Source of the DNA: a virus
Taxonomy: Duplodnaviria > Heunggongvirae > Uroviricota > Caudoviricetes
IMG/VR virus record: IMGVR_UViG_2537561688_000020
DNA length: 21,544 nt
Reading direction: 5' to 3' (one strand)
In this document: positions 1 to 21,544 of the stretch, piece by piece
How positions within the stretch are numbered: the stretch's first letter is position 1
How the letters are laid out: every line of letters begins with the position of its first letter
Program-made: the position numbers and the translations under genes
The notes under the pieces: generated by a model
Seen by the model: only the letters and a program-made list of their open reading frames with translations
What the model was told of the DNA's origin: nothing
Database searches by the model: none

Positions 1-90
1 TTGCCTCCCCCCCGTTGATGGGTAAAATAGCCGCAATTTTTCGTTTTCAACAAGCGCGGCGCGATGCCGCTTACTCAAGAAGAAAGAATT

Positions 91-165
91 ATGACGTTGT
101 CTCCTTATTTGCAAGAGGTGGCGAAGCGCCGCACTTTTGCCATTATTTCTCACCCCAATAATTAA
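91..165 (+). pseudogene. prfC: Truncated 5' fragment of peptide chain release factor 3 gene (prfC) ending in non-native codons; prophage left attachment junction
   Basis: Translation of 91-165 is [24 protein letters not shown]. The first 22 residues match the N-terminus of RF3 as I recall it ([28 protein letters not shown]), then the GTP-binding P-loop is replaced by NN-stop. A tyrosine integrase starts 220 bp downstream. Junction lies near 153-158. Confidence 0.65.
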
Positions 166-385
166 GTCTAAATTAAAGCTCTTTTACTTTTTCAAAGTCC
201 TTTCAGTTAATTGATGTTTGGTTTTATAAGTCATTTGAATACAGTTAGTTATGTGGCTTCTTTAATTGAAAATTCTTTCATGTAACTTTAAATCGATCAG
301 GTTGCTTTCATCAAAAATCTGTACATATTTTTGTACATAATGTACAAAGCAGTAGAGGTGTTTTGCGATTTGTACAAGGTGAGTA

Positions 386-1624
386 ATGGCGCTGTCTGAT
401 GCGTGGTTGCGTTCAGTCGTTGGAAAGGAACGTGATAAGGTTTTGGTTAAATCCGATCGTGATGGTCTGTCTGTCAGAGTATCACCGAAAGGTCGCGTAG
501 TGTTCCAATATCGTTATCAATGGGCAGGGAAAGGTGAGCGCCTTGATATCGGAACTTACCCGGCAACTGGATTAAAAGAGGCCAGAGAAGAAGTTATCCG
601 TCTCCGTGGTGAACTCGAGTCAAACCGCAATCCACGATTAGTCAAGCAGGCTGAAAAACGAAAAGCTACTGAAGCCATGACGGTAGAGTCTGTGATCCGT
701 GCCTGGTATGAAGCATATTGTGTAAAAAATAAAAAAGGTTCTGAACAGATACTCCGCTCGTTTGAGCTGCACCTGTTCTCTAAAATCGGGAATATCCCTC
801 ACGATGCAGCTACATTGCATGATTGGTTAGAAGTCCTAGAGCCTCTTAGCACCAAGACTCCAGCAATAGTAGACCGATTGCTAATTAACGCAAAGCAGGC
901 TCATGTCTGGGCGTATAAGAGAAAGCTCATTGAAACTCGCCCACTGTCGGATATCACGGGTAAAGATATGGATATCCGTAAAGGTCAGAAAAAACGGTTT
1001 CTGACACATGATGAAATTAGCATCCTTTATGCTGCGATCGATGGTTCTCGAATGGTTCCTAAATACCGAGCCTTCATTAAACTATTGCTGCATTTTGGTT
1101 GCCGTAGTTCAGAGCTAATTACTGCTAGGGTGGATGATTTTGATTTCATAAATAAGGTATGGACTGTACCACCAGAACGACATAAGACTGGGGACATAAC
1201 AGGCGAACCGCTAAAGCGGCCCATTATTGAACCGGTTGAAGAGCTTATAAAATACGTTATCTCTATGAACAACGGTTCCGATATGCTTTTTACTAAGGAA
1301 GGAAGCAGGGAGCCAGTTGGTCGGACATCATTGCAGTCGCTGCCTTACAATTTAATGCAGTTCGCATGGCGACGTTTGGGGTATCAATTTCCTCATTGGT
1401 CTCTTCATGATTTGAGACGAACAGCACGAACAAACTTTTCTGATCTTACTGCGCCTCATATTGCTGAAATAATGCTCGGTCATAAACTGCCAGGGGTATG
1501 GCAAGTTTATGATAAGAGCGATTATCTAGAAGAACAGCGTAAAGCCTATCAGGCATGGTGGGATAGGGTTGAATCGATTCTTACTTACACTAATTTAGGT
1601 TCCAACAGACAGCCTATTGAATAA
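386..1624 (+). CDS. int: Phage tyrosine integrase (P4-type, N-terminal arm-binding domain)
   Basis: 412-aa ORF. N-terminal arm-binding-like region (LSVRVSPKGRVVFQYRYQWAGKGERLDIGTYP). C-terminal catalytic signatures HDLRRTARTNF and a downstream Tyr (VWQVYDKSDY). Sits next to the att-like prfC fragment. Confidence 0.9.
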   Translation: MALSDAWLRSVVGKERDKVLVKSDRDGLSVRVSPKGRVVFQYRYQWAGKGERLDIGTYPATGLKEAREEVIRLRGELESNRNPRLVKQAEKRKATEAMTVESVIRAWYEAYCVKNKKGSEQILRSFELHLFSKIGNIPHDAATLHDWLEVLEPLSTKTPAIVDRLLINAKQAHVWAYKRKLIETRPLSDITGKDMDIRKGQKKRFLTHDEISILYAAIDGSRMVPKYRAFIKLLLHFGCRSSELITARVDDFDFINKVWTVPPERHKTGDITGEPLKRPIIEPVEELIKYVISMNNGSDMLFTKEGSREPVGRTSLQSLPYNLMQFAWRRLGYQFPHWSLHDLRRTARTNFSDLTAPHIAEIMLGHKLPGVWQVYDKSDYLEEQRKAYQAWWDRVESILTYTNLGSNRQPIE

Positions 1625-1738
1625 TGAATAGACATACAGAGTAAGAAAATAGTAATGATTCTTGGATTATAATTAACTGATTGCTGATATTTCGATTTGC
1701 CGATTTATGAAGAGACGGTCATTATACTTATAAAAACA

Positions 1739-1770
1739 CCACTCCTTATCCTTACAGAAATAAGGAGTGG
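1739..1770. terminator. Bidirectional hairpin between convergent int and deaminase genes
   Basis: Inverted repeat ccactccttat (1739-1749) / ataaggagtgg (1760-1770) with a 10-nt loop. Flanked by an A-run on the + strand and a T-run on the - strand (reverse complement of 1731-1738). Confidence 0.5.
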
Positions 1771-1776
1771 AAACAG

Positions 1777-3372
1777 TTATGGCTGAGACTCTGGTTTAGC
1801 AATCTCGTTTATAAATTTCTTAGCTACAACAGTCTCATACTTTCTATAATCATCAAGATATTGAACATCTATATGATTTTTGTAGCGAGCATTAAATTTA
1901 TTTGCAGCCCCTGTTTTATCATCTTTACGTTCATCCGTTGGTCTGAAAAATTTATGGTAGCGGCGGGGTGATACCCCCTCAAAATCACAAAATATTACTT
2001 TGGAAGATTCTTCGTTCTTTGTTATTGCATCATTATGCAGATCAAGAGCAAGGCTTTTATCAAATGGCTCTATATATACTACTTTTTTTATTCCAGATGC
2101 GACAATATGCCTTGCACAGTTGTGGCAGGGGTAGGTTGTCGTAAAAAGAATTTTATCTTTAGTATCGCCGTTTTGTTTTCTAGCCATTGATGTAATGACG
2201 TCCATTTCAGCATGAATTGATCTGGAGTACTCCATTACACTTGATATTTTGCTGTCTTTGTAAATGCCTTCTGCAATATTATCTAATTTGTTTAGAAGTC
2301 GTGTTATATTAATATCGGCAACAGTTTGTCCTGCGGAAATACCTAATACACTTCTTACTTCGGTTGATAATATGCTTTTTATACGGTCTTTAATTTTTAG
2401 CTTGTTTGCATCATTATAACACTTACCACTTTTGTGAACGCATCGATGATCGTTATCAAAATCATCACTGCTATACAACCCGCCACCAGCTTTAGGTACG
2501 TCGTTCTTACCCACGGCAAGCAAATTCCCTTCATCATCAAACAGTGCAGCCCCTACTTGACGTGATAAACAAGCTGATTGTAATGATGTTGAAAAGGCAG
2601 CATACATACCTTTCTCGTTAAAAGTTGGTGTTAAACCATTTTTGCCATGAATAAGACCGAAAAACCGATCAATCTTCTTCTTTAATTCACTTTTTTGGCT
2701 GAAGTTATTTTTAATAAAAAAATCTGAATCAAGAATGGTTTCCCCGGTTCTTTGTCCATACGGATCAGAGGATTTATTATCAATATTGATAATTAAATGA
2801 AGGTCGTCCTTTGCCGATTCGTCAGCAATGAGATTCGGAATTCGGTAATCTAAATCGCGCAAAACTCCTAACAAATAGAAATTATGCTGATATATAACTC
2901 TGAATAACTCTATTTCTTCCGGCCTTTTGAATTGATCAATGATGAAGACAGTACCTTTATATTCATCATTATTATAATCAATATTCTTTTTCGCTGTTGC
3001 GATTGCTGCAATAGCAGCTTCTGCAAGCAACTCATTTTTTTCGTAATGTTTACGAAGTTTATTGGCAATATCCTGGAGTTTTAAATGTCTATTAACTTGT
3101 GTGCTTTCGGATACCTTCAGTGCTGCTGGCTCAAAATATAATGGGTCTTCCATAAGCGCACTTATGCGGATGTGTACAACATTATCCCCCCATTCTTTGG
3201 ATATCTCTTCGATAATTTTGTTTATCGTTCTCATGCCACATCCAACATATCCACACAATCCAAGATAAATATCTTTTGATTGTCGTGAATTCACAATCTC
3301 AAGTGATGATGCCGATGTTGAGCCTTTTTTTTCATTCAGCTTTTGTGGAGTTTTTTTTGCTGCTTCAGCCAT
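1777..3372 (-). CDS. dcdV: DcdV-like anti-phage deoxycytidylate (dCTP/dCMP) deaminase: N-terminal P-loop-like domain fused to C-terminal zinc CDA-fold deaminase
   Basis: 531-aa ORF. C-terminal zinc-deaminase signature: CLSRQVGAALF, then HAE (H387/E389), then PCHNC (C416/C419) and GIKKVVY, as in dCMP deaminases. N-terminal glycine-rich P-loop-like stretch GLCGYVGCGMRT. About 32% GC in a sampled stretch versus about 60% in the replication genes. Int-proximal cargo position. Confidence 0.7.
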   Translation of the reverse strand: MAEAAKKTPQKLNEKKGSTSASSLEIVNSRQSKDIYLGLCGYVGCGMRTINKIIEEISKEWGDNVVHIRISALMEDPLYFEPAALKVSESTQVNRHLKLQDIANKLRKHYEKNELLAEAAIAAIATAKKNIDYNNDEYKGTVFIIDQFKRPEEIELFRVIYQHNFYLLGVLRDLDYRIPNLIADESAKDDLHLIINIDNKSSDPYGQRTGETILDSDFFIKNNFSQKSELKKKIDRFFGLIHGKNGLTPTFNEKGMYAAFSTSLQSACLSRQVGAALFDDEGNLLAVGKNDVPKAGGGLYSSDDFDNDHRCVHKSGKCYNDANKLKIKDRIKSILSTEVRSVLGISAGQTVADINITRLLNKLDNIAEGIYKDSKISSVMEYSRSIHAEMDVITSMARKQNGDTKDKILFTTTYPCHNCARHIVASGIKKVVYIEPFDKSLALDLHNDAITKNEESSKVIFCDFEGVSPRRYHKFFRPTDERKDDKTGAANKFNARYKNHIDVQYLDDYRKYETVVAKKFINEIAKPESQP

Positions 3373-3382
3373 TGCTAATTAC

Positions 3383-3568
3383 CTAGTCGAAAACTATATC
3401 AGTATTTAATATTTCAAAAAATGCATCAAGAATTTCTTTATTTTTCTTTTTACTTTCAAATGAAATGACATTATCTTGATTAAATGTTGTTAATTCAATG
3501 CAGATAGAATCAACCTGATCATTGGCGGCGATGCTCGATTCTATTTCATTAAATGCTATTACATTCAT
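3383..3568 (-). CDS. Small acidic hypothetical protein directly upstream of the deaminase gene (may instead be non-coding leader)
   Basis: 61-aa ORF ending 10 nt before the deaminase start codon on the same strand. AT-rich, no recognisable domain, weak RBS. Confidence 0.3.
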   Translation of the reverse strand: MNVIAFNEIESSIAANDQVDSICIELTTFNQDNVISFESKKKNKEILDAFFEILNTDIVFD

Positions 3569-3912
3569 TTATCTTATCCAAACATAATAAAAAACCATAT
3601 GGCCTTTAGTGTACAACAAAACCATACTCTTTCCCCTCATTTTAGAGGGGGAAGTGTGGTCCACATCATGTTTTTTCCCACCCATGAAAATGTTCACCTA
3701 GGCTGGTGAGGCATTTTATGTACATCAACTCTTTGAGTTGAATCATTATTTTAGTATTTTTTCTATCATTGTGTAAATGTCTTCGTTTCAATACATCATG
3801 CTTGGGGAGCGGTCCCCGTTTCCTGATAATTAATGCTTGTGGATAGCAACGTCCGTGCCTGTATCGCTCAGACAGACGCTTACCGTGCCATAGACGTGTC
3901 TGTTCACATACG

Positions 3913-4107
3913 TCATTCAATAACTCCTGCAAACCTGTAAATCTTGCGTGAAGCCCATTTATTTGGGCATGATTTAATATCAGGATCTGGAAAATCAGGC
4001 CTGTACTTCTGGCCAGTTCTCCGGTTTACGCTGTTCCAGCGAAGAACTGTCGATACTGAAACGCCACAGAAGTCGGCGACTTGTTTAGTTGTCATTAAGT
4101 TGTTCAT
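3913..4107 (-). CDS. Excisionase/AlpA-like HTH DNA-binding protein
   Basis: 64-aa ORF with the motif MTTKQVADFCGVSVSTVLRWN typical of small phage excisionase-family HTH proteins. Start codon overlaps the upstream gene stop (TAATG). Confidence 0.65.
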   Translation of the reverse strand: MNNLMTTKQVADFCGVSVSTVLRWNSVNRRTGQKYRPDFPDPDIKSCPNKWASRKIYRFAGVIE

Positions 4108-4727
4108 TACTTCACCTCCTGCGGCGGTTCCGGTAGCGGCATCCAGTGGGTTACTTTCGATGCCGGTTCTTCTCCATTGTCAGTAACTGCCCACCATTTG
4201 TTTCTCGAACAATCATAATACCCTTCGAAGGTATCGCACTCAGTCCAGCCGTAAGACTTACCCCAACACCAAACATACTGTTTATCGTTCGGCATTCGCT
4301 CACTACAGCTTATCCAACCATCCGGAGTTACCGGAGAGTTGCCCGACAGCTTGTTCAACTTGTAAGTCTGGCTTACAGGTTTGGCACCATGAAGCATGGT
4401 GGCGCGGCAGGTGTTCCAGCCTTCATCAAAACCGACTATGCCATTATTTAAAGACGGACGAGCATCTGGCACCACCAGTACTGGCTTGGCTATATATAGC
4501 GGCTGAACATACCAGCCCTTTGATAACCAACTGTCAGCAATGTTTTTGCTCCTGGTTATTGCCGGAATACCTAAGCCATTGTCTGAATGCAGCCATGCCA
4601 CCGGCTCCTCTTCCAGCGATGCCAGAGCAATTTCATAAGCACGGCGCTCAATATCGTCTCGAACCTCTAGGCTGCTGATTCGTTCTTTGATTTCTTTAAT
4701 CAGTTCTTTATTGGTAAATGTGGTCAT
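4107..4727 (-). CDS. DUF551-domain phage protein
   Basis: 206-aa ORF with the DUF551 hallmark C-terminus (KVTHWMPLPEPP). Translationally coupled to neighbours. Confidence 0.7.
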   Translation of the reverse strand: MTTFTNKELIKEIKERISSLEVRDDIERRAYEIALASLEEEPVAWLHSDNGLGIPAITRSKNIADSWLSKGWYVQPLYIAKPVLVVPDARPSLNNGIVGFDEGWNTCRATMLHGAKPVSQTYKLNKLSGNSPVTPDGWISCSERMPNDKQYVWCWGKSYGWTECDTFEGYYDCSRNKWWAVTDNGEEPASKVTHWMPLPEPPQEVK

Positions 4728-5089
4728 TATGCTCCAGCCTCCGGCGCTTTGGGTATTACTGCCCAGTGAGTGATATTGAAGTTTTCAAGGTCCCCGACCT
4801 GAAATGTCCACTGCCATTCTCCGGTTTCTTTTTGTCCCCAGGTGTACCAGAGAGAACGCCAGCCAATCAGCCAGCCTTCTCCGTTAGCATCAAATAACAG
4901 AACACTTTCATTTGCTGGTGGCAGTTCAGCTGACACTGGTATTATTTTGTTTTCCAGTGCCGCACATTTAGCTTCAAGCGCGTCGAATTTACGTACCAGG
5001 TACTCAGCATTTGTTTCGTTCACTTTCAGATCTCGCGGTACACATTTCCCGCGAAGAAACCCTTCCATTTCGAAAACATTCATGCGCAT
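4727..5089 (-). CDS. DUF551-like phage protein
   Basis: 120-aa ORF with Trp-rich C-terminus ending ITHWAVIPKAPE. Overlaps neighbours by a few nt. Confidence 0.55.
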   Translation of the reverse strand: MRMNVFEMEGFLRGKCVPRDLKVNETNAEYLVRKFDALEAKCAALENKIIPVSAELPPANESVLLFDANGEGWLIGWRSLWYTWGQKETGEWQWTFQVGDLENFNITHWAVIPKAPEAGA

Positions 5090-5616
5090 TTGCGTAACTC
5101 CGATAATTCGTTAAAGCGTTCCATAAACATCCCGTAGGCATGGCCTGGAGCCAGTGGAATCACGTTGATCATCTCTGTTGCCGGGATACCTTCCAGCACA
5201 GGCCAGAAAGAGCCATCATCAAGCCCGAGATCGCGGCGTTCGGTTGCCAGCATGATGAGATCGGCATATTTCACGGGTGTACTCATAACCGGGGGTAACC
5301 CGTATTTCTCACGGATTACGGCGTCTATTTTTTCTTCCATCCGTTTATAGTCAGGAAGAAGGCGTTTCAGTGGAGCCGGGATGTCCTGGCAATACGCTTC
5401 TGTTGCATCATGCATTAAGGCTTCAAAAGCAAATTCCTGCGGCACCAGCTGGCTGCAAAGAACCGCATGTTGGGCGACGCTGTAGAAGTGCGAAAGATGA
5501 CCGGCAAAGCGACAGATATTTGAAAGGGAAACCGCGATATCGTTAATATTGATGTCGTCTTTATTTATCTTGTCATAATAAAAATGCTTCCCGGAAAAAG
5601 TTTTAATAAATGACAT
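5080..5616 (-). CDS. HD-domain phosphohydrolase, YfdR-like 5'-deoxynucleotidase
   Basis: HD-superfamily metal-binding motifs (H...HD...D pattern: SVAQHAV, LMHDATEAY). Start chosen at the internal ATG (5614-5616) preceded by GGAG at -6; the ORF-track start at 5643 lacks an RBS. Product is 178 aa. Confidence 0.7.
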   Translation of the reverse strand: MSFIKTFSGKHFYYDKINKDDININDIAVSLSNICRFAGHLSHFYSVAQHAVLCSQLVPQEFAFEALMHDATEAYCQDIPAPLKRLLPDYKRMEEKIDAVIREKYGLPPVMSTPVKYADLIMLATERRDLGLDDGSFWPVLEGIPATEMINVIPLAPGHAYGMFMERFNELSELRKCA

Positions 5617-5743
5617 TTTGTTCTCCACGTATATGCGCTGCACCGCGCTGAATTCTGGTAAAAAGAATCCCTCACCATCCGGCGATTATTGAGTAAATTA
5701 CGTTTCCATAAATGCCCCCGCAGGGGCATTTGCAGTAATGAAA

Positions 5744-6568
5744 TCAGGCGGTGAAAGTACCAATAAAGGTTTCTACTTTGCTGTCTTTGAATTTCTCAAC
5801 AAGCAGATCACGAAATTCGTTAGCCATTTCTTCCTGCACCGCTTCCAGCTGAATAATGCGCAGAACCAGTACAGGACGATCGCCAGTGATAATGCTGAGG
5901 CGTAATTTAAATGGACGTTCTTTCAGGCCTTCAAACGGAACGCATTTAAATTCAAATGCCACTGGCATAATGTCTTTGGTCTTCGCTTCGACAGACTCCA
6001 TCAGGGAGCGTTTGCCGCTGAAGTCATTATCTTCAAAATCAGCGGTCTGGTTTGCTTCAATCGTGATTTTACGGACCGCCGCAGCCGCTTTTGTTGCCTG
6101 AATGGTGTCACCATTAGCATCAAAGCCCACAAGGTAGTCGGCCCAGTCTTCAATCCATTCTGCCAGTGATTTCTGGGAGTTACGCTCGCCATTAACAGAC
6201 AACAGAGCAGAGAACGGTGCTGTCTTTTTCAGTTTGAGAGTGGCGGTGTTATCTGCGTGACCTGGTTCATCAATAGTGCCCAGGTTAAGCACACTGACGG
6301 CTCGCATATTATCGGCATCGATAAAGCAGCGGGTGCCTTCATCTGCAAGATCTTTAGAATAACGGGTAAAGTCATCGATGCTGGCAGTGGAAAGCGCGCC
6401 ACGGAAACGGAAGCGATTTAAATTAAATTTTTCCAGATCATGAATGCGGAAATTCTCAGGTAATGCCACAGCATCGGCACCAATCTTACTGATAATTTCA
6501 TTAACACCCTGAGAAGAAATAAGGGCATGGATTTGATTAATTGCGGTTGCGTCTAAGTTCTGAGACAT
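5744..6568 (-). CDS. Conserved prophage early-left protein (YfdQ/DUF2303-like)
   Basis: 274-aa ORF in the early-left operon. Size and position match YfdQ-family proteins of CPS-53-like prophages. Assignment is from memory. Confidence 0.5.
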
Positions 6569-6633
6569 AATAAGTCCTCACTATATAAAGATATTCAGTG
6601 ATGAGATAAATAATCAGTTAATTAAGAACGATA

Positions 6634-6996
6634 TTAATGACCTGCTGCGCGGAGTTTTCCGTCAGGTTCACCGGCAAGAGTCAGTAATTGTCCCTGGTCT
6701 TCCTGCAGAATAGTCAGGCGACCACCGCGATTGACATACATCGGCGTTTCGGTGGTGTCTTCTTCGGAAATTTTCCCGCGGTTAGTCGGGCGGACATATG
6801 AGAGTTTATGTTTGATTTTCACACGGCTCTCATCAAACGGTTCGATTTCCAGGTTGAGTGAGACCTTACCTTTGGTTTTCGTGTTCATCACACCGGAAGC
6901 GACTTCACTGAGAACTGCGCCGATTTTGGTTTCAAATACGCCGCCGTCCAGCTCCCCGATAAATGCCTGTACATCAGTACTGCGTTCGCTAGCCAT
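6634..6996 (-). CDS. Hypothetical early-left protein (120 aa; YfdP-like position)
   Basis: Start placed at the ATG at 6994-6996, preceded by GAGGAG. The ORF-track N-terminal extension to 7227 overlaps a GC-rich stem-loop region and is probably not translated. Confidence 0.5.
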   Translation of the reverse strand: MASERSTDVQAFIGELDGGVFETKIGAVLSEVASGVMNTKTKGKVSLNLEIEPFDESRVKIKHKLSYVRPTNRGKISEEDTTETPMYVNRGGRLTILQEDQGQLLTLAGEPDGKLRAAGH

Positions 6997-7597
6997 TTTG
7001 CTGCTCCTCATCATATCGACCCTGCAAGGTCGGTTGGTTTCTCCACAAAACAGAGAAGAACACCTGCGGTGGCAGCCGCCCGGATGGATTGGGTTATGAG
7101 CCCGTCGTCCGGTGATGCTCTTCTCTGTTTTGTAAAAAGAGCGGTACCAGCCGGAAGCAAGTGTACAAACTGGTACCGCCAAAGCAGTGGCTGTTGTGGT
7201 GGGGTTGTCACTCAGGCGTATGGTCAACCTGACAATCCGGTGTCCTCAACGGGGAAAGAGTAACCCCGCCATACTTACCGCCGCGCCATTTCGCGGATTA
7301 CCACAACGCTGAGAGCACTTAGCCAGTTACGGCACCACACTTTGTCGCGGTTCCATAAATGCCCTCATCGTTGCACCCTGGTCTCTTCCCAGGCGTCAAA
7401 CCGAATCGCCACGCTGGTTAGGCGTCTTATCAGCATCATCATTGACTTGCACATTCCGGCTACCTGGTTTGTTTGCTCGAGCAAGGAGTGGATTGTCCCC
7501 TTTAACGTCACCAGACCGCTAACGACGCATGTGCCATACGCCGTGTTACAACCAAATTTTGTTTTAATCTTGCCTGTGTTATGTTTCTTTTAGATAC

Positions 7598-7625
7598 ATT
7601 ATGTATCTCATGGGTACATTGTCAA
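7598..7625 (-). promoter_or_regulatory. Candidate early-left promoter (pL-like) with overlapping 17-bp palindromic operator
   Basis: On the - strand: TTGACA (reverse complement of 7620-7625), 16-nt spacer, CATAAT (reverse complement of 7598-7603). Perfect palindrome agatacat-t-atgtatct at 7592-7608 overlaps the -10 element. Confidence 0.4.
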
Positions 7626-7629
7626 GCAT

Positions 7630-7651
7630 AAAAAAACCTGCCGAAGCAGGT
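7630..7651 (-). terminator. Rho-independent terminator downstream of the repressor gene
   Basis: Hairpin acctgc-cgaa-gcaggt (7636-7651) followed on the - strand by a 6-7 U run (reverse complement of 7630-7635). Lies 14 bp past the repressor stop. Confidence 0.55.
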
Positions 7652-7664
7652 TCATAAATATTGA

Positions 7665-8339
7665 TTAGGCCTTTATTGTGTATCTTCTTGGTTTTCCCGA
7701 GAAAATCACTGTACCAATTATAGAGCAATTACCGTTAATCTTAATGTAAGGCTCAGGCCAGTTTGGGTTTAATGCTTTGAGATAACGCTGTGTTCCATCT
7801 TCTATCAACCGCTTGAAGGTGGTTTCGCCTGAATCGTGCATCAATGCAATAACGTCGTCACCGTGGCAGGCAGGGACTTCAGGATCTACAAAAATCATGT
7901 CTCCCGGGCGGTACTCATCAATCATTGAATCACCAATCACCCGCAAGATATAAGTCATTTCGCCACAGGGTACAGGGCAGGGATAAGTTTCTGCTGTGCT
8001 CAAATCAACCTCAGAATAGCCAACTTCTTTCCATGCTCCGGCCTGTACCCATGATATGACAGGGACTAACGTTATTTGTTTGTTAGTAATTGAAACATCA
8101 GGTTTTTTTGTGATGTTTGTTGTCTGGTGTTCTTGATCAAGCCATCCGACAGGCAGGTCGAAACATTTTTCGATGTGCCGTGCCATGCTGTCACCGATAT
8201 TTTTAGTAGCACCATCTCCCATAAACCTGCTGGTCTGGGTTGGCTCGCGATCAATCATGGTGGCAAAGGAAGAATTCCCGCCAACACCATCTCTCAGTTT
8301 TCTGGCGTTAGACCGCCGGATGTCATGGACTGTTTTCAT
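7665..8339 (-). CDS. CI-like prophage repressor (N-terminal HTH plus C-terminal S24 LexA-like peptidase domain)
   Basis: 224-aa ORF. C-terminal S24 signatures (RVIGDSM, later Lys) and an N-terminal phage CI-type DNA-binding region. Divergent from a Cro-like gene. Confidence 0.85.
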   Translation of the reverse strand: MKTVHDIRRSNARKLRDGVGGNSSFATMIDREPTQTSRFMGDGATKNIGDSMARHIEKCFDLPVGWLDQEHQTTNITKKPDVSITNKQITLVPVISWVQAGAWKEVGYSEVDLSTAETYPCPVPCGEMTYILRVIGDSMIDEYRPGDMIFVDPEVPACHGDDVIALMHDSGETTFKRLIEDGTQRYLKALNPNWPEPYIKINGNCSIIGTVIFSGKPRRYTIKA

Positions 8340-8355
8340 AAAGAAATTAAAACCT

Positions 8356-8374
8356 TTGTACCGATAAGGTACAA
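8356..8374. promoter_or_regulatory. Candidate operator palindrome in the cI-cro intergenic region
   Basis: Perfect inverted repeat TTGTACC-gataa-GGTACAA, just upstream of a candidate rightward promoter (TTGAAG 8380-8385, 16 nt, TAATAT 8402-8407). Confidence 0.45.
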
Positions 8375-8429
8375 GTATCTTGAAGGTTCATCTCAATCAT
8401 GTAATATGTATACCGGAGGTACATATTGT

Positions 8430-8630
8430 ATGAAAGCGTATTGGGACTCTTTAACCAAAGAACAGCAGGGTGAGTTGGCCGGAAAAGTTGGCTCAACACC
8501 AGGCTACTTACGGCTGGTTTTCAATGGTTATAAAAAAGCCAGTTTTGTGCTGGCTAAAAAACTTGAGCAATGCACGTCAGGTGCAATTACGAAATCTGAC
8601 TTAAGACCGGATATCTATCCGAAAGATTAA
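8430..8630 (+). CDS. Cro/YdaS-like small HTH regulator
   Basis: 66-aa product from the ATG at 8430 preceded by GGAGG. The longer ORF-track version (8127..) overlaps cI antisense and is unlikely. Divergent from the repressor. Confidence 0.6.
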   Translation: MKAYWDSLTKEQQGELAGKVGSTPGYLRLVFNGYKKASFVLAKKLEQCTSGAITKSDLRPDIYPKD

Positions 8631-8661
8631 CAGAACACCTTCAATTTTTAACCACAGAACG

Positions 8662-9225
8662 ATGAGGCTAACCGTGGGTAAGCATCACTGGAAAGTAGAA
8701 AAACAGCCTGAGTGGTACGTGAAAGCTGTCAGAAAAACTATCGCGGCGTTGCCGGGGGGTTACGCTGAAGCTGCTGAGTGGCTGGATGTAACAGAGAACG
8801 CTTTATTCAACCGCCTTCGTGCAGATGGCGATCAGATTTTCCCGCTGGGATGGGCAATGATTTTACAGCGCGCGGCTGGCACTCACTACATTGCGGATGC
8901 TGTCGCACAGTCTGCTGGTGGGGTGTTTGTATCGCTTCCTGAAATTGAGGAAGTAGAGAACGCCGATATAAACCAGCGCCTGCTGGAAGTCATCGAACAG
9001 ATCGGGAGTTACTCAAAGCAGATTCGTTCGGCAATCGAAGATGGGGTAGTGGAGCCACACGAGCAGACAGCAATTAATGATGAGTTGTATCTGTCAATTT
9101 CGAAGCTCCAGGAGCATGCAGCACTGGTCTACAAAATCTTTTGCGCTCCAGAAAAGAGTGACGCCCGCGAGTGTGCAGCTCCGGGCGTCGTGGCGTTTTG
9201 TGTCTGTGGAGAAACTAACGCATGA
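8662..9225 (+). CDS. Hypothetical protein in cII position (possible CII/YdaT-like regulator)
   Basis: 187-aa ORF, first gene after cro, translationally coupled to the next gene (ATGA overlap). Family assignment is tentative. Confidence 0.4.
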   Translation: MRLTVGKHHWKVEKQPEWYVKAVRKTIAALPGGYAEAAEWLDVTENALFNRLRADGDQIFPLGWAMILQRAAGTHYIADAVAQSAGGVFVSLPEIEEVENADINQRLLEVIEQIGSYSKQIRSAIEDGVVEPHEQTAINDELYLSISKLQEHAALVYKIFCAPEKSDARECAAPGVVAFCVCGETNA

Positions 9226-10058
9226 ACAGTTTAACGGCAAATAACCGTTTGTCGCAACAGCTGGTGGTCAGCGTCGCTGAACACCTGTTGTTACGGCATG
9301 AATGCAGATTACCAAATCTCCTGGCTGTAAGTAACCACAGAGAACTTTACCTGACTGTGGGGGGCGAGTTGTGCAGGAACTTAACCGCTGGTTTCGTGAC
9401 GGAAGAGGACTTTATGTTCATGTTATTCGTTGGGAGCCAGAAACACAGCGCGTTATCTATCTTCGCAAAGACTACCCGCATGAGTGCTTTAGCCCTTTGT
9501 GGAAATTCAGGCGTGATTTTGTTGAGTGTGAAGGACCACCAGCACATTGATTCTGCCATTCCGGGACGTTACACTGTTCAGGCACCTTATAAAGCGGGTG
9601 TCGGGATTGGCGTCCTGGAATTGCATACGGCGACAATTGGCGCGTTAGCGTCTTTTTTGTTGCTACAACTCAGCTATACCCAAATTATGGTGGGCTGGGT
9701 GGGGGCACCGAAAGGTGCGCCGGTTTCCGTATGCGCCGGTTACGCCAACCCTGCTCAGTTCACCACCAGCGAAATTGGCGTTTCCGGTGGTGGAAGTTAT
9801 CCATTGCATACGGAGGCTGCCATCATGGCTACTGTCCCAGCCCTCTCTCGTCTGAATGATGAAGACTTACATAAACTCAGTTATGTAACAACTGCACTAC
9901 GTGCTCTGCGCAAGGTAACTCTTTCGGATCCGCAGGCGCATCAGGTTTTGGTAGAAACCCTTCTTAACTTGCAGGCTGAACGTATTCGTCTGGCGGATAA
10001 GGCTAATTTTCATATTCACCGTCTCCTGAATATCAGCGGAGGGCATCGTCATGCTTAA
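9222..10058 (+). CDS. Hypothetical protein
   Basis: 278-aa ORF coupled at both ends to flanking genes. No recognisable motif, no P-loop. Confidence 0.4.
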   Translation: MNSLTANNRLSQQLVVSVAEHLLLRHECRLPNLLAVSNHRELYLTVGGELCRNLTAGFVTEEDFMFMLFVGSQKHSALSIFAKTTRMSALALCGNSGVILLSVKDHQHIDSAIPGRYTVQAPYKAGVGIGVLELHTATIGALASFLLLQLSYTQIMVGWVGAPKGAPVSVCAGYANPAQFTTSEIGVSGGGSYPLHTEAAIMATVPALSRLNDEDLHKLSYVTTALRALRKVTLSDPQAHQVLVETLLNLQAERIRLADKANFHIHRLLNISGGHRHA

Positions 10059-10287
10059 TCCGTTGATCCTCAATATTTGCCGTTTGCTTCAGCGTAAAAA
10101 AACATCAATTCCTACAGTTGGGCAGTGGTACACCACACCTGCAGGGCATGTTCTACGTGTTAGCCTGGTTGACCGTGAATGCCAGAAGGTGATTTGTGAA
10201 CCGCTGGGCCGTAATTACCGCGTCAGTATGCCGCTTATAGCCTTTCGCTCCGGAAAAAACATGAAGCATCTCGGAGGTGCAGCATGA
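10051..10287 (+). CDS. Small hypothetical protein
   Basis: 78-aa ORF, start overlaps the upstream stop and its stop overlaps the next start (ATGA). Confidence 0.35.
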   Translation: MLNPLILNICRLLQRKKTSIPTVGQWYTTPAGHVLRVSLVDRECQKVICEPLGRNYRVSMPLIAFRSGKNMKHLGGAA

Positions 10288-11126
10288 GTATGGAGCTGAT
10301 GGTTAAAGCGATGAAAATTCGAGTGGGTAATCCATTGCGAAAACTGGTTCTGATCAAGCTGGCTGATAATGCCAGCGATCAGGGTGAGTGCTGGCCCAGC
10401 TACCAGCATATTGCTGACCAGTGTGAGATTAGCAAACGTTCTGTGATGAATCATATTGCGGCCCTTTGTGAGTCCGGGCTGGTAAAAAAAGTCACCCGGA
10501 AAGGTGAAAAAGGTAACTCAAGTAATATCTATCTCCTTCATCTGGATGGTGCAGGAGATTCACTAGGGGGTAGTGCAAATAATTCACTATCTGGTGCAGC
10601 AAATTCACTAGGTAGTGCAGGAGTTGCACCAGGGGGTAGTGCAGGAGATTCACCCAGAACCAGTCACTCTTTTGAACCAGTCAAAGAACCAGTCAAAGAA
10701 CCAGTCAATGAACCAGTCAATGAACCAATAGCTGTTGGTGCATCAGTTGATGAGTCCGTGCGAGTTCGTTCAAACCGACCGGAATCCTCTCCGGAGTTTG
10801 AGCAGGCATGGCTGGCATATCCCAAACGTGCTGGTGGCAATTCAAAATCTGCAGCCTTCAAAGCCTGGAAAGCCCGTTTGAATGAGGGGGTAAACCCCGA
10901 AACCATGCTGGAAGGTGTGAAACGCTACGCGGGCTGGGTATCTGCGATGGGTAACAGCGGCACACAATTTGTGAAACAGGCTGTCACGTTCTTTGGTCCG
11001 GATCGTCATTTCGAAGAATCCTGGGAAGTTCCTGCGGTATCTGCAGCTAGACGTGAGGACCCGTACTTCAAAGCCAGTTACGACAACGTGGACTACAGCC
11101 AGATCCCGGCAGGATTCAGGGGGTGA
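10284..11126 (+). CDS. Putative replication initiator (O-like) with N-terminal HTH and internal iteron-encoding linker
   Basis: N-terminal HTH typical of phage replication organisers (LVLIKLADNASDQGECWPSYQHIADQCEISKRSVMNHIAAL). Central low-complexity linker encoded by tandem DNA repeats. Sits in the lambda O position. Confidence 0.5.
   Translation: MSMELMVKAMKIRVGNPLRKLVLIKLADNASDQGECWPSYQHIADQCEISKRSVMNHIAALCESGLVKKVTRKGEKGNSSNIYLLHLDGAGDSLGGSANNSLSGAANSLGSAGVAPGGSAGDSPRTSHSFEPVKEPVKEPVNEPVNEPIAVGASVDESVRVRSNRPESSPEFEQAWLAYPKRAGGNSKSAAFKAWKARLNEGVNPETMLEGVKRYAGWVSAMGNSGTQFVKQAVTFFGPDRHFEESWEVPAVSAARREDPYFKASYDNVDYSQIPAGFRG
10657..10727. repeat. Tandem 12-bp iterons (GAACCAGTCAAA/T, about 5.5 copies) inside the O-like gene; candidate replication origin
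   Basis: Units at 10674, 10686, 10698 and 10710, a half unit at 10722 and a degenerate copy at 10657. Encode (EPVK/EPVN)n. An imperfect repeat block (ATTCACTA / GGTAGTGCA motifs) lies at 10549-10655. Confidence 0.5.
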
Positions 11127-11617
11127 TCATGAGTCTTTTGAATGAAGTTCAGAAATTCATTGAAGCCCATCCGGGGTGTACTTCCGGAGACATTGCGGAT
11201 GCTTTTGCAGGTTACTCACGGCAGCGCGTTCTGCAGTCAGCAAGCAAGTTACGTCAGAGTGGGCGTGTGGCTCACCGTTGTGAAGGAGATACACGCAGAC
11301 ATTTCCCACGCCTGACTGAGAGAGCGCAGGAGCCGGAACCACAACCAGTTCGTGAAACCAGACCTGTGCGCAATTTCTATGTCGGCACTAACGATCCCCG
11401 GGTGATTTTGTGCCTGACCCGCCAGGCGGAAGAACTGGAGTCCAGGGGCTTATACCGTCGTGCTGCAACGGTGTGGATGGCGGCATTCCGTGAAAGCTAC
11501 TCCCAGCCAGAACGAAACAATTTTCTGGCGCGTCGTGAACGGTGTTTACGGAAAAGCAGTAAGCGGGCTGCATCAGGTGAAGAGTGGTATCTGTCAGGGA
11601 ATTACGTGGGGGCTTAA
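11123..11617 (+). CDS. PerC-family-like transcriptional regulator (YfdN-like)
   Basis: 164-aa ORF containing the PerC-type motif LESRGLYRRAATVWMAAF. Coupled to flanking genes. Confidence 0.5.
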   Translation: MIMSLLNEVQKFIEAHPGCTSGDIADAFAGYSRQRVLQSASKLRQSGRVAHRCEGDTRRHFPRLTERAQEPEPQPVRETRPVRNFYVGTNDPRVILCLTRQAEELESRGLYRRAATVWMAAFRESYSQPERNNFLARRERCLRKSSKRAASGEEWYLSGNYVGA

Positions 11618-11943
11618 TGACGACGTTAACTCAATGCCAGCAGCAGGTGCTGGATATGCTGATTTCTTACCAGAAAGAACGTGGCTTCCCGCCAACCAAT
11701 CAGGAGGTGGCAACCATGCTGGGATACCGTTCGGTGAATGCAGCGGTGGAGCATCTTCGCGCACTGGAGAAAAAAGGCGTCATCACGATAAAGCGTGGCG
11801 TGGCCCGGGGGATAACGCTTCATACCGCGGTGAAGGACGACGACAGCGAGGCTGTCGGGATTATCCGCTCACTGCTTGCCGGTGAGGAAAACGCAAGGCT
11901 GCGTGCAACCCACTGGCTACATGAGAGAGGCCTGAAAGTATGA
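11617..11943 (+). CDS. LexA N-terminal DNA-binding-domain-only protein (no S24 peptidase domain)
   Basis: 108 aa from the ATG overlapping the upstream stop (TAATG). The segment LTQCQQQVLDMLISYQKERGFPPTNQEVATMLGYRSVNAAVEHLRALEKKGVI closely resembles the LexA winged-HTH domain (LTxRQQEV...GxPPTxxEIAxxLGFRSPNAAEEHLKALxRKGVI). Confidence 0.55.
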   Translation: MTTLTQCQQQVLDMLISYQKERGFPPTNQEVATMLGYRSVNAAVEHLRALEKKGVITIKRGVARGITLHTAVKDDDSEAVGIIRSLLAGEENARLRATHWLHERGLKV

Positions 11944-12329
11944 AACTGATCCTGCCTTTCCCGCCCAGCGTGAATACGTACTGGCGACACCCTAACAAAG
12001 GGGCGTTTGCTGGTAAAAGCCTGATAAGCACGGCGGGGCGCAAATTCCAGAGCGCGGCGTGCGCAGCAATAGTTGAGCAGTTACGTCGTCTGCCGAAACC
12101 AACGTCGGCACCTGCTTCAGTGGAGATCGTGTTGTTTCCTCCGGATAACCGGATCCGCGATCTGGACAACTATAACAAGGCACTGTTTGACGCCCTGACC
12201 CACGCGGGTGTGTGGGAAGACGACAGTCAGGTGAAAAGAATGCTGGTGGAGTGGGGACCGGTTATCCCGGAAGGGAAGGTCGAGATCACTATCAGTAAGT
12301 ACGAGAAAACGGCGGGTGCAGCCGCCTGA
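11940..12329 (+). CDS. rusA: RusA Holliday-junction resolvase
   Basis: 129-aa ORF with the characteristic LPFPPSVNTYW N-terminus and the acidic catalytic region (RIRDLDN, DALTHAGVWEDD). Confidence 0.9.
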   Translation: MKLILPFPPSVNTYWRHPNKGAFAGKSLISTAGRKFQSAACAAIVEQLRRLPKPTSAPASVEIVLFPPDNRIRDLDNYNKALFDALTHAGVWEDDSQVKRMLVEWGPVIPEGKVEITISKYEKTAGAAA

Positions 12330-12348
12330 TTAAGAGGAGAAACGAAGT

Positions 12349-13158
12349 ATGAATAATCTGATGGTCATTGATGGTATTGAAGTTCGTCGTGATGCTTATG
12401 GACGTTATAGCCTGAACGATCTGCATCGCGCAGCAGTAGCATCTGGTGCAAATGCCAGAACCAAGGAGCCAGGAAAGTTTCTTTCCAGCCAACAAACTGT
12501 TGAGCTTGTTCATGAATTGACCAACACCCAGAATTTGGGTGTTGACCCGGTGAGTGTGATTCATGGGGGAAATGAACGGGGAACGTATGTCTGTAAGGAA
12601 CTAGTGTATGCCTATGCAATGTGGATCAGCCCGTCATTCCATCTGAAGGTGATCCGTACTTTCGATATGGTAACCAGCGCACCGGAAAAATTATCCGGGC
12701 AGGCTGCTGACAAGATGCAGGCTGGAGTGATTCTGCTGGACTTTATGCGCAGGGAGTTAAACCTGTCTAACTCATCTGTGCTTGGGGCCTGTCAGAAACT
12801 CCAGGAGGCTGTTGGCTTACCGAATCTGGCACCGCGTTATGCCATTGATGCTCCTGCTGACGCGCCTGATGGCTCAAGCCGCCCCACGCTGTCACTGAGT
12901 GCACTGCTGAAGCAGTATGGTATCCGCCTGACGGCTAATCAGGCATATCACCAGATGGCGAAGCTGGGGATCGTCGAACAGCGCGAACGATACAGCCGTA
13001 CAGCGATTAACAACATCAAAAAATTCTGGTCGCTGACAGCGAAAGGCTGCATGTTCGGCAAGAACATCACCAGTCCCGCAAATCCGCGCGAGACGCAGCC
13101 GCATTTCTTCGAATCCCGATTCCCTGAGCTGTTAAAGCTGCTCGATACCGTTCATTGA
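12349..13158 (+). CDS. KilA-N domain protein (antirepressor-like)
   Basis: N-terminal KilA-N pattern (YSLNDLHRA ... GTYVCKELVYAYAMWISPSFHLKVIRTFD). Confidence 0.7.
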   Translation: MNNLMVIDGIEVRRDAYGRYSLNDLHRAAVASGANARTKEPGKFLSSQQTVELVHELTNTQNLGVDPVSVIHGGNERGTYVCKELVYAYAMWISPSFHLKVIRTFDMVTSAPEKLSGQAADKMQAGVILLDFMRRELNLSNSSVLGACQKLQEAVGLPNLAPRYAIDAPADAPDGSSRPTLSLSALLKQYGIRLTANQAYHQMAKLGIVEQRERYSRTAINNIKKFWSLTAKGCMFGKNITSPANPRETQPHFFESRFPELLKLLDTVH

Positions 13159-13159
13159 G

Positions 13160-14155
13160 GTGACCGTGAGAGCACTACTGACCCCTGAAATTGCCCCGCG
13201 TATGGGGATCGTATTGTTCAGGCCAGGTTCAGAGCTGATGCCCCTGTTTATGCAGGGGCGTGTCCTGCTGGAGCCTGAGCCGGAACGTTATTCATCTTTC
13301 GCCAGTGGTGCCGTTCCGGCGGCATCACAACCGCTGGCGGATGATCCTGCCATTCGGGCCGTGTTCCGCAATGAGGCAGTGATCCGTCGTGCTGGTGGCG
13401 TGGAATGTCTTGAAAGCTGGTTACTTCGTGAAAAAGGCTGCCAGTGGCCTCATTCCGACTGGCACAGCGAGAACATGACCACAATGCGACACGCGCCGGG
13501 CGCAATCCGTCTGTGCTGGCACTGCGATAACCAGCTGCGCGATCAGTTCACGGAACGGCTGGAATCAATGGCAACGGATAACTGTGCCCGCTGGGTGTTG
13601 TCTGTTGTGCGTCGGGATCTCGGTTTTGATGACAGTCACGTTGTGACAATGCCGGAACTGTGCTGGTGGCTGATTCGTAATGACCTGGCGGATGCCTTAC
13701 CGGAAAGTGCAGCCCGTAAGGCACTGAGATTACCAAAGCCTGTTGTGCCGTCTGTCACCCGGGAAAGTGACCTTGTGCCTTCGGTTCCTGCCACCAGCAT
13801 CATCCAGGATAAAGCGAAAAAGGTGCTGGCGCTGAAAGTGGATCCGGAGTCGCCGGAGTCTTTTATGTTACGCCCAAAACGTCGCCGCTGGGTTAATGAA
13901 AAGTACACGCGCTGGGTTAAGACACAGCCGTGTGCATGTTGTGGAAAGCCCGCTGATGATCCCCACCACCTGATAGGTCACGGTCAGGGTGGAATGGGAA
14001 CAAAAGCGCATGACCTCTTTGTGTTGCCTTTGTGCAGAAAGCATCACGACGAGCTGCATGCGGATACCGTGGCATTTGAAGAGAAGTATGGCTCTCAGCT
14101 GGAGCTGATATTTCGTTTTATCGATCGTGCGCTGGCAATTGGCGTATTGGCGTAA
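13160..14155 (+). CDS. DUF968-domain phage protein (YdfU-like)
   Basis: C-terminal Cys/His-rich DUF968-like segment (QPCACCGKPADDPHHLIGHGQGG ... LCRKHHDELH). Immediately upstream of the Q-like gene, as in Qin-type prophages. Confidence 0.65.
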   Translation: MTVRALLTPEIAPRMGIVLFRPGSELMPLFMQGRVLLEPEPERYSSFASGAVPAASQPLADDPAIRAVFRNEAVIRRAGGVECLESWLLREKGCQWPHSDWHSENMTTMRHAPGAIRLCWHCDNQLRDQFTERLESMATDNCARWVLSVVRRDLGFDDSHVVTMPELCWWLIRNDLADALPESAARKALRLPKPVVPSVTRESDLVPSVPATSIIQDKAKKVLALKVDPESPESFMLRPKRRRWVNEKYTRWVKTQPCACCGKPADDPHHLIGHGQGGMGTKAHDLFVLPLCRKHHDELHADTVAFEEKYGSQLELIFRFIDRALAIGVLA

Positions 14156-14168
14156 GTGGAGAACGAGC

Positions 14169-14921
14169 ATGAACCTTGAAGCCTTACCAAAATATTACTC
14201 CCCAAAATCTCCAAAATTGAGCGATGACGCACCGGCGACAGGCTCAGGTGGTTTAACGATTACGGATGTGATGGCTGCGCAGGGGATGGTGCAGTCGAAA
14301 GCACCGCTTGGGTTTGCCTTATTCCTGGCAAAAGTTGGTGTTCAGGATCCTCAATTTGCGATTGAAGGTCTGCTCAATTACGCGATGGCACTGGATAACC
14401 CGACATTGAACAAATTGAGTGAAGAAACCCGGTTACAGATCATCCCTTACCTTGTGAATTTTGCCTTTGCTGATTATTCCAGGTCTGCGGCAAGTAAGGC
14501 TCGCTGTGAGCATTGTGCTGGTACTGGATTTCATAATGTATTGCGCGAAGTGGTGAAACACTCCAGAAGCGGGGAATCTGTTATCAAGGAAGAGTGGGTG
14601 AAGGAACTATGTCAGCATTGTCATGGTAAGGGAGAAGTCAGCACAGCGTGCAGAGGGTGTAAGGGTAAAGGTATTGTCCTGGATGAAAAAAGGACCCGGC
14701 TTCATGGCACGCCTGTTTATAAGATTTGTGGGCGTTGCAATGGAAACCGGTTTAGCCGTTTACCAACCACACTGGCGCGGCATCATGTCCAGAAGCTGGT
14801 ACCAGACCTGACGGATTATCAGTGGTACAAAGGATATGCAGATGTCATTGATAAACTGGTTACAAAGTGCTGGCAGGAAGAAGCATATGCAGAGATACAA
14901 TTGAGAAATGTGACAAGATAA
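14169..14921 (+). CDS. Q-like late-gene antiterminator
   Basis: 250 aa from the ATG at 14169 preceded by GGAG. Cys-rich zinc-binding segment (CEHCAGTG ... CQHCHGKG ... CRGCKGKG). Followed by a candidate late promoter and terminator; position precedes the lysis genes. Confidence 0.65.
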   Translation: MNLEALPKYYSPKSPKLSDDAPATGSGGLTITDVMAAQGMVQSKAPLGFALFLAKVGVQDPQFAIEGLLNYAMALDNPTLNKLSEETRLQIIPYLVNFAFADYSRSAASKARCEHCAGTGFHNVLREVVKHSRSGESVIKEEWVKELCQHCHGKGEVSTACRGCKGKGIVLDEKRTRLHGTPVYKICGRCNGNRFSRLPTTLARHHVQKLVPDLTDYQWYKGYADVIDKLVTKCWQEEAYAEIQLRNVTR

Positions 14922-14951
14922 ATGGTTTTCGCCGAAGATGACGACATGATG

Positions 14952-14986
14952 CTTGCATTTTTCAAAAAATATGGATAAGATTTTCC
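14952..14986 (+). promoter_or_regulatory. Candidate late promoter (pR'-like) downstream of Q
   Basis: TTGCAT (14952-14957), 17-nt spacer, TAAGAT. A 10-bp direct repeat GATAAGATTT occurs at 14973 and 15015. A short leader runs to the terminator at 15030. Confidence 0.3.
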
Positions 14987-15029
14987 CAACGATGGGCTTT
15001 GTATGTCTACCGTTGATAAGATTTAAGAC

Positions 15030-15052
15030 CCCGCCACTGAGCGGGTTTTTTT
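15030..15052 (+). terminator. Rho-independent terminator (tR'-like), copy 1
   Basis: GC stem cccgc / gcggg with 6-nt loop cactga, followed by 7 T. Confidence 0.55.
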
Positions 15053-15084
15053 GTGCCAGATGTCTCATGAAACTATGAAATGGA

Positions 15085-15113
15085 TTGGTGCGTTAAACAT
15101 TTTTTCTTATTAT
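15085..15113 (+). promoter_or_regulatory. Candidate own promoter of the lipoprotein gene
   Basis: TTGGTG (15085-15090), 17-nt spacer, TATTAT (15108-15113). Lies between terminator copy 1 and the lipoprotein start. Confidence 0.3.
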
Positions 15114-15201
15114 CTTTTAGATTTTGGAGAGATGGTTAACGTCTGTATTCCAGAAACTCGATGATTATTTAATAAATTAGTTTCAATGATGCTTCTAGGT
15201 T

Positions 15202-15627
15202 ATGACTGTAATGAAAAAGGTATTAATAGCAGCGATAGGTTTTTGTTTAGTTGGTTGTGCAGGTATGAAATTACCTGAGTATTCGCAAGTTAAAGCAAGT
15301 CCGTATTATACAGATTGCCGTGCGTTTGCCATGGATGTTTATAAAAATGATGGATACAGCAAAATTGCGAAAACTACTATCCTTAGCATGGATGATGTGA
15401 AGGCTAGATATATTGTGACAGGGTGTGTAGTTGCTATGGGGAAAAACACTGTAGAGGAAATCAAAGCTGATCTCTCTGCTAAAGGGAGTTCTTTTGGGCT
15501 TATCAGTGGAGCTTGTTCTAGTGCGGCATGTCGGGTTGATGTAGAGCAGCAAATGAACGCTTATGTACTTGGTAGTTATTATGCTGCAAATAAAAAATTC
15601 CCGGATAAAATGAAAGCAGAGTTTTAA
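15202..15627 (+). CDS. Lipoprotein (cargo gene; candidate lysogenic-conversion or exclusion factor)
   Basis: Signal peptide with lipobox (MKKVLIAAIGFCLVGC). AT-rich (about 35% GC in a sampled stretch). Bracketed by two copies of the same terminator. Confidence 0.6.
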   Translation: MTVMKKVLIAAIGFCLVGCAGMKLPEYSQVKASPYYTDCRAFAMDVYKNDGYSKIAKTTILSMDDVKARYIVTGCVVAMGKNTVEEIKADLSAKGSSFGLISGACSSAACRVDVEQQMNAYVLGSYYAANKKFPDKMKAEF

Positions 15628-15706
15628 GTAAACCTTGTTTTCGATTATATGTCGAAGATAAATGTTAGTAACGGCATAATAAGTAAATATATAGCTGTGA
15701 TAGCAA

Positions 15707-15728
15707 CCCGCCACTGAGCGGGTTTTTT
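15707..15728 (+). terminator. Rho-independent terminator, copy 2 (identical stem-loop to copy 1)
   Basis: cccgccactgagcggg followed by 6 T. A 22-nt exact repeat of 15030-15051. Confidence 0.55.
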
Positions 15729-15850
15729 GTACCTGTAAACTTGGTGCAGTACAGTAAACACGCTGGTGGTCGTGAATACTGACTTTTTATCTTGCTGGCT
15801 TTTTAGACAAGAGTTATTGGTATGTCATGTTAACCAGAAGGGAAAAAGAC

Positions 15851-16054
15851 ATGCTAAAACAGCAAGATATGACAGAAACCGCCGCCGCAGTCCTTCATTT
15901 CTTACCTGCTGACAAGTGGGTAACGCCACGCATGATGACGAGAACTACCGGAGTAAGCGAAGCCCGGTGCCAGTTAATACTGACTCAGTTAGTTCTGGCG
16001 GGTCTGGCGAAGGATAACGGCGGGTACGGGAATAAATTCAGACGCTGCCAGTAA
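15851..16054 (+). CDS. Small hypothetical protein
   Basis: 67 aa from the ATG at 15851 preceded by AAGGGA. No recognisable domain. Confidence 0.3.
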   Translation: MLKQQDMTETAAAVLHFLPADKWVTPRMMTRTTGVSEARCQLILTQLVLAGLAKDNGGYGNKFRRCQ

Positions 16055-16204
16055 TGGCGGTTTCCTGCTGTGAAAATGGGCGGCTGGTGGGTGTTGGTAG
16101 CACCTGCCAGCCATTCGCTCATGCTTACTGGTCACAAGCGAACCATGGCCCACTGCTTTAGCGCAAAAGCAGAGTGAGCCTACCAGAGTTACGCTTACTG
16201 ATCC

Positions 16205-17257
16205 ATGAAAAATACTGTAAAAATAAACAGTGTTGATTTAATCAACGCTGATTGCCTGCATTTTATTCAGTCCCTGCCTGATGATTCCATTGACCTGATT
16301 GTTACCGATCCGCCGTACTTCAAGGTGAAACCCAACGGCTGGGACAATCAGTGGAAAGGGGACGAAGATTACCTTAAGTGGCTGGACCACTGTCTGGCCC
16401 AGTTCTGGCGGGTGTTAAAACCTGCCGGAAGCCTTTACCTGTTCTGTGGGCATCGCCTGGCATCTGATATTGAGATCATGATGCGTGAACGTTTCAACGT
16501 GCTTAACCATATCATCTGGGCGAAGCCGTCCGGACGTTGGAATGGGTGTAATAAAGAAAGTCTGCGCGCATATTTTCCTGCCACAGAGCGCGTTCTGTTT
16601 GCTGAACATTACCAGGGGCCATATCGCGGCAAAAGTGACGGCTATGCAGCAAAAGAAAGGGAACTCAAACAGCACATAATGGCACCGCTGATATCGTATT
16701 TCAGGGATGCTCGTGCCGAACTGGGTATAACGGCAAAACAAATTGCCGAAGCCACAGGTAAGAAAAATATGGTTTCCCACTGGTTTGGTGCCAGTCAGTG
16801 GCAGTTGCCGAATGAGGCTGACTATCGGAAGTTACAGGCACTGTTTTCCCGTATAGCGGCAGAGAAGTTTCAGGAACAACAACTGGAACAACCACACCAC
16901 CAGCTGGTGGCATCTTATGATTCACTGAATCGTAAATATTCTGAATTGCTGGATGAGTTTAAATCTCTCCGGCGCTATTTCTCCGTATCAGTCTCCGTGC
17001 CTTATACCGATGTCTGGATGCATAAACCCGTTCAGTTCTACCCGGGGAAACATCCGTGTGAGAAACCGGCGGATATGCTCAGGCAAATAATCAATGCCAG
17101 TAGTCGACCAGGTGATCTGGTTGCTGATTTTTTTATGGGATCCGGTTCCACAATAAAAGCAGCAATGGCGCTGGGGCGTCGGGCCTTAGGTGTTGAGCTT
17201 GAGTCAGAGCGGTTTAATCAGACAGTGAAAGAGATAAACGAGCTGGTGGGGAAATAA
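16205..17257 (+). CDS. Orphan DNA methyltransferase (N6-adenine or N4-cytosine, DPPY class)
   Basis: Catalytic motif IV, TDPPY, near the N-terminus. AdoMet-binding motif I (FFMGSGST) near the C-terminus. HPCEKP motif. No adjacent restriction endonuclease gene. Confidence 0.85.
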
Positions 17258-17263
17258 TCTGGT

Positions 17264-17289
17264 GGCCACGTCAGGTGGCCTTTTTATTT
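17264..17289 (+). terminator. Candidate terminator between the methyltransferase and the lysis cassette
   Basis: Stem ggccac / gtggcc with 5-nt loop, followed by TTTTTATTT. Confidence 0.4.
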
Positions 17290-17324
17290 CCATTACACAG
17301 CACCCGCATCTGCGAGGTGGGGTT

Positions 17325-17540
17325 ATGAAATCCATGGATAAGTTAACAACGGGTGTCGCCTATGGCACCTCAGCAGGTAGTGCCGGGTACTGGTTTTTAC
17401 AGTTGCTCGATAAAGTCACGCCCTCACAGTGGGCGGCAATAGGTGTGCTGGGTAGTCTGGTATTTGGCCTGCTGACGTACCTGACAAACCTTTATTTCAA
17501 GATTAAAGAAGATAAGCGCAAGGCTGCGAGAGGTGAATAA
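17325..17540 (+). CDS. S: Class II holin, phage 21 S-type pinholin with dual-start motif
   Basis: 71 aa from the MKSM dual start. Near-identical in pattern to the S21 sequence as I recall it ([17 protein letters not shown] ... [36 protein letters not shown]). Confidence 0.8.
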
Positions 17541-18037
17541 TGCCTCCATCATTACGAAAAGCCGTTGCTGCTGCTATTGGTGGCGGAGCAATTGCTATAG
17601 CATCAGTGTTAATCACTGGTCCAGGTGGTAACGATGGTCTGGAGGGTGTCAGCTACATACCATACAAAGATATTGTTGGTGTATGGACTGTATGTCACGG
17701 GCATACAGGAAAAGACATCATTCCCGGTAAAACGTATACCGAAGCAGAATGCAAAGCCCTCCTGAATAAAGACCTTGCCACGGTCGCCAGACAAATTAAC
17801 CCGTACATCAAAGTCGATATACCGGAAACAATGCGCGGCGCTCTTTACTCATTCGTTTACAACGTGGGTGCTGGCAATTTCAGAACATCGACGCTTCTTC
17901 GCAAAATAAACCAGGGCGATATCAAAGGCGCATGTGATCAGCTACGTCGCTGGACATATGCTGGCGGTAAGCAATGGAAAGGTCTCATGACTCGTCGTGA
18001 GATTGAGCGTGAAATCTGTTTGTGGGGTCAGCAATGA
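17540..18037 (+). CDS. R: SAR (signal-anchor-release) endolysin, phage 21 R-type lysozyme
   Basis: N-terminal Gly/Ala-rich SAR segment ([20 protein letters not shown]), then a lysozyme catalytic region. Matches R21 as I recall it. Start overlaps the holin stop. Confidence 0.9.
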
Positions 18038-18492
18038 ACAGAGTAACCGCGATTATCTCCGCTCTGGTTATCTGCATCATCGTCTGCCTGTCATGGGCTG
18101 TTAATCATTACCGTGATAACGCAATCGCCTACAAAGAGCAGCGCGATAACAAGGCCAGTGAACTGGAGAAGGCGAACGCCACCATCGCTGACATGCGGAA
18201 GCGTCAACGTGATGTAGCAGAACTCGACGCAAGATACACAAAGGAGCTTGCTGATGCTAACGCGACTATCGAAAGTCTCCGTGCTGATGTTTCTGCTGGG
18301 CGTAAGCGCCTGCAAGTCGCCGCCACCTGTGCAAAGTCAACGACCGGAGCCAGCGGCATGGGCGATGGAGAAAGCCCAGGACTTACAGCAGATGCTGAAC
18401 TCAATTATTACCGTCTCCGAAGTGGAATCGACAGGATAACCGCGCAGGTTAACTACCTGCAGGAGTACATCAGGACGCAGTGCTTAAAATAA
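18034..18492 (+). CDS. Rz: Rz-like inner-membrane spanin (i-spanin)
   Basis: N-terminal TMD ([16 protein letters not shown]) followed by a coiled-coil-rich periplasmic domain. ATGA overlap with the endolysin stop. Confidence 0.8.
18248..18439 (+). CDS. Rz1: Rz1-like outer-membrane lipoprotein spanin (o-spanin), embedded in Rz in the +1 frame
   Basis: Lipobox (LLGVSAC) followed by a Pro-rich segment ([13 protein letters not shown]). Lies wholly inside Rz. Confidence 0.75.
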
Positions 18493-18532
18493 TTTTAATT
18501 TCACTGAAATTTAACAAGTGACTTTCAGGAAA

Positions 18533-18558
18533 ATGCCTCGCAGATGCGGGGCATTTTT
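18533..18558 (+). terminator. Rho-independent terminator after the lysis cassette
   Basis: 9-bp stem (atgcctcgc / gcggggcat, one G-U pair), loop agat, then TTTTT. Confidence 0.5.
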
Positions 18559-18710
18559 GTACCGGTATTTCACCGCGCACCGCAGCGCACAATAAACACC
18601 GAACCTGACCCTTTGGAATGGGCCTTTGAGGATACCAGTTAGTGCTGGCGAGCCTCGGTGGGCTGGTTTCCTGTGCGGCAAAGGTTCATTTCAAAGAAGC
18701 AGGCAACGCC

Positions 18711-19259
18711 ATGAATGAATTAATTGCGAATCATGACTTCGACTTTCGCCAGTTAGTTACCGCAGCAGAAGGTCAACCGGTAACTGACACCTTCCAGATT
18801 GCCAGGGCATTTGGTAAACGCCATCAGCATGTGATTAGGGCTATTAAATGTTTGAGATGTTCTGAGGAATTCTCGACAACCCATTTTTGGGCCGTCGAGA
18901 AAATCAATGACTTAGGGATTTTTGACAAGAAACAGATTTACTACCGCATGGACTTTAGTGGCTTCGTTATGCTGGTTATGGGATTTAACGGAGCAAAAGC
19001 CGATGCTGTTAAAGAAGCCTATATCAATGCGTTTAACTGGATGTCAGCAGAACTCCGTAAGTACAGCGAAAGTTATGAAGCAGAACGTAACGCCGTAATG
19101 CTGGAGTACATGAAAGAGAAGGATGTCGCCAGCATGTCAGGCCGTCTGCTCAATCGCTGGGGGAGAACGAAAAAACCTCAATTGCTTGCAAAGCTGGAAC
19201 GTCTGGAGAGACAGGGACAGTTTTTATTACCGGGATTCGATAAAGGTATTCAAGCCTGA
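18711..19259 (+). CDS. Rha-family phage regulatory protein
   Basis: Start at the internal ATG (18711). Motifs typical of the Rha family (TDTFQIARAFGKRHQHVIRAI ... FVMLVMGFNGAKADAVKEAYINAFNWM). Confidence 0.7.
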   Translation: MNELIANHDFDFRQLVTAAEGQPVTDTFQIARAFGKRHQHVIRAIKCLRCSEEFSTTHFWAVEKINDLGIFDKKQIYYRMDFSGFVMLVMGFNGAKADAVKEAYINAFNWMSAELRKYSESYEAERNAVMLEYMKEKDVASMSGRLLNRWGRTKKPQLLAKLERLERQGQFLLPGFDKGIQA

Positions 19260-19580
19260 CACATTATGCGCTGTATCGTCGCCGTATTCCCGCATTAACC
19301 ATGACCGTAGCCCGACGGGGAACTCCTTCTGCGCGAGTGTGCGGGAATAATCAAAAACGATGCACACCGGGTTTTTACCGCGTTTATGGTTCGCGGGTTT
19401 GTCCCTCATGCTCGCCAGTCCCGTGCGGGGGTGGAAGAAACAGGACACTTACACAGATTCTTGTGGGCACGATGCTATGCCTTTCTGGATTATCCCGATG
19501 CCATTCATGCAAGGCGTTGTATCAGACGTTCGTCAGAGCTGTCAGGCTGACGGGTCCTCCCGGTGGGGTGGCCTGCCACG

Positions 19581-19597
19581 GGGCGGGAGCGTCGCGG
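19581..19597. other. Candidate cohesive-end site (cosN-like)
   Basis: acgGGGCGGGAGCGTCGCGG resembles lambda cosN (acgGGGCGGCGACCTCGCGG, about 14 of 18 positions). It lies about 180 bp upstream of the small-terminase start; lambda cosN is about 190 bp upstream of Nu1. Confidence 0.45.
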
Positions 19598-19766
19598 AAA
19601 AAGGCTAGTTTTTGAAATTTCATTCGTCATCACCACTACTGTAATGTATTGATATTGCAGTGGTTTTATTTTTGTGGTGTCGATTTTGATTGTTTTTTGT
19701 TCATCACTAACACCGTTTGCCTAAAGTTGTTCGCAAGATGCATGTTTAAAACATTCTGGAGCGGGT

Positions 19767-20261
19767 ATGGATCGAGAGTTAAAAAATCTGACGCTGAATA
19801 TCAGTCAACTGGCGGCACTGTCAGGTGTACATCGCCAGACTGCTGCGGCAAGGCTGCAAAATCTACCCGTTGCAGGGGGGCATGAAAGCAACCTCAAGCT
19901 TTATCGGGTGGTTGATATTGTGTCGGCATTTCTGGCATTACCACCGCCGGTTGCAGAAGGCGAAATGGACGCGCATGAGCGCAAAGCCTGGTATCAGTCT
20001 GAACGTGAGCGTCTTAAGTTCGAACAGGAAACGGCACAACTCATTCCGGCCAGTGATGTCAGACGGGAGTTTGCCATCTGGGCAAAAGCGGTCGTGCAGG
20101 TGCTGGAGACATTACCGGATATTCTTGAACGTGACTGCGGTCTGCAGCCTGCCGCTGTGAGCCGTGTTCAGTCCATTATTGATGATCTGCGCGATCAGAT
20201 AGCCCTGCGGGTGACCGAAGCAGGTGCGGATGATGAGGAGGAATTACAGCGGGAGGAGTAA
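19767..20261 (+). CDS. Terminase small subunit (Nu1-like)
   Basis: 164-aa ORF with N-terminal HTH-like segment (LNISQLAALSGVHRQTAAARL) and acidic C-terminus. Preceded by GGAG. Stop overlaps the large-subunit start. Confidence 0.6.
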   Translation: MDRELKNLTLNISQLAALSGVHRQTAAARLQNLPVAGGHESNLKLYRVVDIVSAFLALPPPVAEGEMDAHERKAWYQSERERLKFEQETAQLIPASDVRREFAIWAKAVVQVLETLPDILERDCGLQPAAVSRVQSIIDDLRDQIALRVTEAGADDEEELQREE

Positions 20262-21544
20262 TGCTGAATCAGGAAACCGCAAAGGCAGCACGAACCGATT
20301 CAGGTTATATCCTTCGCGCACCGAGACGAATGCGGGTTGCTGATGCCGTTGCTCAGTATATGCGGGTGCCCATGGGGGCAGGGAACTCAGTCCCGTGGGA
20401 TCCGCTGGTGGCACCGTATGTTATTGAGCCGATGAACTGCCTGGCCTCGCGTGAATACGACGCAGTGATATTTGTTGGCCCGGCACGAACCGGCAAGACT
20501 ATCGGCCTGATTGACGGCTGGGTGATTTACAACGTGATTTGCGATCCTGCTGATATGCTGATCATACAGATGACGGAGGAAAAAGCCCGCGAACACTCCA
20601 AAAAACGACTCGCCAGAACGTTTCGCGTCAGCCCGGAAGTGGTCAGTCGCCTGAGTCCGAACAAAAATGACAACAACGTTTATGACAGAACATTCCTTGC
20701 TGGTAACTACCTGAAAATCGGCTGGCCGTCAGTCAATATCATGTCCTCATCAGATTATAAATGCGTCGCGCTGACGGATTATGACCGTTTTCCGGAAGAT
20801 ATTGATGGCGAGGGGGATGCCTTCTCTCTTGCCTCAAAACGTACCACCACATTTATGTCCAGTGGTATGACGCTGGTGGAGAGTTCCCCCGGCAGGGATG
20901 TGAAGGATGTGAAATGGCGACGGACTTCACCGCATGAGGCTCCACCAACCACGGGGATACTGTCGCTCTATAACCGTGGCGATCGCCGTCGCTGGTACTG
21001 GCCCTGTCCACACTGTGGTGAGTATTTTCAGCCCTGCGGCGATGTGGTTGCTGGTTTCCGTGATATTGCCGATCCCGTGCTGGCAAGTGAGGCGGCTTAT
21101 ATTCAGTGTCCTTCCTGTTCAGGACGGATTATGCCTGAACAAAAACGTGAGCTGAACGGACGTGGGGTCTGGTTGCGGGATGGTGAATCCATCAATGCGG
21201 ATGGCAGTCGTTATGGTGATCCCCGACGCTCACGTATTGCGTCATTCTGGATGGAGGGTCCGGCAGCTGCTTACCAGACACTCTCGCAACTCGTTTACAA
21301 ACTGCTTACTGCAGAACAGGAATACGAGACAACCGGAAGTGAAGAAACACTCAAGACGGTTATCAATACCGACTGGGGATTACCTTATCTTCCCCGTGCC
21401 AGCATGGAGCAACGAAAAAGTGAACTGCTTGAGCAGCGGGCAGAGCCAGTTCCTTCCCGCAGTGTGCCGGATGGCGTTAATTTCCTGGTGGCGACAGTGG
21501 ATGTGCAGGCGGGACGTCATCGCCGTTTTGTGGTTCAGGTAACG
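20261..21544 (+). CDS. Terminase large subunit (lambda gpA-like), 3'-truncated by the window end
   Basis: Frame is open from the ATG at 20261 to the window end (428 codons, hand-translated; absent from the ORF track because it has no stop). P-loop GPARTGKT. The segment WYWPCPHCGEYF ... CPSCSG ... VATVDVQ parallels lambda gpA (ACPHCGEE ... AGIDSQ). Confidence 0.85.
   Translation, partial: MLNQETAKAARTDSGYILRAPRRMRVADAVAQYMRVPMGAGNSVPWDPLVAPYVIEPMNCLASREYDAVIFVGPARTGKTIGLIDGWVIYNVICDPADMLIIQMTEEKAREHSKKRLARTFRVSPEVVSRLSPNKNDNNVYDRTFLAGNYLKIGWPSVNIMSSSDYKCVALTDYDRFPEDIDGEGDAFSLASKRTTTFMSSGMTLVESSPGRDVKDVKWRRTSPHEAPPTTGILSLYNRGDRRRWYWPCPHCGEYFQPCGDVVAGFRDIADPVLASEAAYIQCPSCSGRIMPEQKRELNGRGVWLRDGESINADGSRYGDPRRSRIASFWMEGPAAAYQTLSQLVYKLLTAEQEYETTGSEETLKTVINTDWGLPYLPRASMEQRKSELLEQRAEPVPSRSVPDGVNFLVATVDVQAGRHRRFVVQVT

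Follow-up and report, generated by a model that had tools for sequence, protein, structure and literature searches.

Phage DNA joined to the displaced head of prfC: a very probable attL of a lambdoid prophage at a catalogued integration site

Introduction

The 5' end of prfC, the gene for RF3, is a described target of site-specific integration. SXT/R391 elements insert there (Hochhut & Waldor 1999), and so do Stx1a and Stx2c prophages (Ogura 2007; CC119 and O103 surveys). For an Stx1 phage at prfC the N-terminus of RF3 was found to be altered, and expression of the hybrid RF3 was left open (Ogura 2007, PMC2323221). The integrase of the cdtI phage and IntSXT have been placed together in one "SXT cluster" that inserts at prfC (Smyshlyaev 2021, PMC8138268), and membership in the SXT/R391 group itself is marked by a nearly identical integrase, with 99% identity in the cited examples (PMC2791158). 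prfC has also been listed among genes disrupted by prophages (Bobay 2013).

The junction described here belongs to this already known and frequent kind, at the catalogued site of Stx and Cdt phages and of SXT/R391 ICEs. It occupies positions 1–385 of the stretch of DNA that was analysed in full (21,544 nt, called the window below). We compare it with its far end, with the attachment sites of related phages and with other members of the integrase family.

Results

Alignment to K-12 placed the host/phage boundary at base 155/156, with identity collapsing from base 156 on. Up to that point the window is 100% identical to K-12 (0 mismatches) and consists of the yjjG-prfC spacer followed by the first 65 nt of prfC; in E. 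coli Ec-U11 the stop codon of yjjG is seen immediately ahead of window base 1. The codon for Pro-22 is a hybrid, in which CC is core sequence and the closing C (position 156) phage sequence; the host codon is CCG. The core encodes Ile-Ile-Ser-His-Pro, directly before the P-loop (Table 1). The stub formed at the junction was labelled a partial pseudogene by PGAP in Ec-U11. It is of the RF3 type (TFAIISHP) and not of the LepA type (NFSIIAHID), which sets the target apart from lepA. We assign positions 1–385 with high confidence to the attL of a lambdoid prophage, whose SXT-cluster tyrosine integrase used codons 18 to 22 of prfC.

Table 1. Features of the junction and of the recombination module, in window coordinates
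Feature	Position	Strand	Basis
Host yjjG-prfC intergenic DNA with native prfC ribosome-binding region	1–90	+	K-12 identity
Promoter-like site TTGCCT-16-TAAAAT	1–28		9/12 match, promoter scan
Displaced prfC head: 22 RF3 codons, Asn-Asn, stop; 24-residue stub ORF	91–165	+	Translation; K-12 RF3 N-terminus
Candidate core-type Int sites CATTATT (141–147) and inverted AATAATT (157–163), 9-bp spacer TCTCACCCC	141–163	.	Sequence reading
Core ATTATTTCTCACCC, common to attL and attR	142–155	.	Four-way attB/attL/attR/attP comparison
Phage P' arm of attL	156–385	.	Joins the P arm without a break in the genomes of phages Ayreon and cdtI
Four TGTACA repeats (starts 320, 332, 341, 371), candidate arm-type sites	320–376	.	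Motif count
Tyrosine integrase (Int), 412 aa, P4/SXT-type architecture	386–1624	+	Pfam Arm-DNA-bind_3, Phage_int_M, Phage_integrase
Excisionase (Xis), 64 aa	3913–4107	-	phrog_1553, E=7.7e-36

The far end was viewed in the genome of Ec-U11, a stand-in that differs from the window by 4 mismatches over its 21,544 nt. At attR of Ec-U11 an uninterrupted prfC of 528 codons was found, the first 21 of which are supplied by the phage and are followed by DAGKTT. The replacement N-terminus is in frame and comes from the element, as in integrations that restore the gene at its 5' end, such as those of SXT at prfC and of IMEVchUSA3 at dusA. In the four-way comparison ATTATTTCTCACCC was the sole sequence common to attL and attR; left of the core, attR consists of phage DNA that specifies the same peptide with synonymous codons (AAA AGA AGA ACC TTT GCA versus AAG CGC CGC ACT TTT GCC). 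Strand exchange must have taken place within the core.

The attP rebuilt from the DNA left of the core at attR, the core and the DNA right of it at attL is contiguous and colinear across the core in both Ayreon (476 bp, 94.1%) and cdtI (562 bp, 94.8%). Each of these two attP regions holds a mini-ORF ending in ...ISHPNN*, with the in-frame head conserved. attP carries a decoy prfC head, with upstream DNA and a start codon of its own, 21 codons and then Asn-Asn-stop, and integration swaps the heads by recombination in the 14-bp core. At attL the host promoter and 22 host codons become joined to the phage Asn-Asn-stop, giving the stub observed, and at attR the phage head comes to stand in frame with the remaining prfC, so that the 528-codon RF3 frame is kept.

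What a preliminary description had proposed from the letters of the window was confirmed by these comparisons. It had read 22 RF3 residues followed by two phage-derived codons and a stop; translation and the K-12 RF3 N-terminus agree on the residues, and the mini-ORFs of Ayreon and cdtI bear out the phage origin of the Asn-Asn-stop. [quoted passage not shown] The rest of prfC, expected at the far end, was found there in Ec-U11 with an intact frame restored by the phage head. The integrase is indeed transcribed away from the junction, its reading frame and the stub sharing one strand.

Two further observations concern the DNA left of the core. The attP of Ayreon (1237–1270 of the extracted locus) has TTTGCC just left of the core where the window prophage and cdtI have TTTGCA, and through this C-for-A change its match to E. 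coli attB is 20 bp long instead of 14 bp. The head supplied by the phage (28532–28594 of the Ec-U11 locus extract) resembles RF3 heads of Pseudomonas (MTxQAAEVAKRR...) in a 16-residue pattern, the native E. coli head being LQEVAKRR; the Pseudomonas-like stretch is too short for its origin to be called.

Int of the window is 95–98% identical to the integrases of cdtI, Ayreon, 2H10, PhiR63_1 and Stx1a/Stx2c phages, 47% identical to that of Gifsy-1 and 38% identical to that of R997. Xis gave, besides its main match, weak matches to HTH_17 and Xis_Gifsy_1. The tyrosine integrase next to the junction is orthologous to those of phages known to use prfC, and an excisionase accompanies it. The motif TGTACA is present four times within 57 bp just upstream of int, the other six copies being scattered elsewhere in the 21.5-kb window; the P arm at attR has three further copies. 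Most members of the family have the motif shortly before int as well, and R997 has it in both arms. We take these repeats to be putative arm-type sites at which the Arm-DNA-bind_3 domain of Int would bind.

Around the core, attP reads AATTATT-TCTCACCCC-AATAATT, a perfect 7-bp inverted repeat about a 9-bp spacer. Across the junctions of the integrase family 9 nt was the commonest spacing for the best inverted match; this match (at least 4 of 6 positions) fell at the 9-nt spacing in 19 of the 36 prfC-type and 9 of the 12 lepA-type junctions. CAYCC is invariant over the 36 prfC-type junctions and is followed by N-R-A-Y. In the mechanism that we propose, Int would bind the TGTACA sites of both arms and the inverted ATTATT/AATAAT core sites, crossover would occur within the spacer, and Xis would direct excision.

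Right of the junction the gene order is integrase, anti-phage dCTP deaminase, excisionase and YfdP-S-type early genes, followed by a CI-like LexA-family repressor, a Cro-like gene, RusA and an antiterminator, and finally by a DNA methyltransferase, a lysis cassette and the terminase. The gene that parts xis from int (1777–3372, minus strand) codes for a 531-aa protein with a cytidine/dCMP-deaminase domain, named anti-phage dCTP deaminase by PGAP. In Gifsy-1 and R997 a small convergent gene, annotated as hypothetical or DNA-binding, adjoins int with no cargo gene between. Since both are without such intervening cargo, the deaminase gene appears to be a defence gene that has entered the recombination module.

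The prophage of Ec-U11 is about 31 kb long and is without portal, capsid, tail-tube, tail-shaft and tape-measure genes; in the locus extract (27008–39400) the terminase is followed by a small DUF6148 gene and then by a tail-tip gene that is without its N-terminus. This near-identical prophage is probably defective. Because its counterpart has only this length and no portal, capsid or tail-shaft genes, the element in the window may likewise be a defective prophage, able at most to excise. A further-reaching reading, in which the element is a decayed and immobile remnant and the junction the fossil of an old integration instead of a working attL, we hold to be possible but tentative. It draws on the way in which the Ec-U11 terminase runs straight into the truncated tail-tip gene, with portal, capsid and tail genes absent. 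However, the loss of morphogenesis genes does not block excision, and nothing is missing from Int, Xis, the two arms, the core or the TGTACA repeats, all of them nearly identical to their counterparts in Ayreon and cdtI. Moreover, decay would alter only the present competence of the element, not the identity of the junction as attL.

The consequence for prfC was considered at both ends. At attR the phage head retains the conserved stretch, and the changes are confined to the residues before it. The same N-terminal stretch of RF3 varies freely in length and sequence among the stubs of 37 other loci; as the replaced residues vary naturally in this way, the change of the RF3 head is probably tolerated. 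The hybrid RF3 would be functional and would be expressed from phage-borne signals. The consensus scan yielded no sigma-70-like promoter on the prfC strand ahead of the hybrid gene, and the weak candidates picked out by eye are CATAAT and TACAAT, 19 nt and about 50 nt upstream of the hybrid ATG, respectively. Two LexA-box-like sequences of the form CTG-N10-CAG, CTGTGTTTGTATACAG and CTGTATGAATAAACAG, are located in the P arm beside attR, at about 28750–28800 of the Ec-U11 locus extract, with a DinI-like gene on one side and the prfC head supplied by the phage on the other. The region that would have to drive the hybrid prfC thus adjoins SOS-regulated DNA.

That the insertion plainly inactivates prfC and the lysogen lives without RF3 is improbable. 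Such an outcome would be compatible with the non-essential nature of prfC (PMC2323221), with its listing as disrupted by Bobay 2013 and with the failure to predict a strong promoter upstream of the hybrid gene. It is opposed by the reading frame of 528 codons, which is uninterrupted at attR and keeps the conserved stretch, by the conservation of the in-frame head in phage genomes and by the analogous head that the R997 ICE brings with it. Simple gene disruption was rejected on account of this intact hybrid frame, which also leads us to contest the label "disrupted" given by Bobay 2013.

At attL no terminator was predicted in the P' arm, between the stub and int, and the RNA fold of positions 150–400 is no stabler than that of shuffled sequence (z = -0.15). 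A structured RNA or attenuator in this arm was dropped as a candidate on the same two grounds. With neither a predicted terminator nor an unusual RNA structure in between, transcription from the stranded prfC promoter may continue into int, and to judge from the sequence there is a possibility that this promoter drives int in lysogens.

An SXT/R391-type conjugative element in place of a phage is scarcely conceivable as the source of the insertion, even if the 14-bp prfC site and the arm motif are the same as in R997. The 38% identity of Int to R997 Int falls outside the near identity that marks SXT/R391 elements, and the strand of int relative to attL is opposite to that in R997. The window holds lambdoid CI/Cro-like, antiterminator, lysis and terminase genes, and the gene content of window and Ec-U11 counterpart is one of lambdoid regulatory, lysis, terminase and tail-fibre genes instead of a conjugative-transfer set. 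This gene content of the window refutes an SXT/R391 identity.

The attL junction was detected in 699 of 5,426 complete E. coli genomes and the attR hybrid in 692, that is in about 13%. A chance match is ruled out by this number, and an assembly chimera, in favour of which nothing was found, can be dismissed as next to impossible, as the attL/attR pair recurs in these independent complete genomes. In the attR rows among the matches listed, PGAP names the gene prfC. [quoted passage not shown] Some E. coli genomes have two to three places with the junction.

Species-representative genomes were scanned with an alignment of 18 integrases, which gave 80 loci. A prfC stub followed by a few residues and a stop was found about 130–240 nt upstream of int in 36 or 37 of the 80 loci, the count depending on the script; these are from Escherichia, Pantoea, Xenorhabdus, Serratia, Pseudomonas, Acinetobacter, Methylomonas, Burkholderiaceae and other Proteobacteria. 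A LepA stub (MKNIRNFSIIAHID...), as judged by comparison with K-12 lepA, was present in 12 loci, and in 30 or 31 neither a prfC nor a lepA stub was found upstream of int. The integrases of the stub-less loci are 44–51% identical, and many adjoin AT-rich DNA with TAATCAT-like repeats.

The lepA type is represented by Gifsy-1, whose target is the 5' end of lepA, the gene for EF4 and a GTPase gene paralogous to prfC. The annotated att of Gifsy-1, TTCGATCATTGCTCACATCGA, spans the lepA codons for Ser-Ile-Ile-Ala-His-Ile-Asp, which are homologous to those for Ile-Ile-Ser-His-Pro in prfC. In Gifsy-1 and its relatives about 210–225 nt separate the core from int downstream, and int is directed away from the core, as in the window; the stub ends in ...IIAHIDN-stop, and the arm motif is TGGACA/TGTCCA, in contrast to TGTACA in the window prophage.

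A neighbour-joining tree was built from 80 integrases, namely those of 78 of the 80 fetched loci, Int of the window and Int of Gifsy-1. The prfC-type integrases are widespread and paraphyletic in this tree. The lepA type arises as the Gifsy-1 group, with TGGACA arms, and again in Alkanindiges, where it is nested among prfC-type integrases and has retained TGTACA arms. Because the tree is of the neighbour-joining type without support values, the number of target switches read from it is provisional. On balance we favour the view that one integrase family recognises the DNA for Ile-Ile-x-His before the P-loop of translational GTPase genes and has moved between prfC and lepA at least two times.

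In a Rheinheimera MAG contig (CAYTIQ010000001.1) two integrases of the family lie about 49 kb apart (14782–23990 and 64188–73396). The prfC stubs that precede them differ in their heads, MASAQFLEEVNKRR... and MINPEFLNEINKRR..., respectively. The arrangement suggests a tandem of two elements at prfC, in which the second stub would be the head that the first element brought as a replacement.

Discussion

The short reading frame at the left end of the window is a displaced gene head, and the chief use of recognising it as such is correct annotation at a catalogued hotspot. The frame of prfC is intact in such lysogens, and the gene should be counted neither among disrupted genes nor among those absent from the core genome, contrary to the label "disrupted" given in at least one survey (Bobay 2013). 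For the window itself the junction is a routine prophage boundary of little consequence. The family-level picture is of wider interest: the target belongs to the most highly conserved coding sequences, which may explain the spread of such elements across Proteobacteria, and the family offers a natural system for the retargeting of tyrosine integrases between paralogous sites. This side result on prfC and lepA may be less known. A search for literature linking the two genes as integrase targets found none, and only Bobay 2013 surfaced.

Among described systems, the lambdoid cdtI (Asakura 2007), Ayreon and 2H10 phages and the Stx1a/Stx2c prophages are closest to the window prophage, with the same type of Int. 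Ayreon and cdtI have a colinear attP at 94–95% identity and the same decoy head with Asn-Asn-stop, and the prfC Stx prophages share both the site and the change of the RF3 N-terminus. The cargo differs: the window prophage carries the anti-phage dCTP deaminase gene by int and, unlike the cdtI and Stx phages, no cdt or stx within the window.

R997 of the SXT/R391 group shares the site. Its record starts with ATTATTTCCCACCC, so that its core is at the same prfC position as ATTATTTCTCACCC of the window, and it has TGTACA pairs in both arms, like the candidate arm sites of the window prophage, and a replacement RF3 head of its own, analogous to the one supplied by the phage. Its Int has a homologous full-length architecture, in keeping with the published "SXT cluster". 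However, R997 is a conjugative element, its int is transcribed toward attL with xis between, the reverse of the orientation that int has in the window, and its stub ends in ...ISHP-stop and not in Asn-Asn-stop. R997 is filed in PLSDB as a circular plasmid (NZ_KY433363.1, "plasmid pR997"), and joining the end of this record to its start gives the pair of Ile codons twice over (ATCATC + ATTATT), which seems to reflect its construction from attL and attR.

Elements specific for dusA (Farrugia 2015; IMEVchUSA3) use a target gene other than prfC. For these, expression of the hybrid gene was shown, a lacZ fusion having been made for dusA (PMC8409611), whereas for the prophage described here it is the reading frame of the hybrid prfC that was seen to be intact.

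Follow-up and report, generated by a model that had tools for sequence, protein, structure and literature searches.

[quoted passage not shown] Two answers had been offered in the first-pass annotation of this DNA, namely arm-type binding sites for the recombination proteins, or control of the integrase gene by the phage repressor through sites related to a palindrome between cI and cro. The former is strongly supported by the analysis described below, and the link to cI-cro and the repressor is not sustained. We therefore assign a probability of roughly 0.8 to the reading that the TGTACA cluster represents the P′ arm of the attachment site, the one next to int, with four arm-type sites for the N-terminal domain of the adjacent integrase (Int), through which int is likely to be autoregulated.

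The Attachment Site in prfC and the Neighboring Genes

Positions 1–155 of the window are host DNA and comprise the prfC upstream region and the first 22 codons of prfC. The stretch 5′ of prfC (1–90, + strand) carries a promoter-like site at 1–28 (TTGCCT-16-TAAAAT, a 9/12 match) and is matched in 5425 of 5426 complete E. coli genomes; the window from 1 to 1700 is at least 80% covered in 699 of the 5,426. The truncated prfC 5′ end (91–165, +), as read from the sequence, runs into phage DNA and consists of the 22 codons followed by NN*. From the host prfC upstream region to int, no intrinsic terminator has been predicted. An alignment of the window with both att ends of an Stx2c prophage (attL, attR) and with the attP that is intact in the free phages Ayreon and cdtI has placed the att core, or crossover segment, at 142–155 (ATTATTTCTCACCC). 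The core is the same in attL, attP and attR, falls within prfC codons 18–22 and equals a 14-bp duplication annotated in the GenBank record LC727876, and integration at a conserved site in the prfC 5′ end is borne out by this alignment.

The int gene (386–1624, +) begins with the ATG at 386, 230 bp past the core end at 155, and its 5′ end faces att as it reads away from the core. Because the window starts in prfC, the core lies at 142–155 and int points away from it, the segment 156–385 is the int-proximal arm of attL and attP. Int is a tyrosine integrase with an N-terminal arm-binding domain (Pfam Arm-DNA-bind_3, residues 3–90, E = 2e-16, together with Phage_int_M and Phage_integrase); sequence matches link its N-terminus to 3jtz and 3ju0, the arm-binding domains solved for the HPI and HAI7 integrases, and the protein is 98% identical to the Int of phage cdtI. 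The RDF gene xis (3913–4107, −) encodes 64 aa (phrog_1553 excisionase, E = 8e-36) and lies 2.3 kb from int. The two genes are not co-transcribed, being placed on opposite strands with a convergent 531-aa gene between them, and they have been found together in every phage examined (Ayreon, cdtI, 2H10 and the Stx2c and Stx1a phages). The intervening gene (1777–3372, −) codes for a deaminase-domain protein and is probably a defence gene borne by the prophage, given its hit to PDLC02373, the PADLOC model of dCTP-deaminase anti-phage defence (E = 5e-161); the cargo between int and xis varies among phages with the same int, with 729 aa in Ayreon, 710 aa in cdtI and 239 aa in 2H10.

The TGTACA Cluster Upstream of int

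A hexamer scan has returned the four TGTACA copies exactly where the first-pass annotation had placed them (320–325, 332–337, 341–346 and 371–376), along with the palindrome TTGTACA-taa-TGTACAA at 331–347, whose full extent is a perfect 9+1+9 palindrome at 330–348, and the octamer TTGTACAA at 370–377. The cluster spans −67 to −9 relative to the int start codon and occupies the distal end of the arm 156–385. The earlier contention that such crowding is unlikely to be random has likewise held, both by count and in simulations. The whole window contains 10 TGTACA against 4.7 ± 1.8 expected, and it is the cluster that accounts for the excess; when the window was simulated 1000 times with a first-order Markov model, the number of copies in any 60 bp never rose above two, compared with the four observed; and three or more copies arose in none of 20,000 simulations at the local AT-rich composition of 156–385.

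Taken with their flanks, the hexamers define four candidate arm-type sites. P′a (CTGTACATAT, 319–328, +) is the first of a tandem pair, has an invariant hexamer and finds its counterpart at about −72 in relatives. P′b (TTGTACATAA, 331–340, +), the second of the pair, follows 12 bp past P′a and includes a −10-like CATAAT. P′c (TTGTACATTA on the − strand, 338–347) is inverted, and its 3-bp overlap with P′b makes the palindrome; Trabulsiella, some Acinetobacter and all Gifsy-1-type loci likewise have an inverted site near −45. P′d (TTGTACAAAT on the − strand, 368–377), inverted as well, abuts the int Shine-Dalgarno, and an inverted copy at about −20 has been found in nearly all relatives. The orientation + + (−) − has been assigned because relatives carry the non-palindromic variants GCGTACATAA, GAGTACATAA and GTGTCCAT, and the palindromy of the E. 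coli hexamer is therefore incidental.

Sequence variation among close relatives spares the hexamers. The 28 closely related loci comprise 19 distinct int-upstream sequences, and in a column profile of these all 24 hexamer columns are constant, whereas 61 of the remaining 206 columns vary (30%; Fisher p = 5e-4), and the segment 273–326 is largely invariant. The IMG/VR relatives, all at least 96% identical and most of them trimmed at int, were used for the conservation profile only. Between the core and the TGTACA sites, CTTTMA repeats are seen in the sequence at 258, 275, 286 and 305 (258–310, +), and a 20-nt repeat at 191–210 and 266–285 joins them there. Pseudomonas-type relatives have GACA-N7 repeated three to four times from about −125 to −85 before int, and Gifsy-1-type loci have G(T/A)CA at a 10–11 bp period between the core and the arm sites. 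The CTTTMA, GACA-N7 and G(T/A)CA repeats are candidate Xis/RDF sites.

Conservation Across Integrase Relatives

A scan of one genome per species has yielded 61 loci with Int relatives of 25–97% identity. Most of these carry a truncated prfC with the same peptide end as in the window, about 180–220 nt upstream of int, and a clade at 45% identity sits behind a truncated lepA ending in ..RNFSIIAHID. The site layout has been analysed in 55 loci with Int about 40–100% identical, including the Moraxella phage Mcat17 and the Gifsy-1-type phages; they come from Enterobacterales, Pseudomonas, Acinetobacter, Burkholderiales, Methylococcales and the Moraxella phage. A motif search in related prophages had been suggested in the first-pass annotation, and in this sample it has found the layout widely kept: two + strand GT[AC]CA exactly 12 bp apart and at most 110 nt from int are present in 51 of the 55 loci, and the pair together with an inverted copy downstream of it, before int, in 48. 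Shuffled sequences gave the pair in 6 of 11,000 cases and the pair with the inverted copy in 2 of 11,000, and int-coding windows in 0 of 550. The usual positions from int are −72 (+), −60 (+) and −20 (−); some clades add a (−) site near −45, and the 9+1+9 palindrome is confined to the E. coli and Trabulsiella lineage, the sites being separate in other relatives. The Moraxella phage Mcat17, whose Int is 40% identical, has two perfect tandem TTGTGTACATAA right before the Shine-Dalgarno, with the motif and the 12-bp period as in E. coli.

The layout persists even where the motif does not. In the lepA-targeting clade (Gifsy-1, SPN3UB, Kpn_R1 and Klebsiella phage 5), the sites lie at −73 (+), −61 (+), −46 (−) and −22 (−), but they read GTCCAT; SPN3UB and Kpn_R1, which have an intact attP, also carry a tandem GTGTCCA pair of 12-bp period on the far arm, about 50 bp before the phage-borne lepA start. 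Other clades show AGTACAAAT or GGTGTAAAT in an unchanged arrangement. A motif that changes in concert at all sites on both arms, with the layout kept, is the outcome to be expected of a binding protein encoded by the element itself. As to the target of the sister clade, the Ints of Gifsy-1, SPN3UB and Klebsiella phage 5 LV-2017 (about 45% identical) cut lepA after MKNIRNFSIIAHID, which represents the homologous G1-motif codons in a paralogous translational GTPase, and bring a replacement lepA start.

Within the arm-binding domain, position 41 is Q in 24 of 24 GTACA-type proteins and F in 11 of 11 GTCCA-type proteins. The exchanges Q41/F, R52/K, D54/T and L73/W have been observed to split GTACA-type from GTCCA-type Ints completely or nearly so (window positions 506–508, 539–541, 545–547 and 602–604, respectively). 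Int residues 41, 52, 54 and 73 are thus candidate specificity residues; the two clades are also phylogenetically separate, and the correspondence is to be taken as a lead, not proof.

The Far Arm and the Complete attP

In the phages Ayreon, cdtI and 2H10, GTACA sites on the far arm are located at −182 (−), −113 (−), −85 (+) and −73 (+) from the core, and those on the near arm at +179 (+), +191 (+), +200 (−) and +230 (−), with the int ATG at +244. Including the flanks, the motif of both arms follows the consensus wTTGTACATw, in the order + + − − on the near arm and − − + + on the far arm, and the tandem pairs of the two arms have the same 12-bp period and share a nearly identical 23-mer (TGTACATAnnnTTGTACATAAT). 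In Ayreon (44.7 kb) as well as in cdtI (47 kb), 6/6 of the 8-mers TTGTACAT/ATGTACAA are found within attP, and the Stx2c prophage carries two such 8-mers at attL plus four at attR. Phage 2H10 has two extra TGTACA (25004 and 25047) about 1.5 kb upstream of attP beside an invertase gene; one of them is a full TTGTACAT, the sole 8-mer outside att among the phages examined. The far arm has been inspected in the E. coli phages and the Gifsy-1-type phages. In Ayreon, cdtI and 2H10 it carries, along with an upstream region of its own, a phage-borne substitute for the prfC 5′ end, which becomes joined to the remainder of prfC at attR, and the far-arm tandem pair lies 14–37 bp before the start codon of this substitute. 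The arm-type reading is strongly supported by such an oriented motif, which occurs on both attP arms and almost nowhere else and which co-varies with the integrase clade.

Which Protein Reads the Sites

The palindrome between cI and cro is present exactly as first described (TTGTACCgataaGGTACAA, 8356–8374). It is one of three candidate CI operators (7601–7619, 8356–8374 and 8406–8424) of 19 bp with the form wTGTAy-N7-GGTACAw, i.e., TGTA-N9-TACA; two of them lie between cI and cro and one just past the cI 3′ end. They are kept in SfV, Ayreon, cdtI and 2H10, and the GenBank record of SfV annotates only a “putative operator region.” If the TGTACA sites were operators for CI (or Cro), int would be under immunity control and the sites would be kin of the cI-cro palindrome, with which they do have the TTGTAC half-site and dyad symmetry in common. 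The operators, however, have an N9 spacing with GGTAC inner bases, whereas the hexamer pairs upstream of int are spaced by N7 and N10 only (the palindrome being TGTA-N7-TACA), none of them by N9, and they are without GGTACC-type inner bases. The two elements have furthermore been found to dissociate: the Stx1a phage JNE122398 has an Int of 96% identity and the four hexamers at identical offsets, but its repressor shares just 32% identity and the 50 kb examined lack any TGTA-N9-TACA, whereas SfV has a CI of 99% identity and all three operators, its int is a different, lambda-oriented one, and its TGTACA, three in number, lie scattered and form no cluster, TTGTACAT being absent. In Pseudomonas, Acinetobacter and Moraxella, too, int is preceded by the conserved motif, on genomic islands and in phages, and repressor binding would leave the far-arm attP copies without a role. 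Because the geometry differs and int and cI dissociate, the earlier proposal of kinship with the cI-cro palindrome and of repressor control over int has to be abandoned; the dissociation comparison effectively refutes it, and we give it next to no credence. The TTGTAC half-site common to both is, judging from these comparisons, a coincidence of two GTAC-containing motifs, and the motif, as far as the compared genomes tell, goes with the int-xis module and not with immunity and cI.

Binding by Xis (3913–4107) and not by Int would have a precedent in TorI of KplE1, as RDFs bind att-arm repeats and can repress int (PMC2951348). The tandem pair is itself a direct repeat with its copies about one helical turn apart. 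Co-occurrence cannot separate Int from Xis, because the two are always inherited together (Xis accompanies this int in all phages examined) and the RDFs of the prfC-type and lepA-type clades are weakly homologous, which also speaks for Xis. Characterised RDF sites, however, are direct repeats and, as far as is known, lie on one arm. Gifsy-1 Xis occupies a single tripartite site made up of three imperfect direct repeats (PMC2603039), whereas here eight sites in both orientations are spread over both arms, and better RDF candidates adjoin them, namely CTTTMA and the G(A/T)CA repeated at a 10–11 bp period in Gifsy-1-type and Pseudomonas-type loci. Int is favored because of these eight sites on both arms and in both orientations and because of the separate direct repeats (CTTTMA, G(A/T)CA) nearby, a preference taken from the layout only, and Xis as the binder in place of Int is considered improbable. 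If the repeats were instead promoter or host-factor elements driving int and the phage-borne prfC 5′ end, and not recombination sites, one could understand why the tandem pairs of both arms stand just 5′ of rightward starts (int and the surrogate prfC′), why their second copies hold CATAAT, and why TGTACA agrees with TTGACA in 4/6 positions and TGTCCA-17-TATGAT of SPN3UB with a promoter in 8/12; but the far-arm copies at −182 and −113 are inverted and distant from any start, and the motif differs by clade (GTACAT, GTCCAT, AGTACAAAT, GGTGTAAAT) at constant layout, which suits a binder encoded by the element, and not sigma-70 or some host factor common to bacteria from Moraxella to Pseudomonas. 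A promoter would moreover be compatible with Int sites that overlap it and does not exclude them, and as a replacement for recombination sites this explanation appears quite improbable. It is scarcely credible, finally, that the palindrome works as an RNA hairpin or attenuator in the int 5′ UTR: the 9+1+9 dyad would lend itself to such a role, for which ICEKp1, attenuating int via 5′-UTR stem-loops, is a known case (PMC13023037), but the fold of 300–400 is no better than that of shuffles (z = −1.16), there is no U-tract, and the palindrome occurs only in one lineage, that of E. coli and Trabulsiella.

Int as the Putative Binding Protein and the Transcription of int

The analysis establishes the motif, how it is laid out on the two arms, that it is confined to att and conserved, and that it varies together with Int; from this we infer that Int is the protein bound. 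Those attributes of arm sites of a heterobivalent integrase that show in the sequence have been found, i.e., an arm domain in Int, a non-core motif on two arms, specificity for att and co-variation with the integrase. The N-terminal domain of Int would bind the arm sites and the C-terminal domains the core in prfC, and the eight sites, four per arm, would let Int bridge arms and core and form an intasome for integration and excision. Against the arm-site reading stands the 3-bp overlap of P′b and P′c, which makes full double occupancy in the usual manner impossible. A scan of 156–385 has given no IHF consensus (at most one mismatch) between the core and the sites.

Int bound at −67 to −9 would repress int, i.e., act as a negative autoregulator. 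We consider such repression likely, because the sites cover the last 67 bp before int, int and xis are uncoupled and the organisation resembles that of KplE1, HK620 and Sf6. No sigma-70 promoter of at least 9/12 has been found on the + strand in 155–385 (in a scan of 1–700) or in the Ayreon attP. A relaxed scan has given TTGCTT-16-CATATT over P′a as the best match (7/12) and the SPN3UB match mentioned above, and TGTACA-17-TACAAA, likewise 7/12, has been picked out by eye; by their position, the sites presumably overlap the int promoter. LexA, CRP and FNR-like boxes have been rejected by eye, as the sequence does not fit CTGT-N8-ACAG. An alternative or additional source of int transcripts may be read-through, from the host prfC promoter in the lysogen and from the far arm in the excised form.

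A bolder reading can be built on this arrangement. Integration would swap the upstream regions, bringing the host prfC promoter to int and phage DNA to the rebuilt prfC, and the eight sites might then form a two-ended, integration-state-dependent switch by which Int tunes its own synthesis and that of host RF3, with GTACAT/GTCCAT and Q41/F41 serving as a portable arm-recognition code. We regard this as a tentative idea that is rather unlikely to hold as a whole. If true, the pairing of GTACAT/GTCCAT with Q41/F41 would provide a simple arm-recognition code for the prfC/lepA-targeting integrases.

Significance

The int module described here is common and brings Stx1a, Stx2c and Cdt-I converting phages into prfC. 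Knowing its arm sites helps to draw prophage boundaries, to predict excision competence, to build integration vectors and to study low int in lysogens, and the sites would delimit a minimal attP that extends from −182 to +240 relative to the core, about 420 bp in all. The layout of a 12-bp tandem pair with inverted copies and a clade-specific motif offers a practical rule for finding arm sites of prfC/lepA-targeting integrases, a family that includes Gifsy-1 and, by published phylogeny, the SXT cluster. A false lead is removed as well, as int of these phages is not wired to the CI operators. The kind of element, arm-type sites over the regulatory region of int, is textbook; the motif and the layout across the family appear undescribed, no arm sites for the prfC/lepA-targeting family and no TGTACA arm sites being described in the searchable literature.

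Comparison With Known Systems

In KplE1, attL overlaps the promoter PintS, a P′ site overlaps the −10, and both IntS and TorI repress; HK620 and Sf6 are organised alike (Panis et al., 2010, PMC2951348), and the intergenic region of the class predicted to be autoregulated measures 208–228 bp (Panis et al., PMC2951348), against 230 bp from core end to int ATG here, which leaves room for attL. As in KplE1 (CPS-53), HK620 and Sf6, int adjoins attL here and reads away from it, the candidate P′ sites lie over the region presumed to hold the int promoter, the RDF gene is not coupled to int (xis being 2.3 kb off on the other strand), and autoregulation is predicted. Unlike in KplE1, the target is the protein-coding 5′ end of prfC and not a tRNA gene, Int is only distantly related, and the arm motif, known here from sequence alone, is wTTGTACATw in place of a TAAA-containing P′ motif.

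P4 integrates at a tRNA-Leu gene, and its Int has the same type of arm-binding domain. The P4 int gene has been stated to be negatively regulated by Int and Vis (Piazzolla et al., 2006, as cited in PMC2951348). The likeness lies in an integrase that binds near the start of its own gene, as predicted here, and in an AlpA/Vis-like RDF; the repeats are different and have, in the present case, been read off the DNA only.

ICEKp1 switches int promoters depending on its state (PMC13023037, 2026). The geometry described here would permit something alike, since in the lysogen the prfC promoter could read through prfC′ into int, with no predicted terminator, and in the excised form the far arm lies upstream. 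Unlike in ICEKp1, the scan of the Ayreon attP has given no consensus promoter on the far arm, and switching is here a possibility.

The lambda attP (P1, P2, P′1–P′3) is likewise served by a heterobivalent Int; its arm motif measures about 10 bp and bears no relation to the core, and copies occur on either arm and include tandem ones spaced by roughly one helical turn. Unlike the gene described here, lambda int points towards att, its control is exerted from PI/PL and sib, and its promoter is not overlapped by the arm sites. Further differences concern the family to which the arm-binding domain belongs, how many sites there are and how long the arms are, each arm measuring about 230 bp here.

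SXT reportedly uses the same 17-bp prfC site and brings its own prfC promoter and 5′ end. The prfC 5′ end is a target common to both elements. The SXT int is convergent with xis and driven by the SetCD-activated promoter Ps003 (PMC4344509), and, unlike int in the window, it does not read out of attL. The Int of the cdtI phage has been placed in the SXT cluster of the IntSXT subgroup, the members of which all target prfC (PMC8138268), and through its 98% identity to that protein, the present Int would belong to this cluster, too.

Gifsy-1 targets lepA with a 14-bp core and needs IHF and Xis, and as of 2008 only its Xis sites had been characterised (Flanigan and Gardner, PMC2603039). It belongs to the sister clade (45% identity) and has the same two-arm site layout, a core of 14 bp and a replaced 5′ end of a translational GTPase gene. 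The two systems differ in the motif, GTACAT here and GTCCAT in Gifsy-1, and in the target, prfC versus lepA.

Follow-up and report, generated by a model that had tools for sequence, protein, structure and literature searches.

What is an AT-rich gene that runs convergently with the integrase gene doing between the integrase and excisionase genes of a lambdoid Escherichia coli prophage? The preliminary description of the window (the whole 21,544-nt stretch of viral DNA considered here) had read the gene as a DcdV-like fusion of P-loop and deoxycytidylate deaminase domains and hence as a candidate anti-phage defence. Our analysis indicates that the region is, with little doubt, an intact AvcID (DcdV-DifV) module, horizontally acquired and carried as a moron in the int-xis slot (Table 1). 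AvcID is an already described, named and annotated defence system: about 49 complete E. coli genomes carry this gene under the RefSeq name 'anti-phage dCTP deaminase'. As a finding, this is an ordinary one, a further instance of a system described in 2022 and already annotated in RefSeq. In E. coli, defence systems are most often carried by prophages (PMC10121019), so defence cargo is expected at such a position. It does illustrate that a two-domain defence enzyme can be recognised correctly by a sequence-only reading.

Table 1. Features of the AvcID region and its flanks (window coordinates).
Feature	Coordinates	Strand	Remarks
int	386..1624	+	Phage_integrase, Arm-DNA-bind_3; convergent with avcD
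Variable cargo slot	1611..3916		between 3' end of int and 3' end of xis; AT-rich
Intrinsic terminator of avcD	1739..1770	-	13-bp stem, then TGTTTTTATA on the minus strand
avcD (dcdV)	1777..3372	-	531 aa, ATG start; anti-phage dCTP/dCMP deaminase by family
Deaminase active site H387-A-E389 ... P415-C416-H-N-C419	2116..2214	-	all invariant in alignment
Walker-B-like D146-Q147	2932..2937	-	invariant in alignment; equivalent to DcdV D162/Q163
Non-canonical P-loop GLCGYVGCGMRT	3226..3261	-	aa 38-49 of AvcD
61-aa small ORF	3383..3568	-	position of cognate inhibitor AvcI (DifV); 186-nt region
Candidate RNA hairpin in small ORF	3497..3550	-	helices 3550-3547/3500-3497 and 3542-3537/3511-3506
Possible sigma-70 promoter TTTACA-18-TAAAAT	3748..3777	-	10/12 matches; ~180 nt upstream of small ORF; uncertain
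xis (excisionase, 64 aa)	3913..4107	-	PHROG phrog_1553, E 7.7e-36; annotated 'excisionase' in phage 2H10

The preliminary description had claimed a minus-strand ORF of this length carrying deaminase and P-loop motifs, and our results agree with it in detail. The ORF is present, and every motif falls at the residue given, with CLSRQVGAALF at 268-278, HAE at 387-389, PCHNC at 415-419 and GIKKVVY at 427-433 following the P-loop. The protein divides into a P-loop-kinase-like N-terminal domain (residues ~30-243) and a zinc CDA-fold deaminase C-terminal domain (residues ~250-480). The profile searches that had been proposed as a check place it above the cut-off of the NCBIfam equivalog NF041025, 'anti-phage dCTP deaminase' (456.3 bits over profile positions 2-437 of 437; curated cut-off 400 bits), and match it to the PADLOC dCTPase model PDLC02373 at 535.7 bits (E 5.1e-161), where it aligns to positions 131-556 of 630. 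A Pfam deaminase domain was also found, and all the proposed checks that lend themselves to computation gave positive results. These matches support the claim of a DcdV-like fusion and, by analogy with characterised family members, the proposed role in anti-phage defence; only the status of 'candidate' does not stand, because the system was already named. The properties of DcdV that the description had given (532 aa, E384, C411/C414) are likewise correct (bioRxiv 10.1101/2021.03.31.437871).

Conservation extends to each of the residues known from mutagenesis to matter. The zinc ligands are H387, C416 and C419 and the catalytic residue is E389, and the equivalent active-site positions in DcdV are H382/E384/C411/C414. 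Among 32 homologues C40, G41 and G44 of the P-loop are invariant and G46 is nearly so; M47 occupies the position of the Walker-A lysine, and T49 aligns with DcdV S52. Published substitutions bear on the same sites: DcdV S52K abolishes activity and the D162A+Q163A double mutant is inactive (Hsueh et al., bioRxiv 10.1101/2021.03.31.437871), while G29A/C30A in the AW1.7 enzyme leads to loss of defence (Tal et al. 2022). The mutationally validated residues are all kept across the 32 homologues, with T49 standing for S52, together with D146/Q147, H387/E389 and C416/C419. The intact ORF and the presence of every invariant residue also led us to reject a decayed pseudogene.

A different function is suggested by the deaminase core, whose closest relatives by sequence and fold are the dCMP/dCTP deaminases of T4, cyanophage S-TIM5 and a chlorovirus, and dCMP deaminase families appear among the secondary PHROGs matches. 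The gene could accordingly be imagined as a nucleotide-metabolism dCMP deaminase, like T4 cd, that feeds dUMP/dTTP to prophage replication and has nothing to do with defence. The T4 (1vq2), S-TIM5 (4p9c) and PBCV-1 (bi-DCD, 7fh4) enzymes do share the zinc CDA fold and HAE...PCxxC chemistry with AvcD. However, they are biosynthetic rather than defensive and lack a kinase-like domain, an upstream inhibitor and the ~85-aa insert that AvcD carries between beta-strand 2 and the HAE helix; such stand-alone enzymes are only 140-190 aa long, whereas the fused domain and the insert of AvcD fit the defence family above its equivalog cut-off. They also keep the allosteric dCTP/dTTP site, whereas AvcD has GKND (G288-K-N290-D291; the G, N and D are invariant) where biosynthetic dCMP deaminases have the allosteric G[YW]NG; DcdV, with GCND at this place, has likewise been noted to have lost it. 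Further arguments against a biosynthetic role are the location of the gene in a lysogeny-side moron slot with its own terminator, its foreign composition, and its exchange among plasmids and ICEs. Given the full-length architecture, GKND, the slot and the composition, we rejected a biosynthetic phage dCMP deaminase as extremely improbable, and we regard AvcD as a member of the defensive family.

The genomic setting is that of mobile cargo: copies of the module recur beside integrases, within conjugative tra regions, on small plasmids and near the ends of IMG/VR viral contigs. Comparison with phage 2H10, whose int is 94.5% identical and whose xis and downstream genes are 96.6% identical, shows homology stopping at window position 1610 and restarting at 3917, with an unrelated 239-aa gene in between, as expected from the earlier proposal of a cargo slot between int and xis. 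The avcD ORF has a GC content of 35.8% and the stretch 1625-3912 one of 35.5%, whereas the remainder of the window stands at 48.5%. The preliminary description had contrasted ~32% GC in a sampled stretch with ~60% in the replication genes; the first figure is fair, GC being as low as 30-32.5% in single 400-nt windows of the island, but the second is too high, since no 400-nt window exceeds 58.3% and the replication region (~10.3-11.1 kb by the RefSeq map) lies at ~48-52%. It was also right about the convergence with int and about the presence of a hairpin between the two genes, although not demonstrably about the hairpin being bidirectional. The plus-strand reading of 1739-1770 runs into AAACAG and a T run follows on the minus-strand reading only, so the hairpin is best described as avcD's own terminator. 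Moreover, it lies within a stretch that this module shares with its counterparts in Morganella and Providencia and is therefore part of the cargo rather than of int. The assignment of the sigma-70 promoter in Table 1 is uncertain because promoter-like sites in the region are not enriched over shuffled sequences (7 against 10.4 expected). Finally, the span that had been described took in the 61-aa ORF upstream of avcD, yet left the AvcI/DifV inhibitor locus uninterpreted.

The presence of this ORF at the AvcI (DifV) position makes the unit a two-part AvcID toxin-antitoxin module. Its TAG stop lies 10 nt ahead of the avcD start codon and is part of an invariant TAGG that resembles a Shine-Dalgarno element for avcD. 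The ORF matches PHROG phrog_9966 at 147.7 bits, and homologues, also of 61 aa, occur in many Enterobacterales. A small upstream ORF is found at 64 of 80 related loci (22 +/- 4 in shuffles) and at all ten loci of the closest clade, 3-12 nt upstream of avcD. Family membership, both folds, essential-residue conservation, the two-part architecture and the mobile cargo context are thus all results of the present analysis.

The nearest experimentally tested relative is AvcID of plasmid p58 from ETEC H10407 (WP_000951932.1 with the 61-aa WP_000070788.1). Its deaminase is 61% identical to AvcD over the full length (531/532 aa), shares all catalytic and P-loop residues and is likewise classed as an 'anti-phage dCTP deaminase', and its 61-aa ORF lies 12 nt upstream. 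Both small ORFs end in ...IL(N/K)x(D/E)I(I/V)(F/L)D-TAGG, 10-12 nt upstream of the deaminase, but apart from the C-terminal ~20 aa they have diverged beyond BLASTP (E 0.74, not significant, for one small ORF against the other), and their homology is visible only through a clade multi-sequence alignment and profile comparison. The carriers also differ, being a 5.8-kb mobilisable plasmid in ETEC and a prophage here. The ETEC deaminase causes filamentation and depletion of deoxycytidine nucleotides, and the ORF region preceding its gene suppresses this cognate enzyme (Hsueh et al., bioRxiv 10.1101/2021.03.31.437871); the ETEC module protects against T3, SECphi17, SECphi18 and SECphi27 (PMC10511110). 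Inhibition in ETEC is cognate-specific (Hsueh et al., bioRxiv 10.1101/2021.03.31.437871), so cross-inhibition with the module described here would not be expected.

AvcD/AvcI of Vibrio cholerae VSP-I (DcdV/DifV, VC0175) is more distant, with a deaminase ~45% identical to AvcD that has the same two domains, active-site spacing and Walker-B DQ. It too has an upstream inhibitor locus, which in V. cholerae is on a shared transcript with the deaminase. The Vibrio small ORF, however, is 56 aa long, lies 77 nt upstream and ends ...AKQLGW, as opposed to 10 nt upstream and ...DIVFD for the type found here, and its context is VSP-I adjoining CBASS rather than a lambdoid prophage. The defensive dCTP deaminases of E. 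coli AW1.7 and U09 belong to the same family by the PADLOC and NCBIfam models. Both their kinase-like and deaminase domains are needed for defence, dCTP falls on infection, and activation is tied to interference with host RNA polymerase (Tal et al. 2022). The AW1.7 protein, at 576 aa and with its own numbering (C370/C401; G29/C30), is likened to AvcD through the family models only.

These precedents suggest how the module probably works. AvcD is a two-domain enzyme, kinase-like and deaminase, and a labile inhibitor would be encoded directly upstream. In a lysogen both parts would be expressed, with AvcD kept inactive post-translationally. A lytic phage that shuts off host transcription would cause the short-lived inhibitor to be lost, and the freed AvcD would convert dCTP and dCMP to dUTP and dUMP; the resulting collapse of the deoxycytidine pool would stall phage DNA replication or yield defective virions. 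Loss of AvcI after transcription shut-off has been demonstrated by Hsueh et al. 2023, and T7 escape mutants map to RNA polymerase-modifying genes (Tal et al. 2022). The resident lambdoid prophage would presumably leave its own module untriggered, since it brings about no shut-off of host transcription. Published homologues are the source for the enzymatic activity, the action of the upstream locus as inhibitor, transcription shut-off as the trigger and the protection from phage, and we infer that this allele behaves as they do; 39% of its residues differ from those of the nearest tested homologue (ETEC H10407), and defence spectra vary between AvcID homologues.

Because the deaminase alone causes filamentation that is neutralised by the upstream locus (bioRxiv 10.1101/2021.03.31.437871), it is also conceivable that the module serves mainly in addiction, stabilising the prophage as a toxin-antitoxin system of the post-segregational or anti-excision kind, with defence being incidental. 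Its occurrence on small plasmids and conjugative elements as well as in prophages, together with its place at the int-proximal end of the prophage, would suit such a role. On the other hand, infection activates the homologues, whose protection against several phages has been measured, and overexpressed AvcD is reported to arrest growth reversibly rather than to kill. The two roles are compatible, neither excluding the other, but addiction as the main function seems improbable to us and defence remains the preferred reading.

The chemical nature of the inhibitor is a more finely balanced matter. AvcI has been published as a non-coding RNA, and a possibly new observation is that, even so, the amino-acid sequences of the ORFs in the inhibitor position are conserved between distant taxa. 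Among relatives of the small ORF, frame and the 61-aa length are kept at 57-89% nucleotide identity, third codon positions take most of the substitutions (10/5/30 in the pair L090-L088, for instance), and dN/dS ranges from 0.05 to 0.76, being below 0.45 in 17 of 20 computable pairs. The upstream ORFs of distant taxa end in Trp-stop in 40 of 80 cases, with 0.34 expected, and show third-position entropies of 1.90-1.98 bits at conserved Ala, Ala and Leu columns; the avcI ORFs of V. cholerae and V. parahaemolyticus share this amino-acid conservation, with a dN/dS of 0.38. The two ORF types, that of the window's clade and the Trp-ending one, are linked by hhalign (E 2e-4, probability 46%) through a shared NV[IV]xF, basic stretch and helix. 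It may be, therefore, although we would put it at somewhat below an even chance, that the locus known as a non-coding RNA is also protein-coding, in V. cholerae as well as in other Gamma- and Betaproteobacteria and beyond. The putative product would have 45-90 aa, be under purifying selection and comprise NV[IV]xF, a linker of basic character and, at the C terminus, an amphipathic helix whose end reads A-x-K-L-x-W-stop in the majority of lineages but AFxEILNTDIIFD-stop in the clade of the window.

Whether such a product would itself be the inhibitor is a narrower question. The coding signals above are what would be seen if the inhibitor in this clade were the 61-aa protein (type II-like), or an RNA of dual function whose translation is also required, and the stop codon sits in an invariant TAGG 7-12 nt short of the avcD start, an arrangement suggestive of translational coupling. 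The RNA of 3373-3600 folds no more stably than shuffled sequences (z +0.69), so a highly structured sRNA is unsupported apart from one local hairpin. Furthermore, a 4-nt deletion at the 3' end of the V. cholerae ORF killed activity (bioRxiv 10.1101/2021.03.31.437871), and with these 4 nt the terminal Trp or the stop codon would be lost. Against this, V. cholerae mutants in which the ORF start was changed to a stop still inhibit (Hsueh et al., bioRxiv 10.1101/2021.03.31.437871), and in later papers, a review among them, AvcI is presented as a non-coding RNA: it is described as binding AvcD and inhibiting it directly, and its level drops on infection. The hairpin inside the ORF also shows covariation above controls: RNAalifold on 10 relatives finds its arms GAATC/GATTC swapped between relatives, hairpin cells are paired in 85.7% of cases (71.2% in shuffles, 34-47% with partners slid), and double changes occur in 7 of 10 pairs; these 10 sequences also served to derive the structure, which makes the evidence weak. 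An Rfam scan of 1500-4300 gave no score near a gathering threshold, with a library that holds no AvcI family, and an AF2 model of the peptide alone is of low confidence (pLDDT 52), arguing neither for nor against a folded peptide. On balance, we consider a protein or obligately translated inhibitor less likely than not. If the AvcI peptide does prove functional, it would be the inhibitor or sensor of AvcD, or contribute to it; AvcID would then count among toxin-antitoxin systems as type II-like or of dual function (RNA and peptide), and no longer as purely type III, and both the type III (RNA-antitoxin) classification and the model of transcription shut-off sensing would need revision.

Lastly, IS421 and IS1A insertions disrupt the module in some E. 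coli strains, which shows that it is dispensable or costly.

The minus-strand avcD (dcdV) ORF belongs to an already known system: the gene is named, modelled and annotated, and a tested homologue is 61% identical. Its 531-aa product scores 456 bits against the NCBIfam equivalog NF041025 'anti-phage dCTP deaminase' (curated cut-off 400), matches the PADLOC dCTPase model (5e-161) and contains a Pfam dCMP_cyt_deam_1 domain (4.8e-15). DNA at least 98.5% identical is found in 49 of 5,426 complete E. coli genomes, where RefSeq already uses the name 'anti-phage dCTP deaminase' (WP_001399668.1) and the lambdoid prophage is integrated beside yjjG. The family is large: at E <= 1e-10 it comprises over 5,600 database clusters. 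Across an alignment of 32 homologues (identity down to 40%), no variation is seen at, among others, C40, G41 and G44 in the glycine-rich loop, at D146-Q147, or at H387, E389, C416 and C419. These match the sites at which V. cholerae DcdV is inactivated (S52K, D162A+Q163A, E384A and C411A+C414A; Hsueh et al., bioRxiv 10.1101/2021.03.31.437871), as well as the loop and zinc-ligand sites whose mutation abolishes defence by the E. coli AW1.7 enzyme (Tal et al. 2022). Together, the models, the alignment and this match to mutated residues confirm both domain assignments: a C-terminal zinc deaminase, and an N-terminal domain whose 'degenerate P-loop', as the preliminary description termed it, has Met47 at the Walker-A lysine position. 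The ORF and all the motifs quoted there were found at the residues given; the observation is thus confirmed, and its interpretation as a DcdV-like defence gene is supported. Compared with stand-alone dCMP deaminases, the deaminase domain also has an insert of ~85 aa (aa ~296-380; window 2230-2485) with invariant D308-x-R310-C311...C318-x-N320...K324, two long helices and a cysteine loop with pLDDT <50. This insert may provide a second metal site or act in regulation or inhibitor binding.

Features of the avcD island and its flanking genes (window coordinates, or residues of the avcD product where stated)
Feature	Position	Strand	Details
int	386..1624	+	integrase catalytic, arm-binding and central domains
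Terminator hairpin	1739-1770	-	13-bp; T run after stem on minus-strand reading only
avcD ORF	1777..3372	-	531 aa
Small ORF	3383..3568	-	61 aa; 10 nt upstream of avcD, same strand
Excisionase (xis)	3913..4107	-	64 aa; PHROG phrog_1553, E 7.7e-36
Glycine-rich loop GLCGYVGCGMRT	residues 38-49		
Deaminase motif CLSRQVGAALF	residues 268-278		
Deaminase motif HAE	residues 387-389		
Deaminase motif PCHNC	residues 415-419		
Deaminase motif GIKKVVY	residues 427-433		
Shared with Providencia module copy	1641-3787		
Shared with Morganella module copy	1720-3700		
Shared with Enterobacter kobei module copy	1789-3598		

The gene lies in an AT-rich island, as a sample of about 32% GC had indicated: the avcD ORF has 35.8% GC and the interval 1625-3912 has 35.5%, against 48.5% in the remaining window, with local minima of 30-32.5%. 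The 60% GC ascribed to the replication genes was too high, no 400-nt window exceeding 58.3%. Nor is the hairpin beyond the 3' end of avcD shown to be bidirectional, as had been proposed; its T run places it as the terminator of the deaminase. The claim that the island is a cargo slot between int and xis held up in a comparison with phage 2H10, a relative in which a near-identical copy of the 64-aa xis ORF carries an excisionase annotation. The two phages match at 94.5% in int and at 96.6% in xis and the downstream genes, but homology stops at 1610 and restarts at 3917, and the 2H10 gene in between is unrelated. We therefore regard 1611-3916 as a genuine variable cargo slot. The stretches shared with module copies in three other genera define the mobile unit as the terminator, avcD, the small ORF and 100-200 nt of upstream DNA. 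Other carriers include E. kobei, where the module lies beside a different, lambda-type integrase at icd (L086), conjugative tra regions (L088/L093), a site beside a Rep3 replication gene (L090) and small plasmids (such as p58). The small ORF and avcD travel as a cassette across unrelated carriers, comprising two integrase families, ICE/conjugative-plasmid transfer regions and small mobilisable plasmids. Twelve IMG/VR viral contigs likewise contain copies, at 81% identity or more, in most cases no further than a few kilobases from a contig end.

Among experimentally studied relatives, the window deaminase is closest to one encoded by ETEC H10407 plasmid p58, the 61% identity extending over the full length. 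The p58 enzyme causes filamentation and dC-nucleotide depletion, and is suppressed by the small-ORF region just upstream, in the cognate pair only (Hsueh et al., bioRxiv 10.1101/2021.03.31.437871). On p58 a 61-aa ORF stops 12 nt short of the deaminase gene; the window has a matching layout (61 aa, 10 nt). This small ORF fell within the span 1777-3568 originally delineated but had been left uninterpreted. Such pairs are now named AvcID, in which AvcD is the toxin. Its antitoxin AvcI is, by published description, a labile non-coding RNA: it binds AvcD and disappears when an infecting phage shuts down host transcription (PMC10511110; review).

A further observation concerns the upstream regions. 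Of 80 related loci taken from GTDB species genomes (L006-L085), 64 have an ORF of 40-120 aa on the same strand that ends no more than 125 nt from the deaminase start, against 22 +/- 4 when the upstream sequence is shuffled, and 40 of the 80 have a Trp-stop ending where 0.34 would be expected. The translations are interrelated (111 BLASTP pairs, E < 1e-3). Over the 22 C-terminal codons, Ala -14, hydrophobic -10, Ala -6, Lys -4, Leu -3 and Trp -1 form columns conserved at codon positions 1-2, with near-maximal entropy at position 3 (1.90-1.98 bits for the two Ala columns and Leu). Judged from the alignment, this pattern is the signature of selection on amino-acid sequence, not RNA sequence. The avcI ORFs of V. 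cholerae and V. parahaemolyticus fall in this set (ending in ATRALLEQAKQLGW and a stop; dN/dS 0.38), and other ORF pairs give 0.11-0.43; ORFs at the AvcI position lie at 2253-2423 in the V. cholerae locus L095 and at 2248-2424 in locus L097. Members of the window's clade keep the frame and length of the small ORF (mostly 61-66 aa, one up to 84 aa), which ends in AFxEILNTDIIFD followed by an invariant TAGG, 7-12 nt from the avcD ATG in all members except one (L093, 3 nt). Third-position changes predominate in this clade, with dN/dS of 0.05-0.76 (<0.45 in 17 of 20 computable pairs). Homologues from Escherichia, Klebsiella, Salmonella, Serratia, Yersinia, Proteus, Morganella, Enterobacter and Cronobacter have no annotation beyond 'hypothetical protein'. 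The two C-terminal types are tied together by hhalign (E 2e-4, probability 46%), sharing NV[IV]xF, a basic stretch and a helix. Profile searches of Pfam and NCBIfam returned no family for the small ORFs, and PHROGs places the window's in phrog_9966 (function unknown).

Constraint may also act on the RNA. A hairpin inside the small ORF (3550..3497, minus strand) has, across 10 sequences, more compensatory changes than shuffled or slid controls, and its arms swap from GAATC/GATTC to GATTC/GAATC in relatives; it may be an RNA-level AvcI element overlaid on the coding sequence. Folding of the whole small-ORF RNA gave a stability that is not unusual. Translation of the ORF was argued to be dispensable in V. 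cholerae (Hsueh et al., bioRxiv 10.1101/2021.03.31.437871), and we therefore present a tension: the AvcI locus is under protein-level selection yet is treated as non-coding in the literature. We did not find such selection stated in the Hsueh et al. preprint, PMC10511110 or the review. That the locus encodes a functional small protein is a tentative proposal, to which we give slightly less than even weight.

The window allele has the family membership, folds, conserved residues and architecture of the studied homologues and, by analogy, would have the same activity; we consider it very probable that it forms an AvcID defence module working as they do. Based upon the published work, the lysogen would produce both components, with AvcD kept inactive post-translationally. 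When a lytic phage shuts down host transcription, the inhibitor would rapidly be lost, and the freed AvcD would deaminate dCTP and dCMP, collapsing the dC pool such that phage genome replication fails or defective particles are made. Fast replicators such as T7 can outrun some homologues (bioRxiv 10.1101/2021.03.31.437871; Tal et al. 2022; PMC10511110). The resident lambdoid prophage would presumably leave its own module untriggered, because it would not shut off host transcription.

Insertions of IS421, IS1A or both occur in the module in several E. coli strains of bovine, pig and human origin (OkiPb01676; also H61, H64-H66). IS421 lies in the 3' part of avcD (~1966-1977 equivalent), cutting AvcD to 462 aa, and IS1A lies upstream of the small ORF (~3613-3623 equivalent), between it and the putative promoter. 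These insertions suggest that the module is sometimes inactivated or rewired. The IS1A sites are directly downstream of a short G+C-rich hairpin (3623-3641, minus strand; CCCCTC-TAAAAT-GAGGGG; no clear T tail). This hairpin lies ~60 nt from the small ORF, on its upstream side, and could be an attenuator, a site of processing or a terminator for transcription from the xis side. In V. cholerae L095 (GCA_032027525.2; 4062-6391), avcD has 521 aa rather than 532 and is followed immediately by IS66-family genes, suggesting that its C-terminus was truncated or replaced through IS66 insertion. Finally, a YfdR-type 5'-deoxynucleotidase (HD domain, RefSeq annotation) and a DUF551 protein are encoded just past xis (5080-5643 and 4107-4727, both minus strand); the presence of a second nucleotide-pool enzyme near a dC-depleting defence gene may be coincidence.

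Follow-up and report, generated by a model that had tools for sequence, protein, structure and literature searches.

A conserved small-protein gene upstream of an anti-phage dCTP deaminase in a prophage-borne AvcID-type cassette

Layout of the deaminase locus

The DNA analyzed here, referred to below as the window, is a stretch of 21,544 nucleotides from the Caudoviricetes record IMGVR_UViG_2537561688_000020 of IMG/VR. The following features were assigned to the region between the 3' end of a deaminase gene and an excisionase-like gene:

1739-1770, minus strand: intrinsic-terminator-like hairpin with T-run, 7 nt past the deaminase stop, 3' end of the cassette
1777-3372, minus strand: anti-phage dCTP deaminase of the DcdV/AvcD type, 531 aa (PF00383, NF041025, PADLOC)
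3373-3382, minus strand: 10-nt spacer, GUAAUUAGCA, from the stop of the small ORF to the deaminase ATG at 3372
3383-3568, minus strand: acidic small-protein gene, 61 aa, at the avcI/difV position, with ATG start and TAG stop
3569-3740, minus strand: conserved non-coding 5' leader of about 170 nt, its 5' end inferred from the -10 element
3619-3662, minus strand: conserved leader stem-loop, core CCCCCUC/GAGGGG at 3631-3653, dG -21.2 kcal/mol, z = -3.0
3748-3777, minus strand: candidate sigma-70-type promoter, TTTACA (3777-3772), 18-nt spacer, TAAAAT (3753-3748)
3801-3912, no strand assigned: junction DNA, 51% GC, linking the cassette to the excisionase-like gene
3913-4107, minus strand: excisionase/AlpA-like HTH gene, 64 aa, a prophage gene flanking the cargo slot on the right

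The deaminase joins an N-terminal P-loop-kinase-like part to a C-terminal dCMP/cytidine deaminase domain, which is the domain composition of an AvcID (DcdV-DifV) toxin. It matched Pfam PF00383 at 4.8e-15, the NCBIfam equivalog NF041025 with 456 bits (cutoff 400) and the PADLOC dCTPase model at 5e-161, and PGAP names it 'anti-phage dCTP deaminase'. Its identity with four other annotated E. coli members is 42-61%, the catalytic HAE and PCxxC motifs being invariant, and among PDB sequences it matched generic dCMP deaminase domains only. In the terminator scan the hairpin behind the gene showed 13 pairs followed by TGTTTTTATA, and it is kept in cassettes of other genera.

The original prediction had placed an acidic 61-aa ORF with a weak ribosome binding site upstream of the deaminase, ending 10 nt before it, and this description proved accurate. 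The product of 6.9 kDa has a pI of 4.06, with 12 Asp/Glu against 4 Lys/Arg residues, and the weak binding site, GGAUAAG, lies about 8 nt 5' of the ATG. Exactly 10 nt (GTAATTAGCA) separate the small ORF from the deaminase. This length is invariant in ten aligned divergent cassettes, with no more than two substitutions in the spacer, and was seen again in metagenome and look-up loci. A UAGG overlapping the stop codon of the small ORF is the sole Shine-Dalgarno-like element for the deaminase, which suggests that translation of the two frames may be coupled. PGAP calls the small gene in few genomes only, as 'hypothetical protein' WP_040091656.1, and overlooks it in most of the 49 E. coli genomes that carry it. 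No model for the protein was found in the Pfam, NCBIfam and PADLOC libraries, PDB sequences gave chance matches only, and no DNA-binding fold was recognizable in the Pfam, PDB and NCBIfam searches. Searches of a plasmid database with the protein (tblastn) and of a phage database (blastn) returned no matches. The AlphaFold2 model was of low confidence (pLDDT 52) and gives a weak hint of secondary structure only. When the sequence was shuffled, the frame remained free of stops in 52/20000 cases (0.26%).

The predicted minus-strand promoter was the top site of our scan, with 10/12 positions matched. The match by itself is not above chance (7 sites against 10.1 expected), and what supports the promoter is its conservation at the 5' boundary of the cassette and not the match score: both hexamers are kept in 5/6 cassettes of different contexts and lie some 25 nt within the 5' limit of homology. 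Downstream of the promoter, mean pairwise identity in the leader (3569-3700) is 0.83, compared with 0.78 at the third codon positions of the deaminase. The leader RNA folds with z = -2.98, and none of 200 shuffles folded as well. A scan of positions 1-8000 against Rfam 15 at E <= 1 gave no match within 3373-3912, and RNAalifold found no covariation in the leader (covariation term +0.38) because the sequences are too similar. The hairpin noticed originally at 3631-3653 turned out to be the core of the longer conserved stem listed above, which is followed by a U-rich tract, GGUUUUGUUGU, at 3614-3624; the combination looks like an attenuator or a terminator. C-to-U changes in the 5' arm of the stem keep G.U pairs on the sense strand only. 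In two bovine strains an IS1 element is inserted at about 3612, just downstream of the hairpin.

The cassette has a fixed architecture of 61 codons, 10 nt and a deaminase of 529-531 aa. Besides 49 E. coli genomes, at least eight further enterobacterial genera have it in prophages, P4-like satellites, ICEs and islands; among these genera are Klebsiella, Serratia, Morganella, Cronobacter, Proteus, Enterobacter and Yersinia. Its neighbors are otherwise unrelated (P4-like primase or Psu/Ogr, P2 GPA/portal, TraU/StbA, EcoRII), and small ORF, spacer, promoter and hairpin are conserved across these unrelated genomic contexts. Conservation extends to about 3800 and takes in the promoter and the leader. 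The roughly 340 bp upstream of the small ORF had been described as AT-rich; this applies to 3569-3790 (35% GC) and fails for 3791-3912, which has 51% GC and lies outside the conserved cassette. Pairwise identity between the junction (3801-3912) and cassettes elsewhere is 0.30-0.40, which equals background, and more than 1000 related E. coli prophages lack the junction, their homology beginning at about 3911-3917. Two minus-strand ORFs listed around the junction, of 42 aa (3569-3697) and 88 aa (3666-3932), are not conserved and were rejected as genes: a 1-nt indel in the leader rules out coding, and homology ends at about 3800. The 64-aa gene at 3913-4107, with weak HTH_17/MerR matches and matches to Xis_Gifsy_1/excisionase models, is common to many prophages that do not carry the cassette and is outside the deaminase system. 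The cassette sits in the integrase-excisionase cargo slot of a KplE1/CPS-53-like prophage.

Selection on the 61-codon frame

The original prediction had left it undecided whether the regulator at this position is a small protein or an RNA, and had named the alignment of homologs as a means of telling them apart. Our alignments show conservation of the protein encoded by the 61-aa ORF (dN/dS 0.2-0.3, 13 intact variants), in agreement with one part of the outcome that the original prediction had set against an RNA regulator. Homologs of the protein fall into 29 clusters of 75-98% identity, nearly all of them exactly 61 aa long. By the Nei-Gojobori method, comparison of the window ORF with others gave dN/dS of 0.21-0.30 at dS 0.45-0.50, with a Fisher p of 0.003 for the pair with locus L096. 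The 13 variants, which reach down to 53% amino-acid identity, contain no stops and no indels or frameshifts; when the same substitutions were placed at random, the frame stayed open in 4.7% of trials. Six synonymous codons are in use for Leu47. Periodicity is weak, as variable sites of the window clade are distributed 20/14/26 over the three codon positions (chi-square p = 0.17). Judged by these comparisons, the 61-aa ORF is a real gene with purifying selection acting on its amino-acid sequence, and its evolution points to translation into protein. Third positions are slightly more conserved in the small ORF (0.87) than in the deaminase (0.78), so that the small ORF may be under an additional constraint at the nucleotide level. 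The RNA of the ORF folds no better than shuffles (z = -0.38).

A family of small proteins upstream of DcdV-like deaminases

A same-strand ORF of 40-120 aa, ending 0-130 nt upstream of the deaminase, was present at 71 of 85 deaminase loci, and this position retains open frames of 50-90 codons in AT-rich genomes as well. A C-terminal Trp residue terminates 41 of these 71 ORFs, compared with 2.7% of 2999 control ORFs, and the conserved peptide C-terminus occurs without nucleotide similarity. The family, as defined by our alignment A6, comprises proteins of 50-90 aa with a central N-V-[IV]-x-F strand, a basic linker and a C-terminal helix of the pattern A-x3-[IV]-L-x2-A-x2-L-x-W. Its members share an N-terminal h-h-x-F strand followed by the central strand, the linker and the C-terminal helix, which is amphipathic. 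Among 13 pairs compared within the family, the nine that are unsaturated at synonymous sites gave dN/dS of 0.11-0.43. The lowest value, 0.11 (p = 1e-8, pS 0.66), came from a V. parahaemolyticus-type and a V. cholerae-type locus (L129 and L131), the latter being a non-VSP homolog used in place of the VSP-1 (7th-pandemic) difV. The V. parahaemolyticus-type locus comes from a species in which AvcI has been studied as an "sRNA".

The window protein has DNVISF, KKKNKE and ILDAFFEILNTDIVFD in family order, and ends in Phe-Asp instead of Trp. Profile alignment by hhalign of its residues 29-54 with the Trp-ending family gave P = 6e-4, yet a probability of 29% over 26 columns. The link between the Asp-ending and the Trp-ending clades is weak on this evidence, and the 61-aa ORF may belong to a widespread family of small proteins that precede such deaminases across Proteobacteria. 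BLASTP of the window ORF against the equivalent ORF of enterotoxigenic E. coli (ETEC) gave E = 0.74, which is not significant alone, so that profiles were needed to connect the two. A profile of the Trp family found only five matches among 5.8 billion proteins, since such queries are too short and divergent, and an HMM of the 61-aa clade retrieved only two clusters from 1.84 billion representatives, without reaching the Trp family. Charges of the partners are paired: acidic small proteins (pI 4.1-4.7) go with basic deaminases (pI 8.2-8.5), and the basic proteins of the Trp family (median pI 9.7) with near-neutral deaminases (median 7.1). In the Trp family, the distance from small ORF to deaminase varies from -7 to 120 nt.

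Relation to known systems and competing explanations

The 'dCTP deaminase' defense is reportedly activated by phage-induced shut-off of host transcription. The deaminase in the window is of the same family as that of this defense (Tal et al. 2022; PADLOC, DefenseFinder, NF041025), which is catalogued as a one-gene system, the upstream small protein being unmodelled though present at most loci.

AvcID is the current name of the system originally described as DcdV-DifV (Hsueh et al. 2021 preprint, 10.1101/2021.03.31.437871; Nat Microbiol 2022; PMC10511110), in which the difV/avcI locus keeps deaminases of the DcdV/AvcD type inactive until phage stops host transcription. The window resembles it in the two-domain deaminase toxin, in the small locus directly 5' on the same strand and in its carriage by a mobile element. 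AvcID systems have a same-orientation 5' locus of about 170-220 nt, and here the small ORF measures 186 nt and stops 10 nt short of the deaminase ATG, a layout shared by the ETEC H10407 locus. The positional analogy to V. cholerae DifV drawn originally stands, with an NF041025 deaminase and a small same-strand ORF directly 5' of it in the homologs examined. The closest described member is that of E. coli H10407 p58, an ETEC strain, with a deaminase 61% identical to that of the window and an upstream ORF of 61 aa (L003:2618-2803) from the same Asp-ending clade; the two small proteins are 24-34% identical. Co-expression of the ETEC small ORF with its cognate deaminase suppressed filamentation, and the ORF acted in trans from a second plasmid; that the upstream locus neutralizes deaminase toxicity at the post-translational level was demonstrated with homologs from ETEC, P. 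mirabilis and Vibrio (Hsueh et al. 2021 preprint, 10.1101/2021.03.31.437871). The same work describes substitutions that make the deaminase insensitive to DifV (E123K, A126T, K201R, K511E, Q514R). As the H10407 equivalent had already been tested as a cognate DifV, the earlier view of an undescribed partner for an enterobacterial homolog does not hold, and the window locus is a member of the known DcdV-DifV (AvcID) system. What would be new is that the locus of an "RNA antitoxin" encodes a conserved small protein. The inhibitor has been published as a non-coding RNA, whereas the window locus shows protein-level selection and family-wide peptide motifs. The window clade also differs from other AvcID systems by a conserved structured leader of its own, about 170 nt in length, and by an acidic product ending in Phe-Asp, most AvcID-family members being basic and ending in Trp.

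We propose, with a probability of about 0.7, that 3373-3800 makes up the 5' half of a mobile, self-contained defense cassette of two genes, one of them for an inhibitory small protein. The cassette would span about 1630-3800 on the minus strand and would lead from the sigma-70 promoter (3777-3748) through the structured leader of about 170 nt, the 61-aa gene and the 10-nt spacer to the dCTP deaminase. In this arrangement the 61-aa gene would be the local counterpart of difV/avcI, probably co-transcribed and translationally coupled with the deaminase. Co-transcription, which in AvcID goes with an excess of the inhibitor transcript, is consistent with the single conserved promoter at the cassette edge, the 10-nt gap and a terminator found only after the deaminase. 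The encoded small protein, alone or together with its own mRNA, would be the inhibitory species, and the leader hairpin with its U-tract may tune the amount of full-length mRNA. That the small-ORF segment suppresses the deaminase in the window would follow by analogy from the published ETEC experiments. Extended to the whole family, the idea is tentative and we give it somewhat less than even odds: AvcI/DifV may generally be a translated protein of 55-62 aa, of strand-strand-helix layout with a conserved C-terminal helix, which alone or with its own mRNA holds the deaminases inactive.

It is unlikely in our view that the transcript of 3383-3568, with or without flanks, acts on the deaminase purely as a non-coding RNA, with the ORF incidental or a scaffold. 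Results with V. cholerae DifV/AvcI, where start-to-stop and no-RBS constructs were still inhibitory (10.1101/2021.03.31.437871), favor RNA as the active species in the Vibrio systems. The AvcID literature moreover describes avcI as an abundant transcript of about 280 nt that disappears upon rifampicin treatment or infection by T5 or T7 and is not lost with spectinomycin, and reports an AvcI-AvcD complex in vitro; synonymous divergence is also somewhat lower in the window ORF than in the deaminase. However, the minimal functional unit in the publications, given as 174 nt and later as about 171 nt, is the ORF from ATG to stop, and activity disappeared with removal of 4 nt from its 3' end, by which the stop and the last codon are gone. 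Against a pure RNA stand also the open frames at 71/85 loci, AT-rich genomes included, the Trp end that recurs without nucleotide similarity and dN/dS of 0.11-0.43 in the unsaturated pairs (synonymous sites being near saturation in several); and the ORF RNA has neither a fold better than shuffles nor the repeats of classical type III antitoxins.

We consider it much less probable still that the regulator is the structured leader (3569-3740), either as an sRNA of about 125 nt ending at about 3612-3620 or as a cis-acting attenuator or RNA switch. Its fold and hairpin scores, the UUUUGUUGU behind the hairpin, an identity above the third-position level of the deaminase and the sense-strand specificity of the G.U-preserving changes all speak for this reading. 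Yet the leader is conserved in the close 61-aa clade only and is missing from L003 (ETEC), L007 and the Trp-family loci, all of which have the ORF; the ETEC segment that suppresses toxicity is the ORF and not the leader; and neither covariation nor an Rfam family was found for it. A cis role of the leader is compatible with the inhibitory small protein and would not truly compete with it. Least credible is a small ORF that acts only in cis, its translation bringing ribosomes to the Shine-Dalgarno-poor deaminase start and its product having no function. The invariant 10-nt spacing and the want of an independent Shine-Dalgarno sequence for the deaminase fit such a device, but pure coupling would not retain an amino-acid sequence (dN/dS 0.2-0.3) or a C-terminal motif, the gap varies widely in the Trp family, and the ETEC ORF works from a second plasmid, where it is reported to neutralize in trans a deaminase expressed from its own RBS.

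If the inhibitory small protein is accepted, 3373-3800 comprises the promoter, leader and inhibitor gene of a mobile AvcID-type nucleotide-depletion defense cassette in a prophage cargo slot. The antitoxin locus has been called an sRNA, yet it has an open frame, a conserved C-terminal peptide and dN/dS far below 1 across dozens of lineages. If the small-protein reading is true, AvcID would count as a protein-antitoxin or dual-function system and not as type III, and 'single-gene' dCTP deaminase entries in the catalogues would miss a component. The answer to RNA versus protein could alter both the classification of AvcID and the view taken of its trigger, in which either a labile RNA or a labile protein would be lost.

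Toxin-antitoxin systems of type III (ToxIN, TenpIN, CptIN) share with the proposed cassette an antitoxin encoded 5' of the toxin within a single operon, a labile inhibitor that disappears once transcription ceases, and a role in phage defense. They differ in their tandem-repeat antitoxins, processed by an endoribonuclease toxin, and in the terminator between antitoxin and toxin; the window has no such repeats, a deaminase as toxin and no terminator in the 10-nt gap. Tandem Repeats Finder reported no repeat over 3300-3950 at a score of at least 30, and thus no array of the ToxI type. Direct repeats in the region are short and scattered only. From type II systems the window is set apart by a 61-aa protein without a recognizable DNA-binding fold, and the published Vibrio spectinomycin data argue against a simple labile-protein antitoxin. 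It is like them in the small-protein gene directly upstream, in the apparent translational coupling and in the charge complementarity with the toxin.

Gene layout and the mobile deaminase cassette

The window derives from an E. coli prophage whose integration adjoins yjjG and carries the following features.

386-1624, plus strand: tyrosine integrase
1739-1770: terminator-like hairpin
1777-3372, minus strand: anti-phage dCTP deaminase, 531 aa (NCBIfam NF041025, PADLOC dCTPase, Pfam dCMP_cyt_deam_1)
3383-3568, minus strand: small ORF, 61 aa
3913-4107, minus strand: excisionase/AlpA-like ORF, 64 aa

The deaminase scored 456 bits against the NF041025 equivalog of NCBIfam (cutoff 400), and the excisionase-like ORF is followed by DUF551, yfdR, yfdQ, yfdP and a LexA/cI-like repressor. 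The predicted coordinates of the 61-aa ORF proved exact, with its TAG stop at 3383-3385 and the deaminase ATG at 3370-3372, and the proposed gap of 10 nt between them (GTAATTAGCA) was confirmed. Its product is acidic as claimed (pI 4.06; 12 D/E versus 4 K/R). The AT-rich character ascribed to the remaining upstream DNA holds for 3569-3790 (35% GC) but not for 3791-3912 (51% GC). PGAP annotates nothing at 3373-3912 in most of the 49 E. coli genomes carrying this region and lists the ORF as 'hypothetical protein' in only a handful. In the best-matching genome neither the 61-aa nor the 64-aa gene is called, and in GB089 the excisionase-like region is labelled a pseudogene fragment.

These 49 genomes, matching 3373-3912 at an identity of at least 98.5%, were found among 5426 complete E. 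coli genomes, while in more than 1000 related E. coli prophages homology begins only at about 3911-3917 and runs rightwards. In strain MS7163 (NZ_CP026853.1) this prophage likewise occupies the yjjG site, and a different gene, for a 331-aa hypothetical protein, takes the place of the deaminase cassette (window 1630-3912). Hence the KplE1/CPS-53-like prophage has a variable cargo slot between integrase and excisionase. Homologs of the 61-aa protein form 29 clusters with 75-98% identity, nearly all of exactly 61 aa, and occur in Serratia, Budvicia, Yersinia, Klebsiella, Salmonella, Proteus, Morganella, Enterobacter, Cronobacter and Phytobacter. In all contigs fetched the 61-codon ORF is followed, after a spacer of 10 nt, by a deaminase of 529-531 aa, amid varying neighbors (P4-like primase, Psu/Ogr-Delta, P2 GPA and portal, StbA/TraU, EcoRII, other integrases). 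In the cassette alignment homology begins at about 3800 and continues some 150 nt past the deaminase stop, and thus includes the terminator-like hairpin. Upstream of about 3800 identity is at background (0.30-0.40), identifying 3801-3912 as junction DNA. An 88-aa and a 42-aa ORF listed in that region were rejected as genes because cassette homology ends at about 3800. The cassette is self-contained: a promoter-like element marks its 5' edge and a terminator follows the deaminase, whose Shine-Dalgarno-poor start lies at a constant 10 nt from the small ORF.

Some deaminase alleles (L094, L100 and the E. coli hits H105-H108) carry 12 extra nt (535 aa; 1608-nt match) and are otherwise 97-98% identical. 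In two bovine strains (H60 and H61; NZ_AP042480.1, NZ_AP042548.1) an IS1A element lies in the leader of the small ORF at about 3612, right after the hairpin and U-tract, and separates ORF and deaminase from the cassette promoter. Both these strains and the related OkiPb017xx series (H64-H70) also show a split or shortened deaminase match, covering only query 190-1596, and their copies look inactivated.

Promoter and leader

The promoter proposed on the minus strand (TTTACA-18-TAAAAT, 3777-3748) was the top match of our scan, but the scan as a whole was not enriched over shuffles (7 sites observed, 10.1 expected). The hairpin noted at 3631-3653 exists and forms the GC-rich core of a longer stem, 3619-3662 (dG -21.2 kcal/mol, z = -3.0), which is followed by GGUUUUGUUGU. 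Promoter and ORF are separated by a non-coding leader of about 170 nt; a 42-aa in-frame leader ORF was excluded by a 1-nt indel. Leader identity is 0.83 over 3569-3700, rising to 0.92 beside the start codon. None of 200 shuffles was as stable as the leader fold (z = -2.98), and C-to-U changes in the 5' arm of the stem preserve G.U pairs on the sense strand only. The stem resembles an attenuator or an mRNA-stability element. No such leader was found in the ETEC H10407 locus, in locus L007 or in loci whose small ORF ends in Trp, which marks it as a clade-specific regulatory addition and not the conserved partner. No Rfam family matches the leader and no tandem repeats were found in it. A direct repeat, (A)CATGATG(T), has one copy some 20 nt before the -35 element (3793-3803) and a second inside the leader, some 75 nt past the predicted start (3663-3673). 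Both copies are kept in cassettes of other genera and might be operator sites or chance. A sub-threshold Rfam match to STnc50 adjoining the repressor gene (7589-7663; 26 bits, gathering score 55) is probably not meaningful and essentially a terminator-like hairpin.

Evidence for a small-protein gene

Thirteen variants of the small ORF contain neither stops nor indels. When the 61 nucleotide differences of the most distant variant (L097, 53% amino-acid identity) were placed at random, the frame stayed open in 4.7% of trials, and shuffles of the ORF composition gave a stop-free frame in 0.26%. Nei-Gojobori comparison of the window ORF with clade members gave dS 0.45-0.50, dN 0.09-0.15 and dN/dS 0.21-0.30 (Fisher's test, p = 0.003 for the pair with L096); the deaminases of the identical pairs had dS 0.57-0.73 and dN/dS 0.07-0.09. 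Leu47 is invariant although encoded by six different codons, and Ser11, Ala49 and Ile53 use three codons each. Periodicity of variable sites is weak in the small ORF (20/14/26 per codon position, p = 0.17) compared with the deaminase (87/58/310), and third positions are slightly more conserved (0.87 versus 0.78), indicating that the 61-aa protein is less constrained than the deaminase; a modest additional constraint at the nucleotide level may also act. The ORF segment as RNA showed no folding beyond shuffles (z = -0.38). The small ORF is under protein-level selection, and we put the probability that it is a real translated gene at about 0.9.

In four further E. coli contexts (H10407 plasmid p58, a 4.6-kb plasmid, an ICE and a conjugative plasmid), with deaminases 42-61% identical to that of the window, an annotated hypothetical ORF of 60-62 aa lies immediately upstream of the deaminase. 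We surveyed 85 loci, 80 of them from one-genome-per-species contigs (deaminase identity 35-66%). A same-strand ORF of 40-120 aa ending -30 to 130 nt from the deaminase start was present in 71 of the 85, and 41 of these 71 ended in Trp, compared with 2.7% of 2999 control ORFs from the identical loci. Small ORFs of this family thus lie ahead of such deaminases throughout the Proteobacteria. Alignment of this Trp family revealed M-x-[VI]-[VI]-x-F and then s-N-V-[IV]-x-F in the N-terminus and center, followed by a basic linker and a C-terminal helix, A-x3-[IV]-L-x2-A-x2-L-x-W; Xanthomonadales variants keep the helix and end in LPGK or LPGR. The window protein has corresponding elements in the same order (MNVIAF, DNVISF, KKKNKE, ILDAFFEILNTDIVFD). 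Its residues 29-54 matched the family in hhalign with P = 6e-4 at a probability of only 29%. In an AlphaFold2 model of low confidence (pLDDT 52), residues 2-5 and 33-36 form strands and residues 40-55 a helix. Nine of thirteen related Trp-family ORF pairs were unsaturated at synonymous sites, all with dN/dS of 0.11-0.43 and Fisher p < 0.05; in the remaining four (pS 0.81-1.0) no ratio was computable and pN was well below pS. Trp-family proteins (loci L009-L086) are basic (median pI 9.7) with near-neutral deaminases (median pI 7.1), and the Asp-ending proteins of the window, H10407 and L007 are acidic (pI 4.1-4.7) with basic deaminases (pI 8.2-8.5). This charge complementarity hints at direct contact between the partners.

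Protein or RNA as the inhibitor

The V. cholerae enzyme DcdV is kept in check post-translationally by DifV; a 222-nt ORF directly 5' of dcdV, ig222, encodes DifV, and a 174-nt ORF within ig222 suffices (Hsueh et al., 10.1101/2021.03.31.437871). Neither omission of the RBS nor an ATG-to-TAA change inactivated DifV, trimming by 18 nt (5' end) or 4 nt (3' end) did, cross-inhibition was limited to the two Vibrio systems, four small ORFs were reported as mutually dissimilar, and DifV was concluded to be an sRNA (10.1101/2021.03.31.437871). Later papers on the system, now called AvcID and classed as type III, describe an abundant V. parahaemolyticus avcI transcript of about 280 nt, lost upon rifampicin or phage infection and kept upon spectinomycin, and report an AvcI-AvcD complex in vitro.

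An enterobacterial homolog already has a described partner: the H10407 ORF (L003:2618-2803, 61 aa, ending KKEIILD), a member of the Asp-ending clade that also contains the window ORF. The original prediction of an undescribed partner for this enterobacterial homolog fails. The finding in the upstream region is real and now largely explained: the cassette belongs to the known AvcID/DcdV-DifV system, in the clade of the tested ETEC pair, and sits in a prophage cargo slot. In a V. parahaemolyticus-type locus (L129), whose deaminase cluster (at least 90% identity) includes AGQ91905.1, presumably from strain FDA_R31 of the published experiments, the small ORF encodes 56 aa, ends in ANLLRAAQKIRW and spans exactly 171 nt including the stop. 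The published minimal functional unit thus corresponds to the whole ORF, start and stop codons included, and a requirement for the C-terminal residue fits the 4-nt 3' truncation as well as an RNA end does. Compared with the ORF of a non-VSP V. cholerae locus (L131, ending in ENLLRAAQKIRW), dN/dS was 0.11 (pN 0.15, p = 1e-8; pS 0.66 is near saturation). These comparisons are evidence that the avcI/difV locus is a conserved small-protein gene, a directly testable reading that conflicts with the non-coding RNA described for this locus. The Vibrio start-codon and spectinomycin results nevertheless favor RNA and remain the main argument for it as the active species; they hold the chance that the small protein is itself the active inhibitor to just under even.

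ORF and deaminase would be co-transcribed from about 3740 and translationally coupled, the leader hairpin tuning readthrough or stability, and the inhibitor would be the 61-aa protein, either by itself or together with its mRNA. According to published work on homologs, the small-ORF segment neutralizes the deaminase post-translationally until host transcription stops; once freed, the enzyme turns dCTP and dCMP into dUTP and dUMP, starving phage DNA synthesis. A few genes away the prophage encodes YfdR (5080-5643), an HD-domain 5'-deoxynucleotidase that is part of the prophage backbone and present also where the cassette is absent, so that two enzymes acting on deoxynucleotide pools are found in a single prophage.

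Follow-up and report, generated by a model that had tools for sequence, protein, structure and literature searches.

The put RNAs of HK022-type phages act in cis through the β' zinc-binding domain of RNA polymerase, suppressing pausing and termination. The leader of the lambda N gene carries an RNase III site. Among the Bacillus RNAs, the eps-associated RNA (EAR) is a pseudoknot-containing RNA that lies within its operon and promotes read-through of distal terminators. Phages and prophages also carry the complex-folded RNAs GOLLD and ROOL, which are of unknown function and are often found beside tRNA genes, and small ribozymes are common near phage tRNAs. For early-operon expression in lambdoid phages that lack N, which include Stx2c-, cdt- and SfV-type converting phages, the RNA that we describe here as module C provides a concrete object. 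Casjens and colleagues noted N-less lambdoids of the yfdPQR type and guessed at RNA-mediated antitermination; a put-like mechanism is only guessed in this recent work (PMC12315714).

The DNA analyzed here is a 21,544-nucleotide stretch of a virus of the Caudoviricetes (IMG/VR record IMGVR_UViG_2537561688_000020; hereafter the window). Its early-left leader, at 7000-7660, had been proposed from the letters alone as a candidate cis-acting RNA, possibly put-like and possibly a regulatory sRNA or a processing or termination element, with two inverted repeats among its features. The most valuable result of the present analysis is module C (7552-7301), which lies just upstream of these two hairpins. 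It is the main feature of the leader, and the original prediction, focusing on the hairpins, had overlooked it.

A structured leader without genes

The window derives from an Stx2c-type lambdoid phage with 99.4% identity to LC727876 and its relatives, and phages Ayreon, cdtI and 2H10 share its leader. On the minus strand, an S24-type repressor gene is followed leftward by a terminator, pL, approximately 595 gene-free nucleotides and a yfdP-like gene. The repressor gene (8339-7665; cI-like, Peptidase_S24 by Pfam) ends at an intrinsic terminator that a terminator scan placed at 7634-7653, immediately upstream of pL. The candidate pL previously proposed at 7598-7625 proved to be a strong near-consensus promoter, TTGACA-16-CATAAT, which matches 11 of 12 consensus positions and is overlapped by operator-like palindromes; transcription would start near 7591. 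The repressor palindrome, TTGTACC-N5-GGTACAA, occurs at 8356-8374 and at 7601-7619. The first early-left gene is yfdP-like (6634-6996, minus strand, ATG at 6996) and encodes a protein of 120 aa that has no Pfam match. Downstream of it are a DUF2303 (yfdQ-like) gene and an HD/YfbR-like gene, and none of these three first genes is N-like or Arg-rich.

The flagged stretch is real, non-coding and strongly structured. Its GC content is 0.55 in 7000-7450 as compared with 0.39-0.44 in the flanks, and folding against shuffled sequences gave a z-score of -5.26 for the minus-strand RNA and -2.98 for the plus strand, in agreement with its earlier description as GC-rich and stem-loop-rich. Both strands contain ORFs of 48-83 codons, and hypothetical proteins are listed here in some GenBank entries, as would be the case if the region encoded a small protein or a decayed N-like gene. 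We consider such a gene highly improbable: a Pfam search of all leader ORFs returned no match, at most 5 of 48 homologs keep any one reading phase open through the conserved motif, and substitutions in the helices of module C and of the 89-nt hairpin described below are compensatory. Indel lengths in the homologs, taken modulo 3, likewise show no preference for multiples of three (103 with remainder 1, 74 with remainder 0 and 70 with remainder 2). The prediction that the leader has no convincing ORF and no N homolog is upheld, and a search of the homologs for a conserved coding gene found none. ARAGORN detected no tRNA or tRNA remnant in the window.

A sensitive BLAST search against phage genomes revealed that the leader is a mosaic, in which separate segments are common to separate phages. 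Segment 6997-7201 is common to SfV, SfII and mEp460-type phages, and segment 7185-7307 to PPompW-type phages at approximately 89% identity. Segment 7301-7557 recurs at approximately 80% identity in P1, P7, D6, SJ46, phiV10, TL-2011b, SPN1S and a Klebsiella phage, a set of very different phages.

The hairpins preceding the first gene

Both inverted repeats of the original prediction lie exactly where it had placed them: acaaaacagagaaga at 7045-7059 with tcttctctgttttgt at 7119-7133, and gcggtaccag at 7141-7150 with ctggtaccgc at 7170-7179, the latter enclosing a 19-nt loop that contains TGTACAA. Because they are conserved in relatives, both hairpins are far above chance. They do form two consecutive stem-loops, with their order corrected, the 10-bp hairpin coming first in the leftward transcript and the 15-bp stem closing next.

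Judging from its stem GGCGGUACCAG/CUGGUACCGCU of 10-11 bp, its 19-nt loop and the U-run UCUUUUU directly 3' of it, the 10-bp hairpin has the properties of an intrinsic terminator conserved in position (7133-7180, minus strand). The unusually large loop explains why a standard scan missed it. We refer to the terminator and the 89-nt hairpin that follows it as module A. The first module A alignment comprised the window, ST64B, Flotzy and SfV, and 97 unique relatives were fetched by the loop motif of the hairpin. Of these, 94 have a hairpin next to a T-tract (median ΔG -23.8 kcal/mol, 20 distinct stem arms), and CUUUUU(U)AC invariably comes immediately after the hairpin. The stems are wholly different between lineages (GGCGGUACC.., GUCGGCGUC.., UGCCCAUC.. 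and GGCGGCAUC..), and the phiV10-type locus carries a terminator of the same type, GGCGG...CCGCC-CUUUUUACA. The fallback offered in the original prediction, a termination element, fits this hairpin. Two further candidates were rejected. The TGTACAA in the loop does not fit the repressor palindrome and was dismissed as an operator, and CGCUCUUUUUACAA, a boxA-like string by the terminator considered as a boxA or nut site, lacks conservation in relatives, among them ST64B, SfV and Flotzy.

The 15-bp repeat is part of the 20-bp outer stem of a conserved 89-nt hairpin (7045-7133, minus strand; alignment A7), the interior of which, CGACGGGCUCAUAACCCAAUCCA, is highly conserved. The proportion of paired cells across 32 representatives is 95.6%, as compared with 38-55% in controls with slid partners. 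Both partners vary in eight pairs; at one of these, 17 sequences have C-G and 15 have G-C. Some relatives have a 25-nt insertion at the tip, which indicates that the hairpin is not coding. A small hairpin follows at 7015-7034 on the same strand, just upstream of the Shine-Dalgarno sequence GAGGAG (7003-7008), and relatives carry GGCGGU-GGCA-GCCGCC at its position in the alignment.

Upstream of the terminator is a variable domain, module B (7193-7307, minus strand), that is closed by a helix of GUUGUGGU (7307-7300) with ACCACAAC (7200-7193) and has a C/A-rich stretch, CACCACAACAG, at its 3' end. The closing helix (GUUGUGG/CCACAAC) is the same as that in the Rfam STnc100 consensus. The ST64B counterpart matched STnc100 (RF02076) over model positions 31-147 of 206 with 35.1 bits (E = 4e-6), which is below the gathering score of 47; module B of the window did not match the STnc100 model in a search of 6900-7760 at E up to 10. 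STnc100 and the related PasD prophage sRNAs are likewise prophage-borne and end near a terminator, and STnc100 shares the GUGGUG/CACCAC-type closing helix (UGGUG...CACCA) with the domain that separates module C from the terminator. The settings differ, in that canonical STnc100 copies occupy the late region, downstream of stx2 (PMC12370729), and the domain in the window is in the pL leader. The anti-sRNAs AgvB and AsxR were also considered and rejected, AgvB belonging to a different Rfam family that lies downstream of PR' and is unmatched here. As a separate observation, the leader contains, ahead of the terminator, a CACAACA motif identical to the consensus of GcvB targets; a role of the leader as a GcvB sponge is pure speculation.

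Module C, a pseudoknotted RNA supported by covariation

Module C is a pseudoknotted RNA of approximately 250 nt, and its structure is established. The conserved core occupies 7373-7544 on the minus strand (covariance model R1, 135.9 bits, E = 1e-39). Its 5' part consists of the P1 hairpin with the loop GGCAC, a variable P2 hairpin, the invariant joiner GGUAGCCGGAAUGUGCAAG and a variable P3. In its 3' part the loop of P4, UAACCA, pairs with a GGUU to form the pseudoknot, and the core ends with the P6 hairpin CCUGG-GAAGAGA-CCAGG. The helices of the structure examined across homologs are P1, the variable P2, a three-way stem, P4, the pseudoknot and P6 with its GAAGAGA loop. Across homologs the pseudoknot joins CACC or AACC in the P4 loop to a downstream GGUG or GGUU. 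The core is followed by a 3' domain (7301-7372, minus strand; alignment A2 and pair counts), a GAGGGCA/UGCUCUC hairpin with a variable tip that ends in the conserved CGUUGUGG. Pair counts in this domain support helix 9 and are weaker for helix 8. Most members of module C retain the 3' domain, which is also found in ST64B, SfV, Flotzy and L176.

Covariation was assessed in 48 representatives, each less than 97% identical to the rest. Overall, 96.1% of cells are paired as compared with 24-44% when the partners are slid by 1-3 columns, both sides change in 13 pairs covering 116 cells, and none of 500 shuffles reached the observed covariation score. At one pair of helix P1, 25 sequences have A-U, 23 have G-C and none has a broken pair; one pair in P4 occurs as four pair types; and at a pseudoknot pair 43 sequences have C-G and 5 have A-U, again without a broken pair. 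A three-way alignment illustrates such replacement in a single hairpin, which reads CCUGG..CCAGG in the window, GCCGG..CCGGC in phage P1 and CCUCG..CGAGG in the phiV10 type. Because retrieval of the homologs relied on an exact 16-mer, the joiner is invariant partly by construction; the invariance of the other such blocks, AGCGGUC, GGCG and GAAGAG, is not due to this retrieval. The covariation analysis across homologous prophages that had been proposed as a check thus bore out the helices of both module C and the 89-nt hairpin.

Scanning the leader against Rfam 15 gave no match at gathering score, and a scan of 6900-7760 at E up to 10 returned only noise. The copies of module C in phage P1 and in the phiV10 type were also unmatched in Rfam, and full-text literature searches by sequence and by topic found no description of it. 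Module C, which is supported by covariation and widely distributed among the phages and prophages of enterobacteria, is apparently an RNA family without a previous description. The invariant 16-mer, GGTAGCCGGAATGTGC, is present in at least 120 IMG/VR contigs, and 23 GTDB species, practically all belonging to Enterobacteriaceae or Erwinia, matched a stricter pattern. By megablast, 1562 of 5426 complete E. coli genomes (approximately 29%) contain module C. The placements in E. coli, 1391 chromosomal and 550 on plasmids, are annotated by RefSeq in no case. Whatever its mechanism, an RNA that is carried by phage P1 and by this share of complete E. coli genomes, and that is unannotated and absent from Rfam, merits a database and annotation entry.

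Across 147 loci, the surroundings of module C fall into recurrent types. An S24 repressor gene lies 80-140 nt upstream on the same strand in 61 of them, which makes module C the first element transcribed from pL at these loci, and the repressors preceding it belong to at least two families. In 45 loci a same-strand tRNA abuts the element; in phiV10-type phages the end of module C is the exact start of a tRNA-Arg, right after CGUUGUG. In phage P1 the element is flanked by trnI and ban and has the same orientation as the ban operon, which is controlled by C1; trnI ends 14 nt before the element, the promoter is 2.3 kb away and ban follows after 110 nt with no terminator detected in between. The RNA genes of the ban operon comprise a dicF-like region, three tRNAs and an STnc100-like match. 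The first gene after module C is yfdP-like in 34 loci, a member of a 278-aa family in 15, Ban in 12, gp49_66 in 11 and various others in the remainder, and at none of these loci is it N-like. Searches with R1, filters off, detected module C only once in the window and not at all downstream of pR. R1 likewise found no second copy in positions 1-48000 of phage P1, despite a second place reported by BLAST.

Terminators downstream of module C were counted with an explicit-rule finder in 108 distinct contexts. A terminator-like hairpin is present within 600 nt in the sense direction in 74 contexts as compared with 16 in the antisense direction, and none was detected within this distance in the other 34. 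The median distance between module C and the terminator is 249 nt, and the spacing is nearly fixed at approximately 250 nt even though the intervening content differs. The phiV10-type phages have the order module C, tRNA-Arg, terminator, second terminator, ribosome-binding site and gp49_66-family gene, and this stretch contains no promoter-like site between module C and the gene.

Some phages carry a different pL-proximal element, module D, upstream of the terminator/hairpin module. It is a 65-nt hairpin element that consists of GAACAGGCAGGACGCCCACGAAGUAGCCGCC, a hairpin and GAUGAUUCG, and the hairpin covaries (CCGGU/ACCGG, CCUGG/CCAGG and CCCCA/UGGGG). Upstream of the terminator/hairpin module in 113 distinct contexts we found module C in 36, module D in 29 and both in 1. 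The 47 contexts with neither contain no ORF besides cI, and at least some of them carry a variant of module D. Such near-exclusive occurrence of modules C and D is as expected of functionally equivalent alleles in mosaic phages.

Possible roles and comparison with known systems

On the pL strand the elements are ordered as module C, the STnc100-like domain, the terminator, the 89-nt hairpin and the ribosome-binding site of the yfdP-like gene. From this arrangement we tentatively favour the reading that module C and its leader may constitute a cis-acting read-through (antitermination) gate of the early-left operon. Polymerases halting at the terminator would release a non-coding RNA of approximately 450 nt, the 3' end of which (C/A-rich stretch, terminator hairpin and U tail) would look sRNA-like, and expression of the early-left genes would require read-through. 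Module C would be the best candidate for a cis element that modifies the transcribing polymerase, with put-like logic and an unrelated sequence and fold, and the long hairpin 3' of the terminator probably serves to separate or stabilize the mRNA that follows, perhaps by acting as an RNase III site. The proposal draws on a fold supported by covariation, with 96.1% of cells paired, and on the position right behind pL in 61 of 147 loci under at least two repressor families, which is the slot of nutL/N and putL. It is also consistent with the lack of an N-like gene downstream, the excess of sense over antisense terminators after module C (74 and 16 of 108, respectively) and the conservation of the terminator while its stems covary wholesale. 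The unrelated phiV10-type phages keep the order of module C, terminators and gene with no intervening promoter-like site, and modules C and D are almost mutually exclusive upstream of the terminator/hairpin module. A gate fits less well with the single copy in the window, none of it past pR, when HK022 has both putL and putR, and with the copy in phage P1, which follows a tRNA 2.3 kb from the promoter and precedes ban without a detected terminator. The 34 of 108 contexts in which no downstream terminator was detected, and the partly constructed invariance of the joiner, also weigh against it. The tRNAs that abut module C in 45 of 147 loci are at least equally compatible with a stable RNA produced by processing.

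Such a stable RNA, cut from early transcripts and acting in trans, is the main alternative, as a decoy for a host factor or defence system or as a partner in tRNA metabolism. The terminator would then merely end the RNA gene, and the pL-proximal position would only ensure early expression. Since tRNA-Arg in the phiV10 type and trnI in phage P1 adjoin module C, RNase P would define one of its ends. The ban operon of phage P1 is itself a string of RNA genes, and the nearly fixed distance of approximately 250 nt to the terminator, despite differing content, is in keeping with an RNA gene. The conserved single-stranded joiners and the pseudoknot suggest a specific macromolecular partner, and each phage has one copy. 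On the other hand, a 3' end belonging to module C itself is not defined in lambdoid phages, and the strict placement of the element after pL behind different repressors and its alternation with module D are more typical of a cis element. Because the adjacent tRNAs, the RNA-rich ban operon, the lack of a detected terminator before ban and the single copy fit a trans-acting RNA equally well, we grant it and the cis-acting gate the same tentative standing. The pseudoknotted fold with invariant joiners and the location in a 5' leader with a terminator farther downstream could also belong to a ligand-sensing riboswitch or a self-cleaving ribozyme on the early transcript. We consider this improbable: the leader matches no Rfam family at E = 10, the copies in phage P1 and in the phiV10 type precede or follow a tRNA and not a regulated gene, and there is no overlapping expression platform, as the terminator is approximately 250 nt away with other domains in between.

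To compare the leader with put, we rebuilt the put family from eight members (putL and putR of HK022, putL of HK639 and the putL-like RNAs of phiEt88, CobraSix, S9-5, UPF_BP1 and PdC23) and built covariance model R2 from them, searching with filters off. R2 scored 98 bits for HK022 putL, 94 bits for HK639 putL and 58 bits for HK022 putR. It had no match in 6997-7660, where the put consensus of approximately 70 nt with two stems (GAACGGCG...UAAACCAUGCGUCGG...GGCGGGUUCAGGAUGAACGGCAAU) was not found; the best score in the window was 9.8 bits (E = 0.39) at 9226-9318, and no put-like match was present on the pR side. Conversely, R1 matched neither putL nor putR of HK022. What had suggested put was two consecutive stem-loops in the leader of an N-less lambdoid, and a 9-nt string, CAUGCGUCG, is common to HK022 putL and the P1 hairpin of module C. 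Homology of the 5' part of module C to put on the basis of this string and a similar motif order was rejected, since neither covariance model crosses over. The first hairpin at 7045-7179 has a U-run and behaves as a conserved terminator, and the two hairpins are approximately 410-550 nt from the transcription start and do not adjoin it. With no cross-match between R1 and R2 and no copy on the pR side, put family membership is refuted on its testable features, and it is extremely unlikely that these hairpins are an HK022-type antiterminator. What survives of the put-like reading is an N-less, structured leader in the nutL/N and putL slot, which may still act in a put-like manner.

The put RNAs of HK022 and HK639 nonetheless share with module C that they are non-coding and structured, are transcribed first from pL in N-less lambdoids of enterobacterial hosts and have terminators downstream. 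They differ in size and architecture, with approximately 70 nt and two stems as compared with 170-250 nt, at least five helices and a pseudoknot in module C; HK022 has two copies whereas module C is single, and module C, unlike put, also occurs beside tRNAs in P1 and phiV10-type phages. The lambda nutL/N leader occupies the same slot between pL and the early-left genes and has a long duplex before the ribosome-binding site of the first gene. Lambda, however, has an N gene, whereas the leader studied here contains neither an N-family gene nor a conserved boxA/boxB, and the hairpin in the window is downstream of the terminator instead of upstream. GOLLD and ROOL resemble module C as conserved, complex-folded, non-coding and phage-borne RNAs. 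They are larger, at approximately 600-800 nt, occur in Firmicutes and other taxa and have Rfam families, which were unmatched here.

If the favoured mechanism is right, the closest analogy is EAR, which differs in occurring in Bacillales and had no match in the Rfam scan of the leader. For the N-less lambdoids, the covariation-proven RNA, the conserved terminator as a read-out and the natural C and D alleles for swaps are all usable to address the question of early expression. It is possible, if somewhat doubtful, that module C represents a previously unrecognised RNA class that rides on or reprograms E. coli RNA polymerase and so joins put and EAR as a third processive antiterminator that needs no protein and is independent of both in structure. 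It would then be an antiterminator portable among lambdoid pL operons, the ban operon of P1 and the tRNA operons of phiV10-type phages, and carried by approximately 29% of complete E. coli genomes.

Possible alternative pairings and motifs around the leader terminator

At the end of module C, the conserved pseudoknotted RNA of the leader, the sequence GUUGU (window 7307-7303) has two potential partners. Pairing backward with GCAAC (7374-7370) closes the 3' domain of module C, and pairing forward with CCACAAC (within 7200-7193) closes module B, the domain between module C and the intrinsic terminator. As the two pairings are mutually exclusive, GUUGU could possibly serve as a conformational switch between closure of the 3' domain and closure of module B. 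Covariation left these alternatives undecided, with the closing helix of the 3' domain (helix 8) 66% paired.

The C/A-rich stretch CACCACAACAG (window 7191-7200), located 10 nt upstream of the terminator, is kept in many relatives, not all. It includes CACAACA, the consensus published for targets of the GcvB R1 seed; the prophage anti-sRNA AgvB uses this motif as well (PMC4104026). The 3' side of the terminator contains CGCUCUUUUUACAA (window 7133-7146), which resembles boxA (CGCUCUUUAACAA). Its GCUC part lacks conservation when SfV, ST64B and Flotzy are aligned with the window; the resemblance is thus probably a coincidence.

Occurrence and variants of module C

A megablast search of complete E. 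coli genomes returned a 32-nt stretch within a chromosomal CRISPR array of E. coli 2012C-4502 (NZ_CP027440.1, 1868888-1868919) that matches the P1/P2 portion of module C (window 7497-7528) at 100% identity. Hosts have therefore acquired spacers against this conserved RNA gene. The sole non-enterobacterial match to the module C pattern in a GTDB scan was a 1753-bp contig (JAIIAN010000430.1, locus L145) from a metagenome-assembled genome labelled Bacillota; this short contig may represent contamination or mis-binning. In some module C variants (loci L008 and L035) the 3' domain has a tRNA-T-arm-like string, GGUUCAAUUCCAG, in its variable tip.

Module C is also found in the ban operon of P1, together with a dicF-like region, three tRNAs and a match to the Rfam family STnc100 that falls below threshold (33.4 bits, E = 4e-4; minus strand, 3496-3615 of the P1 locus L004, corresponding to P1 about 70080-70199). 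This combination makes the ban operon an early operon rich in RNA genes.

Module D and the pL region

A 65-nt element, module D, lies immediately 3' of pL in relatives without module C. It consists of GAACAGGCAGGACGCCCACG(A/C)AGUAGCCGCC, a hairpin and GAUGAUUCG, and the hairpin covaries through three states: CCGGU/ACCGG, CCUGG/CCAGG and CCCCA/UGGGG. Module D is present on the minus strand of SfV (L002, about 4085-4020) and ST64B (L149, about 1870-1800), and also in Flotzy (L150) and locus L176. Of this element, the window retains no more than the initial ~12 nt, ACAGGCAAGA (about 7575-7566). In ST64B, module D lies within an ORF-free leader of 815 nt (1160-1985, minus strand). This leader also has the 3' domain in common with module C, an STnc100-like domain and a divergent version of the module C joiner (GUAGCCAGUGCAAGCG). 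A string in it, UUUAACCCACGGCGUCGGAG, resembles stem I of put, the HK022-type antiterminator RNA, and obtained no score from the put covariance model. The module C family probably extends beyond what its covariance model, R1, detects.

Three palindromic sequences in the window are likely repressor operators. The perfect palindrome TTGTACCGATAAGGTACAA lies between cI and cro (8356-8374), and a copy with 3 mismatches (7601-7619) covers the pL spacer. The pL -10 element is overlapped by GATACATTATGTATC (7593-7607), a near-perfect 15-bp palindrome with one central mismatch.

An RNA module in the pR operon

Rfam matches to isrK (58.9 bits; window 9582-9658, plus strand) and C4 antisense RNA (80.7 bits; 9683-9770, plus strand) adjoin in the pR operon. 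Both lie within a predicted ORF (9222-10058) whose product contains an Ash-family domain. With the isrK/C4 pair, this lambdoid phage carries an immI-like RNA module of the P1/P7 type.

Follow-up and report, generated by a model that had tools for sequence, protein, structure and literature searches.

The segment from 10546 to 10727 of the window, by which we mean the whole 21,544-nt stretch of DNA analyzed here, is probably the vegetative replication origin of a lambdoid prophage, lying within the linker-coding part of the prophage's own initiator gene. The candidate origin map drawn here from the sequence consists of five putative iterons followed by a conserved 37-nt block, a variant of the lambda arrangement in which ori lies within gene O. 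No published origin description for this initiator, and no binding, unwinding, or replication-start data on the HTH_36 initiator family, were found in the literature searched, the SfV genome paper lying outside that search. A first-pass annotation had proposed an iteron array inside an O-like gene as a candidate origin. Its origin-in-initiator anatomy was borne out by the comparisons described below, but its emphasis on 12-bp units as the iterons was not.

The initiator gene and its protein

The gene at 10284 to 11126 on the plus strand encodes a 280-amino-acid replication initiator of the type found in SfV/mEp460/"Eru6" lambdoid prophages. At the DNA level it is 95 to 97% identical to SfV orf39, mEp460 gp43, cdtI orf46, and the HTH_36 gene of Stx2a_WGPS2, the "Eru6" representative (AP012537.1; 95.6% identity over 100% of the gene). 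It is also found in Stx2-, Stx2c-, and CDT-converting phages, and 880 of 5,426 complete E. coli genomes (approximately 16%) hold at least 80% of it. The protein matched PHROG phrog_270, "replication initiation protein" (E = 6.4e-87), as well as PHROG "O-like" families, and its Pfam matches at an E value of 0.01 or below were HTH_36, a weak DnaD_N, B-block_TFIIIC, and HTH_20 only. The earlier description of the gene as that of an O-like initiator agrees with these PHROG matches and with the winged helix; the lambda O family in Pfam (PF04492, Phage_rep_O) gave no match.

The N-terminal DNA-binding domain (amino acids 1 to 87, encoded by 10284 to 10544 on the plus strand) carries the HTH_36 match (PF13730; amino acids 17 to 67, E = 1.9e-11) and is a winged helix in the predicted structure, with a pLDDT of 89. 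Its recognition helix spans amino acids 51 to 64 and its wing amino acids 67 to 85; in the structure model the residues that vary among relatives fall on helix 3 and the wing, and amino acids 13 to 48, almost invariant across the family, form a conserved face. The helical C-terminal domain (encoded by 10731 to 11123, plus strand) bears the motif YPKRAGGNSK...TFFGP and the tail IPAGFRG. Searches of Pfam (E values up to 10), NCBIfam, and PDB sequences returned nothing meaningful for this domain, which is presumed to recruit the host replication machinery.

Upstream 18-mers co-vary with the recognition helix

Two sets of repeats occupy codons 88 to 148 of the open reading frame, between the HTH_36 domain and the C-terminal domain, in the linker-coding middle where the first-pass annotation had placed them. 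Tandem Repeats Finder reported the upstream set as an array of period 21 to 24 at 10549 to 10653, with approximately 4.7 copies and 69% matches. On inspection, the block from 10546 to 10653 comprises five 18-mers in the same orientation, each matching GTRGTGCANNANNTTCAC with 0 or 1 mismatch and falling within codons 88 to 124 of the 280. They start at 10546, 10570, 10591, 10612, and 10636, giving spacings of 24, 21, 21, and 24 bp, or approximately two helical turns, and every one has the dyad symmetry T[A/G]GTGCA-N5-T[G/T]CAC. All five candidate iterons are read on the plus strand. Iteron 1 (10546 to 10563, ATGGTGCAGGAGATTCAC) is dyad-symmetric with one mismatch to the class consensus, iterons 2 (10570 to 10587, GTAGTGCAAATAATTCAC) and 3 (10591 to 10608, CTGGTGCAGCAAATTCAC) match the consensus with at most one mismatch, iteron 4 (10612 to 10629, GTAGTGCAGGAGTTGCAC) is an inverted repeat and the closest to a palindrome, and iteron 5 (10636 to 10653, GTAGTGCAGGAGATTCAC) is the exact class consensus and abuts the conserved block. 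Across the whole window, 13 matches to the 18-mer at three or fewer mismatches were observed against 3.5 expected, a number reached in 0 of 100 shuffles. Of the 54 sampled IMG/VR genes that share the recognition helix of this protein, 41 have GGGGGTAGTGCAGGAGATTCACCC as their last iteron.

More than 200 related loci were compared. The same layout was present at the same place in nine of nine sampled phage initiators with N-terminal domains 51 to 71% identical, and in a Pseudomonas phage relative at 47%; the hosts of the compared phages were Escherichia, Klebsiella, Salmonella, Vibrio, Stenotrophomonas, Psychrobacter, and Pseudomonas. Each phage had one to seven dyad-symmetric repeats, at least three in all but Salmonella phage SF6, followed by a block with GAACC, and the sequence of the dyad repeat differed from phage to phage. 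Among 113 complete IMG/VR genes there were 28 variants of the recognition helix, each with its own iteron class, and helix distance correlated with iteron distance (Mantel rho = 0.56, P = 5e-4). With amino acids 1 to 45 removed, a partial correlation of 0.54 was left, whereas the reverse partial correlation, of amino acids 1 to 45 with the iteron given the helix, was only 0.14. In mEp554 and a Klebsiella phage, the iterons within a single gene are read in different frames. Given their dyad symmetry, their spacing of approximately two turns, and their co-variation with the recognition helix, the upstream repeats behave like iterons, and these imperfect 18-mers are likely the initiator-binding sites that the comparison predicts.

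The module of N-terminal domain and origin combines freely with different C-terminal domains, and these in turn track the downstream partner, which may be lambda-P-like, DnaB-like, DnaC-like, a primase-helicase, or none. The module is also carried by phage-sized circular "plasmid" records, possibly just excised phage DNA, that hint weakly at the replication competence of relatives. Taken together, the anatomy matched the lambda-like origin-in-initiator arrangement that had been put forward, with strong comparative evidence.

A 37-nt block is conserved at the DNA level

Directly after the last iteron lies a family-wide conserved block at 10654 to 10690 on the plus strand, with the form CC-AGAACCAGTCAC-TCTTTT-GAACCAGTCAnn-GAACC. 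It encodes the peptide RTSHSFEPVKEP and contains three GAACC pentamers at spacings of 17 and 12 bp, with the decamer GAACCAGTCA present twice; across the family, the usual set is a decamer copy out of frame, another in frame, and GAACC. Across 60 iteron classes, a diverse sample gathered with the block pattern itself and hence subject to ascertainment, positions -2 to +34 carried 1.5 to 2.0 bits, falling to 0.85 bits or less from +35 on. The flanks of the search pattern are free of that ascertainment, and the eight block positions that lie outside the pattern were constant in 58 to 60 of the 60 classes. Two further ascertainment-free samples were 11 phages selected by protein and 80 loci selected by protein, the latter being the 80 best matches, all of the SfV class, and serving for copy-number statistics rather than for the prevalence of the block across classes. 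The block occurs in prophages of species-representative genomes from no fewer than 16 named gammaproteobacterial genera, and it stays constant while the iterons, the C-terminal domain, the helicase partner, and the host order vary.

Codon usage points to the same level of constraint. Synonymous codon identity was 94% in the block (261 of 279 pairs) versus 41% in the N-terminal domain (632 of 1,528), and a single codon was kept at seven of eight invariant degenerate residues in the block versus 1 of 34 in the N-terminal domain (Fisher P = 2.3e-6). In phages of Escherichia, Klebsiella, Salmonella, Vibrio, and Stenotrophomonas, the codons AGA, ACC, CAC, and TCT never vary. Since synonymous sites are so unequally preserved, and since two reading frames make use of the decamer, the constraint on the block acts on the DNA.

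The block does not have the composition of a classical unwinding element. Together with the adjoining array it is 54 to 61% AT (10644 to 10744), and in a nearest-neighbor scan its 40-bp stability ranked only at about the 21st to 34th percentile, counted from the least stable windows; the gene's one spot of low stability, 10507 to 10547, is to the left of the iterons. This AT content and unremarkable stability speak against an AT-rich unwinding tract adjoining the iterons, and the conserved block stands in that place instead. Block and array are strongly strand-asymmetric, with an A-T skew of up to 0.6, and are unstructured as a single strand, their predicted folding being poorer than that of shuffled controls (z = +1.31). 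The same folding result, together with the lack of any Rfam match in the initiator gene, speaks against an RNA element.

The 12-bp array extends the block

The second repeat set is a tandem array at 10674 to 10727 on the plus strand, with four units of GAACCAGTCAA[A/T] and a partial unit, encoding (EPVK/N)n. Tandem Repeats Finder gave it 4.5 copies, 97% matches, a score of 94, and the consensus GAACCAGTCAAA. Both repeat sets were thus present where they had been reported, but the count of approximately 5.5 tandem copies beginning at 10657 was slightly too high: the true run is four full 12-bp units plus GAACCAAT. Exact copies of the decamer GAACCAGTCA number five in the 21.5-kb window and lie wholly within 10657 to 10719, and the first copy (10657 to 10666, plus strand) is out of register with the array owing to the intervening CTCTTTT, which gives a 17-bp offset. 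That copy is read AGA-ACC-AGT-CAC (RTSH), and the tandem copies are read GAA-CCA-GTC-AAA (EPVK). GAACC units start at 10657, 10674, 10686, 10698, 10710, and 10722, the sixth sitting in the partial unit of the array, and form short direct repeats that flank the 18-mers on one side.

Near-identical genes have one, two, three, or four copies of the 12-mer, usually two; in the protein-selected sample, 8 loci had one tandem copy, 65 had two, 2 had three, and 1 had four, so the window holds the rare maximum. Given this variation, the multi-copy array is lacking in most otherwise conserved homologs, which counts in part against the first-pass reading. The iterons themselves range from four to seven copies, so the copy number of neither repeat set is critical. 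We read the 12-bp array as a slippage-generated, copy-number-polymorphic expansion of the last unit of the conserved block, and attribute its tolerance to the flexible (EPVK)n linker that it encodes. The identical sequence in initiators with differing recognition helices means that the 12-mers are probably not specificity iterons.

Genetic neighborhood

The first-pass annotation had recognized no helicase loader in the operon, and this held more widely, as no helicase or loader gene is encoded anywhere in the 21,544-nt window and none is annotated in the complete mEp460 genome. The next genes downstream encode PerC, LexA_DNA_bind, RusA, KilA-N, DUF968, and Q, with no lambda-P-like, DnaC-like, or helicase gene among them. 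mEp460 is a plaque-forming phage, and its initiator gene, 96% identical to the one studied here, is its only annotated replication function. Upstream, the window contains an S24 repressor (7665 to 8339) and an Ash-family open reading frame (9222 to 10058). No IHF consensus was found, the repeats contain no GATC cluster, and no DnaA boxes adjoin them, the only look-alikes being two with one mismatch each at 10503 to 10511 and 10970 to 10978. No internal promoter was found between 10200 and 11200, and hand inspection showed no acceptable -10 element on either strand of the block.

Proposed mechanism and alternative readings

Under the origin model, derepression would produce the early-right transcript and from it the 280-amino-acid initiator, whose N-terminal winged-helix domain would bind the five 18-bp iterons, probably as dimers, to form an O-some-like complex. 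The 37-nt block with its periodic GAACC, lengthened here by the extra 12-bp units, would be the second origin element, at which the duplex would most likely be opened or held open and the helicase delivered. As the phage has neither a helicase nor a loader, the C-terminal domain would have to bring in host DnaB(-DnaC) or some component of the primosome. We infer all of these events, from initiator-iteron binding through unwinding at the block and host helicase recruitment to the start of replication here. We propose that the block is a second functional part of the origin, acting either in unwinding or helicase entry or as a second protein-binding site; its role in unwinding is the weakest step of the model. 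A more specific version, which we offer tentatively, is that the block is a sequence-specific, non-AT-rich origin core, probably read as single-stranded or distorted DNA by the face of the initiator formed by amino acids 13 to 48 or by a host factor conserved in Gammaproteobacteria, and common, unchanged, to dozens of origin specificities and to every type of helicase-delivery partner.

The 12-bp units might instead be the true iterons bound by the initiator, with the imperfect upstream repeats as accessories. They are the most perfect repeats, are direct, and recur regularly at about one helical turn, and the conserved face of the N-terminal domain could in principle read a conserved site. 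We nevertheless regard this as unlikely, given that an unvarying unit shared by initiators with different recognition helices is unlike specificity iterons, that near-identical genes function with anything from one to four tandem copies, and that the family norm is a single out-of-frame copy, a single in-frame copy, and GAACC. A 12-bp unit without dyad symmetry would also be atypical for a dimeric winged-helix initiator, and the lambda-like dyad, spacing, and co-variation all belong to the upstream repeats. That the repeats have no function as DNA, and are simply slippage-prone coding sequence for a flexible linker of Gly/Ser/Ala and (EPxx)n, seems very improbable. The region does encode a low-complexity peptide, copy-number differences come in multiples of 3 nt, and EP-rich linkers are frequent among proteins; but the use of one decamer in two frames and the frozen synonymous sites of the block run counter to such a reading, as does the retention of one codon in eight of eight phages for the six-fold-degenerate Arg (AGA) and Ser (TCT). 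In relatives, moreover, copies of a single DNA repeat are read in more than one frame of the same gene, and the peptides encoded by the repeat classes are unrelated, yet these classes retain a DNA skeleton and track the recognition helix.

The block could also be mainly an island of homology, a recombination joint between modules of N-terminal domain with iterons and of C-terminal domain with partner, rather than a functional element of the origin. For lambdoid phages, short conserved joints where modules meet are a classical concept, the C-terminal domains and partners switch exactly downstream of the block, and classes of N-terminal domain pair with several C-terminal classes. Yet the identity is restricted to 37 nt with sharp edges and with both flanks unrelated between classes, so that homogenization would need repeated double crossovers inside 37 nt. 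A joint would also leave unexplained the internal repeat structure of the block, GAACCAGTCA twice and GAACC three times. More distant relatives, namely MD8, a Psychrobacter phage, Arsenophonus plasmids, and mEp554, lack sequence identity in the block but retain its GAACC periodicity or a variant form of it, as would be expected of a bound motif and not of a patch of homology. We consider the recombination joint, too, an unlikely explanation.

If the block is the origin core that we suggest, iteron recognition and origin opening would be separable, interchangeable modules, and the initiator in the window would load the host helicase without a phage-encoded loader, making this loader-less type a simple system for direct recruitment of host DnaB. 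If it is the site of opening or loading, an unwinding element would be definable by sequence and not by AT-richness. The origin would matter for toxin-linked replication, since Stx2-, Stx2c-, and CDT-converting phages carry the initiator gene and phage replication drives toxin output in Stx phages (PMC7466680). The block could serve as a 27- to 37-nt signature for locating such phage origins in genomes, and the more than 28 helix variants paired with iteron classes amount to a natural specificity code that could guide work on origin specificity and incompatibility.

Comparison with known systems

In phages of Gram-positive bacteria, origins lie inside replisome-organizer genes, as in SPP1 gene 38 (oriL) and lactococcal phages. 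The gene studied here also occurs in Shiga-toxin phages. "Eru6" is a type of their replication region (Fagerlund et al. 2022, PMC8951638), defined by an HTH_36 protein of the Stx2a_WGPS2 type that comes after a Rha/Ash-type gene located downstream of cI, and the window has this arrangement; it shares with the Eru6 phage Stx2a_WGPS2 both the same HTH_36 gene and an upstream Ash/antirepressor-type gene (annotated "antirepressor" in WGPS2). Unlike the Eru6 Stx phages, the window has no stx gene in the part examined. The papers in which the Eru5 and Eru6 types were defined describe no origin, and the Eru6 work classifies gene content, with no description of an origin, iterons, or the conserved block (PMC8951638).

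At RK2 oriV with TrfA and F oriS with RepE, a winged-helix Rep protein binds one strand of the 13-mers sequence-specifically, and all the 13-mers are needed (PMC4081077). The layout proposed here resembles those origins and E. coli oriC in that initiator-binding repeats, which in our case are predicted sites, are flanked on one side by direct repeats of 12 to 13 nt. It differs in that block and array are not AT-rich like the unwinding elements of those origins, that no Rep_3-type plasmid initiator fold or family was matched, and that the repeats have no DnaA boxes beside them.

The origin of lambda and of Stx phages lies inside gene O, with an iteron number that is polymorphic, four versus six (PMC7466680), and the gene 18 repeats of P22 and phage L were likewise inferred to be origins from their repeats (PMC8022706). 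Unlike lambda, the initiator here is HTH_36/DnaD_N-like rather than Phage_rep_O, the phage in the window has no P-like loader, and the element beside the iterons is a sequence-conserved, GAACC-periodic block whose AT content is moderate, rather than an AT-rich tract. The candidate origin is nonetheless like lambda ori in its location in the linker-coding middle of the initiator gene, in its dyad-symmetric direct iterons of approximately 18 to 20 bp set about two helical turns apart, in the specificity of the iteron sequence to the N-terminal domain, and in having a second element directly 3' of the last iteron. As in lambda, the C-terminal domain and the helicase-delivery partner go together, and as in lambda and the Stx phages, the number of iterons is polymorphic.

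Gene context of the initiator

The window covers the early region of an E. coli lambdoid prophage. It carries an integrase (386-1624), an S24 repressor (7665-8339, minus strand), a CII/CP76-like gene (8662-9225), an Ash-family ORF (9222-10058), a 78-aa ORF (10051-10287, plus strand) and a 280-aa initiator gene (10284-11126, plus strand), followed in order by PerC/yfdN, a LexA-DNA-binding-domain protein, RusA, KilA-N, DUF968/HNH and antiterminator Q (14127-14921). The initiator gene shows 95 to 97% DNA identity to "replication protein" genes from SfV (orf39), mEp460, cdtI, Ayreon and many Stx2- and Stx2c-converting phages, and at least 80% of the gene is present in 880 of 5,426 complete E. coli genomes. 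By sequence, it encodes the counterpart of the HTH_36 protein in Stx phages with the Eru6 type of replication region; the gene of the Eru6 representative Stx2a_WGPS2 is 95.6% identical. The papers that define the Eru types give gene content and describe no origin. HTH_36 covers residues 17 to 67 (Pfam, E = 1.9e-11), DnaD_N matches the same N-terminal region weakly, and the Pfam search gave no match to Phage_rep_O, the family of the lambda protein. A structure model of residues 1 to 91 (pLDDT 89) has four helices (3-11, 17-29, 40-47, 51-64), followed by a beta-hairpin wing (67-85).

Several neighboring features were also recorded. The stop codon of the 78-aa ORF overlaps the initiator start codon (ATGA), and the two genes are therefore probably translationally coupled. 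This ORF belongs to phrog_1153, of unknown function, has no Pfam match and is conserved as SfV orf38 and cdtI orf45; its product could be an accessory replication factor. Within the Ash/antirepressor-like ORF at 9222-10058, immediately 5' of the replication gene, lie gathering-level Rfam matches to the Hfq-binding sRNA isrK (9582-9658, plus strand, 58.9 bits) and to C4 antisense RNA (9683-9770, plus strand, 80.7 bits), and they suggest an antirepressor switch of the P1/P7 c4-ant type or the Gifsy isrK type upstream of the initiator. The start listed for that ORF may lie 5' of the true one, since its best PHROG match begins only at residue 103. Adjoining the integrase, a 531-aa protein (1777-3372, minus strand) with cytidine/dCMP deaminase and MafB19-like deaminase domains could be defense or anti-defense cargo. 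Between PerC and RusA, a 119-aa protein (11584-11943, plus strand) consists of the LexA DNA-binding domain alone (E = 3.7e-19), without the S24 peptidase domain, and might be a non-cleavable LexA mimic.

Repeats within the initiator gene

The first-pass annotation had placed a candidate origin on repeats in this gene, and Tandem Repeats Finder (TRF), exact-match and consensus scans confirmed the repeats where it had located them. Its count of about 5.5 tandem 12-bp copies starting at 10657 has to be divided into a tandem run at 10674-10727 (TRF: period 12, 4.5 copies, 97% matches, score 94) and one detached copy. The decamer GAACCAGTCA occurs exactly five times in the whole window, all within 10657-10719; the offset from first to second is 17 bp, not the 12 bp of the array, so that the first copy is read in a different frame (AGA-ACC-AGT-CAC, encoding RTSH) from the array copies (GAA-CCA-GTC-AAA, encoding EPVK). 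Upstream, a second TRF array (period 21 to 24, 10549-10653) corresponds to five 18-mers starting at 10546, 10570, 10591, 10612 and 10636 (spacings of 24, 21, 21 and 24 bp), each dyad symmetric and within one mismatch of GTRGTGCANNANNTTCAC.

Codon-by-codon reading was extended to nine phage initiators whose N-domains are 51 to 71% identical to that of the window, from Escherichia phages Min27 and mEp554, Salmonella phage SF6, three Vibrio phages, and Klebsiella, Stenotrophomonas and Psychrobacter phages. Seven share a common layout. Immediately 3' of the part coding for the winged helix lie one to four (mostly three or four) dyad repeats of 19 to 24 bp, followed by a near-invariant block, CC-AGAACCAGTCAC-TCTTTT-GAACCAGTCAnn-GAACC, beyond which the genes diverge to unrelated C-terminal domains. 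The repeat sequence varies by phage (GTAGTGCAGGAGATTCAC in the window, GGGGCAGGAGCTGCCC in Min27, CTAGTGACAAAATGTCAC in Vibrio D62, CTATGCCAnnnGATGGCAC in the Klebsiella phage), and the peptides it encodes bear no relation to one another. Within one gene of the Klebsiella phage, and likewise of mEp554, the repeats are translated in more than one frame, which makes the repeat a unit of DNA rather than of peptide. In the remaining two phages, mEp554 (repeat GGTAGTGTCAGAGAGACACC) and the Psychrobacter phage, the dyad repeats number four and precede a diverged form of the block; the Psychrobacter phage has 2.5 copies of GAACCTATCAAT. A variant block occurs in mEp554 and in Arsenophonus phage-plasmids. 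More distantly, in Pseudomonas phage MD8 (47% identity) seven iterons precede four GAACC pentamers 11 to 12 bp apart, the first again in another frame, and SfII (39% identity) has 15-bp repeats without the GAACC block. The lasting feature thus seems to be GAACC about once per helical turn, adjoining the last iteron. In Min27, the gene annotated as "O" (locus 2501-3169) has an odd, low-plausibility C-terminal sequence 3' of the block, and a large primase-helicase comes next; the "O" gene may have a frameshifted or truncated C-terminal domain, or be a minimal initiator of N-domain plus origin.

A frozen block and a co-varying iteron

In the window the conserved block occupies 10654-10690. Among eight genes of the phage set, codon choice at pairwise-identical residues agreed in 41% of comparisons in the N-domain (632/1528) and in 94% across the 12 codons of the block (261/279). 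A single codon was kept at seven of eight invariant degenerate residues in the block (AGA, ACC, CAC, TCT, GAA, GTC and GAA) against one of 34 in the N-domain (Fisher p = 2.3e-6). These frozen codons, together with a decamer used in two frames, rule out a purely protein-level explanation. Searches with the block pattern found at least 120 loci in IMG/VR and 47 in a one-genome-per-species set, the named genera among the latter being Pseudomonas, Xenorhabdus, Photorhabdus, Providencia, Proteus, Erwinia, Pantoea, Enterobacter, Lonsdalea, Symbiopectobacterium, Izhakiella, Shewanella, Parashewanella, Photobacterium, Haemophilus and Microbulbifer. Across 60 distinct iteron classes gathered with this pattern, the eight block positions outside it (-2, -1, +27 and +30 to +34) were constant in 58 to 60 classes, and conservation dropped sharply from +35 onward.

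Co-variation of iteron and recognition helix is a classical signature of lambdoid origins. The 113 complete genes among the IMG/VR matches listed contain 28 variants of the recognition helix (helix 3), each paired with its own iteron class, and the block is unchanged throughout. Helix and iteron distances are correlated (Mantel rho 0.56, p = 5e-4); removing the contribution of residues 1 to 45 leaves a partial correlation of 0.54, and the reverse partial is 0.14. The variable columns (49-56, 59-60, 62-64 and 68-79) make up helix 3 and the wing, and residues 13 to 48 are mostly near-invariant. This co-variation favors the upstream 18-mers as the best candidates for specific initiator sites. The earlier emphasis on the 12-mers as iterons fails, since it is the 18-mers and not the block that co-vary with the helix.

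The 12-bp array varies in copy number. Near-identical genes carry one unit (GAACCAGTCAA followed by A or T) in Stx2c_EH0430, two in SfV, cdtI and WGPS2, three in JNE082796 and four in the window. Each of the best 80 loci chosen by protein identity alone, all of the window's own SfV class, contained the block, with a single point change in four. Of the 76 that match the pattern exactly, 8 had one unit, 65 had two, 2 had three and 1 had four; iterons numbered four in 6, five in 67, six in 2 and seven in 1. Unit order (AAA, AAA, AAT, AAT in the window; AAA, AAA, AAT in the three-copy intermediate) fits two successive 12-bp slippage events, and other classes show independent expansions. The array is thus the last unit of the block expanded to a polymorphic copy number, and the window has the rare maximum. 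In two Photorhabdus prophages the duplicated unit is the first, out-of-frame one (AGAACCAGTCAC AGAACCAATCAC TCTTTT GAACC...); expansion is therefore not confined to the EPVK-coding unit. Separately, a 66-bp tandem duplication in cdtI (locus ~559-624) adds three iterons, giving eight versus five.

C-terminal modules and host factors

The C-terminal domains form at least eight clusters, freely combined with N-domain classes, and the downstream gene follows the cluster, encoding lambda-P-like proteins, DnaB-like helicases, a DnaC-like ATPase or a 626-aa primase-helicase. The window-type cluster has no replication gene downstream. As the first-pass annotation had noted for the loader, neither helicase nor loader is encoded between integrase and Q, and in plaque-forming mEp460 the sole annotated replication function is a 96% identical gene. 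On the simplest reading, the C-terminal domain would contact host DnaB-DnaC or primosome proteins directly. Its 130 residues matched PHROG families with the annotations replication initiation, DnaD-like loader or primosomal protein, and searches of Pfam, NCBIfam and PDB sequences gave no match.

The motif IPxGFRG is kept at the very C-terminus of homologs about 50% identical. The tail REDPYFKASYDNVDYSQIPAGFRG (last 24 codons, 11051-11123) recurs in the SfII-type initiator, whose C-terminal domain is otherwise unrelated, and K-12 CPS-53 ("helix-turn-helix domain-containing protein"/yfdN) matches the initiator gene over its last 76 nt only; the tail is either a docking motif or a recombination joint with the PerC gene. 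In Arsenophonus nasoniae, ten phage-sized plasmids (28 to 104 kb), including pArsFIN11, carry a 60% identical initiator. The one inspected, pArsFIN11 (MOB-suite type rep_cluster_2302), has a DnaC-like ATPase after the initiator, GTGACA...TGTCAC iterons and a variant block. These plasmids hint at natural extrachromosomal replicons on the same origin family, and they may be excised phage DNA.

Function of the block and comparison with known origins

The block is neither AT-rich nor notably unstable. Scans for DnaA, IHF and promoter sites gave no convincing match, and Rfam gave no family. As a single strand the block is less structured than shuffled sequence, and it shows a strong A-over-T strand asymmetry. 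A recombination joint between modules is the main rival to the reading favored here. However, the edges of the block are sharp at 37 nt, it contains internal repeats, and distant relatives keep the GAACC periodicity without sequence identity, all of which speak against a joint. We favor a sequence-specific opening or helicase-entry element, which the initiator would recognize through its conserved face, by analogy with the RK2 and F origin 13-mers, bound strand-specifically by Rep proteins (PMC4081077), and with lambda O, which binds single-stranded DNA (PMC7466680).

No published description of this origin was found in open-access text. The main points of interest are the invariant block and the helix-iteron code. 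On comparative evidence, the original proposal of an origin inside the initiator gene stands, and the region is very probably the prophage replication origin, in a lambda-like layout. As in lambda, the origin would lie within the initiator gene, but here the initiator belongs to a different family.

Follow-up and report, generated by a model that had tools for sequence, protein, structure and literature searches.

The LexA repressor of E. coli joins a winged-helix N-terminal domain to an S24 peptidase and dimerization domain that carries the Ser119/Lys156 dyad. Both the SOS box and the LexA recognition helix are constant across enterobacteria. Some engineered or mutant forms of LexA escape the control of RecA: both lexA Ind- variants and LexA(1-87) joined to a leucine zipper are insensitive to RecA, and in vivo they act as repressors of SOS operators. 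A truncated LexA homolog is also found in a temperate phage, the Bacillus tectivirus GIL01, where gp6 activates the late promoter P3 and binds a palindrome of its own that overlaps the -35 element of the late promoter (PMC6182141). GIL01 gp6 shows that a truncated LexA can evolve its own operator and even activate transcription.

Here we analyze a 21,544-nucleotide stretch of caudoviricete prophage DNA (IMG/VR record IMGVR_UViG_2537561688_000020; hereafter the window) in which one gene encodes a stand-alone LexA DNA-binding-domain homolog without an autoprotease. We refer to this gene as orf42, after its counterpart in phage SfV; SfV orf42, PHROG 362 and RefSeq WP_000210170.1 belong to the same family as the window protein, in part as the identical protein, and show no difference from it. 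The gene is already catalogued and its family is very widespread. The SfV annotation listed orf42 as 'unknown', the database names were assigned by homology, and a literature search found no experimental study of any member of the family. The present finding is the correct reading of a gene already annotated. Few unstudied regulators are as common as its product in the prophages of E. coli, those of the Shiga-toxin phages among them. Induction of Shiga-toxin phages depends on the SOS response.

Compared with gp6, the orf42 protein likewise comes from a temperate phage and has essentially no more of LexA than its DNA-binding domain, the protease being absent; each of the two shares about 44 % identity with LexA from its own host clade and acts alongside host LexA. 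They differ in length and architecture, gp6 having 66 aa and no tail whereas orf42 has 108 aa with a tail, and in the type of phage, a tectivirus for gp6 and a lambdoid siphovirus or myovirus for orf42. BLASTP of orf42 against gp6 gave no alignment with E <= 100. Homology between them was rejected for want of detectable sequence similarity, making orf42 an independent capture. The LexA(1-87)-zipper fusions resemble orf42 in principle, as a LexA DNA-binding domain combined with a small heterologous dimerization element; however, Ind- and zipper forms keep the wild-type recognition helix, whereas orf42 is altered at position 44, has lost Arg28 and would dimerize through its tail. The same prophage also encodes, as the preliminary description had stated and the Pfam search bears out, a CI-like repressor with an S24 domain. 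Both proteins belong to the wider LexA/CI regulatory world: the CI-like repressor has the protease and a different DNA-binding domain (no PF01726 match), whereas orf42 lacks the protease but carries the LexA head. The features of the window that bear on orf42 are collected in Table 1.

Table 1. Features of the window discussed in the text, with the evidence for each
Feature	Position	Strand	Evidence
CI-like prophage repressor, S24 autoprotease (ymfK-like)	7665..8339	-	Pfam Peptidase_S24 E 2e-26; PGAP 'LexA family protein' ymfK
PerC-family regulator gene (yfdN-like), translationally coupled to orf42	11123..11617	+	Pfam PerC E 1.7e-8; PGAP name
orf42, stand-alone LexA-type DNA-binding protein gene (SfV orf42 family, PHROG 362)	11617..11943	+	ORF, 108 aa
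LexA-type winged helix-turn-helix, residues 1-65	11617..11811	+	Pfam, AF2, superposition
Recognition helix SVNAAVEHLRALEK (LexA: SPNAAEEHLKALAR), residues 39-52	11731..11772	+	Alignments
Family-specific two-helix tail, residues 75-103 (H75-87, H93-103)	11839..11925	+	AF2, conservation
rusA Holliday-junction resolvase gene, immediately downstream of orf42	11940..12329	+	Pfam RusA
KilA-N domain gene, same operon as orf42	12349..13158	+	Pfam KilA-N E 2.4e-22
DUF968/HNH-like gene	13160..14155	+	Pfam DUF968 E 3.5e-81
Antiterminator Q gene, last in the early-right operon of orf42	14169..14921	+	Pfam Antiterm E 1.3e-53; PGAP
N6/N4 DNA methyltransferase gene, carries SOS box (SfV orf48)	16205..17257	+	Pfam N6_N4_Mtase E 2.2e-42; SfV annotation
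Strong canonical SOS box TACTGTAAAAATAAACAGTG, codons 3-9 of the late-region methyltransferase gene	16213..16232		PWM 22.5 bits

A LexA-type domain followed by a family-specific tail

The reading frame of orf42 runs from an ATG at 11617-11619 through 108 codons to a TGA at 11941-11943. Its ATG overlaps the TAA of the PerC-family gene upstream (TAATG), its stop overlaps the start of rusA (ATGA), and a Shine-Dalgarno-like G-rich run lies 5′ of it at 11606-11612. An alternative GTG start at 11584 (119 aa) was rejected: the alignments with homologs and with LexA begin at the ATG of 11617, which PGAP also uses as the start. The DNA is matched at 100 % in E. coli chromosomes, where PGAP names the product 'LexA family transcriptional regulator', and the protein is identical to WP_000210170.1. 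Across 39 DNA alleles from related loci, a sample biased towards identical proteins, 4-11 synonymous changes stand against 0-2 non-synonymous ones, and the copy in phage cdtI is 94.2 % identical in nucleotides versus 97.2 % in protein. Judged by its substitutions, orf42 is a real gene under selection.

[quoted passage not shown] The Pfam profile PF01726 (LexA_DNA_bind) matches with E 2.9e-19 and 69 bits, exceeding its gathering threshold of 23.7 bits and aligning along its entire length (protein 1-65 on profile 1-65/65). BLASTP aligns residues 1-90 of the protein with residues 1-86 of E. coli LexA at 43 % identity (E 8e-22), and the identity reaches about 50 % (up to 51 %) over the superposed domain; phmmer against the PDB returned LexA chains only (E 7e-16). 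An AF2 model (pLDDT 83.8) superposes on LexA 1LEA/3JSO with an rmsd of 1.1-1.3 Å over 67-70 residues and has the elements of the same winged-helix fold, with helices at 6-22 and 28-35, a recognition helix at 40-52 and a beta-wing at 56-68.

The protease is indeed missing. No Peptidase_S24 match was found in the Pfam search of the orf42 protein, which ends at residue 108, and the NCBIfam lexA equivalog TIGR00498 aligns over positions 1-91 of 203 only, scoring 70.8 bits, below its cut-off of 110.95. Absent with the S24 domain are the Ser-Lys dyad and the LexA dimer interface, and the protein is therefore non-cleavable by self-cleavage.

The statement of the preliminary description that the product stops after the domain does not hold. 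Beyond a linker of low confidence (residues 71-75), a conserved two-helix tail, modeled with a pLDDT of about 88, replaces LexA residues 75-202. This conserved tail of about 35 aa defines the orf42 family and characterizes the PHROG 362 and SfV orf42 members. It is kept from E. coli to the Klebsiella, Cronobacter and Kosakonia homologs (38-57 % identity) together with its hydrophobic pattern, A97 and L101 being invariant or nearly so. Structure comparison gave no PDB fold match for the tail. We propose that it may serve as a dimerization module, a suggestion drawn from a model of the monomer only (pTM 0.57).

The BLASTP alignment with LexA reaches the stretch 'LLAGE' (A88-G89), which is placed opposite the LexA cleavage-site motif 'VAAGE' (A84-G85). 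A vestigial cleavage site was considered here, but we do not take the AG pair as evidence for cleavage in trans: the Cronobacter, Klebsiella, mEp390 and P0242 sublineages lack it, and in orf42 it lies within a predicted helix, at its end.

Distribution and gene neighborhood

The family corresponds to PHROG 362, a phage 'transcriptional repressor', which matches orf42 with E 1.1e-59 (protein 1-108 on profile 1-106/106). Members are present in 2233 of 5426 complete E. coli genomes (~41 %) and occur in prophages of several kinds, namely Stx prophages (Stx2a and Stx2c phages), serotype-converting prophages of Shigella, and prophages of Salmonella, Klebsiella and Cronobacter. Phage Ayreon matches at 99.4 % in DNA over 5.5 kb.

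orf42 belongs to the early-right (nin-like) operon, where it follows the replication genes and precedes Q. Across ten sublineages the gene order is methylase - LexA_DBD - RusA - (KilA-N/ANT) - DUF968 - Q, the window itself being without a methylase upstream of orf42. rusA lies directly downstream of the homolog in nine of the ten sublineages sampled; DUF968 follows the family gene wherever the sampled contig reached that far and is its most constant downstream partner. At least 93 % of 80 IMG/VR loci retain the block perC-orf42-rusA-kilA-DUF968 as a unit; by contrast, the modules for immunity, replication, Q and methyltransferase are each common to only 31-44 % of the loci (methyltransferase 42 %). 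Membership of a defense system was rejected, PADLOC giving one marginal CARF match only (E 3.6e-4).

Recognition helix and SOS boxes

LexA contacts the bases of its operator through S39, N41, A42, E44 and E45 (PMC3091678). In the alignment orf42 keeps four of these five residues (S39, N41, A42 and E45), with Val in place of E44, and also keeps R64-G65 of the wing. Arg28 of LexA, which may have a role, is Asn in orf42. These changes hold beyond the window: among 91 distant members only 2 have Glu at position 44 and none has Arg at position 28, and position 45 of the family may be E, D, L or I. The helix differs between sublineages at positions 40, 44 and 45, the sublineage sequences reading SVNAAVEHL, SPNAATDML, SSNAVLLHL and SQNTVFIHL.

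A scan of the window for CTGT-N8-ACAG, the sites that the protein had been suggested to occupy, yielded one strong SOS box, inside the methyltransferase gene. The score of this box compares with a highest value of 19.0 bits in 200 shuffles and a next best of 9.7 bits in the window. It is most simply read as a candidate site for host LexA. Boxes of this type are conserved in diverged methyltransferase genes, and all 27 phage records whose methyltransferase 5′ end is at least 95 % identical also carry orf42. We nevertheless rejected a functional linkage between orf42 and this box. The co-occurrence looks like shared ancestry, because about 18 orf42 records are without that methyltransferase, because the module is common to the minority of IMG/VR loci given above, and because the box persists in phiP27, with no orf42 homolog in ~9 kb upstream, and in Flotzy, with none seen in the stretch examined.

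On a wider scale, 45 of the 80 IMG/VR loci have at least one SOS box of at least 14 bits within 10 kb of orf42, and about 35 have none. Three sublineages have a box of 24.7-27.6 bits some 440-600 bp ahead of the homolog, in the arrangement SOS box - (dinI) - orfY - LexA_DBD, and these sublineages include the most divergent recognition helices.

To look for a dedicated operator, we listed every CTGT-Nx-ACAG pattern in the window with x from 0 to 20, along with every inverted repeat of 7-10 bp. What stood out was limited to the canonical SOS box, CI operators of the TGTAC type and terminators; nothing could be linked to orf42, and the region from Q to the lysis genes held no candidate for a site of the gp6 type. 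That this search of the window gave no binding site speaks against a regulator with an operator of its own. There is almost no intergenic DNA around orf42, and its target must therefore be elsewhere.

Possible roles of the orf42 protein

The reading that we prefer, and to which we give about an even chance, is that orf42 encodes a non-cleavable, tail-dimerized, early phage-specific regulator with an SOS-like operator of its own. Its ancestor would have been the N-terminal domain of a gamma-proteobacterial LexA in which the S24 and dimerization domain was replaced by the two-helix tail. The protein would be made as a delayed-early product during lytic growth or induction, and in some sublineages probably also from an SOS-box promoter of its own. 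It would dimerize through the tail, would be out of reach of inactivation by RecA-stimulated self-cleavage and would bind a palindromic operator. The retention of S39, N41, A42 and E45 makes it probable that this operator resembles the SOS half-site by relationship, whereas the loss of E44 and R28 and the lineage-specific residues at positions 44 and 45 make identity with it improbable. The protein may thus be a phage-specific transcription regulator acting as a repressor or, like GIL01 gp6, as an activator. If it has its own operator, as the divergence of the helix suggests, it would be the second independent case, after gp6, of a phage having captured the DNA-binding head of LexA and rewired it, a tidy instance of regulator domestication that involves no new principle.

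A possible though doubtful alternative is that the uncleavable protein stands in for LexA, binding CTGT-N8-ACAG and re-repressing the host SOS regulon and the SOS-box phage genes once LexA has been destroyed. Occupancy of SOS boxes is plausible. Both the identity with the E. coli LexA domain and the four retained base contacts speak for it, as does the frequency of strong boxes near the gene, and the upstream boxes of three sublineages would provide lexA-like autoregulation if the protein binds them. Two properties of LexA count in the same direction: its N-terminal fragment still represses as long as it is not degraded by ClpXP, and a foreign dimerization domain fused to LexA(1-87) restores tight binding. 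However, Glu44 and Arg28 are lost family-wide, and the recognition helix varies by sublineage while all these hosts share one SOS box, with the most divergent helices found among the very sublineages that have an upstream box. The loci without a box, the retention of the methyltransferase box in phiP27 and Flotzy, and a possibly different dimer geometry, which could alter the half-site spacing, also tell against it.

It is unlikely that the family as a whole would be a RecA-insensitive substitute for LexA that is made on induction and shuts the host SOS regulon and the SOS-box phage genes down again; in Klebsiella-type phages it would then be made directly from the SOS-box promoter. Were this true, the family would constitute a widespread, overlooked modulator of SOS mutagenesis, filamentation, antibiotic responses and the cross-induction of co-resident prophages. 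A protein competing for SOS boxes would act as a phage-controlled, non-inducible brake on the SOS circuit.

Quite unlikely is a role outside transcription, in which the protein would be a DNA-targeting accessory of the methylase, RusA or the DUF968/HNH protein, for example by guiding a nuclease or methylase to certain sites, or holding it back there, while DNA is replicated and recombined. The tight and evolutionarily stable adjacency to the methylase upstream and to RusA and DUF968 downstream, with codons usually overlapping or nearly abutting, would fit such a role, but conserved gene order without functional coupling is common in lambdoid nin regions, and the window does without the upstream methylase. 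In one natural protein, P0158, a DNA-binding domain of the orf42 type is fused to the HNH portion at the C-terminal end of DUF968. This LexA_DBD::DUF968 fusion was rejected as Rosetta-stone evidence: it is a singleton from one contig and probably a deletion or frameshift artifact, as are similar one-off fusions with Dam and with RusA. To our knowledge, the characterized LexA-type winged-helix domains are all transcription regulators.

Finally, it is hardly credible that orf42 is a remnant without a function, left by the decay of a lexA or cI-like gene that had been captured. The alignment with LexA into the hinge is compatible with an origin by truncation, but the conservation data already contradict this reading: homologs in many genera, down to ~40 % identity, retain the whole length with the tail, most substitutions are synonymous, thousands of genomes have an intact frame, and the translational coupling is kept.

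Fold, missing protease domain and helical tail

[quoted passage not shown] The profile search proposed there returned LexA_DNA_bind (PF01726) at residues 1-65, covering the entire profile (1-65/65, E 2.9e-19), BLASTP aligned residues 1-90 with E. coli LexA at 43% identity (E 8e-22), and a PDB sequence search retrieved LexA chains only. An AlphaFold2 model based on 23 sequences of the family (mean pLDDT 83.8) consists of three helices and a beta-wing; 67-70 of its residues fit the LexA N-terminal domain (1LEA, 3JSO) with an rmsd of 1.1-1.3 A. The absence of an S24 domain is likewise borne out: a Pfam search of orf42 gave no match to Peptidase_S24, and the NCBI lexA equivalog model aligns over the first 91 of its 203 positions, scoring 70.8 bits where the cut-off is 110.95. 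orf42 lacks what defines LexA proper: the S24 domain, Glu44 and a score above the curated cut-off. The same prophage does carry an S24-containing CI-like repressor as well, as had been noticed (table below).

The protein does not stop after the domain, as had been thought. In the model, a low-confidence linker (71-75) leads into two further helices (75-87 and 93-103) with pLDDT near 88. This tail is kept in homologues of 38-57% identity from Cronobacter, Klebsiella, Enterobacter, Salmonella, Kosakonia, Atlantibacter and phage mEp390, with a pattern of roughly [ED]-A-x-x-[ILV]-[ILV]-[RQ]-x-[LM]-[LIV]...A...A-x-x-[FWY]-L...G in which A97 and L101 are invariant or almost so. Comparison of the tail with solved structures gave no match. 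The complete 106-108-aa architecture corresponds over its full length to PHROG 362, 'transcriptional repressor' (E 1.1e-59).

Other arrangements occur as well. A representative protein library contains tandem LexA_DNA_bind pairs of 140-350 aa (P0132, P0133, P0149, P0152, P0153 and others), whose two copies may form a pseudo-dimer within one chain. One-off fusions join the LexA-type domain (LexA_DBD) to Dam and RusA (P0022, P0092, P0098, P0253). P0158, a singleton cluster of 240 aa from one ENA contig, joins a LexA_DBD of the Klebsiella/Enterobacter type to the HNH portion at the C-terminus of DUF968 and most likely arose by deletion between adjoining genes.

Features of the window and of related loci
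Feature	Sequence	Position	Strand	Remarks
TGTAC/GTACA-type inverted repeats	window	312-350		upstream of integrase gene
TGTAC/GTACA-type inverted repeats	window	7590-7610		downstream of cI
TGTAC/GTACA-type inverted repeats	window	8355-8428		cI-cro intergenic
Putative dCTP deaminase	window	1777-3372	-	531 aa; adjoins integrase
CI-like repressor	window	7665-8339	-	S24 domain E 2e-26; ymfK / 'LexA family protein' in matching RefSeq genome
Replication protein	window	10284-11126		HTH_36/DnaD_N
orf42	window	11617-11943	+	108 codons; ATG start, TGA stop
Terminator hairpins	window	15030-15045; 15705-15724		downstream of Q
ORF between hairpins	window	15202-15627		141 aa
N6/N4 DNA methyltransferase (SfV orf48)	window	16205-17257		late region; SOS box over codons 3-9
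Strong SOS box	window	16213-16232		22.5 bits
Dam methylase	SfV (L002)	5594-6247
SOS box upstream of LexA_DBD	Klebsiella L083	7385
SOS box upstream of LexA_DBD	L094	5561
SOS box upstream of LexA_DBD	L099	5564
SOS box in CI-like S24 repressor gene	L004	5546-5565		other immunity types, absent from window
SOS box in CI-like S24 repressor gene	L086	4190		as above
SOS box in CI-like S24 repressor gene	L103	836		as above

SOS boxes in the window and in related loci

The suggested scan of the window for SOS boxes, made with a PWM built on 19 LexA sites of E. coli, gave a lone strong box, TACTGTAAAAATAAACAGTG, within the methyltransferase gene. The runner-up site scored 9.7, and 200 shuffles reached 19.0 at most. 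The box survives, with consensus-preserving changes, in diverged copies of the gene from phiP27 (CACTGTAAAAATATCCAGTT), Flotzy (TACTGTAATTATAAACAGTG), Klebsiella phage Kp4866-6 and several Salmonella loci. No orf42 homologue was found in the 9 kb upstream in phiP27, nor in the fetched stretch of Flotzy; that stretch runs from base 1 of the record, where the DUF968/HNH gene lies, and the usual orf42 position falls outside it. Because the box is kept where no orf42 was seen, it is most simply a candidate site for host LexA, independent of orf42, and its position suggests that LexA may control the methyltransferase in lysogens.

A box of at least 14 bits lies within 10 kb of the gene in 45 of 80 IMG/VR loci; the other 35 have none. 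Three sublineages with N-terminally extended proteins (118-135 aa) have a box of 24.7-27.6 bits ~440-600 bp upstream of LexA_DBD, in the order SOS box-(dinI)-orfY-LexA_DBD; in L094 it comes after a terminator-like hairpin. The orfY product (75-96 aa) has no Pfam family, and its versions from the Klebsiella locus and from L094, the two that were compared, are ~45-49% identical; L099 has a 99-aa ORF at that position. In phages with the upstream box the LexA_DBD gene is probably SOS-induced. These boxes tie the family to the SOS circuit and bear on its regulation, not on the binding target of its product.

In related phages, the CI-like S24 repressor gene has a near-perfect box (TACTGTTTTTACATACAGTA and variants, 25-27 bits) within the stretch that codes for the linker; in ~25 of the 80 loci this box lies 2.9-4.5 kb upstream of orf42. 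An internal promoter or a roadblock are candidate roles.

Recognition helix and proposed role of orf42

In helix III of LexA, DNA is contacted by Ser39, Asn41, Ala42, Glu44 and Glu45 (PMC3091678). In the orf42 protein these positions read S, N, A, V and E. Over 91 distant tail-family members, S39 (89/91) and N41 (88/91) are near-invariant and A42 is retained by most; the residue at position 44 is A, T, N, L, F or V, with Glu in 2, position 45 is mostly E or D, with L, T or I in some, and Arg, found at position 28 in LexA, occurs there in none. The helix reads SPNAAEEHL in E. coli LexA, SVNAAVEHL in orf42, SPNAAAEHV in mEp390, SPNAAAEHL in P0263 (a metagenome-derived 135-aa homologue), SHNAAAEHL in Salmonella, SPNAATDML in Cronobacter, SSNAVLLHL in Klebsiella and SQNTVFIHL in P0242 (from a genome labelled Salmonella Choleraesuis). 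To our knowledge, the LexA helix is invariant in all hosts of the compared sublineages, which use one SOS box. Judged from these alignments, drift of the helix between sublineages is hard to reconcile with a common task of canonical SOS-box occupancy, and lineage-specific operators would fit better.

We favour a regulator with its own SOS-related operator and hold this reading with about half confidence. Such a protein would bind DNA sequence-specifically, be insensitive to RecA and regulate transcription in lytic development. It would dimerise via the tail; LexA dimerises through the domain that orf42 lacks, and the isolated LexA N-terminal domain binds weakly without a new dimerisation element, such as that of LexA(1-87)-leucine zipper fusions. 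Among characterised proteins, gp6 of the Bacillus tectivirus GIL01 comes nearest: this 66-aa truncated homologue, 44% identical to host LexA, recognises a palindrome of its own at the late promoter P3, which it activates (PMC6182141). As gp6 shares no detectable sequence similarity with orf42 and has no tail, the two are independent captures of the same host domain.

A literal LexA surrogate comes second and is unlikely. The SOS-box interpretation is reasonable, and replacement of an acidic by a small or hydrophobic residue could raise affinity and lower specificity, so that orf42 may still bind CTG-type half-sites; comparison between family members tilts the balance away from an SOS-box specificity identical to that of LexA.

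Gene neighbourhood, spread and selection

The window is a lambdoid prophage with an integrase and then an anti-phage dCTP deaminase at its left end, followed by yfdT/R/Q/P-like early-left genes, the CI-like repressor, Cro/YdaS-like and CII-like genes, Ash, the replication protein, a PerC-family gene, orf42, RusA, KilA-N, DUF968/HNH and Q, and by a late region with the methyltransferase and lysis genes. The orf42 ATG overlaps the preceding TAA (TAATG), its TGA overlaps the following ATG (ATGA), and a G-rich ribosome-binding run lies 4 nt 5' of the start. Intergenic DNA is essentially absent from the PerC-family gene through Q; orf42 therefore belongs to the early-right, nin-like operon, and its product should be made as a delayed-early protein.

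The perC-orf42-rusA-kilA-DUF968 block (~11000-14250) is common to at least 93% of the 80 loci, which share with the window the immunity region in 31%, replication genes in 44%, Q in 38% and the late methyltransferase in 42%; these four are exchangeable modules. Across ten sublineages of 40-57% protein identity the order (DNA methylase)-LexA_DBD-RusA-(KilA-N or ANT)-DUF968-Q-like is kept, and a Dam-, D12- or C5-type methylase gene immediately precedes LexA_DBD in most. SfV has a Dam methylase gene between the PerC-family gene and orf42, which the window lacks (11617 junction). That orf42 is an accessory of these neighbouring DNA-metabolism genes ranks third and is distinctly improbable.

Of 5426 complete E. 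coli genomes, 2233 contain the 327-bp gene at an identity of at least 90%, under the PGAP name 'LexA family transcriptional regulator' (WP_000210170.1, identical in protein); it is already catalogued under essentially the name given in the preliminary description. Its 90%-identity cluster holds 2527 sequences, and the exact sequence is on at least 1000 contigs. Fifty deposited phage genomes carry it, among them Ayreon (99.4% identical to the window over 5.5 kb), mEp460, SfII, SfIV, cdtI and Stx2c/Stx2a/Stx2k converting phages. Labels vary: SfV lists the gene as 'unknown', other records have 'LexA-like protein' or 'LexA DNA binding domain protein', and some, plainly in error, 'SOS-response repressor and protease LexA' or 'RecA-mediated autopeptidases'. 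Predicted viral structures also frequently include LexA-domain proteins of 65-150 aa that stand alone; searches of the literature turned up no experimental work on the orf42 family.

Relative to the window, 39 DNA alleles from fetched loci, a sample biased by selection on protein identity, carry 4-11 synonymous-codon and 0-2 non-synonymous changes. The cdtI copy, a check independent of that sample, is 94.2% identical in DNA and 97.2% in protein. Taken with conservation of the family down to ~40% identity, these comparisons show a functional gene under purifying selection and contradict a dead fragment, the last-ranked and scarcely credible reading.

Several further features accompany this layout. 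The protein encoded beside the integrase matches NCBIfam NF041025 (456 bits, cut-off 400) and PADLOC dCTPase (E 6.5e-161), which identifies a predicted prophage-borne defence gene of the anti-phage dCTP deaminase family. Downstream of Q, the hairpin CCCGCCACTGAGCGGG with a T-run occurs twice and brackets an ORF without a family match, present in just 7-11% of related loci, that resembles a moron insertion at tR'. The TGTAC/GTACA-type repeats are probably CI operators. The replication protein contains a short tandem peptide repeat, KEPVKEPVNEPVNEP, and an otherwise matching E. coli chromosome is 24 bp shorter within this gene.

Follow-up and report, generated by a model that had tools for sequence, protein, structure and literature searches.

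In the window, the whole 21,544-nt stretch of phage DNA analysed here, a small lipoprotein gene is situated between two copies of one 22-nt terminator, which raises the question of whether the gene entered this genome as a unit of cargo and how the two terminators came to bracket it. The preliminary description had placed the repeat at 15030-15051 and 15707-15728, and exact search returned CCCGCCACTGAGCGGGTTTTTT at just these two positions, both on the plus strand, as are all the features given below. No third copy was found in the window with up to three mismatches allowed. Both copies scored positive as intrinsic terminators. The left terminator (15030-15052) is composed of a hairpin at 15030-15045 followed by seven T residues, while the right one (15705-15728) is composed of two A residues, the hairpin and six T residues. 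On folding, the left copy forms five GC pairs (-9.8 kcal/mol) and the right copy seven pairs (-12.0 kcal/mol); an A to C change at 15029 in the window removes two closing A:U pairs from the left stem.

The identity of the left copy can be read from its position in the late control region. The gene at 14169-14921, outside the insert, encodes a late antiterminator Q of the lambda Q family (Pfam PF03589, E 1.3e-53). It shares 35% identity with lambda Q (E 6e-42) and possesses an extra Cys-rich insertion, and the homologous gene is annotated as Q in the phages Ayreon, SfV and vB_EcoM-720R4 (720R4). A pR'-like late promoter with a sigma70 pause element is predicted at 14953-14996 from its lambda-like layout. 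It comprises a -35 hexamer TTGCAT (14953-14958), a 17-nt spacer, a -10 hexamer TAAGAT (14976-14981), 6 nt and AACGATGGG (14988-14996); lambda pR' (TTGACT-17-TAAATT-6-AACGATGGG) has the same spacings and the same AACGATGGG. This stretch is almost invariant among the window, Ayreon, SfV and 720R4. In lambda, AACGAT is the -10-like element behind the sigma70-dependent pause where Q loads. Both marks of lambda-type late control, a Q-family protein and a pause element, are thus present, and an intrinsic terminator structure follows downstream of pR'. Because the Q is of the lambda family and the putative pR' has the lambda geometry including AACGATGGG, the left copy is assigned as the resident late terminator tR', which would place the cassette in the late-operon leader. 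The SfV annotation also has a rho-independent terminator at the place homologous to the left copy. On this assignment, transcription from pR' should terminate at the left copy and give an RNA of about 65 nt. Lambda tR'/6S RNA and the StxS sRNA of Stx phages follow the same scheme, as in both a constitutive pR' transcript is stopped soon after a sigma70-dependent pause element. The predicted transcript of the window resembles them in being stopped at a terminator shortly past the pause element, while it differs from lambda 6S RNA in its length (about 65 nt predicted against 194 nt) and in that the window's terminator is present twice.

The order of the whole region is Q, pR' with AACGATGGG, tR', a 641-nt AT-rich insert, a second tR'-type terminator, the late leader, a DNA methylase gene and the lysis genes. 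The insert-specific DNA extends from about 15064 to 15704. GC content dips to 31-41% over 15000-15700 against about 50% on both sides; it is 36% in the insert and 39% in the lipoprotein gene, compared with 47% in the whole window and about 50% in the flanks, so the earlier figure of about 35% for the cassette was roughly right. A search of a phage collection found an identical 951-nt region in Ayreon, mEp460, 15 Stx2c phages and one Stx2k phage. SfV and 720R4 match both flanks in the same search yet span just about 270 nt. In the alignment of these two phages, the entire inter-terminator segment is absent and one terminator is left, and their annotations give the gene order DUF968 gene, Q, single terminator, small ORF, DNA methylase and lysis genes. 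The first resident gene after the slot in the window (15827-16054) encodes a 75-aa winged-helix-like protein, a homologue of SfV orf47 belonging to PHROG 331; an orf47-like ORF is annotated in 720R4 and in the Stx2k phage as well.

The same two states were found in bacterial genomes. Of 5426 complete E. coli genomes, 215 (4.0%) carry the cassette, in every case with the same flanks, the count being 215 both for insert-specific DNA and for matches over at least 80% of a query spanning both flanks. An empty site is present in about 186 of the 5426, counted as genomes in which a 120-nt query across the uninterrupted site matched nearly whole. In strain EC20, the same slot is filled by an unrelated gene for a 176-aa protein, which comes with a different terminator of its own. 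The T run is lost there from the resident hairpin, and the terminator of the EC20 cargo may be the working tR' in that strain. A WYL-like gene and an ORF6N gene were also found as other cargos directly before the same terminator and downstream module. The empty sites in about 186 genomes and the unrelated cargo of EC20 show that the slot varies in content and was filled on more than one occasion. It had been proposed that relatives lacking the cassette would show a single terminator, and this configuration without any insert in SfV, 720R4 and about 186 E. coli genomes favours insertion; the contrary expectation, that all relatives carry the gene with both terminators, does not hold, as empty sites exist. 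Along with the deviant GC content, the terminator at the end of the unit and the other cargo in EC20, the empty sites bear out the earlier view of a promoter-gene-terminator cassette inserted at the late terminator. No transposase or integrase gene was found among the ORFs of the insert, and no inverted repeats were found marking its ends. A transposon, an IS element or an integron cassette was rejected on the basis of this lack of a recombinase and of inverted repeats, and because the two copies of the 22-nt repeat are allelic variants.

The empty sites could also be read in the opposite direction, with the cassette ancestral and the empty sites produced by secondary deletions through recombination between the terminator copies. 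Occupied and empty sites are of similar frequency (215 against about 186 genomes), as such a history would allow, and the 720R4-type empty site is exactly the product expected from recombination between the two 22-nt repeats. The SfV-type empty site is of another allele, with a G loop, T7 and GTGCCTTGATGT followed by TGGCAGTAC, and this allele is impossible to obtain from repeat recombination. This site, the foreign GC content of the insert, the other cargos in the slot and the presence of the gene family at unrelated loci together require at least one insertion, and an ancestral cassette is considered improbable.

The flanks of the two copies are informative about the origin of the inserted arrangement. 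Directly after the left copy come T7 and GTGCCAGATGT (15053-15063), the latter by alignment and junction tables homologous to GTGCCTTGATGT and representing the allele of SfV-type empty sites. After the right copy come T6 and GTACCTGTAAACTTGG, the allele of 720R4-type empty sites, and with its 3' flank GTACCTGTAAAC this copy equals the terminator of the 720R4-type empty site. These alleles were compared in the 16 occupied loci for which both junctions were available. The left copy has T7+GTGCC in all 16 with A, G or C as the loop base, and the right copy has T6+GTACC in all 16 with A in the loop except in one. The loop differs between the copies in half of the occupied loci, and the perfect 22-nt identity is found in 6 of the 16. 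The copies are thus distinct and stable alleles, and the exact identity seen in the window is one allelic state and not a fresh duplication. An 11-mer recurs in register at 15106 and 15783, at the same 677-nt spacing. A duplication extending past the terminator was considered and rejected, as the score of the post-terminator local alignment was matched or beaten in 409 of 1000 shuffles. From the pairing of an SfV-type tR' allele on the left with a 720R4-type allele on the right, we infer a hybrid joint or a single-crossover integration between related terminators, not a target duplication of transposon style. The simplest origin would be recombination at or next to the terminator, either between SfV-type and 720R4-type genomes or as a single crossover between a donor and a resident terminator.

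Another explanation of the pair is that the two terminators are unrelated, the cargo having brought its own terminator which by chance is the same very common hairpin. The EC20 cargo and the Salmonella cassette described below end in different hairpins, and the loop of the window is the commonest one in the unbiased sample given in the next paragraph, both of which are in line with a terminator carried by the cargo. The right copy and at least 60 nt downstream of it are identical to the terminator region of empty sites, while the left copy and all of the sequence upstream are also identical to the empty site. This flank identity means that both copies match resident alleles and not foreign ones, which makes a chance meeting of two unrelated terminators very improbable.

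The hairpin itself is widespread among phages. Counting loops with either A or G, the 22-mer occurs in at least 120 IMG/VR contigs, in comparison with 6 and 0 contigs for two loop-shuffled controls. Upstream of it, these contigs show at least 50 unrelated contexts, and downstream of it at least 59, in loci whose GC content ranges from 41 to 65%. Among 120 contigs sampled without bias for CCCGC-N6-GCGGG-T6 terminators, the loop of the window was the commonest (11 of 120), and the generally favoured loop class CNYYGA accounted for about 32. The same hairpin lies directly 3' of Q genes from three Pfam families (PF03589, PF06323 and PF06530/DUF1133), and the homology of the empty site begins or ends at the terminator edges in more than 1000 E. 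coli genomes. The hairpin thus marks a mosaic boundary. The 22-nt repeat had been described as far beyond chance, and no match in 100 dinucleotide shuffles of the window agrees with that; the random-sequence model nevertheless overstates the surprise, because this hairpin is the most frequent form of a terminator class that is common in phages. Its recurrence across phages makes two identical terminators weaker evidence of duplication than the random model implies, and the kinship of the two copies is indicated by their flanking sequences, not by the 22-nt identity itself.

This distribution is also what may be expected if the terminator is a portable recombination site, such that a unit of terminator, promoter and gene enters or leaves by a single crossover with the resident copy, for example through a Red/RecT-type recombinase, and so creates the bracketing repeats. 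The excess over the shuffled controls, the many unrelated upstream contexts, the three families of preceding Q genes and the breaks of homology at the terminator edges are all in its favour. A Salmonella copy of the lipoprotein gene with 77% identity adds to this, since it is situated between a different Q (DUF1133/PF06530) and a holin gene with the same 22-mer before it, and homology with the E. coli cassette starts exactly at the hairpin. A single crossover also predicts the flanks that are observed, of the donor type behind the left copy and of the resident type behind the right one. At the same time, 22-30 nt is a very short homology, and the T7+GTGCC and T6+GTACC forms are kept apart in 16 of 16 loci, so that exchange between the copies must be rare. 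The E. coli cassette was never found at another copy of the terminator in the 5426 genomes, no circular intermediate is known, and the general favour for the CNYYGA loop class means that the recurrence may be partly convergence. We therefore regard a portable site as doubtful, although it is the likeliest of the alternatives. Equally tentative is the broader proposal that the hairpin, CCCGCC[A/G]CTGAGCGGG with its T run, is a shared recombination joint or "poor man's att site" which swaps cassettes and Q modules among E. coli and Salmonella lambdoid phages, the lipoprotein cassette being one such mobile unit and its product a new envelope factor of lysogens, including those of Stx2c and Stx2k phages, where the cassette is upstream of the toxin genes.

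The cargo gene has a candidate promoter of its own. A sigma70-type element, TTGGTG-17-TATTAT, is found at 15085-15113; it shares 8 of 12 bases with the consensus and scores below the threshold of the scan. The upstream regions of the E. coli and Salmonella genes align from the terminator to the start codon with about 60% identity, and the Salmonella cassette has TTGGTA-18-TATCAT aligned with the candidate promoter, the -35 and -10 hexamers being kept although dS of the gene is about 1.8. In a lysogen without Q, polymerase starting from pR' would halt at the left copy after about 65 nt, while the cargo gene would be transcribed from its own weak sigma70 promoter. This transcript would halt at the right copy and so be kept out of the methylase and lysis genes. 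The right copy would be needed because a promoter after tR' could otherwise drive these genes in the lysogen. On induction, Q-modified polymerase would pass both terminators and the lipoprotein gene would be expressed late too. All these expression steps are predictions from the sequence. The sRNA-17 of an mEp460-like prophage (PMC7719688) was considered as the transcript of the cassette and rejected, as its 5' part maps to 7141-7161 of the window.

The weak consensus match of the promoter leaves room for the view that the gene lacks its own promoter and is a purely late gene served by Q read-through, with a lytic role such as receptor masking like that of phage T5 Llp, which spares progeny from loss on debris. 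The gene is indeed on the late strand inside the late leader, where Q-modified polymerase must cross it anyway. Such a gene would have no need of a second terminator behind it, and the retention of both hexamers across a dS of about 1.8 would be unexpected. In addition, its Serratia chromosomal orthologues are without Q, and no sequence or fold similarity to the Llp or Cor families was found in Pfam, PHROG and fold searches. A purely late gene is accordingly thought unlikely. Presence/absence polymorphism at one position, deviant GC content and an own downstream terminator (a 7-pair stem with T6) are features of a moron, and the cassette is quite probably an ordinary one, a cargo transcription unit directly after tR' in the late leader of a lambda-like E. 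coli prophage.

The lipoprotein gene was assigned to 15211-15627. The 141-aa LVGC lipoprotein noted earlier between the terminators was recovered as the ORF 15202-15627, with the lipobox LVGC at 15247-15258; the ATG at 15211 is the more likely start compared with that at 15202, and it gives a protein of 138 aa. From this start the signal peptide reads MKKVLIAAIGFCLVGC|AG. It possesses a basic n-region, a hydrophobic h-region and a lipobox of the pattern [LVI][ASTVI][GAS]C. The Gly-Cys of the lipobox is invariant in nine homologues along with four further cysteine residues, all four of which are in the mature protein of about 122 aa. The gene has dN/dS values of 0.04-0.18 against its E. coli, Salmonella and Serratia relatives, which shows that it is real and constrained. 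The product is probably a lipoprotein processed by Sec, Lgt and LspA, and alanine at +2 would direct it to an outer-membrane anchor facing the periplasm, the sorting being predicted solely by the +2 rule. The four conserved cysteine residues suggest two periplasmic disulfides. The AlphaFold2 model (pLDDT 83) is a helical bundle, from which we infer that the mature product is an all-helical protein of about 122 aa.

That the protein belongs to no readily recognised family was borne out by the homology and structure searches. No family match was obtained in Pfam (E<=0.1) or NCBIfam, no match in the PADLOC models of anti-phage defence, and no informative match in fold searches of PDB and BFVD. 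The PDB sequences, searched with a profile, yielded chance matches to uL14m only, and Rfam gave only sub-threshold chance matches over 14800-16000. The sole PHROG match is PHROG 4748 (E 7.5e-91), a family without assigned function, and the literature search found no paper naming WP_000217632 or describing the lipoprotein gene. Search of 5.8 billion proteins gave 11 clusters at 90% identity, and searching 1.84 billion cluster representatives with a profile gave 8. The family is thus very small, with members in E. coli and Salmonella prophages, a Buttiauxella plasmid and Serratia chromosomes. In other Salmonella prophages the homologue is an early-region gene, close to VapBC and exonuclease VIII. 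In the Buttiauxella plasmid it adjoins a second small lipoprotein gene, and in one metagenome contig it adjoins blc. In Serratia it is present at one shared chromosomal locus, emrB-trxC, in three of four genomes as judged from ORF translations. The chromosomal Serratia orthologues count somewhat against a phage-specific function such as receptor masking and favour a general envelope or protective role. The product is most likely an envelope-modifying factor of lysogenic conversion, a role which is much less certain than the assignment of the cassette as a moron at tR'.

Comparison with known systems places the cassette among familiar forms of phage cargo. Like the morons of lambdoid phages, it is found in some phages and missing at the same position from others that are nearly identical, deviates in GC content, combines a promoter-like element with one gene and a terminator, and is dispensable for phage growth. 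It differs from them in that it has a terminator on both sides, a result of inserting directly after tR', and its expression in the prophage is a prediction. The earlier statement that this slot carries stx or bor-like genes was correct in part, as stx2 lies further down the same leader in Stx2c and Stx2k phages, while bor of lambda is not in the slot but beyond Rz. The stx locus shares with the cassette the genome region and the logic of Q-dependent read-through; the cassette differs in carrying a lipoprotein instead of a toxin, in being closed by its own terminator and in having no tRNA genes attached. Lambda Bor/Iss of serum resistance is likewise a small prophage lipoprotein carried as a moron, yet the lipoprotein of the window shows no Pfam match to it, occupies another genome position and is predicted to be all-helical. 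The exclusion lipoproteins Cor (phi80, N15 and mEp phages) and Llp of T5 are also small outer-membrane lipoproteins of phages and offer a plausible functional analogy. No match to them was found in Pfam or in exclusion-annotated PHROGs, and no fold match was obtained, and in contrast to them the family of the window has chromosomal orthologues in Serratia. The lipoprotein is not a member of the Bor, Cor, Llp or any known defence family. The moron concept of Hendrix and Juhala is reviewed in 'The moron comes of age' (PMC3594210).

In the Stx2k phage and in the CC119 Stx2c phages, the latter integrated at prfC (PMC10132054), Q is followed in turn by tR', the lipoprotein gene, the tR' copy, a small ORF, the methylase gene, tRNAs and stx2AB, so that stx2 is situated behind two tR'-type terminators and the cassette. 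The cassette is a phage cargo of a familiar kind with a small, uncharacterised lipoprotein. It leaves the current understanding of phage biology unchanged, and the lipoprotein represents a fresh case of moron cargo. The locus provides a clean example of cargo entry into the late-operon leader of lambdoid phages, a region which is also home to the Shiga toxin genes, and it illustrates why an insert in the late leader has to be followed by a terminator. By putting a second tR'-type terminator and the gene of a putative envelope lipoprotein between pR' and stx2, the cassette might alter toxin expression or lysogen fitness in Stx2c and Stx2k phages.

The two terminator copies which bracket the cassette, the AT-rich insert with the lipoprotein gene, are positioned at 15030-15051 and 15707-15728 of the window, and consist of the hairpin CCCGCC[A/G]CTGAGCGGG followed by a T run. 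The same hairpin with its T run was found in at least 120 viral contigs from IMG/VR (loci L018-L137), compared with 6 and 0 contigs for controls with a shuffled loop. The contexts upstream of it in these loci include at least 50 that are unrelated, and the GC content of the surrounding locus ranges from 41 to 65%. Among terminators of the form CCCGC-N6-GCGGG-T6, the loop of the window hairpin is the commonest one. The late antiterminator (Q) genes that precede the same hairpin fall into three Pfam families. The Q protein of the window (14169-14921) has an additional Cys-rich segment of about 48 amino acids composed of DnaJ-type CXXCXGXG zinc-finger repeats, which is absent from lambda Q.

The slot directly after the late terminator tR' is occupied by a different cargo in E. 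coli EC20 (NZ_CP060902.1, L004 1630-2270). This cargo encodes a hypothetical protein of 176 amino acids (WP_000966854.1), for which a Pfam search gave no match, and has a terminator of its own, ACCGCGTTCTCGCGGTTTTTTT. In EC20, the T run of the resident hairpin has been lost (GCGGGTTAAATTATTTTTT), and therefore transcription from the late promoter pR' may read into the cargo. Other genes were also observed directly 5' of the terminator found in the window, namely a gene for a 214-aa WYL-like protein in the IMG/VR locus L034 (~2250-3062) and one for an ORF6N-domain protein in L106 (~3800-4534). A motif of about 35 nt, GTTAAGAGTGGTTACTTCGCCACACAACTTAAA, is common to both loci and lies upstream of both cargo genes. 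In L034, the leader downstream of the terminator is the same as that of the window.

In ST95-type strains, represented by APEC E18055 (L005 2370-2760), homology with the window stops about 60 nt past the right terminator copy, at CGCTGGTGG|ACAAG, and a set of four tRNA genes, specific for Ile, Lys, Thr and Gly, and a different holin come after the cassette. Judged from this arrangement, the cassette has been recombined onto another late module in these strains. Altered copies were also seen. In one E. coli genome (NZ_OZ501612.1 4147867-4149594; H31, H71) the cassette match is in two pieces with an annotated IS1B element inside. L088 (IMG/VR) holds a decaying copy with a mutated left terminator (CCCGCTGCTGAGCGGTTTTTTT) and a lipoprotein ORF reduced to 132 aa.

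An exact match to sRNA-17, covering its 5' part, lies at 7141-7161 (+). This ArcA-modulated small RNA was reported in E. coli K1 RS218 within an mEp460-like prophage (PMC7719688). The northern-probe sequence of sRNA-17 (PMC7719688) is absent from the window. The site falls in the early/immunity region and has no relation to the cassette.

Homologues of the lipoprotein were also found outside the lambdoid late region. The 111-kb Buttiauxella plasmid CP110081.1 encodes a homologue with 55% identity (L007 4001-4745). Another gene for a small lipoprotein (99 aa), which gave no match in a Pfam search, starts 10 nt after it. The pair has a Peptidase_U49 gene in its vicinity, as well as DNA polymerase III alpha genes. 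Three of the four Serratia genomes (L014-L017) carry the homologue at one shared chromosomal locus, where translated ORFs point to emrB-like and trxC-like genes on either side; in the fourth genome its neighbours differ. Each of the four homologues has a lower GC content (42-45%) than its flanks (55-60%). The phage copies of the lipoprotein gene were possibly derived from Serratia-like bacteria.

Follow-up and report, generated by a model that had tools for sequence, protein, structure and literature searches.

The window analysed here, the whole stretch of 21,544 nucleotides, carries at positions 19552-19766 what we consider, with a probability of about 0.85, to be the cos of a lambdoid, mEp460/Ayreon-group prophage, arranged as cosQ, cosN and cosB directly upstream of terS and terL and used by the mechanism proposed below. 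The exact nick positions in this phage, the binding of TerS to the repeats and the use of IHF are predictions carried over from lambda biology. The following features make up the site and its adjoining terminase genes:

19552-19558, plus strand: cosQ-like heptamer GGGTCCT, with 22 nt between it and the predicted top-strand nick to its right (lambda: 23 nt)
19576-19597, no strand assigned: cosN; the top strand is predicted to be nicked at 19580/19581 and the bottom strand at 19592/19593
19581-19592: predicted 12-nt 5' overhang GGGCGGGAGCGT, left by the cosN nicks
19593-19613, plus strand: right flank of cosN, CGCGGAAAAAGGCTAGTTTTT (family consensus CGCGG-R-AA-N-N-GGC-N3-TTTT)
19624-19637, plus strand: R3-like repeat with the core GTCATCACCAC, +44 to +57 from the nick
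19642-19654, minus strand: IHF consensus TATCAATACATTA (WATCAANNNNTTR, exact) between R3 and R2, the equivalent of lambda I1
19673-19687, minus strand: inverted R2-like repeat, minus-strand reading AAAATCGACACCACA, matching the R3 core at 7 of 10 positions and conserved in position within the family
19697-19712, plus strand: direct R1-like repeat TTGTTCATCACTAACA, matching the R3 core at 8 of 10 positions
19767-20261, plus strand: TerS, small terminase subunit, 164 aa (Pfam DUF1441, 2.7e-41; phrog_141 'terminase small subunit', 1.4e-73)
20261-21544, plus strand: TerL, large terminase subunit of the gpA family (GpA_ATPase PF05876, 2.9e-72; GpA_nuclease PF20454, 4.1e-25), cut by the window end

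Positions 19578-19597 read ACGGGGCGGGAGCGTCGCGG, laid out as ACG, GGGCGGGAGCGT and CGCGG, and are identical at 16 of 20 positions to the lambda 20-mer ACGGGGCGGCGACCTCGCGG (the lambda cosN region was taken from NC_001416, where it runs ...AGGTTACG, GGGCGGCGACCT, CGCGGGTTTT). Identity is complete in the left (3/3) and right (5/5) parts and amounts to 8/12 in the overhang. Within the whole window, both strands considered, this is the unique top match to the lambda 20-mer, the runner-up reaching 14/20; shuffling the window 100 times gave a top score of 15 (obtained five times) and never one of 16. The skeleton ACGGGGCGG-N6-CGCGG has one exact occurrence in the window, with 0.07 expected even if two mismatches are allowed. 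A partial two-fold symmetry of cosN is seen at 7 of 14 pairs (6 of 14 in lambda), and 186 nt separate the first overhang base, 19581, from the TerS ATG at 19767, the respective distance in lambda being 190 nt. GC content is 0.78 over 19540-19597 and 0.35 over 19598-19766, compared with 0.47 for the whole window.

Most of what a first-pass annotation had stated about this core was confirmed by these values. The cosN string it quoted does lie at 19578-19597, its figure of about 14 matches out of 18 to lambda cosN was a fair estimate of the 16/20 counted over the 20-mer, its distance of about 180 bp to the small terminase start is close to the measured one and the segment downstream is AT-rich as described. 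The lambda-like character proposed for the site is borne out by the sequence, the partial symmetry, the distance to terS, the gpA-family TerL and the record ends of relatives. The extent has to be revised: the region set to begin at 19560 is indeed cos, but its left edge lies farther out, at the cosQ heptamer.

cosN, terS and terL share one strand, and the terL start at 20261 overlaps the terS stop codon. The genes upstream comprise a Rha-family gene, a lysis cassette, a DNA methylase, Q, replication genes, a LexA-like repressor and an integrase; the element is a lambdoid prophage with its cos at the expected internal position. TerL and lambda gpA align over 395 aa at 24% identity (E 3e-11). 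The label "Nu1-like" given earlier to the small subunit stands as a remote link, based on reciprocal profile matches over nearly whole lengths (window TerS against the Nu1 family phrog_57, 6.8e-10; lambda Nu1 against phrog_141, 5.6e-8), but the Pfam family is DUF1441 rather than Phage_Nu1 and BLASTP detected no similarity between TerS and lambda Nu1. A shallow hhalign comparison of the two proteins gave a full-length alignment with an E value of 0.0015 and a probability of only 17%, placing the N-terminal LNISQLAALSGVHRQT of TerS on VNKKQLADIFGASIRT of Nu1. PDB sequences searched with TerS as single query or with a profile of 10 sequences yielded nothing relevant, and a single-sequence AlphaFold2 model of TerS (mean pLDDT 66, 42-65 in the N-terminal DNA-binding region) was judged unusable. 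Taken together, we read the DUF1441 protein as a probable remote homologue of Nu1.

The closest match to the window is a prophage located between yjjG and prfC in E. coli Ec-U11, which differs at 4 of 21,544 positions (99.98% identity); the next genome reaches 98.5%. In the Ec-U11 prophage, a 5'-truncated pseudogene of the tail-tip gene J comes right after terL and a small DUF6148 gene and is itself followed by lom and tail-fibre genes; portal, capsid and tail genes are missing. This raises the alternative that the cos is genuine but a relic in the source strain, its head and tail genes having been lost, so that it is never cut or cut only if a related co-resident phage supplies proheads and tails. 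Such a state concerns the window copy alone, does not conflict with the preferred reading at the level of the phage lineage, and is held at somewhat less than even odds. A relative integrated at the same yjjG-prfC site possesses the full portal-to-J module, and the cos region is matched at one further place in the Ec-U11 chromosome (two places in the record). On the other hand, the deletion junction is found in one of 5426 complete genomes and could stem from assembly collapse between similar prophages; the window itself stops inside terL, leaving the deletion outside its view, and what it holds of terL is intact, as are terS and all cos elements. If real, an Ec-U11-type deletion means that the prophage makes no particles unaided despite its intact site.

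For the lineage as a whole, the assignment as cos is strengthened by its relatives. Twelve phages with a DUF1441 TerS, from Escherichia, Salmonella, Klebsiella, Citrobacter, Hafnia and Providencia, were aligned on cosN and share a common plan in which cosQ, cosN (ACG, GGGCGG-N6, CGCGG), the right flank, an IHF site and three R-like elements are ordered and oriented as in lambda. The heptamer GGGTCCT occupies the equivalent position in lambda, cdtI, mEp213, Kp4865-4, Stx2_95 and yong2, while some of the 12 aligned phages carry the variant GGTACTCC. It is also present in 79 of 80 related IMG/VR loci, 73 of them with the 22-nt spacing, and probably serves as the packaging termination signal. The right flank at 19593-19613 is nearly invariant across the 12 phages; the form found in the cyanophage Cr-LKS3 is CGCGGAAGTCGGCAGTTTTT, making this a 21-bp block conserved from enterobacterial prophages to a cyanophage, which we infer to be a right half-site or an extended terminase contact.

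The left border of the site is visible in a variability profile of 73 distinct upstream sequences from loci with 99-100% identical TerS. The sequences are highly variable up to about 19550, but between cosQ and the terS ATG variability drops almost to zero, indicating that cosQ, cosN, cosB and terS move as a single block; farther left lies a spacer of variable, mosaic make-up. Two ORFs called here (19301-19615 and 19360-19608, the latter matching an unnamed PHROG family) were rejected as genes. Compared with relatives about 85% identical in this part, substitutions in 19360-19577 are distributed over the codon phases as 16/15/22, hence with no third-position excess; these relatives carry a frame-breaking 1-nt indel, and both ORFs cross cosQ and cosN. 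The earlier suggestion that the cos explains the non-coding look of 19260-19620 is thus right as to the absence of coding, but the cos accounts for it only from about 19550 onward.

Further evidence comes from the ends of database records. Over positions 19260-19800, phages vB_EcoS-569R4, mEp460 and Ayreon share 96-98% identity with the window. In the records of mEp460 and Ayreon, the sequence opens 25 nt ahead of terS, an opening described as arbitrary in the Ayreon genome announcement, which merely expected the cos within about 1 kb upstream of terS and cites cdtI as GenBank AB285204. By comparison, the records of cdtI (NC_009514) and of the LF82 prophage Tritos (OV696610) start with GGGCGGGAGCGTCGCGGAAAAAGGCTAGTTTTT, equal to 19581-19613, and end with ...GGTGGGGTGGCCTGCCACG, the same bases as those up to 19580. 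The record of the Hafnia phage yong2 ends with ...CCGAG GGGGCAGCGACA and starts with CGCGGGAAACGGC, its ends bracketing the homologous 12-mer. The ends of these three records may have been placed by analogy with lambda: cos is absent from the discussion in the Tritos paper, and the literature search found no genome paper for yong2. The exact 12-mer GGGCGGGAGCGT was not found in the phage literature searched, and a scan of IMG/VR returned only near-identical prophage loci, among them no contig end at cos. For the cyanophage Cr-LKS3, 5' cohesive ends of 9 nt, GGGCTCGCG, were determined experimentally (PMC9303873). Its record closes with ...GGGTCCCTCC...GACGCG and opens with GGGCTCGCG CGCGGAAGTCGGCAGTTTTT, so that the measured cuts fall on the positions homologous to 19580/19581 and just ahead of CGCGG.

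Several records are damaged at precisely this place. In the Ayreon record, the cosN core is swapped for a 153-nt chimera of sequences corresponding to window positions 14599-14683 (Q gene) and 20100-20171 (terS); the mEp460_4F5 and Flotzy records miss 3 nt inside the 12-mer; and the ASU11 record is without cosN. Prophage-derived sequences are intact. We infer that these defects in phage records reflect failed joining of physical ends by the assembler.

The Cr-LKS3 ends bear as well on the exact position of the cuts. A cos that is cut off the lambda-equivalent positions, with an overhang that is shifted or of other length, e.g., 9-10 nt, would fit the variation of overhang length within the terminase family (9 nt in Cr-LKS3), the Stx2_95-type prophages with only 10 nt between ACG and CGCGG, and the polymorphism at overhang position 12 (T in 58 and G in 15 of 80 loci). 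Nevertheless, we regard it as improbable, given that ACG and CGCGG flank exactly 12 nt in the window, lambda, mEp213, Fels-1 and PSTCR8lys and that the record ends of cdtI, Tritos and yong2 fit a 12-nt interval.

The AT-rich segment between cosN and terS has the layout of a putative cosB, with a direct repeat, an IHF site, an inverted repeat and a second direct repeat in succession. The IHF consensus is matched once in the cos region and three times in the 21.5-kb window. Of the 12 family members, 10 have a site with no or one mismatch on the same strand, at +60 to +64. Lambda, included in the same scan, gave a one-mismatch site at +79 on the minus strand, the place of I1. The first-pass annotation had likened the string TTTTTGAAATTTCATTCGTCATCACC to the lambda cosB/IHF region; this string does contain the R3-like repeat and the conserved right flank of cosN, but the IHF site is not part of it, the exact consensus following just after at 19642-19654 on the minus strand. 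A terminator reading of the AT-rich hairpin with its T-run at 19635-19664, which overlaps the IHF site, was rejected: the hairpin has only three G-C pairs and is not seen in the distant relatives of the 12-phage alignment, where the IHF core is kept.

The R3-like element of the window reads TCGTCATCACCAC (19624-19636), and most of the 12 family members have a (T)CATCATCATCA-type element in these alignment columns. The R3-like repeat would be the primary TerS binding site of cosB. At the R1 position, a (T)GTTC-N3-CA-Y-C block is kept across the family. The type of the repeat differs between phages, being CAC in the window, ASU11 and Gifsy-2, CAT in Fels-1, mEp213, Chris1, yong2 and Stx2_95, and CTGTCAC in PSTCR8lys. 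Within one phage, copies of the R3 core recur downstream, and the three copies vary together from phage to phage, a concerted change that is the behaviour expected of TerS recognition sites. The order of elements corresponds to R3-I1-R2-R1 of lambda cosB (Murialdo and Feiss 2022, PMC9026076). The proposed cosB is nonetheless the least secure part of the model, its repeats being short, degenerate (7-8 of 10 positions) and situated in AT-rich DNA.

Headful (pac) packaging, under which the GC-rich motif would be a product of chance or a regulatory element, is hardly credible: no support for it was found, the weak hairpin at 19635-19664 being the sole alternative feature, whereas TerL is of one family with the terminase that cuts cos in lambda (cos packaging was also what the Ayreon authors predicted, on the basis of TerL phylogeny), the motif stands above chance by the shuffles and the expected count given above, and it is conserved together with cosQ and its flanks across genera and coincides with the record ends of related phages.

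The cos reading leads to the following mechanism. TerS would bind the three R-like repeats in the AT-rich cosB at 19624-19712, with IHF bending the DNA at 19642-19654, and this would position the gpA-family TerL on cosN. TerL would then nick the top strand at 19580/19581 and the bottom strand at 19592/19593, and strand separation would leave the 12-nt 5' overhang GGGCGGGAGCGT. The virion chromosome would accordingly have its left end, where the terminase genes lie, at 19581 and its other end at 19580/19592. cosQ would act in termination once the next cos arrives.

A broader proposal, tentative and rather doubtful at present, is that the DUF1441 small terminases form a packaging-specificity class of their own, marked by three repeats of the type TC-R-W-CA-Y-C in R3-I1-R2-R1 layout, and that an Ec-U11-like prophage, its head and tail genes lost and its replication, lysis, cos and terminase functions kept, behaves as a satellite of a co-resident relative. 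As far as could be found, the cosB plan for DUF1441 small terminases is undescribed, and the model offered here for this class is testable.

The novelty is modest and consists, besides this cosB plan, in pinpointing the cos of the mEp460/Ayreon lineage; the known picture of cos packaging is unchanged. The cos region was matched in 2119 of 5426 complete E. coli genomes. For mEp460/Ayreon-type prophages, the probable ends of the virion genome are now fixed, the chimeric stretch at cos in the Ayreon record is recognized as an artefact, and the ORFs called across the cos region, including one PHROG family, are probably spurious.

Compared with known systems, the site is closest in plan to lambda. 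The two share the cosQ heptamer GGGTCCT, the flanks ACG and CGCGG with a 12-nt interval, the first six overhang bases (GGGCGG), the partial dyad, an IHF consensus on the same strand right of the first repeat, repeats in direct-inverted-direct orientation, a distance from cosN to terS of approximately 190 nt and a gpA-family TerL. They differ in 4 of 12 overhang bases, in the spacing from cosQ to the nick (22 nt in the window, 23 nt in lambda), in the small subunit, where a DUF1441 protein takes the place of Nu1 with no similarity by BLASTP, and in a TerL just 24% identical. Moreover, the lambda R sites, of the form CGTTTCC..., are unrelated in sequence to the TC-R-W-CAC-type repeats of the window. 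A blastn comparison of the window cos region with both lambda ends found no extended homology, the shared parts being the short cosQ and cosN motifs only. Vahanian et al. in 2017 reportedly surveyed cosN in lambda-like phages.

cdtI (NC_009514/AB285204) and Tritos agree with the window at every base of cosQ, the spacer and cosN and on through the 33 nt that follow the nick to the right, whereas their cosB has GGCGGCGGCAACA where the window has TCGTCATCACCAC, the distance to terS is about 235 nt and TerS is 41.7% identical. For mEp213/LLS, a putative cos 5'-GGGCGGCGCGCT has been given (PMC12315714, citing Vahanian et al. 2017 and M. Feiss, personal communication). This phage has a DUF1441-type TerS 57% identical to that of the window, the same cosQ, cosN flanks and right flank, and an IHF-like site at +63; it differs in the middle of the overhang (CGCGCT versus GAGCGT), in its repeats of the CATCATCATCA type and in the placement of terS, whose start follows R1 immediately and is about 126 nt away from the nick. 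Cr-LKS3 resembles the window in a TerS 40% identical, a GGGTCC cosQ-like element, a left nick ahead of GGGC and the right flank CGCGGAAGTCGGCAGTTTTT, and differs in its 9-nt overhang GGGCTCGCG and its cyanobacterial host. In PICIs, phage-inducible chromosomal islands which take over lambda-like terminases, cosQ and cosN are almost the same as in the helper phages, and the cos lies beside an rpp gene without a phage-type cosB (PMC9026076). In the window, the cos is followed by terS and terL and contains repeats of the phage family, which identifies it as a phage cos and not a PICI cos: an ordinary lambda-type site of a common E. coli prophage kind.

The variability profile was calculated from 73 distinct sequences with near-identical TerS, drawn from the IMG/VR loci of close relatives (L026-L105). 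It revealed a highly variable left arm reaching to approximately position 19550 of the window and an almost invariant stretch from cosQ rightwards. Thus, cosQ marks a sharp mosaic boundary, located at ~19550 just to its left. One locus among these relatives, L073, carries an unrelated left arm as far as cosN and lacks cosQ.

Several deposited phage genomes are damaged precisely at cosN. Upstream of terS, the record of ASU11 (ON416862.2) is missing approximately 44 nt including the whole cosN, and the records of mEp460_4F5 (two compared sequences, L001 and L002) and Flotzy each lack 3 nt within the predicted 12-nt overhang. Judged from sequence, we read these gaps not as real deletions but as bases that were lost where the assembly met physical ends. 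The GenBank record of Ayreon (MF807953.1, 44227-44708, compared as L025) hosts a 153-nt chimera in place of the cosN core:

L025 positions 184-336, equivalent to window 19584-19595: Ayreon chimera

Its two parts correspond to window 14599-14683, from the Q gene, and window 20100-20171, from terS, and a CDS annotated as ‘putative late gene regulator’ extends across this artefact. Within the window itself, an ORF at 19360-19608 (82 aa) spans both cosQ and cosN and matches phrog_17397 (1e-47). A coding signature was looked for in this ORF and none was seen; the protein family may consist of ORFs called spuriously across cos sites.

Further to the right, the IHF core is enclosed by a terminator-like inverted repeat (19635-19664), AT-rich, followed by TTTATTTTT and with a terminator-like score. 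Its right arm contains one highly variable position (~19656-19657), at which the window differs from most close relatives. In mEp460_4F5 and Ayreon this site reads ATTACAGT, giving a perfect 8-bp repeat, ACTGTAAT/ATTACAGT.

Beyond the right end of the window, the prophage of E. coli Ec-U11, the genome nearest to the window, has terL and a DUF6148 gene abutting a 5'-truncated J gene (L108, NZ_CM192138.1, 22821-23790), and the portal, capsid, and tail genes are absent. Of 5426 complete E. coli genomes, only this one contains the junction, which therefore reflects a deletion confined to the strain or else a collapse in the assembly. At the other end of the window, a further gene adjoins the integrase:

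1777-3372, minus strand: cytidine/dCMP deaminase-domain protein, 531 aa

The identical gene of Ec-U11 is designated ‘anti-phage dCTP deaminase’ by RefSeq and, consequently, the gene is, going by this annotation, a prophage-borne defence gene. An AIPR-family gene replaces it at the same place in some relatives.

Comparison across phages and prophages showed a 21-bp block right of cosN (window 19593-19613; CGCGG-R-AA-N-N-GGC-N3-TTTT) to be more conserved than the overhang itself and to be common to enterobacterial prophages and cyanophage Cr-LKS3 (L106, 1-30). Upstream of terS in Stx2_95 (L015, LC567838.1), the interval between the conserved flanks ACG and CGCGG amounts to 10 nt (GGGCGGGCGG) instead of 12. 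This shorter interval, found in Stx2-converting prophages whose TerS belongs to the same family as that of the window, suggests that in these elements the overhang is shorter or the cut is displaced. The last overhang base (window 19592) is polymorphic among the close relatives: of the 80 loci, 58 have T and 15 have G, and the equivalent base in Fels-1 is G.
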